A stretch of DNA of 64,000 bases from contig NC_087436.1 of the NCBI RefSeq assembly GCF_036321535.1, positions 19,966,001 to 20,030,000 of the forward strand. The letters run 5' to 3'. Every line of letters begins with the position of its first letter. Position 1 is the stretch's first letter. The notes beneath the pieces are model-generated. The model was not told the DNA's origin. It worked only from the letters and a program-made list of their open reading frames with translations, and searched no databases. This stretch comes from Camelus dromedarius. Taxonomy: Eukaryota. Of the stretch, positions 1-64,000 are shown one piece after another. Made by a program: the position numbers and the translations under genes.

Positions 1-78
1 GAAAACAAACCATGGAGACACAGGAATTATGCTCAATCTTACAGATGGTTAAATGGAGATTCAGAGAGATTTAATACT

Positions 79-375
79 CTTTTTCCAGTTTTACTGAGAC
101 ATAATTGACATACAGCATTGTATTAGTTTCAAATGTACAGCCTAATGACTTGAGACATACATGAATATATGGAAGTGATTACCACAATAAATCTAGTTAA
201 CATCCATCACCTCACATAGTTACAAACGTTTGTTTCTTGTGACTGAGAACCTTTAAGTTCTACTCTCTTAGCAACTTTTAAATATGCAATACAGTTTTGT
301 TAACTATAGTCACCATACTGTACATTACATCCCCCAGAACTTATTTATTTCATAACTGGAAGTCCGCATCTTTTG
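79..375 (-). mobile_element. L1 3' end fragment (L1MA-like)
   Basis: Reverse L1 3' UTR motifs (tactctcttagcaactttt...gtcaccatactgtacattacatccccagaactt). Confidence 0.75.
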
Positions 376-387
376 TGGAGAGACTTA

Positions 388-680
388 CAGGCAGACCTCA
401 GAGATATCCCAGACCACCACGATAAAGTGAGTATCACCACGAAGCGAGTCACACAAACTTTTTGGTTTCTCGGTGCATATAAAAGTTATGTTTACACTAT
501 ACTGTAGTCTCTTCAGTGTGCAACAGCATTATGTCTAAAAAAAAAAGTACATACCTTAATTTAAAAATACTTCATTGCTTAAAAGTACACATCATCTGGC
601 AGCACATGATTGCCTCAAACCTTCAATTTGTATTTAAAAAATGCAGTATCTGCGAAGTACAATAAGGCGAGATACGCCTG
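388..680 (+). mobile_element. Internally deleted Tigger1-type DNA transposon
   Basis: Termini CAGGCAGACCTC...GAGATACGCCTG with TA on both sides; internal Tigger1-like sequence. Confidence 0.85.
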
Positions 681-3449
681 TAATAATTTGTTTAAAATTA
701 TCCAGTTGGTGAGTGGCAGCCCGGGAATTCAAACCCGGAGCTGCACAGTGCATTTTATCTCTTTCTACCCCATTACGCTGCCTCTGAAGTCAGATGATGT
801 GTCCCCAACAGTGAGCAAAGGAGCACATCTCTCCAGTGTACCCCTCGTTGGCATTTGAAATACTACTGGTGGATTACCCTCGTATAGTTAGGAATGAAAA
901 ACAGTCCTCTAAATAAGGTATTTCAAAGCAGTTACAGGACAGGGGTGGACTGGTTATTACTATAATTCTAATTGTGTCCTCTTCCAATCCTTTTCTTTCT
1001 TCTTCTCATACTTTGGTATCTGGTAAATCATAGTCACTTGGAATGTTTCTTTCAGTTGGAAAAGTTAAAGAGACAGTTAATGTTTCTTTTCAACAATTTT
1101 TAATGAATTGTCTGAGCTGGAGAAATAGTTTCACAGAACTGGGTAAAATCCTCCTGGTTAAATAAAACATGTAACGCTGAAGTGAGAGGTCTGGTCAGCA
1201 GTGCAAAAGAAAAAGTTCTCGACTGAGACTCAGGAGAACTCAGGTTTAGTCCTAGCCCAGTTTCCAGGAGAAAGAGAACAGAGAATCTTCAGGCTTCTTC
1301 CACCTTCCCTCTTTTTCAAAAGCTCTGCTGTCTGTAATGTCATTGTAACTTCAGCTCAAGTGACTATCTTCTTTGTGGAGCCAAAGCTATGTGCTGGTAC
1401 GGGGGGAAATCAGTCTAGCCTACTAGAAATTCTACCACCCCCACTAAAAGTTGAAGAAGGCACAAGTCTTCAAACATAATTTTTAAAGGACTCAGCATTT
1501 GGAGTGGCAGGGACTGGGGAGGGGACACAAGAAGGGCTTCTGGGAAGCGGGGATGGTACGTTTCTTGATCTGGCTGCTGGTTGAGTTTCACGCATGGGTA
1601 GTTTTGTGACAGTTCATCAAGCTGTGTACTTAACGACAATGTTTCTGTATCCATTAGGGCTAATTGGCTTACTCCCAAATGGGTGGGTCCGGATGCCACG
1701 TGGCCACCTCCAGGCCATCAGTACGAGTGCCCCTTCGCTTTAGAGACTATGAAAGTCATGATGATGATGGCAGTCTTTCCATCAGACAACTTTTAATTTA
1801 TAGGAACACTTCCATTTGTGGTGCAAACATATTGCCCTGAACTGAATGACATGTCGGTGGAGCTATCTGCTTCCTGTTGTGTTTCAAATTGGGAGACTCT
1901 TCTGCATGGCTTGTAGCATTTGTCTGATGAACTTGCAGTAGATGAGCTGTGTCGTCTGTCCAGCCATTTACGAGAGGGAGAAGTTTTCATTATTCTTTTC
2001 TTCCTGATCCAGATAATGTTATTTGAAGCTAAAAATGATGTGTTCTTAACTAGCCCCACTGGTCCCTCACCAGCCTCGTTTGGTCTTAGCAGGTAGGTAG
2101 CTTCCAAAGGGGAGCTATTGACTCCGTTAAAAATTCTTTGCAGGAAAAGGTCTTGGTTTAAGCCCTGACAGCTTTGTGTCCAAACTAGTCCTTCTCAAAT
2201 ATATAACTGATCAGGTCTCTGCAGACCAGCAGCTGTGGGCTCACACACCAAAGTGGCAGGCACACTTTTTTAAATTCTCCAAAAGGAGAAATTTCTACCC
2301 AGTTTAGGTGCCTCGCCTGAGCTATCTATGGAAAGCCACAAAGACGGAGGGGAAAAAAAAACTGTAGCTGTTTGGCCAAGCCCCTTTATCTCTGCCCAGA
2401 TGGCCCCAGGGTTGAGTCACTTGGTACTGAAGATAGTCATCAATGCTTTCATGTTTGTGCTTGGCGGGAAATGATACCATCCAAAAGCCCCTTTAAAAAC
2501 CCGGATTGAGGACTCGGTTTCTCAGGTACAGGTTACCCCTCCTGGGGCTGCAGCTACTTTGGCCCCAGCCAGGCATCTTCCTGTCGGCAGAGTGTAAAAT
2601 TTTCTGCACACCCTTTGTAAGGCCTCTGCCATGCCCGTGGTTGTGTTTTTACTTTTGCAAAGACTACTGAGATGCCTGGAAAATGAATAGTGCTATAAAA
2701 GTTCAAATTCTTGAGTCTGTGTCATGGGTGATGGAGAGTATTTGTTGACAGATTGCCACGTGGTGACCCTGGCTTCAGTCTGGGCCTGGCTAATTCCATC
2801 TACAAGGCCTTTTCTCTATATACAATGCATTCCTCCATGCCTTTGCTATCAAAAATACATATTCTCATTTCGTGCAATTTCTTCTTTGTGCTTATTTCTT
2901 TTCAGGGCAGCAACTGCCCTCCAGTCACCAGGGTGGAAAAAAAGAAAAGTCATCCTGCTTGCAAACTAGAACATCTCTCTTTCAGATCCATTCCGTATTC
3001 CCATATGTAGGCCAAACGGGGACCTCCGCGTGGAGAGAGAGACACCCCACCCCTCGTCACACCGTGGCCCTTTTTCAATGTAGTTGTTGGAATGACAGTC
3101 AGTCAGGGGCTGTTCCCCCCCATGCAGTGTGTTTCCTTTAGCAAAGTACTTATCATTTCTGTTCTCAGCTTGCCATCCAGAAAGGATGGGCAGGCTTTGC
3201 CTTTGCTTCATGAGATCCTGGGTTCCCCGCATCCTCCGCTGGAGTTCTGTTGAGATGCCCCACACAGGGGTCTGTCCAGCTCTCTAAAGTCAACAAGTCC
3301 TAAACTAAATGTCTCATTTCCCCCACCTCCCACTGTCTCCAGACTTCTCCCCAAATAATTAAAACTGATGAGAACCCTCTTCTCTACCTTTTCTTTCCTA
3401 GCTTATTGAATAGCAGCACCATCGTGGCACAGACCGTCAGGCTGGATGC

Positions 3450-3880
3450 CTTTTGTTTGGGTTCCTCCAGAAGTCGATCCCGAGACAAAGATTTGTGCGA
3501 GTCTTTTTTTTTTTTTCCTAGGAAGCAAGATCAAGAAACACTGGGAGAGGGACGGGGAAGCGAACTGAGGAAAGGAAGGCAGCCAATAAAGGGTTCCTTA
3601 TCAAACAGGTTGCCTACTGGACAAATGGAGAGCAGTGTCTCTGGGGAGCTCTGGGAAGCAATGGAGGACACACATCTCAGGGTTCTCTGCCCACCGGGGT
3701 GAGAGCGCTGGAGTGCAAGCTGCTCCCAGGACAGTCAATTCCCCAGCACCCTAGTCTTACCAACCAGGTGGGCAAAGCGGGCTCCTGTGGCCAGAGAGCC
3801 CTTGGCAAATGTGTGCAGTTGCTGGCAGTGGGAAGACAGGCACTGAAGTCGTGGAGGCAAGCTGATGGTGAAGAGGGGAG
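3450..3880. mobile_element. Old ERVL-type LTR fragment (LTR16-like)
   Basis: gggttctccagaag...cccgagacaaagatttg motif recalled from LTR16-type repeats; boundaries approximate. Confidence 0.45.
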
Positions 3881-6800
3881 GCGGGAAGGACAGTATGGCT
3901 GCACCTTCTTCACTGTCACTCCTTCTTCGCCCTCCACGTGTGCCCAGTTCCCGTGCATTCCTGCACTGGTTCTTCCTCTTGCATCTCTTCCAGGTGCATT
4001 TTATCCTTTTCATCCCAACTGCCAATGTCCTTATTCAGTCTCCATCAGTGGGCCTCTGGGTGACAACCGTGGTTTCTGGCTGGTCTTCTGTCTCCAGCGT
4101 CACCCCTGCTAGTCCCTTCTTTCCATCCTGGAGCCACGTTCTTTCTAGAAGGCAGATCTGATCATCTCCTTCTCTGTCCTGCCAGCTTCCTATTTTCCTC
4201 AGGATAAAGTCTCATTCCAACTGCTGGCACCTGAAGTCTTCCCAATCGGCTTTTTTTTTCTTTTTAAGTCTCTGCATTCTTTGGAAATCATTCCCTTCCA
4301 CTCCCAAACTGGACTAGGTGTCACTTCCTTTGATCTCCTTGGATATTTAGAATGTCCTGTTTAAGCATCCACCTTCTCCCTTAGCAGTAAACTCCTTGGT
4401 GGGCATCAGCTGACTCTTTGACCATTGTATCTCCCAGAAGGTGGCCCCAAGTGTAGCTGCTCATCAATCTTGTTGAAAAGCTACGTGGTTTGTCAAACCA
4501 GTGATACATGCTCTCAAGAGAGATCTGATAAAACTCTGACTGTGACACAGAGCGGTTCTTGATTGTAGGTTAAAATGGATCCCTTTATAAATAAAGTGTG
4601 TGAGAAAGCTTTTTTCAAAAATAGTTGTTCTGTCTAGCTAATGTGAGTGGCTGCCGGGACATAACCCTCTACTTAGAATTAAATGGTTAAGCTCAACAGG
4701 AGAAAAATTGCAGGGCTATTGTGTTCTCTCTTTGCACCTTAGATAGAGATCTAATTGCCACTAGAGAAACTCGAGGGCAGCTTTTCTGAGGGCAGAGAGT
4801 GGAAGATAGAAGACCAAGAAGACTAGATGGTTTGACGAAGGCTAACACTTGGGTTCCCGGGAAACTCCAGTAACTGATTTTTGCGTGTAATAATAAAACT
4901 TCCCAGACGTAAAATTCCCTGTTACTAGTCTCATATTAAAAAGCTTGGGATTGTTTCAAATAGAATTGTTTTCCCATCCGTGAGCCAACTGTTTTATCCA
5001 GTGAGCTCCTCTTTTCATGTAAATTATTTTATTGAGAGACATTTGTTATATTTTGATCCAAATAGGGCAAAAGTTGACATCAGGATCTCTCATCAGTACT
5101 AATGGGAAACTGTGTGAGGCAGATTTGAATTCAGGCCTGAAGCTCTGTGGAATTTGGGCAGCCCATGAAAGGGACATATCTTTTTCTTCTTGCAAGATAC
5201 TGAACAATGATACCTGGCTTTCTCCTCTTGCTTGGGAATCATCCCACAGATTTTCTGACACTTCCTCAATTGTTTCTTACACCTGAGGAGAGAAACAATT
5301 TTCTACAGCTGTCAGGCTGCACACCTCCCGAGTCCCCCACGTTTCTCCTCACCTCTGCACGGAGCAGCCAAGCTGGATGTGCCCACTGGCGCACAGCCGT
5401 TTCCGCCCTCAGCTGCCTGCTTTCTCCAGTGTTGCTGCACTCTGTCTCACCCCCATTGTTTCCTTCTCTTTTTCTGTTGTGAGCCATCGTGGGGCTTACA
5501 GGAGGCAAGACTTAAATACTCTACTAATCACATAAATAAGAAATGAATTCTCTAAGTTACAGAGAATTACAGCGCTCCCTGTTATTTTGTGAACTTGGAC
5601 CCTGATGCGCCATTCTGAGAAGTCAGTCTCCAAATAGACTTGAGCAAGTAACACTAAGGTCTAGAGGGACAAGGGTATGCTTTCAGCATAAATATCTGAA
5701 AACAAATTAAATGTCCATAAGGTAAGAAACTGGTGAAATGAACCGTAGGACATTTGATGGAAAATGCCAGAGCGGTTAAAAAAAGGTGAAGGAGATCTTT
5801 GGGAATCTGTGTGAAAAGATGTCTTAAGATACATCATTAGATTTAAACAACAAAAAACTGGCTACTGACAACATAGGTGACATGATCCCATTTATATTTT
5901 TTAAAAAAGAGGTGGTGCATTTTCTATACACATAATATGCTTGTGTGTGCATAGATAATTTCTCCACAGATAAACTCCACAAATAGACTCTGAACAGTGA
6001 CTCCCATGAGGAGTGAAAAGGGCTGGAATTGGGAGGAGAGGGGTAGTTAAGAGAGGGGTGTTCTTTCATTCTTCAGTTCATATCCTTTGTTCTGTTTTTG
6101 TTAATTAATTTATATTACTTTTATAATTTTTTAGATACCTATGTGTTCAAATCACTTTTTTTTAGAATCTATCATTTACTCGTATGATGATTTGGAGTGC
6201 TAATGAACAATCTCTAAACTGAGTGAACTACTGAAAATATTGATAAAGCAATGATGCTTAGCCATCTTCCTTTGGTGAGCCCTCCCAGCGAGATGCCAGC
6301 GTTAAATGAGTGTTTCACACAGTTCATGAAAATGTAAATCAGGTTGTAAATCCTCATGAGCGGTAAGACCCCATAGTTTGTAAAAATGCTTGCATACTGG
6401 GGGAAAATCAGGGAGGACCGATGTAGAAATGTTAACTCAGTGTTATTAAGATTTCAAGTGACTTTCACTTACATTTTATGGACTTCCATTTTCACAATAA
6501 GCATCCATTACTTTTATAATCAGAAACATCATTGGAACAAAGGTAAAACTATCTTGTATGTTCTGGTAATGAATGCTTGACACCAGATCTCTCTAGAAGT
6601 TTTTCTCATGAGGATATGCCTGGTGCTTTGGACAAGGAGACCAACTTCAGCAGAACTTATGTGTGTCCATAGAAAAAATGGCAGACCTACAAAAATGAAT
6701 GGAGATATTCTCAGCTGGAAGAGATGAAAATGTTGGGAAAAAAATCTTATAACGGGTGTTTGGAAAGTGAAACCTATCTTAAGATATCAAAATACTTCAG

Positions 6801-8554
6801 ATTAAGGGATGCTGTTCTCATATCTTGCACTCATTGGCACCTGCTGCTTTTACAATTTCCTCATCTTCTGTTACATGTACTTACGTGCACCCTTGGGTAC
6901 CTTCCTTCTATCCAGGGCTTTCCAGTCAAAATGACTCATCCATCTGCAGAATCTAGTTTCCCTGCTGTAAGTAACCAGGAATGAGTCACTCAGATCAGTT
7001 GCTTTTCTTTCAACTTGAATGGAATTAGGTTCAGGGACGTTCAGTTGAAAGACTCAGAAATGGGTGGGTCCCAGGAACGGCAGTGGTGAGGTTATCAGGG
7101 AAGTCAGCTGTCTTATAGGAATGGGAAACAGGATGGAGAATCAGGTAGTCCAGAGGGGAATGACTTATTATAAAGGACAAAGTCCAAGCTCTAGCTGTCA
7201 GTCTTTGCCAGAGTGTGGAGGCAGGAATAAATTACGGATTTTAGGTAACCATTTTGTCTTAAAGGCGAGATGACTCATACAAATTACTTTTTTTGCTCAC
7301 TAATTTTGTATGTACTGTGTAGGTACTTGCCAAAAGCAAAGCAGGGGAAAATTTTACTCAGGGGGAAAAAAAATGTGTACTCTTGCAAATGCTTTTAACA
7401 TGTAGGCATGCTTTCGGTATGTGAAAGTTCTTTTTGACGCTATTTTTGGCCAAATTGTTTTTCATTTTTATGAAAAATGTTAATTTTTAAAGCACTCCGG
7501 TCTATCTCCCAACTGTTACTTTTATCACTCGAAAATGTGGTATTTTAAAAATATCATCACTGGTGTCATGCTAAGACTTGCCTTGGATTACAAGCCTTTC
7601 ATAGTAATTAATTTTTTTAAGGCATTTGGACATGAAAAAGAAATAAAATGAAAGTTCACCAAAATGTTCATAGCAGTTGTCTTTGGGTAGTGATGGAGAG
7701 TGTGGTTATGGTTCTTGGATTTTTTTTCTCACTTGTCTTTGTTCTTCTAGTTTTCTATAATGAGCATGGAACACTTATAAAGAAAAAAATCAAATTTATT
7801 AGAGGGAGTAAAGGTGTTAAGGGAGAAAAATAAGATTCGTGATGCTTTGAGTTGCACTGTAGTAATTCTCATGGTCACACACAAGATGGGTCTTTGTCCA
7901 AGGCTCCCAAACATCTTGTGTTACAGTGAGCAGATATTAGCAGAGTCGTTTCCAAAAATGTAAGTTACGTATCCTGTAAGTTATTAACAAAGAGCTGAGA
8001 AATACTCATATGAATTATACGTATGACCATGGTCTTTTAAGTACGTTATTTCAGTTTGACAACTTACTAAGCTCACTTGAGGAGCAACTGAAGTTTAAGG
8101 ATGGTTCCTTATTTTTAATCTTACAAAGGAGATTCATGAATTAAATGTATATTGGAGCACCTGCTATTGGAGAGAAGTGCGCACCATCTTATTTAACTGT
8201 GCTGTTGAGAATAGTGTTTAATGGAACAGTGCTTTGTACTGTTGCATTGCACTGTTGGTCTCATAAATATCATTCACCTAGGTATAATTAATAATACCAT
8301 CGCTGCTGCTGAATATTTTCAGTAGTTTTATCAAGAGGTGTAATGAGCGTTCACATTTTTGTTGCATCTATTTAGTTTCCTAACAGAAGAAGTCAATGAG
8401 AAAAACGATCTTAGTGGCTACCAACAGATTCACTGACTTGCCCCTTAAATTACCTTCATTCTTCTCCATCAGTGTCAGAGGATACTGAGATGTCGTGAAA
8501 TGGGGATTAAATATAAAAGGATCGGAATAGCATTAAGTATTTGATGAGCAGTAT

Positions 8555-9194
8555 TGTTGCCTGTAGATGAAACCGGTGTTCCAGGTTCTTGCTCCGTCCC
8601 AGAAAGAATTCAGAGACAAGATGTGGAGATTAAGAAGTAAAGTGAGGATTTATTAAGGGAGGGATAGTATACTCTCAGGGGAGAGCGGGCAGGCTCAGGT
8701 GAGCAGCAGCCCTGAGTTTTTTTGGCAAGTTGGTTACATAGGGTGTAAAAATGAATGGGCGGAATATTCATTGGGGCGGGAAGGGTTTGGGGTCATATTC
8801 CCTGATTTCCATCCCAACTCCACCTTCCTGAGGGGAGGAGGGATTTTTGTCCTTATTTAGTCTGGATCCAAAGTGTCATAGTGTCACTGCATGATGGGTA
8901 CTTCTAATCAGCAAGGCTAATTTTATTGTAATGAGGGCACAATGAGCAAAAGGACACTGGAGATTCCTGCCTTTTCTGACCTTTGTCGACCTCCGGACCG
9001 CTCATCACCCATAAGATGTGACCACTTATCAGCCCAGAGGTTCCTGTTTTCTTCCTCTGCCCAGGGGCCCTTGGTGCTCACATGATGTGTGGTTTCCTGC
9101 ATTTGGCCTGTGTCTCTCCTTTTTGCCCAATTTCTACCATTTGGTCTGTGTCCCCCGTTCTCTGCTCGTATCTAGCTATCTGCCTGCGCTAACA
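8555..9194 (-). mobile_element. Solo LTR, 640 bp, ERV1-like
   Basis: TGTT...AACA termini; 4-bp GTAT duplication (8551-8554, 9195-9198); minus-strand AATAAA at 8649-8654. Confidence 0.85.
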
Positions 9195-9249
9195 GTATGA
9201 GACACTATTATGAGGTGTAGGTACCCCTGGGTAAAAAGAAAGCTTATTT

Positions 9250-9870
9250 CTTCATTCAGCAAATACTTAGGGAGCTGCTATTGTATGATGAGTACTTTTT
9301 AGGTCTAGGGAAGAACAGTGAACAGAACAAAGTCCCTGTCCTTATGGGGTTTACATGCAAGGAAGGAAGAGAAGCAGTTGCTACACAAATGATTAGACAG
9401 TGTGTATATGATATACACACATATGTAATAACATTCTAAAAGTAAATAATATCTTTATATGTAATGTATAATTTTATTTGTATATATATTTAATAACATC
9501 ATGAAAAAACTAAGCCAGGTAAGGGGGGTTGGAAAGGAGCCATCCTAGTAGGATGGTCAGAGAAAGCTCTCCCTGAGAAGGTACAGTACGGGGCCGGTCC
9601 CGTCCTGACTCTGGGGGCGAGTGCTCTCGGTGGAGGAAGCTGGTACTACAAGGCCCAGAATGGGGATGAGCTGGCTTGGGGAGATGATGGCAGAAGAGAG
9701 GCTGGCTGGAGGGGAGGGAAGGGGAAAAGCTGGTAGAGCCTGCTGGTGAATAAGCCAGGATTTGGGCTTCACTGCAAGTATCCCAGGAACCACTGGAATG
9801 TTTTGAGCAGAGAAATAACAGAATCTCCCTTCCATTTAAAAAAGTTAATCTGACTTTTTCTTGTTTAATC
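9250..9870. mobile_element. L2 fragment
   Basis: cattcagcaaatactta...gtccctgtccttatggggtttacat... degenerate L2 3' region; boundaries approximate. Confidence 0.55.
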
Positions 9871-11369
9871 TTTAAAGCCCTAACAAAGTCCTCTGAAAAG
9901 CTTAATGGAAACAAAGAGGACTTGAACAAAGATAAGAGAGGCAGAGAAAGTTAATTTAATTTACTGGGTATTCTTTTTATAGTGGATGGAATCTGTACAT
10001 ATCCCTTTAATAATTCCAATAACCAATACATTGAATAATGTAATAATTTATTGGTGGTGAGTGTTGCCCGATATTTATCTCATTTGATTTTTCTGACTAT
10101 AAGTTATGAGAGAGGGATGACATTTTTATGTTACTGTGTTTAGTTAAACTTTCGGTTTCTTCTCAATCAGTTGAAAATGACAATCTAGACAGTGAACTGA
10201 ATATTTATGGAAAAAAGTCTACAAAAGTCACCCTCATAATAAAAAAGCTTGGAAAGCTACAAAATTTCAAATCAGAATTTTTAAAAAATGGCAAGACAAA
10301 TCCATTATTTAGAATTCATTGTCAGAAAGAGAATGCCTTTGTAAGAAAGGGGAATTTAGCTTCACACTGGAATTGCTTCATTATTATTTGTAAAGAGCTC
10401 TGTCAGGGAACTACGAATTCGCCAATAAAACTACAAATTACTCCAACAGATGTTTACAAAGCGTGCCTAGAGGCCATTGTGTGTGTGTGTTTTGCCAATT
10501 CTGCCATTGAAGGGGTGATTTACGGTCCTAAAGCCACTAATGATGGCGCTTCACAAACGTTACACCACGTTGTATCATCTAAGACAATAACGTCTGTTAT
10601 TTACAACAGAATTCTTGAATATTTGTTACCTACATGCGTTACTGACAAGCAGAAGAACGCCTATTGGGGAGCACATAATGTGAATCTTTTGAAGTGGGAG
10701 GTTTGCCTTTTCTCGTTCATGAGAACAGCACTTAATAAGGAATTTCTTAGAAACACTAGCAAGTACTAAGCCGTCAGAAACTTCCTGCTAAATATGTACC
10801 ACTTCCCACCTATCTCCGACAATCCTCAGACGTTGAAATCTCTTTTTAACAATATTTTATTGTCCATAATATTTGAGGAAATGGAGATTCTTCATAGATC
10901 TTTTGAGACTTGCATTGTGTAAATACATTGTTTGTCTACATTTTTGTTTCAAGTGCTTTTTAACCACCAGACTAGAGTGAGGTGATTCTCTAGACTAGAC
11001 CTGTTAACCATTTTTCAGCCAACCCATTCCGAGGCAGTTTGCTGAGACAGGAAATGAGATAATACGATTCAGTGATAAAACAAGCAGTCCGCTCCTTGCT
11101 GGCAAGCTGTGAGGTCGACTTCTTAATAGAGGGTTGGAGAGTGAGTCTGAATTACAGTTTCCTCCAGGATGATACAAGCTTCAAAATTCACTGGGGGAAC
11201 GGTTGATGGTGCAGACAAGAGAAACCTTTACAAGTGATCTCTTTACATCCATTTACACTCATGAGTGTGTGTGTGTGTGTTCTTTTTTTTTTTTTTTTTT
11301 TGACATGTGAGAACAAACTGGTCAAACTCTCTTAAAGGGTTTTTGCTATTTTCCTTTTTTTTTTAACAT

Positions 11370-11725
11370 TCTTTTTTTTAATTGAATTATAGTAGCTATA
11401 CAATATCATGTAAGTTACAGGTGTACAATATAGTAATTCACAATTTGTAAAGGTTGTATTCCATTTATAGTTATTGTAAGATACTGGCTATTTCCCCCAT
11501 GTTGTACAATGTGCCCTTGTAGCTTATTTTATTCTTAATAGTTTGTATCTCTTAATCCCCTCACCCCATTCAGTCCCCACTTCTCTCTCCCCACTGGTAA
11601 CTACTAATCTGTTCTCTGTATCTGTGAGTCTGCTTCTTTTTTGTTATATTCACTAGTTTGTTATATTTTTTGATTCCACGTATACATGAGATCATACAGT
11701 ATTTGTCTTTCTCCATCTGACTTAA
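11370..11725 (-). mobile_element. L1 3' end fragment
   Basis: Poly-T followed by reverse L1 3' UTR (ccccactggtaactactaatctgttctctgtatctgtgagtctg). Confidence 0.85.
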
Positions 11726-14588
11726 GGGCTTTGCTATTTTAAATAGAAACGTCCACTTAAGAGATTTCATAGTTAAAAAAAAGTTCTTAGTTGACTCACT
11801 GTTCCCTGGCAATGGTGGCCCCTCTTCAGGGTAGGACACCATATATTAGAACAAGTTATAACAAAGAGAAATGAATTTGAGGAAAACTGCGTCCATCTGA
11901 CCTTTTGTATTTGGTATGCATAGATAACCCAACCAGGATGCTCTTGTGCGCTTAGCACACTGAAGGCACTTAAGTCATTTTCATTTTACTGGGGATCTGT
12001 GGTAAAGCTGCAGTTAGACCGCTGGGAAATCATTACTGGCTCAAGCTAAGTGCTATTGCTGACTCTATTATGGTCCTGGAGTCTTGGGGAGTCATCTACG
12101 CTGATTCATAAGGATTCCTTTGATCAGTTGGAAAAACTTCTCCCTGCTTGGAATGAGGGCAGAGAAGTCTCACAGGTCAGATTGTGCTGCTGACATTCTC
12201 AAGATGATGCTAGTAACTCCTCTCAGATTATGTCCATGACACTTTCTAAATCCCTTTGCAAACAGCTGGATCCCAACATGACTGCCTTTATTTGTGCAAT
12301 TGAAGAACTAGAGTGATCCTGGCACACCGCTAGCAAAGAAGTAATTTTCTTACCCTCTTGAAGGTGGTAACCAGCTTGGGCTCGTTTTTTTTTTTGTTTC
12401 AAATTGCTCAGGTTGATGGGATTAAAGATATTTAAAAGAAAGAATTTAAAATCTGCAGTAGGAAAAAGATATTTGTGTTTATTTTATGTATTGGGTTTAA
12501 TAGACTTGCCCTCTTAAAATACTTTATCATAACAAAGTAGGTGGGCCCACGTACTAAGTTGGTAGCTTTCAAATTTCTGAACAAAAACTCATAGTAAATT
12601 TCCCACCTGTTTATATATGTGTACGTATATGTGTATCTTAAATGACAATGCAAAATATATAGAGATAGGCTGATTGATTGCTAAAGATAGGTAAATGAAA
12701 CAATCTTCACCATGTACCATGTCTGATTTTTCTAATGTATCCTATTTTATTTCACCTTTTTTTTTTTTTTTTTTTTTGAATGCTAGTGGAGACCAATTTA
12801 GTTCATGATCTGCCAGTAGGTCACAATTAGCAGTTTGGTCATTACTGGGCTAACCAATAAGGGTACCTAGAGTATATTCTCTCCTTTGAGTTCCCCAGTG
12901 ACAAACCCAAGAACTAAAACACTTGGTGCTTTGGTTTTGACTTGACAGGTTGGTTTGTGCCAAACACTTTGAGGCTCCAAACTCCCATCCTATTGAGATG
13001 ACTGAATCACTTCTGAACGAGACCTTTGAAGCTGTCACCCACTGTACTAAAAACAAATCAAACAAAAGGGGGAACCAGACCCTTCCCAGAGTGATCTGGT
13101 ACTATTCCACATGTATCGCAGTAGGAAAGGAAAAGTAATGATGTTTTTCACATTTGAGTGAATCTCATTGAAGAACAAATGTCTCTGATTGCTTTTCAAA
13201 ATTTTTAAGTAATGGCAAAGTGAACTTAAGTGGAAGGAAAAAGATAGAAGAAAAATTCTTAATTCTGCATTTAGCCATTAATTGAATAGATTCCTTGGTA
13301 TCTGAAATTAGTCTTTGGTTTTTCACCTTCTTGGATGTAAATAGTGCTGACAGTGCCCATCCTTGATTCTTATTTGGCGTGTTAGACAGGGGTAAATGAC
13401 CCCCAGTCCCCAGTATGTTGCCTTTAATTCCCATTTTTTAAAATAATTTCTTCCTACAAAGAGCCAATCACCCTTCCTGCCTGCTCCCCTCCACCCTCAA
13501 CATGAATGGTAAAATGCTCAGGTTGAAATAATGGAGTTTTTTGGTTGCTGGAAATGATGGATTGCAGCAATCAGCTAAGCTTTTAAAAGCATATATATTA
13601 AAAGGGAGAAGAAGGTATGTCTTGGATTCCACCCACTCCAGAAATCAACTAAGAGAGAATTCTCTCCATTTAAACAATGTAATTTCATCCTACCCTTGGG
13701 GCATTACTGCTGCTATGTTGACGAACGTGTACATCAAATTGATTGGCTTCCCGCGCCCTGACAGTCATTAATTCTGCAAAAGGTGCTGGGGACCTTCCCG
13801 GTGCATGGAGTGATCTGAAAACAACGCAGGGTGACAGCCTTTTCCTCAGCTCACCCCCGAAGTCCCATCGCAGGACAGGTGACGGGCCTGACATATCTTT
13901 TTACAGTACACGTCTTCCCATTCTCTCTAATAAGAAAGAGATTTGAAGATATTATTTGCTTTGAAGGAGCTGGTCCCATGGTACATAGAAACGTTTCCAT
14001 TGGTCAAAACAGTCGTAATGCCAGGTGTTATGGGGGCTGTCAAGGTAGGGGAGCTTGAATGGTGGGGCTAAAAACGCTTACTTATTTGAAGAGACCTGCA
14101 AATAATTCACACTTACCACACATATATAGTATCCAAATGTCTGAAAAGATGGTGCCAGCAACATTAAAAGGCTAAAGTTTAATAAAGGCAGTGCTTTCTG
14201 TTCTCAAAGGGTCAAATTTTCTTCTGTCATTAGACTTTCTACAAAAGAACACTATTCAGACCTGGAGGATTTTTTTTTTTCACTTCCCATAGGCAATTAT
14301 TTCCATCTTAACCTTGGATAGACGAAGTTAGACTAGTAGTTAAATGTGCTTGGAATTATGCCTGTGACTTTTTTTTTTTATTACCCTGTGAATTTTCTTA
14401 TTGAAAGCTCAGTGAACTTCTTAATTTAAAAAATAAGAACAGCTCGTGCTCTTTGCCCCGGGTAATCACCAGGGCACCACTGTCATCAGAGGGATGTTAA
14501 GGACCTACCTGTCTGTATCCCTGCTAGGATTTAAATAGCCACAGCCCCTATTTTCTCAAAATCTGCAACCTAGGATACATGAGATGTA

Positions 14589-14790
14589 TGATTCTTCGCT
14601 GGGGGAGATTTGCACCTCCCCCAGGGGACGTTTAACACTGTCTGGTGATATTTTTAATTACTATGACCAGGGGGCTTCTATTAGATAGAAGCCAGGGATG
14701 CTGTTAAATATCTTACAGTGCACAGAACAGACCCAACAGCAGAGAATTATCTGAGCCAAAATGTCACTGGAGCTGAGGTGGAGAAAGCCC
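14589..14790 (+). mobile_element. MER20 (hAT-Charlie) DNA transposon
   Basis: gccagggatgctgttaaatatcttacagtgcacag...agaattatctgagccaaaatgtca resembles the MER20 consensus. Confidence 0.8.
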
Positions 14791-15138
14791 ACTTTGGGTG
14801 TTGGCAGATGTATGTAAAGGTCATATTGAAGGTGAAAAGTGGTAGACCAGATACCCAGATTCCATGTTACTGCTGCGACCTGTATGAATGTGCACTTCTG
14901 GAAAATTTTCAAGTTTCTAAGCTACAGGTTTGCTCTTTAATCACTCTATTAACATTTGTGCTGGTTTCATAAGAAACAACTGGACACTGGAGATGCTACT
15001 TCAGTGTAACAGTGGCCTTAAAAACAAGCCTCCAAGATGACAGAAACTTACTCATGAATTAACGTCTCAGAAAATGGAGAGTATGCCTTGTAGAGTGGGT
15101 AGCTGAGCCTACTTTAAATGTTAAAAAAAAAATTTAGA

Positions 15139-15633
15139 TGTATTAGTTAGGGTAAAGTTTCGATGGCTGTAAAAAAAAAAGTCCAAAATCACAGTAGCTT
15201 AAATAAAGTAGAAGTTTATTTCTCTCTGATGTGGCAGCCAGAGTGTGAACAGTCTGGGGCTGATATCGTGGCCCCGGAGCCCCCAGGCTTCTTCTGTCTT
15301 GTTCTGCCAGCCTTAGCATACAGCTCTCATTTCACCATCCAGGACAGCCCCTCTGCCTCCCATATCATCACGTCCACATCCTAAACAGCAGGAAGGCAAG
15401 AAAGAAGTCATGGTCATGGCCCTCCTTTTTACGGCATGACCACGAGGCTGTGAACATCACTTCTGCTCACCCCACTGTGTAGAACTTGGTCACATGGCTA
15501 CATCTAGTTGTTAGGGAGGCCAGCAGAGTTTTTTGTTGGGCAGACAGGTGTCCAGCAAAACCTCAAGGGGTTCCTTTATTAAAGGAAGAAGAAAAGCATG
15601 TCTATTGGAGAACAGCTAGCAGTCTCTGCCTCA
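15139..15633. mobile_element. MaLR LTR (MLT1-like)
   Basis: cacagtagcttaaataaagtagaagtttatttctctct...agaacttggtcacatggctacatctag motifs. Confidence 0.65.
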
Positions 15634-15799
15634 GATATCACACCTTAGGTTAATTCAAGGTCAAGGAACGTAAAGACTGCTTAATAATTCCAGATGGTCT
15701 TTGGTCGGGATAGAGGGCACAGACTGTGACGATGCCTACAGTGGCTTGTTATTTTCACTCTGTTACGTTAATCCTAAATCACGTGTGAGGCAGTACCAG

Positions 15800-16030
15800 C
15801 TCAGGAGCTAAACCACCAGGGTTCAAATCTTGGCTCTGCCCCTTGCTAGCTGAGTCAGTTTCAGCGAGCTTCTTTCCACTCTCTGTACGTGGACTTCCTC
15901 CTTTGTAAATTGTGGCTGATAATAACACCTAACTCACAGAGTCGTGGTGAGGATGAGTGATGTCATACCTGTAAGGCATTCAGAGCAGTGCCCACCAGGC
16001 GATGCTACTAAGAGCTCTCAACATTATCAT
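15800..16030 (+). mobile_element. MIR SINE
   Basis: gggttcaaatcttggctctgcc...tgtaaa...gataataacacct core. Similar MIRs at about 22120-22340, 23945-24200, 43480-43720 (-) and 47140-47350. Confidence 0.7.
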
Positions 16031-18453
16031 TGCTGGGGATGCTTGCGCCCGACTGGCTGATTTCACATCTGTTGATTTGAACCTGAGCTTACTAAACACA
16101 TCTGTGTCTGTTCATTCCATTTGGTTTTAAAATCCCAATAAATACTCCTTTCTTTGATTTAATTTTGAATTGTAGCTCCCTCCCCCACTGAAGTTATCAA
16201 AATGTGGGATTTGATTTGGAACGAAAATAAAGCTAAATCGGGACTGATGAGCTGGAGCCCACTCATGAGCCAGTGTCTTGCCAGCACTTCACACAGGAGT
16301 CCCGTCGGCGGACAAGCTAGAAATTCGGGGTAGACAACTGATGTTCCAGCTGCTTTGTCTCCTGCCTGTTGATTTCTCTGCAGATGTCAGAGATTTCTGC
16401 TTTCTTCCAATAAATTTCATGAAACTCGAGATAATTCTTTCTTTGCTCTTCAGTAAAGGAATTTAAGAGCACATCATGAAAACATTTCAACCCAGAAGAT
16501 CTACAAATAGCAGAAGTTGTCGTGCTTTCTGCAGTATTTCAGATTTTAACCTCTTGTAGCGGATATCCTTCCCTGAAATTCTGCTTTGTCAGCTCCAATA
16601 AGCAAAGCACTAAAACTAAGGTTAGCACATTTTTAAAGCTTCGAACGTACATGCATACGTGTGTGTGTGTATTCGAGAAAATCCTGTGTGGGTGACGGTG
16701 TAGTGTGACCCCTAAAACACACATGTTCTTTTTAGGTCATTTCTTATTTTTCACCAGTGTAAGTTTTGAAAGCAGCTGAATATTTTAGCTATGAAGTGAT
16801 AGCAATGCAAATCATGGACACTGTTCTCTGGAACGCGGGGCGCACTTCTGTCAGCTGTAACGTACTCTGATGCGAATATGGGGTTAGTGGGGCAGCCCTG
16901 TGCCAGTACATAGACCTTTGTCTTGATTTTCTTCTCAAAGTCCCTTTGGTCCTTACAGCAGAAAATGTAATGGATGATTCCACATCCATTTAATCTTAAA
17001 TTCAGTGAGGGAGAATGATGGTGACTCATGATGGTAATTCTGATTATTTTATCAACAGAGAATGATAAAGAAAACAATCTCACACAGTCACATGGAAATG
17101 GAAGTTATTTAGACTGGCCTGTATCAAAATATTTACTCGACTGGGTAAAATTGTCAGCTCTCTTAGGGCCTGTGGGTTTAACAACAATACAGTGAGAATT
17201 TCCAGAATAAATCATTTCCATTTCTACCATGGAAGCTTTGGTCTCTTAAAACTCAACATATTACAGTGTAATGCTTAAACATTATTCAGGACTTAAAGAA
17301 ACAAGCCCTAGAGTGCTGGTTCCTCTGAATAGAAGAAGGGTTTCACTCTTTTTTCTTTCTTTTTGAAATAAATGAATCCAGGAAACAGAGAGGCATAGAA
17401 GGAGCACGTGGGAATGAGGACAGAAAGCCTTACAGTGAACAGGCTCCAGAGAGACAGGGGACAAAGTCCTGCTTCTGTGAGGCAGCATTTGGGACCAGAG
17501 GGGCTGTAAATGGTCTCTCAAAGTTCACAACCTCCCTTTGGCCAACTTGCACGAAGCATAAAACTCTGAGTGACCAGGTGAACAGCTGTAACTTGATAGG
17601 AAGATAATCCTCTGGCTATTATTATATCAGAGCAGCAGAGTGTCTGTAAAGGTCAATGTGAAGCTTTCTAAAGTAATCTTACCTAACAGCAAAGAGTTTA
17701 CCTTTAGGAGCGAGAACTGTACTTGGTCCTTTAAGGTCTCTGTTACCCAGCACAGAGGTGGTGTCCAGCACACTCTGGCTTGGGGCCGGTATGATTCGTT
17801 TGTGGGAGACTCTTCAAGACCTCTAAGTTTTGTTTGGGGATATCATACAAGGATTCTGTTGATTAAAAATTATTGCAATTGTGGTCCCAGAATTGTGTGA
17901 CTCAGGGCCACTGCCCCATAAGACGAAAATTCTTTGTAAAGCTAACACGGTGCCTGCCTTTGACCTTGCTTCTGACTTGGCATGACTCTGGGGAGGACAC
18001 CCTCAGGGTGTGTGATTCATTTCAGTGTCTATGGAAAGGGGACAGAGCCTACCAGAAAGGCTGTTAGGAGGACCAGTGATACAACTTACTTCAGGTACTT
18101 AGCAGAGCGTGAGCATCGTTAGCTCACGTTAGCTCTCAGTAGAGAATTTTGTTATAGGTTGTTGCCTTATTTCCTGCACAGGTGTTAAGAGCGTGCAAGG
18201 AGACATCATATTACATGTTTAGAGTTGATTAGAAACTTGATTTGCAAGTGATGAAATAAGGTATCCCCCAACCCCTCTCCCCACCACCAGTTCTCCACTC
18301 ACTGCTCCTGCCCTTCCCCCCCTTCTCCTCCCTTTCTCTGCCACCCAACTGGTGTTACCAGTTTCATGGGAATCCCTCCAGAGATACTGTATGCACAGGT
18401 AAGTGAAGACATATCTGCATACATCCATATTTATTTTTGGAACATTTATTCTT

Positions 18454-18781
18454 TTTAATTAAAAAAAAATTTTATTTAAGTATAGTTGATTTACTGTGTT
18501 GTGTTAGTTTCAGGTGTACAGTAAAGTGATCCAGTTTTATACATATTCTCCAATATTCTTTTTCAGATTCTTTTCCATTGTAGGTTATCACAAGATATTG
18601 AATATAGTTCCCTGTGCTATACAGTAGGCCCTTGTTATCTATTTTATACACAGTAGTGTTATATCCCACTTTTTTTAAATTGAAATATAGTCAGGTTACA
18701 ATGTTGTGTTAATTTCCAGTGTACAGCATAGTGATTCAGTTATACATCTATATATGCAGATGATTGGACAAAGAAGTTGTG

Positions 18782-18812
<31 letters not shown>

Positions 18813-18876
18813 AAAAATGGAATACTCGTCAATTAAAAGAAGAATAAAATAATGCCATTTGCAGCAACATGGATGA
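18454..18876 (-). mobile_element. Composite L1 3' insertion with an inverted segment
   Basis: Two reverse L1 3' ends plus a forward L1 piece, bracketed by the 13-bp direct repeat aacatttattctt (18441-18453, 18877-18889). Confidence 0.8.
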
Positions 18877-19493
18877 AACATTTATTCTTAAGCACCCTTC
18901 CACTTTAAAGAATAAAAAACCTCCTTTCAAGCTGGTATTTGAAATGAGGAAATGAAGTAAGAGTCTTGTCCCTCCATGGGTGTGAATGGCAAGTCTTCCT
19001 ACCCTGTGGAATCAAATGATTACATCCTTCCTGATTTAACAAGATATAGAGGACATCAGATGTAGAGGAACCTGCTGATATATAGACACTGAGGCCAAAG
19101 CAATGGCTCAGTGGAGTCACATTGGAGCTTATGACTGCATTCACTGGGCCATTTCATCTTCATATAGAGACACGACCATTTAACTACATGGGCCAAGTTA
19201 TAGGTGCCCGGAATTAACAACCAACTCTTTTACATATTTTTGTATGCTTTATTAGATGACTGGCTCCATATTAAACTGAAGGGGATTTAGAAGTCTTAGT
19301 TGAGGAGCCACTGGTGTAAGACACCCTACTCTAGCTGAGCAGTGAGAGCACAGAACTTCAGAAAAAATGATGGCTGCTTCTACATCCCTTCTTTTAAACA
19401 TTCCCGTTGCACCTCCATCCCATACATGAACCAAATTGAATCTGATTTAACTCTTCCACATTCCATTACTTAGGGCAAAAATGACTGCATTAA

Positions 19494-20029
19494 ATGAAGC
19501 AACCTAAATGTCCATCAACAGATGACTGGATAAAGAAGCTGTGGTATGTTTATACAACGGAATACTACTCAGCCATAAAAAATAAAATAATGCCATTTGC
19601 AGTAACATGGGTGGACCTAGAGATCATCATTCTAAGTGAAGTAAGCCATAAAGAGAAAGAAAAATACCATATGATATCACTTACATGTGGAAACTAAAAA
19701 GAAAAAAAGGACACTATAAACTCATCTACAAAACAGAAACAGACTTGCAGACATAGTAAACAATCTTATGGTTACCAGGGAGAAGGGTTAGGAAGGGATA
19801 AATTTGGGAGTTAGAGATTTACAAATGTTAGCCACTATATATAAAAATAGATTTTTTTTAAAGTTTCTTTTGTAGAGCACAGAGTACTATGTTCAATATC
19901 TTGTATATTATCCTTTAATGGAAAAGAATATGAAAACGCATAAATGTATGTATATGCATGACTGGGGCATTGTGCTGTGCACCAGAAATGGACACATTGT
20001 AACTGACTGTGCTTCAATTTTTAAAAAAA
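19494..20029 (+). mobile_element. 5'-truncated L1 (ORF2 C-terminus plus 3' UTR)
   Basis: ORF KQPKCPSTDDWIKKLWYVYTTEYYSAIK is the L1 ORF2p C-terminus; A-rich tail. Confidence 0.92.
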
Positions 20030-23000
20030 GGCATACATATGATTATCCTGGTGCCTCAGTAACGTGATTCTTCTATCTATAAATAATGCAGTGGAGGAGG
20101 TAGACACAATCACTCCCCATAAGCAGCTGACGGTGATTCTGACGTCACTTGACAGGCATGGGTGGTTAATAGGCTTAGTCTAGGTATTGTGGTTGGCCAT
20201 TTTGGCTAAAGCTTCACTTTGGAAGAAGAAATAGGTGTGCCATTCCATTTGAAAGCCTTGCTTTGGGAAACTCACTTTTTACCCATGGTTTCTCGCTAGA
20301 CCAGTATTTGGGATTTGGTGTTATTTGGTGCCCTGTTCTGCTGGAGATGTTACTTGTTTCTTCACAATAGAAATCGTTCTGTGACTTGGGTCTTGACAGG
20401 TGGGGAGCTCTTCCATTGGCCTTTACGGCTGTTGGGTACGTATATGCTTTTGAAATGACAAATATATATCTCTAGGAGTTTTACCTGACAGTATCTCCTG
20501 TGAGATTAGAATGTGACCACATTTCCAGTTTAGACAACACCAAGAGGACCTGGAGGCAAATCATGTGCTGAAAAAGCAGCCGTACTCTGTTGAAATCAGA
20601 GTATGACAGCGTTCCAACTCAAGGAGCATTTGTGAGCTCCCATAAGAGTATTAAATGCAAGAATCTTTGTTCGTGCAACAGTAAGGTTACAAATGTGCAC
20701 ATGCCACAACTGGAAAATAGCAGAAAATAAGATTCTGATGGTGACATCTGTTCTCCACTGTAGTACGTGTTCTATAGTACAGTGTACAGTTTGAAGACTG
20801 CTTAGTTATGCAAAGCCTTTGGTACGTGGTGTGGTTAAGAACCTGAGCTTCAGCATGTGGGGAGGCAGAGAATGAGGCGAAGAGGGCACTGAGCAAAGAC
20901 TGGTTCATGCCCAGTCTGGCTTCTACGGTACGACTTGAGGCAAGCAATTAGCTGGCCCGCACCTCAGCAGTAGTGTGCCTTCTCCCTTGTTCTCCCTAGT
21001 ACAGAGGGTGAGCAAAGATTCTCCTGAAGTGAAGTCTCCAAAGAATATAGAGCCTCCATCATCATCGCTGGAGGTAGTGACTTTCTGTTACGGGGTAGGA
21101 AGTGGTGGAACAAGCGATAGGCTAGGATTTCTCAGCCTTATCTATTGGCATGTGGTTTACATTAATTTACATACATCATGCATCCATGTTTTTCTCTCCT
21201 TTGCCTATTAGTGAAATTTTAATCAAATCAACACATATTTATTGATTGTCTATTATATTTAAGATCTACATAAAAAAGGAGGCCAAAAAGAGATGCTTTC
21301 AAAGACAACCAAGTCAGAAAATATGAGAAAAATGCATATATACAACCTACAGTAATATAAGACACATAAGTAAAATATATTGTGTTTCCACTATGCAATT
21401 AGGTAGCGCCTGCATACTTCTAGATTTATTATTTGATTTTTCCATACTTTGATTTATAACCAAAATACTATATTGATATTTTTGTATTTACTTGATTTCC
21501 TTTCCAATTGGAAAATTGAAATAGAAGGAAAACTATTTTTTTTTTTTAACTTCTCCTTCTCTTGCTCAACTACTTTGGAGCTGTATCACTGAGTATCAAC
21601 CTGTTTTTTGACACATCCTTAGGCCATTGGATGTTTACATTTACATTCTGAGCTGAAAATCCACTTTTTGCTCTTTCAATCCTTAAATGGTTAAATAGAA
21701 ATGGTTTAGATTTTTCATTTAATTATATTGATTATAGTAATGCCTTAACTTTTATACACAAGTTCAGTTCTTCAACTTCGTGTCAATAGGATGTGTGTTT
21801 GGAGTAGGATTAAACATTAAACCTTCCACGCTGTAGCTACGTTCTGTTCTTTAACAGGAACATTTGTGTTTAAGGCAACTGGTAAGGTTGCATTTTCATC
21901 TGAGACCATAAAATGCAGTGACACTTGCCATCTAGGAAAGAGAAAAACTAGACACATGGCTTTGGCCTCCTTAGGACCCGGTCCCAATCAAGGTCATCAT
22001 CTATCAGGCTTTTTCTACTTGGAGAGATTGAAGACCCGTCACAAAAAGCAATGACTCCCCATGAAGACTGTTACATGTCACATGCTATATAAAGGGAGCC
22101 ACAGAGTGCCTGCTCTTCCAGGTTGGGTATCCCAGGTTCAGATCCCACCTCCACCTCTTCCCTGCTGTGTGAGAACAGACTAATTCCTCAAGCATTCTGA
22201 GCTTTGATTTTTCTCATCTGTACAATGAGGACAATGATGCAATCAACCTTAATGTGTTGTGAGGATTAAATATTATGAAAGTAAAGGACTTAGCCACAGT
22301 GCCTGGAACAACATAAATGCTAAGTAAATCTTAACTAGTTGTATGTATAATTCCTCTTTCAGCTGCATTTCTATCCACAGGTTTCTCCCCCATTAAAGAA
22401 AGTACATGAATATTTGAGTTATTGGCAATGATATTATTGTGGAGATGGCCAGTTTTATTTATTTAAAAAATAAAATGTTTGCCAACTGTGTTACTTACTA
22501 TGATTGGTAACAAATAACCACTGTTGCCAATATTATGACATACTTTCACAGGAAAATACTAACAAGGTATGTTTCCCAACCCCATGTCTGTCAGCCCTAC
22601 CTGGGGGAAAATAATTGAACAAACCAACAGACAGATATCTCCATCATATAAAATCATATAACTCTGCTTCATCAAATAGATAGCATTTCTGAGTCCAGGA
22701 GAAAAATGTGTGTGATGAGTGTTGCCTTAAAATGTTAAATCTGCCATCAACTAACACAGACTTTATAATGTGCTAAAACCCAAGGTCAAGAGAAAGGCAA
22801 ACTGGAAGAGTTATATTTTCTGTTAATACAGAATTCAAGAGATGAGGAGCAGACGGAGAAGACTGAAAATTTGAAACTGGATGTAGTCACACAAGAATAT
22901 TGCAGTGTCTGGGAGCTGATAAGGGCTTTAAGAAAATTTAGAAATCTTTAAAGGAATTGGGTGATATGATCAAGGCTTGTCCGTAAGAAAAGAGGACTAG

Positions 23001-24254
23001 AATAATTGAGAACACCAGTGGATTCCAATCTCAGTGAAGAGAACTGCAGATCCCTAGGGGCTTACTTGAATAATATTTGGAAATGACTGTGACTTGAATT
23101 TAAAAAGAGACATGTTAAAAAAAAATTTTTAAATACTCTATAGGTGTGATGCATAGCACATCATATAATTTTAGAAATAAATGAAGATTAAAATTTTAGT
23201 ATTTGAGAAGTTATCTTAGTCTGAATTTTCCCATTTTAGAGTATTTTAGAAAGTTTAAATGTTTTAGTGACGGTGATTTGTTTTTAGTTTATTCATTCCC
23301 TCATTTATTCAATAAATAAATATTGAGCACCCAGTCCAGCAATAAACAAGAGGAAAAAGAGATAATTCTCCTGTTTGCCCAAATAATGGTTAATGCTTCC
23401 CCTCAAGGTGTTCTCCTGTGTGCCCATACTTTATAATAATGCGTAACAGAAAACCCTTTTGGATTTAAAGATTTGCCATCACCTCATAGAGTCGTTGGGT
23501 AGCTCTGCACTTGAATGCTTGTTCTTTTTCTTCCTTGGGAAAAGGTGAAACAACAGTCATTATAGGGTCTTATTCTGGGGCAACTGAAAGCTGACCTGAA
23601 AGGATTTAATTAAAATTTACATAATTGGTGCTTAGATTTTTGATATCCAGCAACTCAGCGGTAAAGACCCAGGAAGAGACCCGAGAGGACCCTGGCAAGA
23701 GAAATGAGGGGGAGGCTCCAAGTTCAGCCGTTTTCTCTCTGTCCAGGTCCCGGGATGAGCATTTGGGTTGCCCTAGTAAAGCCCCCCTTGAAATTTATGC
23801 AACCATGGATGCTGGTTTGTTATGGCTGGTGAATATAGGAAAATTTAAAGTCGAACAAATTCAGATTGTAGTAGATAGATGTGTCTCTGGTGAAAAAAAT
23901 CAGAACCCTTAGATTTTCTTCTCTGATCTTGTATAATAGTATAATGTAATGAGTGGTTAAGGGTTTGGGCCTTGGAGTCAGACAGGCTTTGGTTGGAGAT
24001 AGGTTGTCACTTACCAGCTGAGTGACCTCAAATTCATTGTTCAACCTCCCTGGGCCTGAGACACCTTTTTTTTAAGTGGGAATGGTAACGATAGTATCTA
24101 ACCATCGTGCTGTTATAAATGTCAGTGTGACACGTGTATGTACATAACACAGTGCCTGGCACCATGGTAAATCCTCCATGAATGTAGGCAATTACTGTTT
24201 TTTAATTATGCATTATCATCTCCTTAATATACTTTTAAGCAACTCTGATACTGT

Positions 24255-24770
24255 TTTGCATAACAGAGATAAGTTGCCCAATAGGGGTGAAACTAGCTAC
24301 ACACTTTAAGACTTTATCTGTTAGAAATATATTCAGCTTAATCACAGTGACTTAACCAAATGGGGGTCTGTTGTTTTCACATAATGAATTCAGAAATGGG
24401 TGCAGCTGTTTGGGGACCCAGCCTCCTCATTTTTTGCTCTATCTACCACCTTATCATATGGCTTTTATCTTCATGGTTGAAAGAGGGCTTCTCTACTTCC
24501 CAGTGTCCAAGGAGGAAGAGCCAGGCTGAAAGGCCTTTTCACAAGACTGTCTTTTTTTTTTCAGGGAGCAGGGGAGAGCCAGAGAATCTCTCCCCAGGAA
24601 CTTCCACCTACATCTCATTGGCCAGAACTGTATTTCAGGGTTAGCCTCTAACAGCAGTCAAAGCTAGGAAGGGAAGTGTGTGCTTTTGAAACAAGGCACG
24701 TTGCTACCCTAAAGAAAAAAATTCTAGCTCTGTTGGATATTGAATAAGCAATCAGCAGTGTCTGACACAA
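24255..24770. mobile_element. Degenerate MaLR LTR (MLT1-like)
   Basis: catctcattggccagaactg...gctaggaagggaagt motif; a related copy lies at about 28830-29400, interrupted by L1. Confidence 0.5.
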
Positions 24771-26207
24771 AGCTGTTAAGAATGACACAGCTCCCAGGCC
24801 TGATGGTTCTAACAAAGATTTGTAAATGACCCCAACATTGGGACGTTTTAAGGGCATTTGCTAAATAAGACTTTAATCCTACCAGCATTATTCAGAAGAG
24901 AAGTGGTCACTGGTCTAGGTAACTGACAAGATAATAAGCAAAGCCCTTTAGATGTGACTCCTGTCAGTGTGCTTCCCTGTTGCAGTGCAAAATTTAGTTG
25001 CCATTTAGTTCAACAATCATGATCTTGGCCATGCAACTGTCTCACTTATTCCATAAGCATTTGTTGAGGGTCCACTGATCTTGAAAGTACAAGTAAAGGG
25101 AAAACATAGAAGCAACATCCAAATTCCGGATAGATTTCTTGTTAAGGTGAAGTTATGTAGAGATGACAGACATCAATTGGCTAAATTCTGCCAGGGACCC
25201 TCTCTGGATGCTTAGAGAAGTTCCCCAAGGTACTCAGGTTCTATGTGATCAGCCTCACCAGCATGATGGGGACCAGTCCTAGCCATTGTCTATCACCAGA
25301 GGAATCAAGGTCCAGTTTTCTTCTATTGATTTTAAATGACCTGCATAAAAAAAACAGATACAGGAAACATTTGTGGTTCTCTGCCAGATTAAAAGTCAAT
25401 TAGTAAGAATTCATTGAGGCTCACTGTTGCCCAGGATTACACACACAAAAATGTCATCAAACTTTTCTGGGTTGACCCCAGGATGTTTACTAAGAACCAG
25501 TTCCACAAACCCATGTTGGTTGTAGATTTTGGCATTGATGTCTTATGGTTCAGAGGAGCTTGAATGACAGTTAAGTTTCCTCCCTAAACTAAGGTTTGGG
25601 GCAGGATGAGGACTCAGTCACTTTAGAAATCTCAGTTCTGTTACTCAAGCCTGTGTAAGTTGTGGGGTGCATTGGAGTGAGAGAGGTCCTAGAATTTTAT
25701 GCCTCGGTTTCATCCTCATGGAAGGGAAAGAATTACATTCGAAGAAATCTGAGTCTTCTACTTGATCTAATGTTCTGTCCAGTAGAGTTTAATAGAGCTC
25801 CCTCCCATATTCTACCAGATAGGTTTATTTCATGTCAGTTTTTGGAGAAATACTTCCGGGACCTATGCATGGACTTTAATGCTTAAGTTTGCTAAGCATT
25901 GAAGTTTGAAATGAGCCCAAAGAAGATTCAGGCTGTGAACTCTTTTATGCCTAAGAATCTCCACCCAGGATTTATAATTGAGCACAGATCAACTGTTGCT
26001 AAATTTTACTATCATAGCTGTTCATTGAACTGACATCCTGACCAGCAAAAATCTCATACTTTGGGAGACTGTCCAGAATGATCTTAAAAGGGGGATTTGG
26101 TTACACCAAGACCTGCCAAGAGGTGGTCATAGGGAACGTAATAGATCTGTTAGAACCTGCCAAATTACCCTAAGTTGAAGTGACCTTTAAAATGAAAAAG
26201 AATTTGT

Positions 26208-26327
26208 GGGGGAGAAGGGTATAGTTCAATGGTAGAGGGCATGCCTAGCATGCACAAGGTCCTGGGTTCAATCCTCAGTACCTCCACTAAAAACAAACAA
26301 ACAAACAGACAGACATACCTCCCCCCA
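26208..26327 (+). mobile_element. tRNA-derived SINE (camelid-type)
   Basis: A box tagttcaatggtaga; B box ggttcaatcc; 13-bp TSD aaaaagaatttgt (26195-26207, 26328-26340). Confidence 0.9.
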
Positions 26328-29087
26328 AAAAAGAATTTGTAAAGAATATAGAACTGCAAACACTAGAGGAAAGATATTAACCCCCAAAGAGTCCTAAACC
26401 ACAGCTGATGTCTTAATTCACAAGCAGCCCTCAGAAGGCAGCAGCTTGTCTTAAGTCCATGAAACCAAAGGATAGAGCCAGTAGGGAGAGGACTAACCAA
26501 AAAAATCACATGCCCTGCCTAGAAATGACCAGATAGGTTTTAACCTGTCAAAGAGTACTGAGTCTCAATGCAGATGGTTTCAGAATTTCACTGGAGATAC
26601 GCCTCTAAACTCTCCAGGCTTGATGATGAAAGAGAAATCATCAAAATACCATCTGTCGTCATGGAAAACCCAAAGGGCCCCAGAGCCTCTTCCCCATTGA
26701 GCAGCTGATGCGGATTTGGTTGATCTGGACAGTTATTTATGTGTTGAGGTCACATTTTGGCCAATCTTTTGCTTACAGCTTTAACCAAATAAAGCTTTCT
26801 CTCTCTTTCCACATTTCTCTTGCCAAAGTCAGGTTGAGAGATGATTCTTTGAGAGGATTATTTTGGCAGGAGATGCCAGGATCTTCTCACACAACAAAAC
26901 ACACCAACAAAAACCAGATGATACACCAGTCAGGGAGCTAAGTGATATTAAAACTGAAAAGAAGCACACTGAAGTCCTTTCCTTTGCCCCTCTGAGGGTT
27001 TTTTGTTGTTATTGTCATTTGTTTGTTTGTTTGTTTGTTTGTTAACAAAATGCTCCCTCAAATGTCAGTGAAAGACTCAAGGGAACTTTCTTAAATAATA
27101 ACTGGTTTACCTCAGTGGGGATTGGCTTTTAGATTTTTCCCATTTGATCTTCCTCCGGTTCCATCTTTATTCTACTTCTTGACATATTGCAGTTTCTAAC
27201 TTCTCTGTGGCTGGAAATATTCTAGGCTGACACCTTCGAGAGGAGAGATAGAAAGAAATCCTAGTGTCTGTGAATTGTTGCTAAATCTGCACTTGTCCAC
27301 TTATAACCAAGAATTTAAGCTCAGAGCCAAAAAACAGGAGGAGAAAGAAAAAACCCCTCCTTGTGTGTTGTAGACTTTGGCAGTGATTCCAGATGGCTTG
27401 GAGGAGCTTCAGTGAGACTGTGGCTCTGGTCTCTGCTCTCCCCAGAGTCACTAGCCAGGGTACCTGGGCAATCACTTCAGTCCTCTGGGCCTCGGCTTCC
27501 TTCTGTGTAAGAAGAGGGCATTGAACAGGATGACCTTTAAGGTTCCTCCCTGAACTAAGCTTTGGGGCAGGATGGAGCTGTGGTTACTCCGGGAACCTTG
27601 ATTCTGTTACTCAGCCCTGGACGGGTTGTGGAGTGCACTGGTATAGGAGAGGTCCCGGAATTGAATGCCCCGTTTCATCTTCAAGGGAATAAGAGCTGGA
27701 TTCAAAGTCCTCTGCTGGACCCAACGTTCTGTCATGTACAGTTTACTAGCACTCCCTCCCAAATGCTACCAGGCGGGTTTATTTCATGGAAATTTTTGGA
27801 GAAATACTTGATGAGCTTCCTCTTCCCAGAGCCTGTGCATGAAATGAGACTTGTCCCCTTGGGTCACTGGGTCACAAGAGGAGGACTGACATACTGTCTC
27901 TTGGTCATTCAGCCTTACCTTTATGAATGAGTGACCTCAGTTCACCAGAAAGGAAAACTGAGAGCCTTGTATTGGGACTGCTAAGATGGGGTGACTCTCC
28001 AAACACCCTGTTCTTATTTTCCCAACTATGCTGTAAGGGATAAAAATGCTCACACCCGTGCACCTGTTTACTTCACTTAAAGCAAATACAAAAATTTATT
28101 TAAGGAAGAAGGAAAGACCCAAATGGCATTCAAAGCAATGAGCATGGGTGAAAAAGGAGAGAGAAAAATATCTGATCAAACTGTACTGAGTAGCCAGGAA
28201 TTTATGGGAACAATTTATGGATATCTCAGGAATCAGAGTAAAAGAGGGTAAAGGGAAATAAAGTGTATTATAGGAGACAAAATCCTCTGAGACACTGTAT
28301 AAAAATATATATAATCATTGAACAAATATTTTTATTTCACTATAAAAGAAATGAAGAAAATCATTCACAGCTTCTTAAAATAATGAAACAGAAGGGATAT
28401 GGGAACAAAGATGAAGAAGAGCAATTTTTAAAAAAATAATAATACCTATAGTATTTCTTATATGTAAAGTATAATTTACATTAAAGTATAAATTTTTCCT
28501 GACTTTGGGCTCATTTGAAAACAATTAGTGTTACGTGAATTTTTCTGTTACATGTTATGTTTCAGTAAAAAATTTTTAAAAAGCAAATTCCTTAATAATC
28601 TAAAAGAAAATTTTTTAAAGTTGTTTTTTAGCAGAACAAAAGATAATTAAGACAGAAATGTGCTCAGCTGGCTGTACACTTACTGCTGTTGACAATGTGG
28701 AGAGTTCTTCACAAGATGCAAGAGTTTGGAATAAAGCTTGTCAAAGACCAGACCTAACACTCAAAGTCTTAAGACCAAGAGTTACCATGGGAGGGAGGAG
28801 TTTCAGTAAAGAATATCATAAGGGAAGACTCAGCTAACAGTAGCCGAAACAAATGGGTTTAATTTCCTCACATAACAAGTAAGTCCAGAGTGGGTGGTTT
28901 CTGCTACTGGAAGGTGCCATCAAAGACTCAGACTTTTCCCATCTTTCCCTTTCTTCATCCTTAGCAGATTGGCTTTCATCCTCAGGCCTCATATGCACAA
29001 AATGGCTGCCATAATCCCAGGCATTTCCTCTGTCTTCAAAGCAAGAAAAAGAGAGAAAGGGCCAACATCAAATGTGTATTTCTTTCT

Positions 29088-29275
29088 TTTTTAATTGAAG
29101 TATAGTTGATTTACAATGTTGTGTTAGTTTCAGGTATACAGCAAAGTGATTCAGTAATACATTTTTTTTTCAGATTTTTTTCCATTATGGTTTATTACAA
29201 GATATTGAATATGGTTCCCTGTGCTATACAGTAGGTCCTTGTTGCTTATCTATTTTGTAAATAATAGTGCATATC
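29088..29275 (-). mobile_element. L1 3' end fragment
   Basis: ttttaattgaagtatagttgatttacaatgttgtgttagtttcagg...; similar pieces at about 36265-36370 and 43760-43960. Confidence 0.85.
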
Positions 29276-29699
29276 TTTCCCTTTATCAGGAAAGCAGAAG
29301 CCTTCTCACTGGCCAGAATTTTAGCACATGGCCACCCCAGCTGCCTCTACAGTGGGAATAAACACGGAAGAGGGGAAGTTGAGGATGACTATTGGTTTAA
29401 TTGAAAAACAGTGTCTGCCAGAGAATTTGTTTTGAAAAGAATAATCCTGTGGCTTGTTGTTGGGAAGTAGGGACATAGAATCTTTGGGGATATGGCTAAA
29501 GACCGCAAACATTTCCACTAATAAAATCATTAAATCACAGTCTTTGGGTTGAGTTAAAACACCATTCGGAAAGCAAGTAGCCTTATTTTTCACCCTGAAT
29601 TGGCCATTAGCCTTGACAAAAGCTATTTCCAGGCCTCAGTCTTTCCCCCCTATAAAGTAAGAATAATCTTTATTCCCTGCCTCATTTGGGTCCTTTCAT

Positions 29700-30480
29700 T
29701 TGGTCATTCGTTTCCTCGGCAACTGTATACTACACACCTGCTGTGTATCAGGCATGTGCAAATGCTGAGGGTTTACAAGTAAATCATGCAGAACCCCCTC
29801 CCTCAATGACTCACATTCTAATAGGGAGGGGAGGCCAGTGAACCTAGTTATTATTGAACACTGCTGCCTGTTGGACTGGCTGATGCTCTGTGTTAAAAAG
29901 GTACATAGAATATAGAAGATACGCAAACAAGAAATGTAACCGGTAAAGTGGTGCAATAGAGTGAGTATTCATGGAAGTGCTCCGAACAGAGAAGGGGGAG
30001 TGACTCGTAACCTGGGGAACTGGCGAAGGCTTTATCGAGGAGGTGCGGTCTGAGATAGGACTTGAAAATGAGCCAGAGTTTGTGTGTGGAAGAAGCGCTG
30101 GGGTGGGGAGTGATTTCTGTTGGAGGCATAGTAGGTTCAAAAGCATTGACAGCCCAGAAGCGATGAGCTAGTTCTGGAAAAGGTGAGTTGCTCACTCTGC
30201 TGAGCATTTGGGTGGTGGGAGGTGAGGTGTGGAGCTGAAGGTGAGAGGTGGTTGGAGCCAGACTGAAGGATCTCAGGAGCCTTGTGCGGGAGTCTGGCCG
30301 TGGGAGGCCGCTGGAACACAGGATGAGATATGACCTGATTTGTGCCTCAGGAAGATCATTCTGGAATCTGGGAGGAAGGGTTATTGAGATGGAGAGAGGC
30401 TGGTACCGGAGAGGCCATTTAGCAGGCTTCTGTGACAATCCCAGTGAGGAACAATGACTCAGTGAAGGCAGTGGGGTTCC
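29700..30480. mobile_element. L2 fragment
   Basis: Degenerate L2-like motifs (gaaggctttatcgaggagg...gaagatcattctgg); a similar region lies at about 61570-62200. Confidence 0.55.
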
Positions 30481-32858
30481 AGAAAGATCTCTGAGGTCTT
30501 CTTTTTTTCCCCAAAGTTATCAAAAATTAAAGAAGAGAAAAACTTGACATGAAAATATGTCAGTTTTAGCTTTCACACTGTTGTCCACACACGCACACAA
30601 ATCAAATCATGGTATCTTTAAACCTGTAGCATAGACCACAGAGGTAGCCAGGCCAGTTCACTCAGTTCCCCCAGTTCCCCATGCCGGAGACGGAGCACGG
30701 TGTCTGTGTCTATGAATAGAGCTTTAAAATGCACATCCTGGGACACGCACCACTGTCCCCACAGTGGTTTTCTTCATGTGGGGTGACAGTCCTTACTGCT
30801 AATGCAGAGAGATTCATACAAGCCTCTATGTCAGTTTTTATAAACGTTTATCAATTGGTTTACAACTTGAATTGTTCTAAATATTTTGGGGAAATTCTGA
30901 TCCTCGAAAGCTGCAGACCAAGTGTGCTGCTCACCTTTGGAATGCCTCCTGGAGAGCTGGTGGTCCAGGCTGGCCATTCTCTATGGTGATGGGGCCAGTC
31001 CTGCTCCCAAAAGGCAGACACTGGTCTTTCTAAAGACTGGCCTTGCTGAGAATCGATCACATTCAGGTATCACTCCAGAACCAGACAGACAGCTCTCAGT
31101 GACTGCTTGGATGTGTTGAAAGACACAGTGAGAGAGAGGGAGGAATCAGATAGATGCCACGGTTTCTCCTGTGGCATTTGGGTGACACCCTTCCCAGGAA
31201 ATGTGGGCAAACATGGGGTCCGCTGAGCTCCATTTCAGCTCCGTGAAAAGAGGAGCAAGCCTTTTACTTCAGTACGTGTTTGGGCAAATACCCCTCTTCG
31301 CCCTGCTGGGGTGTCAAGGTCGCGTTCTGGGGTGAGGCTCCGCTGCCCGTGGTTGCCTCACTCCGGCGTGAATGCAGACAGCCAGCGGGGAGAGGAGCCG
31401 AGCCCTGGACAGACGTGGGGGCCAGGAGCCGGGCGGTGGCTGACCGGGGCTGGATGCTCTCCTGGTGTCTCTGGCCACCTCTCCGTGGCCGTAGGGTGTT
31501 CTTTCTGCTTGGCTGCAGCACAGCCTTCGTGAGCCTAATGGTTTTCTAGGCCAGTAGAGGGAATTCAACATTTCATGATGCTTCAACTTCTCAAGTGTGT
31601 GACTCATACTTGAAAGAATTATTCAGAGACTTCTTTTCTGTTTAATTGCATTGACTTGTTTGGCACGTGACCCAGTGACCCAGTTCATTCTTGTCGTGAA
31701 TGTATCAGAAGACCCTGTATCCTCTTAATCTCTCCTCATAGTTGTTACTATCATCCTCCTTTGAAGCACTGTTTTGATTACGCACTTCAAAGGCACGACT
31801 GAAGTGCCCTCTCATCACCGTGAGGCAGAAGTGCCCACGGCTTGGACTCACAGACGGTCATCTGAGGATGGTTCTTGTCCTCGGCATCTCAGATCCCTGC
31901 ACCTCCCTTTCCTCCTTCCTTCCCCCACAGTCCCACCCCTTCCCCTTCCGAGGTCTGTGGTCACACATTCATACACTAGTAAGACCAGCTCTTCTCTCCG
32001 GGCCCAAAGAGCTTCGTTTAACAAACACAGATAAATCAATACATGTGCCTTATCAGTGTTAGGACTGCTGGCAGGTGCCTCACAGCAAATATTTTTGCAA
32101 TTTCACCATCAGTGCCTGCCCCTTCCCCCACCAAACATACATACGTCGTATTTGTTTCTTCTTTCCTGAGATTACACTATCTGGCAAATCTGAATTCAAA
32201 TGAAAATTGATCCAGTCGACTCACCCAACTGCAGGTGGAAGCCTGTACTTGTACTGGGGAAGCAGTGTCAGCCCAGTTGTGTGAAATCAAGGTCTTTGTT
32301 CTGCTGTTGTCTCTGCCCAGTGGGTCCGAGTGTTTTCCTCGGCTTGGATCGTCTGAAAAGTTCTTTCTACCATCTGATTCCCGCCACGTGGCATCCGGCT
32401 CTATCAGGCACTACCGTGCTGTGAGAACGTTCACAGCAATTTACTGAAGTAAAAGACGAGATATTAGCTCAGTGAATTATCTGTCTTGTTCTTCAGAGTG
32501 AGGCCTAAAGGCCTATCAGTGGCTCAGACAAGTGTCCTCGTAGAAGTGGCCCCTTCTCTCCTTTTGGTACTCTGTCACCTCGCCCCTTGTGTTACTGTAG
32601 AAGGAATGTTTGTATAATCCATTACAGCTCAGTGAGAAGAAAAATGGGTGAGAAAATGAAAGGTAACCCAATGGATGATGATGAGAAAATAAGAACTTTT
32701 TCAGACGGCAGGAGAAGGTATTAACATCCACTTGTTTCATTCATGGCTGCGAGTCATCCATAGATGACTTGTGGCCGTCATCATTTTCCTAAATATGATG
32801 AGACCACTGGGGAAATTCTGCTTGTGTAACTCTTACATTAAGGAGTTTTATGTGGAGC

Positions 32859-33217
32859 TGTGTCTTAGCCCGAAAAGCTGCTATAACCACAGTGTGGGTA
32901 GCTTATAAACAACAAAATATATTGCTTACAGTTCTGGATGCTGGAAACCCTAGATCAGGGTACCAGCAGGTCAGGTGAGGGCTGCCTTCTGGGACAAGAC
33001 AGCCTACTCCTTGCTGTGGCCTCACATGGCCAGGGTGGGGGGGGGGGCTAGGGAGCCCTGTGGGGCCTCTTTTTTAAGGGTTTTAATCCCATTCATGAGG
33101 GTCTACCTTCATGATCTAAACACCTCCCAGAGACCCTACCTCTAAAAACCATCACCTTGAGTGTTAGGGTTTCAACATAGGAATTTAAGGGGGGACACAA
33201 ACATTAAGGCCATGGCA
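32859..33217 (-). mobile_element. MaLR LTR (MLT1A-like)
   Basis: gcttataaacaacaaaa...cttacagttctggatgctggaaa...ggggacacaaacatt; TG...CA ends. Confidence 0.8.
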
Positions 33218-33781
33218 AGCCCCGTGCTGTTGTCATCACTGAGTCTGTGTGACGAACGTTCCTCATTAAGGATTTTTCACAACCCAGAACACAGGGCAAA
33301 ACCTTTTTTCATAAAAGGCAGTGAGAGCGTATTTCCTTTCAAGAGATCAAACCATTTCTTTTTGCATTGGAATCTGAGCTTCAGTCTTCTTGACTTACTG
33401 TCTGGTGGCCAGAGCCTACATTTCTGGAACTTTAATGTGCAGCTCAACCATCACTCCTTCAACATATATTTATGGAGAACCAGCTGTATACTGGGCACGG
33501 TGCTGAACCACGCTATCAACCTGCTGGAGAGGTGGGTCGGCTGAGCGTTAGTGAGGAAGGAGAGAAAATACTGGAGACTTGACTAAAATGGAAATCCACA
33601 ACTTTCAGGCATGGCCTTCATAGAGAAGGGAAATGAGCAGGAAGCCCAGAGGTTACTTGGTCTTGTTTGCAGTCATTGTTCAGAAGGGAGCCTTTGCTGA
33701 AGTCCTAAATGTTGACTAAACTGAAATTTGTTCACGTTCCCTTATTTATTCCTCATGATGCTTTTTGTTCTTTTGGCCCAG

Positions 33782-33919
33782 AAACAGAAAAGATAGTCCT
33801 AGAGGCAGGAAATGGGTTGCCATCCTGGAAATTCAACGACCAGCTTTTTCCCTGTGACGTATGTGGGAAAGTGTTCGGCCGACAGCAGACGTTGTCCCGG
33901 CATCTCTCCCTGCACACAG
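33782..33919 (+). CDS. ZNF827: ZNF827 internal coding exon: (E)TEKIVLEAGNGLPSWKFNDQLFPCDVCGKVFGRQQTLSRHLSLHT, one C2H2 finger
   Basis: Pyrimidine tract plus CAG acceptor ending 33781; G|GTGAGT donor at 33920; 138 nt, phase 1-1; peptide recognised as ZNF827. Confidence 0.93.
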
Positions 33920-34544
33920 GTGAGTCAGGGCCTCACTGCCAGGCCTTCCCCCTCTCCATCGCCAGCCTCTCCACTACCAGCAAGCTGAGTTTCTCTAAGA
34001 GAATGATAACAGGAAGTGGTAGAAATGTTTTTCTCCTGATCTATTTAAGCCATTTTCCCTGGCATGTTCAAATAAGGCTCTGGAAGGGGTCTTTTATTGT
34101 TATTGAAAGGACCCATTGAGTTCGAGTAGGACTGATGGGAAAAGATACACATTTGGGTACATTCCAGTAAAATTCCGCAACTCCAAGGAGTTTATTGCTC
34201 TCATCTTGTGGGCGTCGGGGGTGGGGCTGCACCCCATCTTATTGGATTCATTTTTTTGTGGTAGGGGGAGCAGAGAGGGGAAGAGCACCTTGGTGGAGAA
34301 ACAGTCACTGTCTTTATGTTCGTGTAACAGTAGAGCCACGTGGTTGGTTCTGTGTTGGGGAAGGGAAGACAGCCAAGTTAAGAAGGAGCCAAGGAAGGAT
34401 AAATAGGAACTTAATCAATGCAGCAAGGATAAGCAAGAACAAAAAGAAGTTAGGTCAAATCAGTAGTAACCAAAAAGCAAGATGGAAATAAGGAAGTGTT
34501 TCAGTTTTTACACAACAGACTTGTTAAAAATTCAAATGTGTCTC

Positions 34545-35002
34545 AGCCATCTGCAGCAACAGGGATGGACGTAGACATGATCGTACCCAGTGAAGGAAGT
34601 CAGACGGGGAAAGATGAGTATCGTACGATATCGCTTATAGGTGGAATCTAAAAAAAAATGAAACACGTGAACTTATTTATAAACCAGAAACAGACTCACA
34701 GACATAGAAAACAAACTATGGTGCCCAAAGCGCAAAGGGTAGGGAGGAATAAATTAGGATTTGGGGATTAATACATATACTCTACTATATGAAAAATAAA
34801 GAGCAACTGCCCACTGTGCAGCACAGGAACTATATTCAGTATCTTCTAATAACCTATCATGGAAAAGAATCTGAAATATATATACACACACACACACATC
34901 CTTCTTCATATTCTTATCCATATGTGTATGTATAACTGAACCACTTTGCTGTGTACCTGAAACTAACACATTGCAAACCAAGTATGTTTCCATTTAAAAA
35001 AA
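34545..35002 (+). mobile_element. L1 3' end fragment
   Basis: tgcagcaacagggatggac...aaaccagaaacagactcacagacatagaaaacaaact...gtacctgaaactaacaca. Confidence 0.88.
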
Positions 35003-35489
35003 TTTTTTGAGAAAATGAATTCAAATATGTCTTACTTACAGGAAACACAAAACAAAATGATAAAGAAAAAAAGGGTTTGTATGTCACACAAAATAACGAA
35101 GAAGGCTCAACAGGCAATATTCATAGAACAAGATTAATTTTCTCTTTTTATGTATATACATATTTTAATACTTTAATCTTAAATATTAAACCACTAAAGA
35201 CAGAATTTAGTCACATACTTAGCCACAAAGGAAACTTTCACATGTTCAATAAAGTTGAAGCTCCTTAGGCCACATTCTCTAAGTGTAGTTAAATGAAATT
35301 TAAAATAACCAAAGATCTAATTGGAACAAGTTGAAGCTATGTTGATATTTGCAAGTGAGGGAGGCATTTGTTAATGAGATTTTTTTTCCCCCTTGGAAAT
35401 TTTCAAGGGAAAATAATATGACATACAGAGAAAGGGAGCTGTACTGAAAATTAAAGGTGTGGATAAATAATTTTTTAATATGATATCTG

Positions 35490-35496
<7 letters not shown>

Positions 35497-35529
<33 letters not shown>
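35497..35529. repeat. (TA)n microsatellite
   Basis: Direct reading. Confidence 0.95.
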
Positions 35530-35538
<9 letters not shown>

Positions 35539-37477
35539 ACATACATATTTTATTTGTTATATTAAGTGCATTTCTGCTTATTAAAGCTTTCATGTAATAC
35601 CAATATACCAAGTCAGTGTGCAAAATGACATAGTGGGGAGGCACTGCCAGCTGTAAGAAAATCAACACATCAGTTCTGCAAAATATGTTAAACATCAAAA
35701 AAATTGCAGTCTACATAATAATCAGGAACACAAGAATGGTAAGCCATAACATACGATAAATTTAATAATAAAATGTTCTTAATGAAATGCAGAGTAATAA
35801 TAATAAAATAAAATAACCGAGGGTCCATAAAATGTCCTATCTAATTGGATCAAAGAAAAGGAAGAAAATCAAATCGCAAATTGCAGACCTCCAGGAGGAG
35901 TGAAAGGAGAACACTTCGCACCTCACCCTGGAGTAGGCAGTCACAGCTCTGTGCAAGGAGCATTTACAGACATGAACGTTATAATTAGAAGAGAAGAAAG
36001 AAAAATAAAGGAACTTACCACCCATCTTAAAGAATTCGTAAGAGAACAAAATCTAGGAAGAAGAATATAAAATGGATAAATCCTGTTAAGTCCAAGAAGG
36101 AAAAAGGAGGCCAAAACATTCAAAGTTAGCAATGAAAAAGGAAGCCTAATTCTCAATACAGATGCCATTAAAGAACTGTTGGAGAATAGAGCAACTCTAT
36201 GCCAAAAAAATAAAAAATAAAAGCTGTAAACTTATTTTATTTTATTGTATTGTATTGTATTGTATTTATTTTTTAATTGAAGTACAGTCAATTACAATGT
36301 GTCAGTTTCTGGTGTACAGCACAGTGTCCCAGTCATGCATATACATACATATATTTGTTTTCATATATTTTGAAAGCTTTAGATGACATAGATATAACGA
36401 ATATAAATATATATTTAAAGATATAAAGATATAAAGAATAATTTCCAAAATTGGCCCAAGATGGAGGGGGGGGACTTAAGCAGATCAGTTACCAAAGGGT
36501 GACTTGGAAAGATGATGAAAGAAATACTACAAAAAAAGGCATCAGGTCCAGAAATTGTCTCAGGTTAGTTCTTTTAAAAAAGCCTTTTGAGACTAGAAAA
36601 TTCTGATATTATTAAACTTTTCCAAATGACAGAAAAAGCTAGGAATCTCTACGATTCACTTTGTAAAGAAATCGTAACCTTAATACCAAACTTAACAACC
36701 TCATTTATTAGTACAAGTGCAGAAATTCTAAAGAAAGGGCTCTAGTCTATCTGCACGATAGGGGATCCTCCCAGCCCTGCTGAGCCCAGGGCCACCGTCA
36801 CATCAGATGTTGGGGAACACCTGTTATAATAACAATGCCTTACATTTTGCTGCAGAAAATTTTTTTCTGCACTCTTCCCTGTGAAGGAGATAAGACAGGT
36901 ATTTTCTTTAAGGCAAGCCCAGTATTACAGAGTAAGAACTAAGGACAGAAACAGAAATTGTTCTTTCCTTGCTCTGTTATCATCTGTTACCTTTATCTGG
37001 ACCTGAGAGCAAAGCCTGCTCCTTTTACTTTACTTTGCTTGATGAGTCAAATGAATTCAGAATGCCACTCTGGAAGCAGTCCTGAAACATTGTCAATTTT
37101 ACAAAAAAAAGGGGGGGGGGCTTCTATTAAGAAATCAATTGAAACTTTGTGTTTTATTTCTGTAGCATGAACATTTCCAGTTAAATCTTTTCATCCAAGT
37201 CCTTTTTTCCCCCTTAGTTTCATTCTTTTTTGTTTCCTGGCCAACCCAGACTGGAGCTTAGGGAAAATGATGAGATTTCTCTTAAACACACCAGTCCTGC
37301 GAATGCTGTGTCACAACCCTTCCCCCCCACCTCAGCACCCACCCTGGACCGACACATGGCAGGAGGAGGGCAGGCACACACGATATTCTTTTAGCCCCTG
37401 TGGGGCTCACCTTACCAGGGAGAGGGACCTGTAGGTATCCAGGAAAAGGCAGATGGTCCAGTTGCCCTGGGACTTTC

Positions 37478-37610
37478 TTTTTTTTTTTTTTTTTTTTTTT
37501 GGTGGGAAGGTAATGAAGATTATTCATTTATTTATTTTTATTGGATTGAACCCAGGACCTTGTGCATGCTAGGCATGCACTCTACCACTGAGCTAGGCAT
37601 GACCTGCCCG
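37478..37610 (-). mobile_element. tRNA-derived SINE (camelid-type), about 160 nt upstream of a coding exon
   Basis: ggattgaacccaggaccttgtgcatgctaggcatgcactctaccactgagcta preceded by poly-T. Confidence 0.88.
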
Positions 37611-37773
37611 GTAGAGACTTTTCGAATGTTTACAACTCCAAGGTGTTCCCTTTGTCCCCATTTGAAACGAGATTTCGAACTCTCTCCTTGATACCTTGAA
37701 GTGGTCTTTTGCAAGGTGTTGAGATTCCATTTCTGAGCATGGTTTGGGTTTTTTCCTGTTCCTTCTCCCTCAG

Positions 37774-37945
37774 AGGAAAGAAAATACAAATGCCACTTGT
37801 GCCCCTATGCTGCTAAGTGCCGTGCAAACCTGAACCAGCACCTGACCGTCCACTCGGTGAAGCTGGTGAGTACGGACACCGAGGACATCGTGAGCGCCGT
37901 CACCTCTGAAGGCAGTGATGGGAAGAAACACCCTTATTATTACAG
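37774..37945 (+). CDS. ZNF827: ZNF827 coding exon: EERKYKCHLCPYAAKCRANLNQHLTVHSVKLVSTDTEDIVSAVTSEGSDGKKHPYYY(S)
   Basis: ttccttctccctcag acceptor; AG|GTGAGC donor; 172 nt, phase 1-2; continues the frame of the previous exon; C2H2 finger. Confidence 0.93.
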
Positions 37946-39023
37946 GTGAGCCGCCAGTGGAGCCCGCTAACCGGGGCTGCCCAGACCTTCCTGAACACTC
38001 CCTGCCCCTCTGCTGGGGCACACATGTCAAGGCATCTCTTCTCTGACACAGTGCTGACCTTCCTTTTCATATTTGCTTTGCTTGGATTGAACCCTGTGTT
38101 GCACTGACTCCTCTCCCGGCTGAGTGGCCCTGAGAGAGTTAAGTAAAAGGGAGATGGTCTGCAGGGCGGAGCCCCGGAGAGTGGCAGGGCTGCTCCCGGG
38201 TGATTAGCTGTGAGGTCTGTGCGGCTGGGAAGCTCCCAGCTTCCTAACTGAGCACCTCGCTGCTTCCTGAGAATTATCCGAAGGAAAAATCAACCTGAGA
38301 ACTCTGAGAAAATAGCCCTGGAAGTATTGCCTGCTTTCCCTTGGCTGTGTTATCCTTCAGTACCTGGAATTTTGCGTTTCTCTTCCATAGTCAACCATGA
38401 ATCTATATTTGGTTTGGTTGCTGTAAAATCCCAAGTTTCAGACTTGCTGTTGAATCTTGCCTGAGTGACGGGCTATCCAGATGGGAGGAAACTTGCTAGC
38501 TGTGTTTGCATGGAATGTCTCCAAGGAGGGCAACTTCTATCCAGGACAGTCACAGACAGGGCTTGCTCCTGCTCAGAGTGCCACCTGGATGTGCGTCCAT
38601 TCCTGCATGGAAGGTTTCCAGAGCCAGAGAGGGGCTCACCAGGTGTGCGGGTTACTCAAGTTTATCAGTGCACCAGCACCACTAATACCTTGGCAAGGCT
38701 GCCCCGCATCTCTTTGCCCAAAGGAATCAGTTAGGTGTTTTGCAGCATCTGGAATCTGTAATTTTTCATTAGATTTATGACTATTAGCATCATTAGAGCA
38801 TGTATGGGATTGTTACATTATGCTCCAACTTAGTCCGTTTGGCACGGTGACCACATCAGAGGCGTCCCAGAAAGCGGAAGAATTTCCTAACGCAAAGCCT
38901 TTTGGTGGGAGGAAAACCTGGGTCAAGGCCTGGATTTCAGAGTGTCCCGAGTCCAACTGGATAGCTTCTGTTAGGAAGATCACTCTTCTCTCTCTGCTTC
39001 TCTTCATTCCCCCTCTGGTACAG

Positions 39024-39190
39024 CTGTCACGTGTGTGGATTTGAGACCGAGCTCAATGTCCAGTTTGTCAGTCACATGTCGCTCCACGTGGACAAGGAGC
39101 AGTGGATGTTCTCCATCTGCTGCACGGCCTGCGACTTCGTCACCATGGAGGAAGCAGAGATAAAGGCTCACATCGGCACCAAGCACACAG
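39024..39190 (+). CDS. ZNF827: ZNF827 coding exon: (S)CHVCGFETELNVQFVSHMSLHVDKEQWMFSICCTACDFVTMEEAEIKAHIGTKHT
   Basis: ctctggtacag acceptor; CAG|GTGACC donor; 167 nt, phase 2-1; two C2H2-type fingers. Confidence 0.93.
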
Positions 39191-40881
39191 GTGACCCTCC
39201 CTGTCTGTCCTTCGCACCAGTCTCTCTTCCAACCCCAGTTGCCCTCCCCACCCCACCCCCCATTCCCTGGCAGGGGCATCCTCTTCACCAGGCGACACTG
39301 ACATTTCCTTCCAGAAGGAGGGGCTTTCTCGGGGTGGCAGGGCCACTTCCCCCATTATCTGGCCCGGCTTGTGCCACGCTGATCTGACAGCCGCACAAGC
39401 AGTTGAAGGGTGCGGGCTGTTGGCTTGTTCCTCATCCTGATCATCATCATTGTAGCCAGCAGTCATCCAGCTTTTACGATGCCCCAGGCTTGCGCCTTTG
39501 CGCTCTGGATCTCATTTAAGCTTAAAACAACCCTCTGCAGTCAATACCACTGTCGGCATACTAGCCAGGTGGAGAAACCGAGGCTTCAGGTGTCCACCAG
39601 GATGTGACTCCAGAAACTCAGACCAGCACAGTTTCATGCTGGAGCCCACTCTCCGTATCACTGCTGTCCTGGCAGCCCCGTGCAGCCCTTGGCAGAGTTC
39701 TACGCCTTTCTGTTTTATGGTGCCAGGGTACCGCAAACATCATTCTGCGGGCTGTGCTCCTCTTCCCTTGAACTGCAGCCTGGACACCCTCCAGAATGAT
39801 GCCCTGGCAGTTCTGTCCAGAGATAAAGAAAACCGGCTTCTCCCGAAACAACCCAATGTCTCTCTTGGCTGCAGCCAAGACTTTGCCATGGCTGTCCTTT
39901 CCTGTAAGGCTCTTGCCATGCTGGTTAACTTCTTCCATTTAATGATGTTAACATTTTGACTTCACCGTGCAATTGTCCTCTCCCAAGTGATGGTTACAAA
40001 TGACACCAGCACGGAGTCATTAAATTAGGAGGAGGAGGAGCTCCCGCTGTATTTCCCAGGGCTTCCAAGTTACATTGCTGACCACCAGCCCCAGGCGTTG
40101 GGTCAGCCCCCCGCATCCTCAGCACTTGAAGGATTCAGGAAGGGGAATCTCCCTGACGATGTGCACGGCCGTGAAGTCTCTGTGCTTTCCTGGCCGCTTT
40201 GGCTCCGTGGTGCCAACAGCAATAAAGGCTTGTTTTTGTCAGTAAGTTGAGCAGCTATGACTCGGAGGTCTGCAGAGAGCCGTTAGGCTGAGTGAGAAGG
40301 TGCCGTTTTTACAGTCAGTTGTCTGACCGTAACCACATTAGCACCGTGGGCAGCAGGTGAGCTGGGAAACTCACATCGAAGACAAATTAAATTTAGCATT
40401 TCTGGAGCGGCCAGTGGAGGGAAAGGCCAGCCTCTGTTCCATTTCCACTGGCTTTTCAGGTATTCTTTTTTCTCTCTCTTTTCTATTACACGTCCTTTCT
40501 TCTCGCCCTCCCCACCCCAAAGCATGCCCAAACCCAGCCGAGAACCTTCCCTTCCCCCTCCCCCCTCCGCAGCCCCCTCCACCACCACCTCCAGGAAACC
40601 ATAGAAACCATAATGGCTGGAAGGAAGTTGGACTTAGAATCACTTGACTGTCATCACTGGAAACTTCACATTCACAAGTAACCGATGCAAACATACTTCT
40701 CAGTTGCCACGGGGAACACAGCGACGATCTGCTCTCTCTGAGGTGGTGGCGCTCCTGGTGTAGCGGTGTGTTAGCACAGAGAGCGAGAGTGAGATGCACT
40801 GAAGGACTGTCTTTTCTAACACAGTAGAAGCCTTAGATGCTGCAGCTATTAGGGAATAAGGTTATATCCTATTTTATAAGC

Positions 40882-41104
40882 CAGGGGTGCTAGCAAGGGT
40901 TTTTCTTTTAAGGGCCAGATAGTAGCTATCTTAGACTTTCAGGCTGTGCAGTTTCTGTCCCTGCTGTTCAGCTCTGCCGTTGGAATTGGAATGGAGCCCT
41001 GGACAGGATGCAAATGAATGGGTGTGGCAGCATTCCGTGGGAGCTTTATTTACGAAGGCACAGAGGCTAGATTTGGCCCGAGGGTTCTAGTTGGCTGACC
41101 CCCG
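40882..41104. mobile_element. MER58A-like hAT DNA transposon
   Basis: caggggt...acccccg termini; perfect 8-bp TSD ttataagc (40874-40881, 41105-41112). Confidence 0.85.
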
Positions 41105-41459
41105 TTATAAGCTAGAAGGTCTCACAGTGAGGGTTTCTTGTCTTTCGCTGCCGCTTTGAGGTGGTTTTGACCCAAAATATATACATCCAAATTGTAATTA
41201 ATAAGCTGTGCAATTGCAAAGTTATGATATAAAAGCACTATGTACGCTATGTAATACAGACAATGTATATTCCTAAGAATAAGGAGCTTATCCAAGGCAC
41301 GGCTGCGTCTCCAGCACCTGGACCCGTGGCTGCTTGGTGTGGGTGGAGAGAAACCTTCACCCAGTGAATGAATGGATGTGTGCAAATGCATCCACACACA
41401 CGTGTGCATGCAAGTAAGAAAATTACTCAGCCATGGCCCTTGCCTAACCTTAGTACGTA

Positions 41460-41959
41460 CAGGCATACCTTGTTTTATTGCATTTTGCCTTGTTTCTCTT
41501 CGCAGATTTTTTTTTTAAGCAAATTGTGAAGATTTCTGGCAACCCTGCATCAGGCTAGTCTGTTAGCACCATTTTTCAACGTTTGCCGACTTTATGTCTC
41601 TGTGTCATATTTTGGTAATTCTTGTGATATTTTAAACTTTTTGTTATCATTATATTTGTTATGTGGTCTGTGGTCAGTGATCATTGATATTGCTGTTGCA
41701 AAGAGATTGTGCCTCACTGAAAAAGGCTCAGATGACAGCATTTTTTAGCAATAAAGTGCCTTTTAATTAAGGTATGTACATTGTTTTTTTAGACATAATT
41801 CTGTTGCCCACTTAAGAGACTACAGTGTAGTGTAAACATAACTTTTATACACACCAGGACACCAAACAACTCATGTGTAAATTCATGTGACTTTATTGCG
41901 ATATTTGCTTTCTTGCTGTGGTCTGGAACCAACCCTGCAGTGTCTCTGAGGTTGGCCTG
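41460..41959 (-). mobile_element. Internally deleted Tigger1-type DNA transposon
   Basis: CAGGCATACCT...GGTTGGCCTG termini; reverse-complement similarity to 388-680. Confidence 0.85.
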
Positions 41960-44900
41960 TGTGGAAGAAGTTACTGGGATGGAGGAGAGCACGCACTGAA
42001 TTCCAGATCCCGGTTCTAGACCCCATGTTACCGCAAGGCACTGCGAATGCAGGCACTCATGTTAACTTCTCTGGGCCTCCATCCGTTCCCTGAGGTTTTA
42101 AATGCGCAGGACCTGCCGGACAGGCCTGAGATTCTACGTGAGCCTCATTATCTCATCCGGTTTACCTGTCGTAGGAACAGGCATCCTTCATTTCAGCGCC
42201 CTGGGAGATCTGAAATGCTTTCTTGGTACCTAATGAAGTTGTAATCTACAGCTTTAATCAACAGCAGGTTTTCGCGTCGACAAGTGGCCTATCTTGCGAT
42301 TCTCCCACAGAATCCACGTGCTTTCTCAGACCTCCTTACTGGCGACTCTCACCCACGACACACTTGTGAGTCTGAAGAACTGTCCTCTGCTTGGTGTTTC
42401 TTCCTTCACCCCTCCTTGCCCTCTGTCTGCCCTGGTCCTTGCAGAGGACATCAGCGAGGGAAAAACAGTCCCTCTGGTGCTCTTGACTCCTTAATGCAAA
42501 TTTTGCTGCAGTTTTTAAATGTTGCGATAATGGCAGTTGAGGATTTTGAATAGCTATTTGGAAAAAACAACCATCAATATACTTCATGTCACATAGATGC
42601 CAAAATAAGTGCCAGATGACTGACACAATCCCTGTTAACCAAGCAGCCCCAGAAAGGCTCGAAGAAAATAGAGTATTTATCACACTTACAGAGCGAGAAG
42701 GATCTGTAAAAGCTTAAGTGACGCAAGACATCTCAGAGGAGGAAGATCAAGGGATTCGACACAGGAACATTTCCTCTCTTTGCAAAAGAGAAGACAAAGG
42801 GAAAACAAAAAACCACAGTCTGAAAAATGTGTTTGTAAAAATGACAAAAGGCCAGTATATTTACAACATAGAAAATTCATATAAACTGGTAAGAAACACT
42901 TCAGGTCGTGAACAGTCAGTTCATCATAAAAGAAAGAAAAGCTAATCACTCAACATCAGGGTAAGTGTTCAGCCCCGCTAGCAGTCAGCCTGAAACTCAG
43001 GAGTGGCTTATCTTTCGCTATTAAGTTAGGAGCACGTCTTCCAGGTACCCACTGTTGCCAAAAGCGGCTGATTCTCTTGTGACGATGGCCCTGCAAAGTG
43101 GTAGGACTTTTGAAAACTAATGAATATTTACCGAGAGGCTGGAAAATGTAAGGCTCTGTGACCCAGTAATCCCACTTCTGAGAATTTATCTGTAGGGGAA
43201 AAAAAAAAAAAAAAACCCGAAACAGTGGAATATTCATTTTAACTGAAAATGTAATTTTAAGGAAATATTTAAATAAAGTAGGATCAGTCCATTCCATGGA
43301 TATAATACTGTCATTTAAAACTATTAATTCGTAATTCTTCTTATAAATCTTGTGAGAGCCAACTCTGCTCCACGTATATCAAACAGCAAGGGAAAATGCA
43401 AAGTGTTCGTGGTTACTATCCTTATTGTATTTTGTAAATACTATATGTTATATTTTATAATATAATAATAATGACATATTCTTCAATAATGCTTACCACG
43501 AGCCAGGCATTGCTCTTAGTGCTTTGCGTATAAAAGCCCATTTAATCCTCACAACAAACATATGAGGCAGGTGCTGAAATTAGCCCCTTTTTTTAGATGA
43601 ATGAGATAATTGAGGCACAAAGTTAAATCTTCGTCCCAGGTCATACAGCTACTAAGGGGTATAGGTGGCATTCAAAGTCAAATATTCTGAATCTAAAGGC
43701 CTTATTCTGAACCACTATGCAATTAATGGCAATACCTTTATTTATTTACTTTTAATTTTCTTTTTCATTGAAGTGTAGTTGATTTACAATGTGAGTTACA
43801 GGTGTACAGCAAAATATTCAGTTGTACATATACATACATAGATACTTCCTTTTCAGATTCTTTTCCCTTATATGTTATTACAAGAAATTGAATATAGTTT
43901 CCTGTGCTATACAGGAGGTCCTTGTGGTTTATCTGTTTTGTATATAGTAATGTGTATCAACAGTTTTAAAATAGAGATGCTTACTTTGGGGGGGGGTGCT
44001 TAAAATCACAGAAATTTATTATCTTATAGTTCTGTAGGCCGGAAGTCTCAGACTAGTCTTACGGGAATAAAATCAAGATGTTGGTGAGGCTGTGTTCATT
44101 CTGAGACCTGAGGAGAGATCAGTTTCCTTGAGATGCTTCCTTTTAAAAAAATAAAAAGAAGAACACCAAAAATGTAATGGTGCTTGTACTGAGGCAGCAA
44201 ATTGGTTGGTACTCTTTTATAAAGTCTCAATTTCTCAACGTGTGTCATTTTCAATTAGAAAATCTTCAGATTTTTAAAGTTCTCTTTAGTTGGCCATCCT
44301 AGTGTTTGAGGTTGCATTACCCATGCACGGGTGTCGTTCACCAGAAATCTCTGTGATGCTGCAGATCAGTGACCCCTGGGATCACAATGAGAGCCTTGGG
44401 TTGGGTTGACAAGGACACCCTGGCTCACTCCCTAAGAGAGACTGGAAGGAGATGGGGACCGAGAGGAGAGGATGCCAGATAGACCTGCCATTACAAATCA
44501 AGCAGGCTGGGCTGCTTCCCAAAGTGCCTTCCGTGGCACCTGGATATTTGTAAATTTATTCATTTAGGTAGCTCTCCTTGGTGCCATAAGCCTGAGGGTA
44601 CTTGGAGCTGTTCTCCAAGGTGGTCATTAAAATTATCTATTTTAACTTGAAAAACAAGATTAAAATAACCATCTGCAATATTCTACTGGCCAGGCCAGTC
44701 TTAGAGACGCTATTTATTTGGTAAATAGCATCAGGGACTCAGGGCTCCCACTGAAAATATTCTCTGTCTACAAAATGTGACTGAGCTGGTTACATATTTA
44801 GATAAGAGACTGGCAGTAATGGTGCTGGCTTTCCTTGTACCAAGAGAAGAATATATGGTAAAGGTATATACTCCCTAAGGGAGGTCACGTACTCAACCAA

Positions 44901-45329
44901 GTTCATTTCTGCTAGGGAACAAGATTTTAAAAACTATAAACTGAAGTAAGAGTTGCCCGCTCTGGGCATATGGGCAGCTCTGACTGGAACAGGACTTAAA
45001 ATCTTATAAGCAGGTAAATAGTTTTCCATCCTCTTTTTAAAAACTTTTTTTGGTTGGAAAAGTAACGTATGGTCACTCTAGAAAATTTTGAAAACCAAAT
45101 CAAAGAAAACAAGCCTAACGCTGATCATTTCTCACACTAGCTGTGACCACCGTTACATGTTTGTTTACTTCTGGACTTTTTATGCCCATATAAAAAATGT
45201 GACTTGTTTTTTTTATCCCCTAATAAAGGAAGTTTGTTTCTAGAGCTTCCAATCACTCGATGACTTAATTGACTGATGTGAAGGGAACTGAAGCACGGTC
45301 TTCTTATATTTTCTACCGTAACCTGAAAT

Positions 45330-47125
45330 TATGGGGTTGCATTGAATTGGCTTGGGGAGAATTGATGTCTTAACTATATGGAGTCTCCTGAACATGAACA
45401 GTGTATATAGCCCTCCAGTTATTTGGGGTTTATGGTGTACATTTTTTATTTATTACTGTATATGTCAAGTGATATTATAACACTTCATAGATAGTATGAG
45501 AGCTGCACAATGATTTCTCCTCTCCCAGCCTTTATGTTATTATTGTCATAAACCTATTATACCTGTTTTAAGAAGAAAAACTCATCTATCCATGTGGTCA
45601 TCATGTCTAGTGTTCTTCATTCTTTTGTGTAGATCCATTTTTCACAGGTGGTGTCTTTTTCCTTCTGCCTGAAGAATTTCTTTTAACATTTCTGGTAATT
45701 TGAGTCTGCTGGTGATGAATTCTTTCAGCTTTTTTTTTTTTTTTTTTTTTTTGCTTTTGTATTTGAAATATATTTTCACTGGATGTAAAGTTTCAGGTTG
45801 ACAGTCATTTCTTTCATTGCTTAACATCCAGGGAGAAATCTGCTGTACACTTATTTTTGTTCCTCTGCACATAACGTATCCTTTTTCCTCTGGCTGCTTT
45901 TAGGATCTTTTTCTTTATCACTGGCTTTGAGCAGTTTGATTACGATGTGCCTTGGTATAGATTTCATCATCTTCCTGGTGCTTGGGGTTTGTTGTGTTTC
46001 TTGGATCTCTGGGTTTGTGGTTTTCCTCAAATTGGGAAAAATTTTGGCGTTTTCAAATATTTTTCCTGCCCTCCCCACCCCATAAGGGACTTCAGTAAAA
46101 CCTATATTAATCTACCCGAACAGGTAGCTCACTGATTCTCTTTTCATTTTTCGTGGTTCTTTTTTCTGTGTTTCATTTCAGATCATTTCTGTTGCTAGTA
46201 TCTTCAAGTTCACTCATCTTTCTTCTGCCATGTCTAAATTGCTGGCAGTCCCATCCAGGGTATTTTTCATCTCTGACACTGTAATTTTCAACTCTAGAAA
46301 TTTAGATTGGGTCTTTTTAATCTCTTTTATATCTCTGCTTAACTTTTTGAGCATACGGAGTACAGTTACCAAACCTGTGCTTACGTCCTTGTCTGCAGAT
46401 TCTAACAACTTTCTCAGTTCCGGGTCAGTTTTGATTGGTTGCTTATTCTTCCCATTTGGGGTTGTGCTTTCTTGTTTCCTGGCATGCCTGGTAATCTTTG
46501 TTTATATGTCAGACATTGCAGTTTTTCCCTTGCTGGGTGCTGGATATTTTATATTCCTAGAAATATGCTTGACCTTTGTCTTAGGATGCAGTTAATTACT
46601 TGGAAACTTTGATCCTTTTGGCTTTAATGATTTGTCAGGCAGGTCTGAAGCAGTGACCCCTCTAGGGCTAATCATTACCCAGTGTTAAAAGATCTTTCTT
46701 GATTTTCTGTCCAATGCCTCGGGAATTATGAGTTTTTCTAATCTGGCCATTGGAAATGGACCCTATTCACTAAGCCCTTCAGATGGCTTTTTTTTCCCTC
46801 CAACTTTGGGCAATTTCCTCACACACGTGCTCTGATCCCTACACTGCTGAATGCCCTCGGGGGCCCCTCTGCAGGTGTCTGAGTTCCTCTCCTGTGCTGC
46901 TCTGTCCTGCAAAGTCCTGTCATGTTGATGTCCTCAAATCCTCAGCTCTCTCTTCTCATCTCAGTGAGTTTGCTGGGCAGGTCCCCATCCCTGCACTGCA
47001 GCCTGGGAAGAAAAGTCTCTCAAGGCAGGAAGCAGGACAGTCGGAGGGCCCACCTCTTTTCTTTCTTCTCTCTCAGAGGTCCCTCTTCTTCACTGCCTTG
47101 TATCCAATGCTGTGACAACCACTGA
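45330..47125 (-). mobile_element. Old L1 remnant with frameshifted ORF1 pieces
   Basis: Minus-strand ORF fragments (FPNLRKTTNPEIQETQQTP...PRHIVIKLLK; LELKITVSEMKNTLDG; LKEFITSRLKLPEMLKEIL) resemble L1 ORF1p. Confidence 0.85.
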
Positions 47126-47607
47126 TGAAGAAGACGGACACTAGAGCCTGACCTGCTGAAATCTCTGCTCTGCCACTTCCTAGCCATGTGACCGAGGCCG
47201 AGTTAACCTGACTGCCTCCTTCCCCTCGTCTGCAAGATGGGGGTGACAACAGTCATGCCTCTTTGGGTTTTGGAGAGGATAAAATGAGATAATGCATTTC
47301 AAGCATGACACAGTTCCTCACACTCAGTAACATGTCCATCTTAGCTATTATTGTCATTTTTATTTTAATTATTATAAGATCCCAATAAACACTTGTCAAA
47401 TAAATGAATATCTACTCCTGGCCCGTGAACCACAAGTACCCTCACCACAGGTCCAGCACTGGGACAGCTGGAAACCTCAGCCTGTGCTCCCTGAGTGATG
47501 ATGTGGCCATGAGGCCCCAGCTCCCTGCCCCCATCACTGCTGTTATTCTAGGGTTTTCATCTCCTAAATAACAGACCTGGGGTTTCTTTGTTTGTTTTAA
47601 TTTTCAG

Positions 47608-47799
47608 GGGAAGACAGGAAGACCCCTAGTGAATCAAACAGCCCCTCTTCATCCTCCCTCTCCGCTCTGAGTGATTCAGCCAACAGCAAGGACGATTCCG
47701 ACAGCTCCCAGAAAAACAAGAGCGGAAACAACCTGCTGGTCATCTCGGTCGTGCCCGGGAGCCAGCCCTCACTGAACAGTGAGGAAAAGCCAGAGAAGG
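47608..47799 (+). CDS. ZNF827: ZNF827 coding exon, Ser-rich linker: GEDRKTPSESNSPSSSSLSALSDSANSKDDSDSSQKNKSGNNLLVISVVPGSQPSLNSEEKPEK
   Basis: ttttaattttcag acceptor; G|GTAAGG donor; 192 nt, phase 1-1; open frame. Confidence 0.92.
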
Positions 47800-48156
47800 G
47801 TAAGGGAGGAGGTGGGCTGGCCGGCTCAGCCCTACACGGTGTGGGGGGATGTGCAGTCTTAAGAATAAGCCCTTGAGAGAAGCGATGTTGGAAAATAAAT
47901 ACGAAGCCTGAGAACAACCTAATATGTATCATCTACAATTTGGGTATGTTTTTTTGGCTTGATTTACATCCCAGTGCGGGGTGGAAGGATGGGGAGTGTG
48001 GTATTAATTCCGCTAACTCCTTTTAGCATGGAGATGCAGGGCACAGTACCTGGAAGGGTCTAGCTGGAGGGGAGCAGGAGCGGGGAGGGCCGCCCGACTC
48101 CCACCCTCCTGTTCCTCTGCCCCACGCACCTGTACACCCAGTCTTGGTCCTTTCAG

Positions 48157-48334
48157 GGTTCGAATGCGTTTTTTGCAACTTTGTCTGCAAGACGAAGAAC
48201 ATGTTTGAGCGCCATCTGCAGATACACCTCATCACCCGGATGTTTGAGTGTGACGTGTGCCACAAGTTCATGAAGACCCCTGAACAGCTGCTGGAGCATA
48301 AGAAATGCCACACTGTCCCCACCGGTGGGCTCAA
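48157..48334 (+). CDS. ZNF827: ZNF827 coding exon: GFECVFCNFVCKTKNMFERHLQIHLITRMFECDVCHKFMKTPEQLLEHKKCHTVPTGGL
   Basis: ggtcctttcag acceptor; AA|GTAAGG donor; 178 nt, phase 1-2; two C2H2 fingers. Confidence 0.94.
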
Positions 48335-49961
48335 GTAAGGAAAGCAAGTACAGAACCTTTTACTGTGTTGTTATTAAACACCCTTTCCCCAGCCCTGCCC
48401 CGTCCCCCACCTGAAGGTTTTGGGGGTCTTGGGGAGGGGGGTTGGCATGGGGGGAGTTAGGCACCTCAGCTGCCTTTAGCTGGAGAGGAATAGACCTGTC
48501 TCCCAGGGGTCAGCAGATGTCAGTAGGAAAGTGCATTCCACAAATATGCCGGGATTCCGGCAAGCAAGACGACTCGTTGAAGCAACTCGGCATGAGCACG
48601 CAAGGGTAGACTCATCCTCCGCTGCTTGAGTTTTGTCCAGACTTGATTTTAAGGGACTTGGGGTTAGGGTCCTCACGTGTAAATTATTATGCTGTCACTG
48701 CACTTCACCATCTCTGTTTTTTCAGATGATTTGCCACAAGTCTTCTAAATAAGCATTACAACTACTCCATCCACACCCACCCACAAATATTGGATCTTTT
48801 GTCAGTTTGAACAGGCAGGAGGCAACTTTTTTTTTTTTATGCAAAGATCATGTGCCTCCTGTCTTCCTGCAAAGATGCTTCATGCCTTCCCAGGAACTGG
48901 AATCGGGATCTCCCTGGTGTAGCCTTCATGAGATCTGACATTTCTGGGCACATGTTAGTCACAGATCCCCAAAGACCTAGACACCAAGCATCATCATTAA
49001 CCAATATTTGCAAGGAGCCCTCTGGTCTGAAGTGAGACCCATCCGTTATTAACGAATGCACTGTGTGTCTGGCTTGATAATAGGTGCTAAAGGGCAAACA
49101 AAGAATAAAACATAATTTCCACTCTTGGGAAACGTTCGTCCGAACGCTACCAGAGTTTAATCCCAGTGCTTCTAAAATCAGAGTCCCAGTTCTCAAGGCG
49201 CTCACGGGCTAGTAAAGAGATAGAAGCATGTGTCACTGGGGACAGAAACACACATCAATTTCCAGGCCTAATTTTTCATGTTTAGCTAAGATGATCATGT
49301 AATTAAAAGAATGAAACATGACGTTTTACTTAAGAAAAAAAAATTATTTTTGAACATTTTTATCTTTGAAACTCACAACTTGCCAGAGAGGTGGCATGAC
49401 TCCTCTGAATGGCCGAGGGGTGGAGAGACCCAGAGGGAGGTTGGGAGTCAAGTGGGGGGTGGGGGGCAAGTCAGGGTGGACTCCCCAGGCTCCTGCCTGG
49501 TCGGGGGGGGGCCTCCTCAAAAACTTGCCCAAGGAGCAGCACCTACTGTTGGATCCCATTTTATTTCACTCTGGGGAGAGGGGCGATTAGGTGGGAGGGG
49601 TGGGGAAGAGAAGAAGAATGGGGGGAGGGGTGGTTAATGCCTAGCAAGAGCTTATTTGGGAATTTGATTTGTTTTGTTCCCACTGTCCCTTTCTAAACAT
49701 TTGTATACTTTTACCCTAAAAAAAAAAAAGAGCCATGTATTTATGTGGTTGGACTAGCACCCATCCCTCTTCCCAGTAGCCCAGTCACACCCATTAATTG
49801 CGGCCCCGGCCAGTTGTGGCTTCGCCAGTTAGGTCCCCTTTCCTTTGGGGACCTCAGGAGTCCGGAGCCTCCGGCCCACTGGGGAGAATGCACAGTGAAC
49901 GCTGATGCTTTTGCGGATACAGACACTTCCCGTGCGGTGCTAATGGTCCCCTATGTAATAG

Positions 49962-50028
49962 TTTATGTTCTAGGATGACCAAGTAGAAGAATACTTTGAA
50001 AAAATTGCTAATGCCTTCTGGCTATACA
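49962..50028 (+). CDS. ZNF827: ZNF827 alternative stop-containing exon (67 nt), encodes (N)LCSRMTK* with TAG at 49984-49986
   Basis: gctaat branch-like motif; taatag acceptor; ACA|GTGAGT donor at 50029; translation matches a ZNF827 isoform C-terminus as I recall it. Confidence 0.75.
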
Positions 50029-50312
50029 GTGAGTCTTTGTTTTGTTTTGTTTTGTTTTTCCCTTTGCCATATCAGAGAATTAATTTGCCTGAGAGAGTGT
50101 CTTTACGATAACTAACGGGAGCACGGAAAAACCCTTAGCACTTTGCCTGAGCCGCGAAAGAAAGATTGAGCCGTGGGTCACAGAAATGTCCTTAAAATGA
50201 AACAGACCGCCGATGTCTAAATTGCTTTTCTGTGATGGAACTGCTTGTACTCTATATCCTGTTCATAATGCAGATCAAATAAGATTATACTATTATTTTT
50301 CTTTTGCCGTAG

Positions 50313-50345
50313 CTCAGGACAGTGGTGAGTTTCAGACTCCTCTAG
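50313..50345 (+). CDS. ZNF827: ZNF827 alternative small exon: 33-nt form encodes (N)SGQW*; 12-nt form (50313-50324) has no stop
   Basis: tttttcttttgccgtag acceptor; two donors, TG|GTGAGT at 50325 and AG|GTAAGG at 50346; NSGQW matches a ZNF827 isoform end as I recall it. Confidence 0.8.
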   Translation, partial: LRTVVSFRLL

Positions 50346-51797
50346 GTAAGGCCCAGCTTGGCGTAGGGGTTGTGTGTGCACCTGACCTGGGAATGGGCTT
50401 TATATTTCTCTCGTGTGCACTCTTCTGTGAGCTGAGGTTCCGAGGCTAACGGCGGGCTTGGCGCTGAGGAGCAGTGCACGGTGCACTTGGTGTGTTGGGC
50501 TCTGCTGGACACCTCTCCAAACCCTCCGAGGACAGTTCACTCGTGGGCCCTGCCCTGCAGGTGCCAAGCGAGAGCCGAGGCCGCCACTTTTGCACTTGCC
50601 TTCTTTTTGTAAAGAGAGCACACACGCCACAGCTATCATATCAGCCACCGACTCGAGCCTGGCAGCTTCTGCGAGCGCAGCTCAGCAGAACTTGCAGAAA
50701 CATGCCCTCCCTGCCTGCCTCGCCCCTTTGGACAGCCAGTGGGGCTTGGGGGTAGCGTAGCCTCACTGCGTAGAATGGAGAGGCCCAGGCTTGGTCCCAG
50801 CGCACAGCTAGCCTAGAGCCCGATAAGGTGACAGAGCCGGGACCAAAATCAGCCCTTATGGAATCTGCCTAAATTACGTGTACAGACCAGTCCCGTAGTG
50901 AATCAGTACCCATCATGTGCTGAGTCCTCTACCGAGCACTGCAGAGAATGCAGAAGAAACGGGAGATACGGTCCTGCCCAATGAGAATTTACGATCCCCT
51001 TGGATTATTATTTCCATGATGTAATAAGGCACTCATAATGTCTTCAAGCTCCAGATAGCAGCTGTCCCCCTTCCTCCTGAGTCCCTCATTCGTAGGTGGG
51101 CTGGTGGGTGGGCCTCCTTCTCCTGAGCCCAGGTCCTGGTCCTCACCTCCCTTCCCTATGGAGACCCAGTGCTGCAGGAGCCAGGTTTGACCAGTACAGA
51201 TCTCTGTGTATACACGCACTCCCACACACAGTGACACACACAGGCCTTCTCATCCTAACCACCCTTTAATAAGCACGACTCTGACCCCTACGACTTTCTG
51301 TTTGCTGGAGGTAGCTCTCCCCACTATAAGCTGTTCTTTAAAACTCTTAGCCTTTCTGCGTGTGCTTGGTGTGGTGCATGAAAAGTCGATTCTTTGTGTT
51401 GCTCCCATCTTGAGGGGAGGTCGTGAGGTTTAGACCTCGGCTGTGTCCAGTGGGGAGCGGGGAGGGCTCCGAGGGGCGGGGTGGGGAGGACGGAGGGGAG
51501 CAACAGCTTATCTGGTCCTGGCACTGTCTCTGCTCCCCTTCCTGAGGGCTGGCGTCCGCTCTTGCAGCCAGGAGACCCCCGAGCAGGCCCGAGGGAAGGC
51601 TCTGTCGGCAACCAGAGCCTAAGAGGGTCTTCTTCATCCCTCCGGAGGCGGCAGGGCTGGGCTGGACAGGGGGCAGGCCAGGCCTCAGGCTGGGGAGGGC
51701 GTCCAGAGGGAAGGCTGGTGAGGAGGGTAGCAACCGGGGGACCGCAGAGCCCGCGCGGCTGACCCTCCCTGTCCTTGCTTGCCCCCTCCCCCGGCAG

Positions 51798-52626
51798 GTG
51801 CCCATTCTGCATTTATTCCACCAACCGCCCCGCCGCCATGGAGTGCCACCTCAAGACCCACTACAAGATGGAGTACAAGTGCCGGATCTGCCAGACGGTG
51901 AAGGCCAACCAGCTGGAGCTGGAGACGCACACCCGCGAGCATCGCCTCGGCAACCACTACAAGTGCGACCAGTGCGGCTACCTGTCCAAGACCGCCAACA
52001 AGCTCATCGAGCACGTGCGCGTGCACACCGGGGAGCGGCCCTTCCACTGTGACCAGTGCAGCTACAGCTGCAAACGCAAGGACAATCTCAACCTGCACAA
52101 GAAGCTGAAGCACGCCCCGCGCCAGACCTTCAGCTGCGAAGAGTGCCTGTTCAAGACCACGCACCCTTTCGTCTTCAGCCGCCACGTCAAGAAGCACCAG
52201 AGCGCGGACTGCCCCGAGGAGGACAAGAAGGGTCCGAGCCCGGCCCCCGCCAAGGACGCCGCCGGCCCTGGGGCCCCGCTCCTCGTCGTCGGGAGCTCCC
52301 GCCACCTCCTGTCTCCCCTGTCGGTCATGTCCGCCTCCCAGGCTCTGCAGACCGTGGCCCTGTCGGCCGTCGGCAGCGGCGGGGGCGGCTCCGAGCCCAG
52401 CCTGGCACTCAAGGCCTTGCCCTTGAACGGCTCCCCTTTGCGCTTCGACAAGTACCGGAACTCGGATTTTGCCCATCTCATTCCCTTGACCATGTTGTAC
52501 CCCAGGAACCAGCTGGATCTCACATTCCACCCTCCCCGACCTCAGACTGCGCCGCCCAGCATCCCCTCCCCGAAACACTCCTTCCTCGCCTATCTCGGAC
52601 TAAGAGAAAGAGCGGAGACTGTCTGA
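51798..52626 (+). CDS. ZNF827: ZNF827 terminal exon coding segment: CPFCIYS...RERAETV*, five C2H2 fingers plus a C-terminal tail (long isoform only)
   Basis: ccccctcccccggcag acceptor; phase 2 joins exon 48334 in frame (AA+G=Lys); 275 sense codons; TGERP linker; strong GC3 bias. Confidence 0.88.
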
Positions 52627-55600
52627 GGGCAGCCAGGCTCTGTACCAAAAACCAAGAGACAGACAAAAACAAACAAAAACAAAACCCACAAAACTTAAAC
52701 ACAACCCCAGCAGGTGTATGTTGCTGCAAAACCTACAGACTCCCATGGGTCTGAACCACGTGTACTGTATATCTTTAGTAAGGAATAGAGAATTGGCTCT
52801 GTGTGTATACCTATTGCATTGACCTGAAAGCTGCTTTATCCAATCTTCAGAGAGGTGACCTACTGCGCCCGTCTACCTTCAGAGGCATGCCTCCCCAGCC
52901 ACCCACTCTCACTCTCAGCCCTCCTCGGTCCTTTTATCTGAAAGGAAATTTGTCTCGTTAAACCCTGAAGGGAGTGTCCTTACTAGCAATCAGCCCTTGT
53001 AAGCTTCTACACCGGTGCATTTTATTTTCCGTTGGGTGAATGTGGTGAGTGGGCGTTTGTGGATTTGGAAAGAGACCTCCATGTGTCCTGTGCCGGGACA
53101 TTTGCACATTCTTTGTACTGGCTTCTTTCACAGCGATGAACATTCTCTCTCCCCCCCCCCACCCCCACCCCCCAGGACTTTCATCCACACCAGTCACTTC
53201 CCTGAGCTCCCTCATTACCTTCCTCTATTTTATGGCTACAGAGTGGTAGGGCCTGGTGCTTAGTCGATGAAGGAACGGTGGACATCCTCAGTGCTGCCTG
53301 AGATTTCCCACAGAGTCCTGGAGACCATGTGCTCCGATCTCTGGTCATGAAGACACTAGCCATCAAGAGCCCTCGTGTGGAAGAAATGTCTCGCAGCACT
53401 GCAGCCCGCACCACAAAACTCCAGTGTGTTTTGTGTGTGTGTCCATACGTATGCAGTGTGTATGCTACACACACACACAGTGCATCATTTTTTAAGGGCA
53501 GATTATATATATATATATGATGTATTAAGTCATGGTTACCATTTGTTTGCAGGAAAAGAAAAATTGTATGAGTGAAAAATTTTATGGTTGATAAATCCAG
53601 CCAAGGAGATTAAAAGGGGTTTGGATAAATTCTGGGTATAAATGCTCAGACTAAAAAAAAAAAGAAAAAAGAAAAAAAAAAAAAGAAACGGCAGTTTTGC
53701 ACAGTGCTTTGGTCTTGCACTAGTTTTTGTTTCTCATCTGCAAAAAAGAAATAAGTAAAATAAAAGGAAGAAAATGTACCTTTTTTATGGAATGAGTAGA
53801 CTGTATGTTTGAAACTTTTGTCACAAACTCTTTGACATATAACGACCCAACAAAAAGGTGCTGTTTAGTCCTACGGTTCAGTTTATACCCCTGAGACGTT
53901 TCCATTGTGTTTGCGGATTGTCTGGCTATGGCGGTATTCTCCATGTTATTAATAATTCTGTATTCCATTTTGTTAACGCCTGGTAGACATAACCTGCTAG
54001 GAGGCTAACTTTATACTTATTTAAAGCTCTTATTTTGTGGTCATTAAAATGGCAACTTATGTGCAGCACTTTATTGCAGCAAGAAGCAGGTGCGGGTGGG
54101 TTGCATAGCCCCTTTGCTGTTCTTAAAAAGCAATGGGTATGTAAGAAGAAGAAAAGGAACAGAACCTTTGGCTAAATATGTTAATGGCTTGTGTTTTTAA
54201 GACAACAGGATTTCCAGGATGAAACAGGCTGAAAGAACAGGAAAAAAAAAATGTGCTTTGTATAACAATGGGAAGTTCGGAATATAAAAGTTTTATCTAT
54301 TATTTATCTATCGAAGAACTGGTGTATGGGAGGAATGCTTTCTTACTGCGTTGCTGGTTTCCATCATGTGTTATCCTAGAGTTGGGATTTTTTTTTCCGT
54401 CTGTTTCACCAGGGGAAAATAAAAGCGTCCCTAATTTTCTTCCTCTAGTCAGTTTGCTTCACTGAAAGCTCCCCCTTGAAACTGGTACCGTTCTACCGGA
54501 AGCCAGAAGTCTGTAACTTCTGTCCACACCATGGTCCTCCCCCGTACCCACCCTTCTTCCCCCAGACTTAGCAGGTGTGCTAACACTTCCCTTGGCCAGT
54601 CATCCAGCCCTGGCAAAGCTGTTTACACTAAGGAGATGTCCCCGGGGGCAGGGAGGCTGAGCCAGCTAGGGCGGGAAGCTCCCGCACCTTTGGTCATCTT
54701 CCAGCAGAGACATTTGTTCTTGGCCACGTTTGACACGTCATTCAACGTTGCCCTCGTGATGTCTCGGTAAAAGACACTATAGACAGTTACAGACAATACA
54801 CTCCAAGAATACTGGGCTTCTGGGTTGGTTGGTTTGTTTTTTTTTTTAAAGGCATGTCTTTATCCCCATTTAATGGAGAATGTGCCACTTGGCTAATCTT
54901 GTGCTTTCAAAATTACAAGTTCAGTGATAACAGGAAAGGAGGCCACAGTGATCCCACAGGGGCTGGCAGAGAGGCGTGAGCACCAGCAGGTTAAAAACCT
55001 GAAGGGTGGCCCTGGCAATTAGGACTGCAGACTTTACAGTGTGCCACTTGTGCAATACAAGGTCCTAGGGTGAAAGCTGCAAGATCAAGAGGGGCGTTGG
55101 AGGGAGACGGTTACCGCTCAGATGCTTGCCACTGAACTTGTATTTGAATGACTTAGTTATGCTTAATGTAATTGGGCAACTTTTTTTAGCACTTTGGAAA
55201 GAGTCATCAGTCTTTCTGGTAAATTATAAAAGTTTTCTGAGTGAGAAAAGGTGTGTTTGGAGTTTGTTTGACTTTTTATATTATTATTGTTATTAATAAA
55301 GAAAAATCTACAGCATTTTTCAGATTCCACCGAGGTAATATGTACCCCTGAATTTGGTTTGCAGTTTGATACTCAGGGAAGGATGTATTCCATAGATATC
55401 CTTTCCGTGTAAAACACTAACATCTTTGAGATATTCACCTGCCAACTAACTTCAATTCTGTTTTCACTATGCATTCTTCAATGAAAGCTAGCTTATTTTT
55501 CCATATAGTAATGCAGTTAGAGTTCTCAGAACTTTCTTCTATCCTTTTTTTTAACTCCTCATATTATGTTCAGATGATCATACTGTCAAGGTTTGTGTAC

Positions 55601-55770
55601 ATTACTGAAAATTTGTATTGTATAAAGCTTTTTTGCATTACAAGGCTGTACAGGGTCATTTTGACAGTAACTGGTATATTCCTTTGCATCTTATGTTGCA
55701 TTGCCAATTTCTAGTGTATCCAGTTTGGAAGTATAATATACTCTAATTAAAAAGAAAAAAGGTTGGCTAT
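52627..55770 (+). other. ZNF827: 3' UTR of ZNF827 (end approximate)
   Basis: Follows the stop codon; no recognisable interspersed repeats; several miRNA seed matches; ends at ATTAAA followed by a U/GU-rich tract. Confidence 0.7.
55746..55751 (+). terminator. Probable distal polyadenylation signal (ATTAAA)
   Basis: TGTA motifs upstream and a T/GT-rich element at about 55773-55850; other AATAAA hexamers at 53759, 54418 and 55295. Confidence 0.6.
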
Positions 55771-56321
55771 ACTCTTGTTTCTTTTTCTTTCTTGGGTGCT
55801 GTCCTTGGCTACGTGTTAGTCTCAGGGTTTTGTTTGTCTTGCTTTGTTCTGATTTTCGCTTTTTCAGTGTATTTTTAAAAAGTTTAGGAAATGTCCACTA
55901 CTAATTATATACTGTTGCAAAATGCAAGTTTTGAAGAGCCATGGTCATAATGCATACCGTTACTATGTAAATCATTCCTGGCCATGAAGGTTGAGAGCAT
56001 ATCCATCAGTCAGTTCAGCTGCAGTCTGGCTCCTTCCTTAAAATATTTCATGACTTTTTCAAAGTGCTCACCAGCCTTATGCTCTCCTGCTTAATATAAT
56101 TTTATTCACCCCATCACCATAGAGGGGGAGCAGGGAATAGATGAGTAATTCCATTTGTCTTAACGAAGTTTGGCAACTATGAGATTTTAATGAGGGGGAA
56201 ATGGTATGTTTTGCAAGCTAAGTAATCATCTATCCAAATGCAGTGAGAGTTCACCCTTCAAAGGAAGGTGCCAGAGAAAGAAACTGAGGCAGAGAAAGAA
56301 AGAGAAATCAATTTAAAAAAA

Positions 56322-56449
56322 TTTTTTGTGGTTTTTTTTGGGGGGGAGGGAAGTAATTAGGTTTATTTATTTATTTATTTAATACAGGTACTGGGGATTG
56401 AACCCAGGACCTCATGCATGCTAAGTACCTCTGAGTTATACCCTCCCCA
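56322..56449 (-). mobile_element. tRNA-derived SINE (camelid-type)
   Basis: ggtactggggattgaacccaggacctcatgcatgctaag...tataccctcccc. Confidence 0.88.
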
Positions 56450-58919
56450 CTAAATCAGTTTTAAAGTTCTGTCCATCAGAGAACTTCCCCAGGAATTCTT
56501 GACTTGGTGAAAAATAGAAAGCAGCAAAAGAGAATGTTTTGGTTCACATCTTGCATTATACGTATTCACGTTATTATTCACATTCACATTATACGTAGAA
56601 CGTCCTTGGCACGTTGCAAGAAATTATGAACCGCTTCACTCTAACGTTTAAAAAGATCAACTTGACTTTTTATAAAATGACGTTGACATAGGAGCAGCCC
56701 CTTTGAAAGTGGCCGGTGACTATTCAGACACCATTCTCCCCTTTGTGTTTTCATCCAATAACTATCTTCAGGTGATTGACTCGAGTTCTCTCACCTGATT
56801 CAAATACTCAGGTTGTTTGGGGATGGCTAGTATTTATTGAAAACCTTAAAACAAGTCAGACTGCTTTATTGTTTGCATAGCTTCTCATTTGGTATAGAGT
56901 TTTCTCCTTCAATTCCACACCCACCTCACATTTTCCCTTTGGTTGAGAAAAGCCAGAAATAGAAACTATAATCATCAGATTGGTACTTGTTTCCCCTGTT
57001 AATGGGCCTCCAGTGACATTGAGGAGTGGCTGGGACGGGAGCCGTCCGTGACAGAGCAGACCCCATCCTCCTCCACCTTCACTACCTAGAGGGCACTGCA
57101 GTGTGGACCCGGCCATCTCCAAGCCAGCCCTGGGGCCCCTGTTAGAATTCAATCCAAGATCATACATACTTTTCCTACTGTTGTGTTAAATAAACGGATG
57201 GTAAGCTTAAGACTCAAGGCCATGTTTTCTATAATGTGTCTACAGCTGATTGGCCCATTTGGTGTACATTAGAAACCGCCCCTGACCACTTCCCAGAGTC
57301 GCAGTGCTGGTCACAGGAGAACAAGGAGAAATATCAACATTTGATGAGCACTGGTATCTCCTTACCCACAGCCGGAAGCATCACATTAGATCTCTTGCTT
57401 GCCCAAGGTCACGTGGGGGCTCACGAAGGCTTTGAAGGGCATGACTCTTTCTTTGCCAAAACACAGAATCAAGTCACCTCGATGCTTTCAGACCTTGGGG
57501 AGGAGCTCATACAAAAGGGGAGGGAGGGACGGAAGGGGATGACAGCCGAGTGATTTCATCTGTTTGAAGTGGGACATAAGGGATCAGGGGCTCATACAAA
57601 ATAAACAAACTTTCATCGGAGAATGTAAAACTAGACTTCTCCCCAACAGTGCCTTAGAACCTGTGAGCAAAATCACAAGATCGAAGAATGCTCTTGGGAT
57701 TCAGATCCCAATCCAAGGAGCCATCAACCACAGATAGTCCGGAGACCCCAGCCAACACTCTTCCTTACGCGTCCGTCTCAAAACAGAAGACTCACACAAA
57801 ACGAGGTTCATTTTGCAAGTAACTCCAACTCACTAAGAAAGCAAATGCCCATAAAGCTGGCCCTGGGGTAAGTAAGTGTGGTGACTCTGGGACCGTGGGG
57901 CCCGTCCTTCCCTTGACCGCGGTCTGCATGGTTAGGGACCAGGACAGCTTCTGTACGGGATAGCAGTTCTCCTATGCAGCATCCTTTCTTGATAGCTGGA
58001 TCTGTAAAATAGACGAATGCAAGTCCCGCTCATGTTGGTAGGAGTGGCAAAGGAGAAAAGGAAAAGCCATTGTTGTATCTCCTGGGGATTCCTTTTCGAC
58101 AGAGTTAAGGAATGTATTAGCTAATTCGTTCTTAGTTTTCAACAGACTTACAGAACTGAAACAGAGAATCCATCTCAATTAACACTTTGAAATTATTGTC
58201 CCCCATGGCAGTCCCTACAGGTGGCTTTCTACTCTATTTAGTAAGAATATCTGGGTGACAGATAACATTTTTCCACCACAAAAGACATTACCGTGGAGTC
58301 AGATCACCTGAGCTTAAAGTCTGACTCAGAAGCATCTTATGAGAAGAAGGATTGAACTAGACAATCTCAAAGACCCCTTCCCACCCTAGCAGATAACATG
58401 TAATACACGACGACTCCATGACTCTTTCCAAACAAGCAAGTCAGCTTTTTGAAACAAGAGTGGTCCCAAAGCAGAATCCCTGCAAGGCAGTTATAGCAAA
58501 AATGGCACCTCAACATTTTCAAGTCACGACAGACCTAAGAGAGAAAAAAAAAAAAATGGCTGAAAATATTTGTTTGCCCACTTCAGAGTTTGGGAGGTCT
58601 AAAATTTGTCTCTTTTGATTAAACACTAAGTCACCATGCTTGGATTGCCTGCAGTCATCTTAAGAGTGGCTTAAATGTATTTTACCAAACCGTGGGTACT
58701 TAATCTGGTTAGATGAGTTAGGAGGTAGCCAGGTGGGGCAGGAAAGGTTTTGCCTTTTCCATCTTCATCTCTCCGACTGTGCCCCCTCCTTTTCCCACCA
58801 CCTGACTGCTTCCAGCCTTCTCCAGGTGACTGGTGCAATTGTGACTGCTAAGCTCTCTGCCCCCCATGTTTCAAATGTTTTCTGGAGAAAATCAAAAGGT
58901 TCCTTTTACAGGTAATGAA

Positions 58920-58996
58920 GGGGAGGCTATAGCTCAGTGGTAGAGCATATGCTTCGCATGCACAAAGTGCTGGGCTCAATCCCCAGTACCTCCATT

Positions 58997-59038
<42 letters not shown>

Positions 59039-59064
59039 TAAATAAATAAGTCTTTAAAAAAAAA
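58920..59064 (+). mobile_element. tRNA-derived SINE (camelid-type) with (CA)n in the tail
   Basis: tagctcagtggtagagc A box; 12-bp TSD acaggtaatgaa (58908-58919, 59065-59076); (CA)18 at 59001-59036. Confidence 0.92.
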
Positions 59065-62000
59065 ACAGGTAATGAAAGACACTTTAGTTTTAATACAGTA
59101 CAAGAATATACTAAATATTGTTATTCTGCCGCTTGTTTAGAAAGACTCTCCGCCCATGAACTCTGAGCACATTAGGAAAGTTCTCAGGCACTTCCATTGG
59201 ATGGAAGGGCTCCTTGTGTTTTACAAAAACACAGGGAAATAACTGATCTACCTCCATCATCAGACAAGTAGGGCCAAAAGAGCAAACACTGGGCTGGGAC
59301 CAGGGTAATTTATCTAGCCATCCTCCAGCCTGAATTCCAGAATGATGTCTTTCCAATCTCAAAGGTTTCTAGATAGGAGACACCACCAACTGGCTTCAGT
59401 GTTCTCTTATTTTTATTTTAACAGCAATTCCTAATTAGCAGTCCACACACTTCTCAGTGTGTATAATAAAGGATCACCAAGCCCCTGTCCCATTATGTCC
59501 CACTTCAAATAGAATATGTGCTAGAACATTCTCCATGCAATGGGTTCGATCACCATTTGTAGTCTCTCTCTCGCTATCGCTCTCTCTTTTGTCTATTTTC
59601 TGGGTTCCCCTAAAAGGCTGAACCCTGAGATTTATTTTGGGAAGCAATTCCCGAAGCAAAAGTGGGAAACTAGAAAGAGTGAAGCAAATAAGAGTAAGAG
59701 GGGGAAGCCAATCCCAGAGGGCACGGGCGAGCTAGTCATTGCTGTGAACAACTGGGATGGAGTCCTTCTGGGCACCCTCATGAGAAGCAGTGTGAAGGTG
59801 TCTGAGAACTGAGAGCCCAAGGGAGAGAAGAAGGAAGAGGCTGGGGTAGCCACAGAGAGTGTTAACTCCCTCGCTCTTCCAGCTTTGCCCATGATTTGCA
59901 GCAGCTAAGTTGGCTTCCCCAGGCAGCCATGGAGGTGGCAAAGAAGCCAATGGTGCAGAAAGCAAGAGATGTTTGGTGAAGCTGAGGGGAGGTGCTGTCA
60001 ATCACCCCTGACCAGAGCTGGTTGCTACAGCAAAGACTAGAGTAAGAAGGTAAGTTTGGGAGATGCAGAACAATTGGTATCCGATAAAATGATATTTGGC
60101 ATGAATGTTGCTGTCACTTTAGCCTCCAAGCCAATGTGGGCTACACATCCAACCCAGTAGGTCAGCTTGTAGCTCTTCTGCTTCCCCTCAGTGGGAGGTG
60201 GGCAGAGACAAGGCAGTGATGGGTCCTGTTGCTAAGGAAGGAAAGAGGTGGCACAGGAGAAGCAGGTAAAGAAAGGCTCTCCCCTCGATGTGGCGGAGTC
60301 TCTTTACAGTCCTCCCTTCTTTGATTCCTCTAATGGGATTGAGCCCTTCTAGAACTTGATTAACGGGAAGTCACTTGACAGGGACATAGGCTGCCTCCCA
60401 CCTCAGAGAGCCTCCTTGACCAGGGAAAGCCACATGAGAGCCCAAATGAGACCGGGGCAAGGAGCCATCCCCCAGACTTCTGTGGCCAGCCTCAAGCTCA
60501 GGCTAAAGGCATCCTGGTGGCTCTCATTCGTCCCAGCTTACCACGAACAGGGTGTGACAAAGGGGTGGGCAGCCATCTAGGCTCATCTAGGAATAAAGAC
60601 ATTACATTTGCCTGGCATCTTCTTTGTACTTGTGTCTCCCACAGGAACCTGGAGCTGAACAGGGAGTTATCCGTCTTCATGGAAAACAGCCGATTGAAAA
60701 TTAAAGTGTTCAGGATATTCCACCTGTTTCTTTCCATCTCTAATCCACAACAGGCAGTTCCTCTACTAACGGAAGATTGGACTAAGCCTGGACTGATGGA
60801 TGGTTGCACAGAACATATCTATAAAGAATGCATAGAGGACATGCACCATGTGGCTATAAATGTACCAGACCTGCGTTTGTGTGAGAGCATCCAGAAGGAA
60901 GACCATAAATTCTTATTATTCTGGGATTCACAACATTAAAGGATAATATTTTTCATTTTTCCTTTGTGCTGCTGAAAATAAATACAGGTTGATGAAAGAG
61001 TAACATATGAAAAGAATAATTAAGGGTCAAAGAAATCTCATTAATTAGAATATCCCCTTGCCTGTCTTTTCTACAATTAAATAAATGGGCATAGAAATGG
61101 GTCATCATCATACTATCAGTCAGAACCCCATCTCTTTATGCCATCAGACAATAGACAAAATAGCAGCAATAAGTGAGTATTCGGGAGTCTTGGTTACACA
61201 GCGAGGCCACGTGTCTTTTTAAATGGGCCGAATAATAATTTCCTGCCAGTGAAGGGCTTTACAATTTGGCTTGTCTGCCTGTGAGGGAGGCTAAATTGTA
61301 TATGTGTATGATTTTGTATCGCAGGATCCTGTCTTTAAGAAAAGGTTGGACGAGTTCAGGGTGGAGTGGCCATAGGCAGGATCCTGTCTTTCAATATCAG
61401 CTTCTCTCCTTACCCATAACCCACTGCCTCCCTCGCTCTTATTCTCTGCACCTGTTCTCCACAACCCAAAGTTTCCACCCCCACTGCCATGTTCGAAAGC
61501 AAGTCCAAGCCTATTCAACTCATGACTTCTCCCTCCAACCCCCAGCCTCCCCTTTCACTCTCTCCTTTTCATTCATTATTTAATGAGCAACAAATATGTG
61601 GAAAGCCATGCGCGGGCAGCTGGTGAGAAATGGAGACAAATAAGATACATTTCCTAGCTTTTAAGAAGTTTACCAACAGAAGAAATGTGTGTTTGAGCAA
61701 ATGCATTACAATACCAAGGGGAAAATACATATAAATTGCTGTGGAAATATTGAATAAAGAGTGACGACTTCCAACGGGGGTGACAGGAGGCTTTATGGGC
61801 GATGTAACAAGCCAACTGTAGTCGACAGGACGAGTAGGATTCTCAGAGGCAGGGAAAGTGGGGAGGGCACTCCAGATTGGGAGAACAGCTTGAGGAAAAG
61901 CAAGAAGGTGAGAAATTGCATGGTGGGTTCTGTTGTGCTAGAAGATTCTAATGAAACCAAACAAAGCCAGCTTGTGTAGGGCTTCCAATCCCTCGTGAAG

Positions 62001-64000
62001 GAGCCTGCACATCTAAACGGCTCTCTAGTTAATAAGAGCTAAGAAGAAATTCTGAGGAGGGGAATGGCATGATCTGACCTGTGTTTTAGGAAGATGTTTC
62101 TAACAGCTACAAAGGGAGGACTCAAAAGACAAGAAAGGCAGAGGGAGGTGGTATGTGCAAATATCCCAAGCCGAAGTCACCATCTGCCCCTTAATCCTGT
62201 GTTCTTTAGACCAATAAGGGCACACCCATCCTCCAAGTTACTCGAGCCACAAAACTTGGGGTCAACTTGGCCCCCTTCAATCTCTCCTCTTCCTCTCTCT
62301 TCCTCCTTCCTTTGAAGGAAGCTAATCAATCCATCCATGTCCTGCTTATTTTATCTGCCAAGTATTTTATGAATCTGTCCTCTTTCCCCTCTTAACATCT
62401 CGGTGCCGGTCCTCAGCATCCTTGCCAGGTATCTTGCAATAATTTCCTCTCTGAATGGGACACATCCTTGTGTTGAAAAGGCCGTGAAAAATTTATTCCA
62501 GAGCTCAGAAGAAATATCATGATCAGACTTGTAGACACAAAGGTGATGTCTGGAGCCAGCAGGGAGGGTGATAACACCAAGAGCAACAAAACAAAGTCAC
62601 CAAAGACAGCACCTTGGGAGATGCCAACTTTACTGCAGAAGGAGGAGGAGGCAACACAGGAGACAGGGAAGAAAGCATCAGAGGAGTCACGGACAAGCAC
62701 GCCAGTCAGAGGAGCCACGGCTAGAGTCCTTCCTGTGAAACTGTGCTGGGGGATGAGGTGGGTGAGGCTGAATCACCCAGCTTTTACCAATTTCATGGTC
62801 CCTGGTGATCTTTCAGGATGCAATGTCAGTGACAAGTGGGGGATGGAAACCAAATTCCAGTAGGTTAAAGAATGAATCGATCAGAAAAAGCTGGTTACAA
62901 GGAGAAAACTCCACTCTTGTATTAAGTTTGATAATGAAATTAAAAATAATCACACATACCTCCCGCTCGCCCAAGATGACGACTTCCCCTTCCCACTCAG
63001 GGAAATCTAACAGTTCCCGCTCTCTCGTTCGCATTCCTTTGAAGAGGAAAAGAGTAAGCTGCTGTCCTTACAATCCCAGCCACGCTCCAAACCAACCCCC
63101 ACATCATTTCCGGTATAATTCACCCTTTGAAGTGCATTTGGTCTGTCTTTACACCATCCCTGCTCTTGCTGGCTGCCCGGACCAGCTTCTGTCAGCCAAA
63201 GACATCTGCAGGGAACAGGCTGCACAGATACAATTTAGGAGCACTTCTCCTAAACACAAGAGTTTAGAGAACTGCAAATAAATAAGTAAATAAATAATCA
63301 AGGGATGGAACGTCACCCCCCCCCTCCCCACCACCAACCCTCTCCTGTGGCCAGAATTATAAAATAAGGGCTCCAGTGTGGAAAGACGAAGGCTTAGCAG
63401 GGAATATGAGAGGCTTCCGGAAAAGCGTGATGGAGATGGCCAGAGAGGACAGACTCAGTCACCAAATTCCAGAAGATTAGAACTTGAAGATCTTGACGCT
63501 TAAAAGAGGTTGTTGGAGTCCTGGTCTCATGCTGCCCTGACCATCGCACTCTGATGTGTCGCAAACCCCACCTTTGCGGAGAGCAGTGGATCGCAGGCCC
63601 TTCGGGGCGGCACAGCACTTCAGCCCGGGAGAAAGAGCTGCACGCCAGTGACCCTGCCCCTGCCTCCTGCCACTTTCCCACCGGAAAAAAGCAACCCTCA
63701 TCAGACATAATGGAAAAGAGGAGTACAGGGTCTGGGGAGCTAGGCAGGAAATAATCTGCTTCTTATTAAGCATCATGAGAAAATGATTCATTCCTGCCTG
63801 AGACACAAATGTAAACATTATCATATTGGAAGCGTCGATTCCGAAGGAGACCATCTGGCAGGGCCTCGCAGCCCACGCTTTGATGGGCAGAGTGTATGTG
63901 TGACCGTGGCGGCTCTTGCGTGAAAGCAGTGAGCCCAGAGGAGGAGGCAAGGTAAGGGTTTTGAGGGGAGTGCCTGGCAGTCAGGCCATCTGCTAGGTAC

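Follow-up and report, generated by a model that had tools for sequence, protein, structure and literature searches.

A known alternative exon of the last ZNF827 intron as a probable small combinatorial splice module

Introduction

How can one short exon decide whether a zinc-finger protein keeps or loses its last five fingers? The question is raised by a stretch of DNA at 50313 in a 64 000-nucleotide window of Camelus dromedarius (the window is the whole stretch analysed; all positions are window positions and all features described are on the + strand). An earlier note had read this stretch as an exon in which a stop codon overlaps the first of two 5' splice sites, so that a single choice of donor would produce either a long or a short C-terminus. 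The gene is ZNF827, whose protein brings NuRD to telomeres and switches on ATR–CHK1 at single-stranded DNA, according to the available portion of Yang et al. 2024 (PMC10933417). The feature is quite probably a known alternative exon of the last ZNF827 intron that works as a small combinatorial module with two acceptors and two donors.

Results and discussion

Gene identity and exon organization

The window corresponds to the 3' half of a ZNF827 orthologue on the + strand, as judged from homology and colinear tblastn matches. The protein encoded by the last exon is 91–94% identical to annotated mammalian ZNF827 over all 275 residues (E = 5.8e-185 to 1e-135) and 69–83% identical (275 residues) to bird, reptile, amphibian and cartilaginous-fish ZNF827. 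Residues 793–1352 of a bat ZNF827 isoform (P0003) give colinear matches to the + strand near 33.8, 37.8, 39.0, 47.6, 48.2 and 51.8 kb, and this exon order places the 3' half of the gene in the window. The ZNF827 relatives start with MPRRKQ at residues 1–6, and the window covers the 3' half only. Pfam assigned only C2H2 families, and a search of solved structures gave only generic C2H2 matches (CTCF and ZNF568), with no ZNF827 entry among the 60 listed of 138.

Two exons flank the feature. The exon at 48157..48334 (+), located by tblastn with P0003, contains two C2H2 fingers (counted with the pattern C-x2-C-x12-H-x3-5-H) and ends with ...HTVPTGGL plus the bases AA, in phase 2; its 3' end at 48334 reads ...ACC GGT GGG CTC AA, translated as ...HKKCHTVPTGGL, and is followed by GTAAGG. 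The coding part of the last exon (51798..52627, +) opens with G at 51798 after cccggcAG, starts as CPFCIYSTNR... and ends with a C-terminal tail, ...LGLRERAETV, and the stop TGA at 52625–52627. The same pattern matches five times in this exon, and the five downstream fingers proposed in the earlier note are thus present.

At the exon near 47.6 kb the acceptor (47600–47612) reads ttttcag/GGGAAGAC, where a phase-1 G from the preceding exon would give HT-G-EDRK. The bat protein P0003 reads HTEDRK at this exon start, which may mean that the acceptor differs by one codon or that the species differ.

Anatomy of the alternative exon

The alternative cassette at 50313 sits in the last intron and has two donors, at 50325 and 50346. 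When the bases were re-read, the exon, GTGAGT at 50325 and GTAAGG at 50346 were found exactly as the earlier note had written them. The outer acceptor, A1 (AG, 50311..50312, +), is preceded by ttatttttcttttgccgt, with tAG at 50310–50312 and a TGC at positions −8 to −6. From A1 to the upstream donor, D1 (GTGAGT, 50325..50330, +), extends a 12-nt frame-preserving microexon, CTCAGGACAGTG (50313..50324, +), which replaces K by NSGQW in the linker ahead of the first finger of the last exon; read across both junctions (marked by slashes), AA/C TCA GGA CAG TG/G gives N S G Q W with the frame kept, whereas the junction AA/G formed when the exon is skipped gives K (GGL-K-CPFC). The stretch TTCAGACTCCTCTAG follows GTGAGT and runs up to 50345. 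The downstream donor, D2 (GTAAGG, 50346..50351, +), is putative, and its use would define a 33-nt exon from A1 (50313..50345, +) in which the codon after NSGQW is TGA at 50326–50328, that is, donor positions +2 to +4 of D1, so that the protein ends ...GGLNSGQW.

A second acceptor, A2 (AG, 50316..50317, +), lies 5 nt inside the exon (CTCAG/G) and sets the exon start at 50318. The frame opened there, AA/G ACA GTG GTG AGT TTC AGA CTC CTC TAG, encodes K-TVVSFRLL and a stop, and its TAG (50343–50345) forms the final three bases ahead of D2. The inner acceptor thus allows the 33 nt to be read in two frames, and both the NSGQW and the TVVSFRLL frames stop if D2 is used or the intron is retained. The acceptors are spaced by 5 nt (50313 and 50318) and the donors by 21 nt (50325 and 50346). 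The donor contexts are GTG/GTGAGT and TAG/GTAAGG, respectively; against the donor consensus GTRAGT, D1 matches fully on the intron side and the D2 context matches from −2 to +5, which makes two donors of consensus quality in one exon. The peptides that would distinguish the products are the short-form C-terminus ...CHTVPTGGLNSGQW and the microexon-spanning NSGQWCPFCIYSTNR.

Annotated products

We classified 410 ZNF827-family proteins by the residues that follow the conserved anchor ...HTVPTGGL. The set combines the hits of three homology searches with cluster members obtained in two look-ups; counts from such hit lists and samples show what is annotated, not how often a site is used. K-CPFC (exon skipped) follows GGL in 232/410, and this junction gives the main full-length protein. 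K and then a stop follow in 62/410, NSGQW or NSGEW and then a stop in 32/410, NSGQW-CPFC (the microexon form) in 9/410, NLCSR[MT]TK and then a stop in 8/410 and other residues in 48/410; the anchor is absent from 19/410.

The short NSGQW form occurs in the human cDNA FLJ31930 (clone NT2RP7006162; P0346), in a 731-residue human/chimpanzee entry (P0180) and an orang-utan entry, and in platypus and echidna (P0334–P0336 and P0338), cetaceans, musk deer, many rodents and bats; in the shrew it ends NSGEW. The UniProt entry G5E9Z1_HUMAN (731 residues) is among the annotated ZNF827 isoforms. Further short NSGQW proteins, of 1074–1084 residues, derive solely from Logan contigs of about 5 kb (P0125, P0200, P0201 and P0211), and a contig of this size that encodes more than 1000 residues must represent spliced RNA. 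A search of sequencing runs listed 20 with half or more of the words, none of which is recorded as RNA. The nine models with GGLNSGQWCPFC fall in three genera (Mus musculus X3, X5 and X8; Mesocricetus auratus X1, X3, X4 and X5; Myotis davidii X2 and M. brandtii X1); each is a prediction by NCBI, and none of the nine has a Logan (assembled-read) source. Six further models (P0224, P0340, P0362, P0364, P0365 and P0366; ...GGLKTVVSFRLL then stop) end in K[TR]VVSFRLL, from Microtus oregoni, Thomomys bottae, Myotis lucifugus, Pipistrellus kuhlii, Erinaceus europaeus and Sorex araneus.

The earlier note is borne out in part by these proteins, in which both the 12-nt in-frame microexon joined to CPFC and a protein ending at NSGQW (as N[SG]G[QE]W) appear as predicted. 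Against its claim that donor choice sets the C-terminus, the exon is no simple two-donor toggle, since the main long form (232/410) skips it altogether. Nor does the exon have just two outcomes, given the third product through the acceptor at 50318, and it is not the sole route to truncation: the forms ending in K or NLCSRMTK also stop right after GGL and arise from the same intron.

In three rat isoforms, X9–X11 (P0183, P0185 and P0189), the C-terminal sequence ...PWSATSRPTTRWSTSAGSARQ comes from the last ZNF827 exon translated out of frame, so that splice combinations which shift the frame have been annotated as well.

Further routes to truncation within the intron

Read-through of the constitutive donor GTAAGG (48335..48340, +) gives AAG TAA, that is, K and then a stop, and an ATTAAA at 48373 lies 38 nt beyond the 48335 donor. 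The GGLK-stop forms (62/410) fit intronic polyadenylation after such read-through. A second alternative exon (49962..50028, +) encodes NLCSRMTK and a stop, TAG at 49984–49986, which lies 42 nt ahead of a putative GTGAGT donor at 50029 taken as the exon end. Bat, hamster, vole and marsupial proteins are annotated with the identical NLCSRMTK tail, and forms of this type make up four of the 14 listed marsupial cluster members. Teleosts have a different terminal tail, KVCEALWGPEQMKGAI followed by a stop. From these annotated tails, a ZNF827 that ends right after the GGL exon seems to be a vertebrate-wide theme.

Two fish models, P0393 (Tetraodon) and P0398 (Poecilia), end GGLKQSDQW and GGLKATNGHW, with W before the stop as in the mammalian NSGQW. 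These tails may derive from a homologous exon or may be a coincidence.

Proposed splice combinations and fate of the transcripts

In the preferred combinatorial reading, each pairing of acceptor and donor would have its own consequence. A1 with D1 would insert the 12 nt and add four residues to the linker that precedes the final five fingers, changing the H-to-C linker from TVPTGGLK to TVPTGGLNSGQW (the nine annotated microexon models). A1 with D2 would truncate the protein at NSGQW, as in the 32 short models, and A2 with D2 at KTVVSFRLL, as in the six; in both cases the route could be D2 or a retained intron. A2 with D1 would leave an exon of 7 nt, after which the last exon would be read out of frame. 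The truncated product would end after the fingers of the exon at 48157 and have neither the last five fingers nor the C-terminal tail.

Neither AATAAA nor ATTAAA occurs between 49303 and 53608, and transcripts bearing the exon must therefore continue into the last exon and up to the normal 3' end. They would either be spliced at 50346 or retain the 1.45-kb intron (50346–51797), with the same proteins either way. If the exon is spliced, TGA 50326–50328 lies 17 nt and TAG 50343–50345 0 nt before the junction at 50345. Under the rule for exon-junction-complex (EJC)-dependent nonsense-mediated decay (NMD), a stop less than about 50–55 nt upstream of the last exon–exon junction escapes, so that the spliced short mRNA should escape with either stop. 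It should be stable and translated, albeit with a long 3' UTR. In line with work on competition among 5' splice sites, we would expect D1 and D2 to compete in earnest, with the downstream donor favoured under double occupancy.

The numbers of annotated models bear on a different reading, in which the exon is a terminator whose truncated ZNF827 is the sole biological product and in which the 12-nt form made through GTGAGT at 50325 is rare splicing noise. It would account for the excess of short over microexon models (32 versus 9 among 410) and for the restriction of the latter to NCBI predictions from Mus, Mesocricetus and Myotis without a Logan source, and the recurrence of truncation after GGL across vertebrates by unrelated routes (K, NLCSRMTK and the fish KVCEALWGPEQMKGAI, each followed by a stop) suggests that the short protein is selected. 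The upstream site speaks otherwise, since GTGAGT is a full consensus match and GTRAGY is forced in two further species (see below), although the stop and the second frame constrain these bases as well. Moreover, a 12-nt exon was called independently in the annotation of three genera, which annotation pipelines seldom do without aligned reads. We regard the terminator reading as possible but rather unlikely.

Stop codons within donors

The overlap of TGA with D1, from which the earlier note derived a switch, is nothing special when set beside the other donors. All three phase-2 donors of the gene in the window carry a stop (37946, AGG TGA; 48335, AAG TAA; 50325, TGG TGA), whereas none of the three phase-1 donors does. 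Where a GTRA donor follows an exon whose last codon has two bases, the donor supplies the G that completes this codon, and TAA or TGA comes next; the overlap of stop and donor is a generic consequence of intron phase and no special device. The turtle models behave alike, P0344 ending ...KYRLM where P0106 splices on to CPFC. As far as the annotated sequences can tell, what is beyond chance is the conservation of NSGQW-stop, together with the second annotated frame in the same 33 nt. For annotation, the exon is a compact example of two things: intron phase can turn read-through of a donor into truncation, and a short exon can serve two reading frames.

Conservation

Conservation was judged from annotated proteins in two frames, which amount to translated genomic DNA whether or not an isoform is real. 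In the annotated models NSGQW-stop is identical from monotremes to primates. The shrew has NSGEW and KRVVSFRLL, and one C-to-G change read in both frames explains both. We enumerated the DNA sequences that are compatible with NSGQW-stop, KTVVSFRLL-stop and the inner AG: there are eight, all of which have GT[AG]AG[CT] at the upstream donor, and the GTGAGT of the window falls within this GTRAGY set. Since both forms are annotated in Pipistrellus kuhlii and Sorex araneus, the species of the sample with both, D1 is kept there at least as GTRAGY. The D1 bases are also held by the stop and the second frame, and on such sequences GTRAGY is no independent proof of selection on the donor. NSGQW was found in none of the 14 listed marsupial and none of the 56 listed sauropsid cluster members. 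Two Pelodiscus (turtle) models, including P0106, carry NGGQWKSFRIAQEKYRLM, an in-frame 51-nt version without a stop.

The identity of NSGQW-stop from monotremes to primates is difficult to reconcile with a non-functional module, that is, an exon-like conserved intronic stretch whose isoforms are by-products of noisy splicing. Spliced transcript contigs and a human cDNA that encode the short form, a good pyrimidine tract at the acceptor and two consensus-grade donors point the same way. This explanation would be in keeping with the module being known in this species from genomic sequence alone, with donor stops that are automatic (3/3 phase-2 donors) and with an unremarkable local RNA fold around the donors (MFE −25.8 kcal/mol, z = 0.39, a fold as good or better in 120 of 200 shuffles); we consider it very improbable.

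Implications for protein function

The available portion of Yang et al. 2024 (PMC10933417) describes two finger clusters in ZNF827, ZnF1–3 and ZnF4–9, and an N-terminal RRK motif that binds NuRD; deletion of ZnF1–3 abolishes binding to single-stranded DNA (ssDNA) and deletion of ZnF4–9 leaves residual ssDNA binding only. The short natural forms keep MPRRKQ and nine of the 14 fingers counted by the pattern. With this N-terminus and fewer fingers, short ZNF827 should still bind NuRD and bind ssDNA less well, and it could be a competitor or a differently targeted form.

A more ambitious version of the combinatorial reading would hold that the 33 nt have been a two-by-two splice module since the mammalian ancestor and titrate a short antagonist or re-targeted ZNF827; we think this unlikely. 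Under it, three of the four combinations may lose the last five fingers (two through an NMD-immune stop and one through a frameshift), and the only combination that restores them may do so with a linker four residues longer. Were it true, short ZNF827 would keep the NuRD-binding N-terminus with weakened binding to ssDNA and telomeres. On this view, the in-frame 51-nt version in the turtle model P0106 would hint that mammals turned an ordinary cassette into a terminator-plus-microexon device. Published work on ZNF827 uses the full-length protein, and the natural short form resembles the ZnF4–9 deletion in the available text of PMC10933417; isoform ratios could matter for telomere recombination and the replication-stress response.

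Comparison with known systems

The ZNF827 splice module is real, conserved and tidy, and public protein databases already contain all of its products, one of them from a human cDNA. The annotated isoforms are the same products (...GGLNSGQW-stop, ...GGLNSGQW-CPFC..., ...GGLKTVVSFRLL-stop, ...GGLK-stop and ...GGLNLCSRMTK-stop), the window holds another mammal's copy and the exon is no new kind of mechanism. A literature search on ZNF827 isoforms, microexons and Zfp827 splicing did not find a description of the exon, which catalogues such as VastDB may list. In their available portions, PMC10933417, PMC8352204 and PMC7657652 do not treat ZNF827 protein isoforms, and PMC12985360 and PMC12594206 name Zfp827 in lists only.

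The microexon shares with the neural microexons regulated by SRRM4 a length of 12 nt (in the class of 3–27 nt), frame preservation and a UGC near the 3' splice site, as the class is described in the accessible part of PMC12871342. One might thus suppose a regulated, probably neural, microexon of the SRRM4 type, with D2 as the default where the factor is absent and the tissue setting the choice between the four-residue and the truncated form. The pyrimidine tract with TGC at −8 to −6 before the acceptor and the human short-form cDNA from a clone named NT2RP would suit this. A lone TGC is often expected by chance, however, and is a weak match to the class; the microexon form is annotated in three genera of the sample, and ZNF827/Zfp827 has no occurrence in the supplement of PMC10250204. 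SRRM4-type regulation is, in our estimate, quite unlikely.

For the combinatorial module that we prefer, a partial parallel is offered by WT1, in which, according to the available part of PMC11807054, an alternative donor (+KTS/−KTS) adds three residues between fingers 3 and 4 and changes the action of the protein. The ZNF827 microexon likewise puts a few residues into a linker between C2H2 fingers. In WT1, however, the two donors belong to a constitutive exon and neither truncates, whereas ZNF827 has a cassette with skipping, four added residues or truncation as its outcomes.

The nearest analogue is the N exon of REST (NRSF; the REST4 form), also a small alternative exon between zinc-finger exons of a chromatin repressor. 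According to the available sections of PMC3390395, the N exon measures 4, 50 or 62 nt depending on which of three alternative 5' splice sites is used, and transcripts that include it encode a truncated protein without the C-terminal fingers. The two differ in that N-exon splicing leads to a truncated protein (as described in those sections), whereas the shortest form of the ZNF827 exon is in frame and keeps all fingers; the likeness is one of mechanism, with no homology beyond C2H2 fingers.

The name of REST also occurs among the collected proteins: P0192, a 259-residue Myotis brandtii entry whose source name is 'RE1-silencing transcription factor A', is the last ZNF827 exon alone, and the name is a misnomer.

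Follow-up and report, generated by a model that had tools for sequence, protein, structure and literature searches.

An ancestral fourteen-finger end of ZNF827 in the dromedary genome and a candidate splice choice against nine-finger forms

The last coding exon and its finger array

The window, a stretch of 64,000 nucleotides of Camelus dromedarius (assembly GCF_036321535.1, contig NC_087436.1, positions 19,966,001 to 20,030,000, renumbered here from 1), carries ZNF827 exons, in the order of the gene, on its + strand, to which all gene features described below belong. The gene is single-copy in this genome, the other six of the seven matches being finger-only with 32-44% identity, and none of these seven, a number to be taken as a lower bound, is a retrocopy recording the junction discussed here. 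The last constitutive internal exon (48157-48334, 178 nt, phase 2 at its end) encodes fingers 8 and 9 and has a tblastn match of 100% over 60 aa to a bat long isoform. It is separated by a last intron of 3,463 nt from a pyrimidine-rich acceptor whose CAG ends at 51797, and the exon beginning at 51798 has a coding part (51798-52626) made of fingers 10-14 and a 142-aa tail, which is 3' UTR in the stop-cassette isoforms. The 3' UTR proper runs from 52627 to 55760, a candidate end, with candidate polyadenylation hexamers at 53759, 54418, 55295 and 55746. A first-pass annotation of this DNA had described a 275-codon frame with five C2H2 fingers, coding-like GC3 and a phase matching that of exon 48157-48334, and each of these points held. 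The frame encodes 275 aa at 51799-52623 and closes with the TGA at 52624-52626, it contains five C2H2 patterns, and three of the seven Pfam families listed exceed the cut-off, all of them C2H2 types. The GC content at the three codon positions is 0.57, 0.46 and 0.88, against a GC3 of 0.47 in the 825 nt 3' of the frame and of 0.60 in the 825 nt 5' of it; an open frame survived in 27 of 20,000 base shuffles. Moreover, joining 48334 to 51798 gives an in-frame read-through free of stops. We are practically certain that this exon is protein-coding and under selection.

The same annotation had called the five fingers a coding module; they are not a separate one. Fingers 10-14 lie at 51799-51861, 51880-51942, 51964-52026, 52048-52113 and 52135-52197 (block 51799-52197), and the spacing between fingers 9 and 10 is eight residues, the other tandem linkers having six to eight. 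By their spacing, fingers 8-14 are one seven-finger tandem array, since the finger 9-10 linker falls within the tandem range and fingers 10-14 simply continue fingers 8-9. A TGERP linker is found only between fingers 12 and 13, and a canonical R/D/N recognition helix only in finger 13, which has it in common with finger 2. The look of a canonical DNA reader is limited to fingers 12-13, and because the other fingers are atypical, DNA, RNA and protein are all possible predicted partners. An AlphaFold2 model, built on an alignment of only 4 rows, has five helices, with pLDDT values of 64-83 at residues 21-130 and of 50.6 overall. In the C-terminal tail (52198-52623) pLDDT is below 50 at residues 137-275 of that same four-row model, and the tail is probably disordered; it nevertheless has three conserved short motifs, kept in 231, 259 and 263 of the 272 proteins that carry the finger-12 core. 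No solved structure of the finger block was present among the 60 PDB sequences listed of 68, which are generic arrays such as ZNF568 and CTCF.

Two further features of the fingers may be mentioned. Finger 12 has a CxxCG loop (51964-51978), as do fingers 1, 4 and 6; we take this loop to be the pattern of cereblon-glue degrons, and finger libraries designed from the short reference would miss the one in finger 12. The finger 4 exon lies at 33780-33919. Models with 13 fingers are common in reptiles, amphibians and sharks, and finger 4 is missing from the models P0105 and P0351, which suggests that the finger 4 exon may be a second alternative exon upstream. An internal duplication, with fingers 12-14 derived from fingers 1-3, was considered as well: the triplet score was 35, second of 45 comparisons (mean 9.7, sd 13.0), and the duplication is unsupported because that score is driven by the one RKDNL helix common to both triplets.

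We then asked how far back the exon can be followed. A homologue search among longer proteins gave 252 matches at E <= 1e-20 from 2,929 candidates, and the best 120, which were listed, all align over the entire 275 aa of the query, with identities of 69-94%. Most are named zinc finger protein 827, the remainder being hypothetical or unnamed, and they come from mammals, birds, reptiles, amphibians, lungfish, sharks and a chimaera. All 120 have the five fingers past the junction, reached directly in 108, with a four-residue insertion in three and by other joins in nine; those of full length measure about 1,280-1,360 aa and contain 13-14 fingers. Across 15 full-length vertebrate rows, 107 of the 133 columns of fingers 10-14 are invariant, compared with 77/82 in fingers 1-3, 38/49 in fingers 8-9 and 63/361 in the long linker. 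The mean identity to mouse is 0.95 in fingers 10-14, level with the 0.95 of fingers 8-9, and linkers are lower (0.65-0.74). The camel finger block is identical to that of two Old World monkeys (133/133) and agrees with mouse at 131 positions, with Xenopus tropicalis at 128 and with elephant shark at 120; over the six mammals compared, the range is 129-133. A search of 50%-identity clusters found the whole module in unnamed fish-like proteins and otherwise generic arrays, so that an invertebrate origin of the module gained no candidate. As judged from the intact frame together with conservation from sharks to mammals, this exon is the ancestral last coding exon of ZNF827, held under strong constraint. 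The first-pass annotation had inferred a longer isoform carrying an extra nucleic-acid-binding array; the long isoform does exist, as described below, whereas "extra" has to be withdrawn, the exon being the ancestral end of the gene and no addition to it. Some models that consist of this exon only bear misleading names: one in a bat (P0507, EPQ06887.1) is called RE1-silencing transcription factor A, and two in the whale shark (P0239 and P0241) are called zinc finger protein 64-like and 22-like.

Exon choice in the last intron

The last intron offers several ways of ending the protein directly after finger 9. The simplest is to leave the 5' splice site GTAAGG (48335-48340) unused, which adds one K before a stop and gives a short form ending in GGLK. 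Selection is not required to explain this ending, because any GTAA donor in phase 2 reads as K and a stop. In the same region, an ATTAAA at 48373-48378, 38 nt into the intron and followed by a G/T-rich stretch, is a possible intronic polyadenylation site that might give the K-stop form. Two cassettes carry stops of their own. Cassette A1 (49962-50028, 67 nt, or 55 nt from the alternative acceptor 49974; its donor at 50029 is placed by consensus) encodes the tail NLCSRMTK or KMTK, with its stop 42 nt 5' of the last junction. Cassette A2 with its long donor (50313-50345, 33 nt) encodes the tail NSGQW, with its stop 17 nt 5' of the last junction, and its alternative acceptor at 50318 changes the tail to KTVVSFRLL. 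The two short tails that the first-pass annotation had named for human ZNF827 are therefore both encoded here, LCSRMTK from acceptor 49962 and NSGQW from acceptor 50313. Database records confirm the short tails; the NSGQW ending is found in human (TrEMBL G5E9Z1; a 731-aa record). When A1 and A2 are included together, the stop lies 54-75 nt from the last junction. Long A2 leaves the last exon in frame behind its TGA, and read-through of this stop was set aside, its context being TGA-G, unlike the leaky TGA-CTAG.

Cassette A2 can also be spliced at a short donor at 50325, which reduces it to an in-frame microexon of 12 nt (50313-50324). The stop is thereby removed and all 14 fingers are kept; the linker between fingers 9 and 10 grows from 8 to 12 residues, and the array is otherwise unaffected. 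In WT1, a linker between two fingers is lengthened by a few residues through an alternative choice of 5' splice site (+KTS/-KTS), with changed binding and a fixed ratio of the two forms that is needed. ZNF827 resembles that system in having an in-frame linker insertion, and differs from it in that the insertion comes from a separate 12-nt microexon and that the form is minor in mouse.

A tally of 418 proteins contained 244 direct long forms, 8 long forms with the microexon, 54 K-stop forms (from frogs to mammals), 39 NSGQW-stop forms, 9 A1-type forms, 5 KTVVSFRLL-stop forms, 6 that stop at GGL, 33 lacking the anchor and 20 of other kinds, including a long form that the pattern failed to catch. 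This sample was picked by searching with the long module, so it is biased and gives no isoform frequency. The NSGQW-stop tail is found in platypus, echidna and placentals, and the A1-type tail in four marsupials, bats and several placentals. One turtle record, the Pelodiscus sinensis model P0105 (XP_014424842.1), continues from finger 9 with NGGQW, a hint that cassette A2 may be older than mammals. The six records ending at GGL are from birds and look like projections of a short reference.

We also looked for elements that might govern the choice. A 22-nt inverted repeat (49367-49388 and 50313-50334) is complementary at 18 of 22 positions, its second arm starting at A2 and covering the short donor. 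RNA pairing that masks A2 was rejected as an explanation: the match count was reached by only 1 of 1,000 shuffles, but the duplex energy of -25.1 kcal/mol is unremarkable, weaker than that of several other sites, and 39 of 60 shuffles equalled the best site. A QKI-type motif at 50111, 83 nt 3' of A1, and an RBFOX hexamer at 51375 are presumably candidate regulators.

A known parallel is REST, a C2H2 repressor truncated by a 16-nt exon lying between exons 3 and 4, in its last intron, as far as the accessible parts of the two sources describe it (PMC7235277, PMC5602094). ZNF827 and REST are not orthologues; in both, a small exon of the last intron brings in a stop and truncates a zinc-finger repressor. 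REST4 is a neural form, driven by SRRM4, that has lost a repression domain, whereas the short ZNF827 forms keep the NuRD motif, have their stop inside the cassettes, arise by several routes and have no neural difference marked in mouse. SRRM4 microexons have a UGC element near the 3' splice site, according to the part of PMC7235277 available to us. The ZNF827 microexon fits the class in size (12 nt, in a class of 3-27 nt) and has a TGC at -8, a trimer that carries little weight. In the accessible part of the mouse table (PMC7821500), its cluster is marked 'Excluded' and the brain-difference columns read FALSE, that is, neural-enriched inclusion was absent, and for this reason we do not class it as an SRRM4 neural microexon.

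Long and short forms in transcripts, databases and published work

The first-pass annotation had guessed that the longer isoform might already be annotated as a prediction, and it was right. An isoform of about 1,350 aa and 14 fingers is present in RefSeq and UniProt as predicted models from mammals, birds, reptiles, amphibians, lungfish and sharks. Examples are mouse XP_006531309.1 and TrEMBL A0A571BE87, rat A0A8I6AI01, green monkey XP_037848563 and Xenopus tropicalis XP_002938981.2, all of which have the same exon, frame, junction and C-terminus as the camel sequence, their orthologue. The nearest primate long records are those of the green monkey (XP_037848563) and the snub-nosed monkey (A0A2K6NJT5); among the cluster members listed there was no curated NP_ record and no human long record, most long records being XP_ or TrEMBL models. 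The long protein is already known in databases, as predictions, and has apparently been overlooked at the bench.

The prediction is borne out by spliced assemblies from three mammals. The form of 1,345-1,349 aa is encoded by 15 Logan contigs from mouse, the longest of 4,742 nt, by 8 from rat, none above 4,846 nt, and by 5 from green monkey, none above 6,458 nt. These lengths are too small for genomic DNA and point to spliced mRNA. NSGQW-stop forms are likewise found on Logan contigs of 3.7-5.2 kb (P0315, P0515, P0516, P0526, P0527). In addition, the segment 51798-55760 is present in whole or in part in 22 of the 24 runs listed, at least half of it in 20; four of those runs, all from one study, are recorded as RNA and hold 87-95% of its words. 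The exon is thus transcribed, but this is a measure of presence only that is blind to the junction. Altogether, we have high confidence that the long mRNA is made in mammals.

Splicing in mouse can be followed in the accessible part of supplement 2 of PMC7821500. There, the identical 12-nt exon has 33 reads and is entered as novel, inserted within a direct junction that was already annotated. The 28-nt stop form is an annotated one, with 27 of its 28 nt equal to 50318-50345. Both exons passed the read filter and fall into 'Excluded' clusters, and that part of the table marks neither as differing in brain, muscle, heart or adrenal; the 33-nt and 67-nt forms are absent from it. The table favours a direct junction that is commonly used relative to the 12-nt and 28-nt forms. 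As for human, the qPCR primers given in the part of PMC10933417 available to us comprise a reverse primer equal to 51865-51885 at 21 of 21 nt and a forward primer ending in A2, so that a human mRNA joins A2 to the last exon. At the protein level, no peptides of the exon and no ribosome evidence were found in the supplements searched, which included part of PMC5630039, PMC10713452 and PMC10908861. Two marker peptides had been put forward for such a search; TANKLIEHVR contains a missed cleavage, and the second is absent from the tryptic peptides common to two monkeys, which include TTHPFVFSR, ANQLELETHTR, HSFLAYLGLR and DNLNLHK.

The protein studied so far is the short one. In the accessible part of Yang et al. 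2024 (PMC10933417), ZNF827 is described as having nine fingers in two clusters, a commercial cDNA was used, the nine-finger recombinant protein binds ssDNA and does not bind dsDNA, and it gave a partial rescue of a knockdown by 3' UTR siRNA. Partial rescue is a lead only, because it can have many ordinary causes. The long form has in common with this nine-finger protein the gene, fingers 1-9 and the N-terminal RRK NuRD motif, and differs from it in having 14 fingers and the completed seven-finger array. The same paper and PMC11306022, so far as available, link ZNF827 to NuRD recruitment, ALT telomeres, ATR signalling and EMT splicing. Protein isoforms go unmentioned in the accessible parts of PMC11306022, PMC11602157 and PMC7657652, and a full-text literature search, whose coverage of subscription papers was small, retrieved no study of a long isoform or of ZNF827 with 14 fingers.

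A candidate splice switch and its alternatives

We propose, with moderate confidence, that the last intron of ZNF827 sets the ancestral 14-finger end against nine-finger forms. Direct splicing of 48334 to 51798 gives the protein of about 1,350 aa and 14 fingers, a step shown by the sequence, the conservation and the spliced assemblies. Inclusion of A1 or of long-donor A2, or an unused donor, ends the frame directly behind finger 9, so that the last exon becomes 3' UTR, as the sequence and the database models show, with predicted products of about 1,080 aa and nine fingers. The limit for junction-dependent NMD is 50-55 nt. With stops only 17-42 nt before the last junction, the cassette mRNAs should by this rule escape it, and they would then be translated into a stable nine-finger protein. 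Fingers 1-3 and the N-terminal RRK motif that binds NuRD would be retained in both proteins, and the five additional fingers and tail of the long form probably widen its specificity for nucleic acids or partners. With the 12-nt microexon there would be a minor third state, in which nothing changes but a looser linker between fingers 9 and 10. It seems reasonably probable that both protein classes are functional and differ in activity; regulation of the isoform ratio by tissue or state is plausible, and we put it forward tentatively. Doubtful, although worth stating, is the stronger proposal that the 14-finger protein is a main isoform in many mammalian cells, that fingers 8-14 give it targets beyond those of the nine-finger reference, and that splicing thereby switches ZNF827 from a scaffold for ssDNA and NuRD to a factor that recruits NuRD to chosen targets, and back.

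If this stronger proposal is true, the cDNA-based biochemistry (no dsDNA binding, partial rescue) describes a truncated form, and coding variants in the last exon are being filed as 3' UTR variants. The present analysis adds the recognition of fingers 8-14 as one array of seven, a map of the cassettes whose stops cut it, and the discrepancy between the protein that is conserved and the one that has been studied. If the 14-finger form is abundant, a third of its fingers is left out of work with the nine-finger cDNA, the no-dsDNA-binding and partial-rescue results may merit re-examination, variants in 829 coding bases would be taken for UTR variants, and antibodies, primers and finger libraries derived from the short reference are isoform-blind.

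Among the alternatives, the one that survives best holds that the 14-finger protein is the sole product that matters, and that the short forms are minor by-products of splicing, which became the reference by accident and were projected onto other genomes. We think this unlikely. The 'Excluded' status of both small mouse exons (in the accessible part of PMC7821500), a K-stop ending explicable without selection, the six tail-less bird records ending at GGL, as expected from projection, and the fact that just one of the tallied shark records is a short model stopping behind finger 9 all speak for it. Against it stand an A2 tail that is the same from monotremes to placentals, with mouse and camel agreeing at 27 of 28 nt, and an A1 tail common to marsupials and placentals. 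Moreover, the short forms lie on transcript-sized Logan contigs, and the nine-finger protein binds ssDNA and partly rescues a knockdown, according to the part of PMC10933417 available to us.

Alternatively, the cassettes might serve dosage control: an mRNA with a 3' UTR of 4-6 kb would be degraded or poorly translated, and full-length ZNF827 would be lowered. Conserved stop exons often serve this end, the cassette stop is trailed by 829 nt of former coding exon plus about 3 kb of UTR, and inclusion of A1 and A2 together brings the stop into NMD range. The single-cassette stops nevertheless lie only 17-42 nt from the last junction, and the short mRNAs are abundant enough to be assembled and to be used as a qPCR target; we regard this explanation as distinctly improbable.

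A third account supposes that the exon is translated on its own within the short mRNAs, by re-initiation or from an internal promoter, starting at the in-frame ATG at 51838-51840. This ATG has full Kozak context, lies inside finger 10 and would open a four-finger ORF of 262 aa; it follows the A2 stop by 57 nt with no ATG between, the region 52001-52500 has a GC content of 0.66 and a CpG observed/expected ratio of 0.83, and stand-alone ORFs of 255-263 aa have been called in bats, frogs and the whale shark. Those calls are mechanical, though, and the Met sits at the hydrophobic core position of finger 10, where 12 of 266 proteins have Ile or Leu instead. Finger 10 is also conserved upstream of the Met (15 of 21 positions invariant), which only the spliced long form explains, and the five-species ORF catalogue had no ZNF827 entry in the 12 supplements searched. 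The stand-alone ORF is, in our opinion, very improbable. That the exon once was coding and is now decaying, mere UTR in mammals, as the nine fingers of the studied human protein (in the accessible part of PMC10933417) might suggest, has a negligible chance in view of the near-identical finger block of six mammals, the intact frame and the long spliced assemblies in three mammals.

A search of the window for structured RNAs against Rfam gave a single match, to a tRNA-like repeat. This element (58909-59075) begins with a tRNA-Ala-like match of 72 nt, continues with a CA run and an A-rich tail, and is flanked by direct repeats; it is a tRNA-derived SINE insertion and no tRNA gene.
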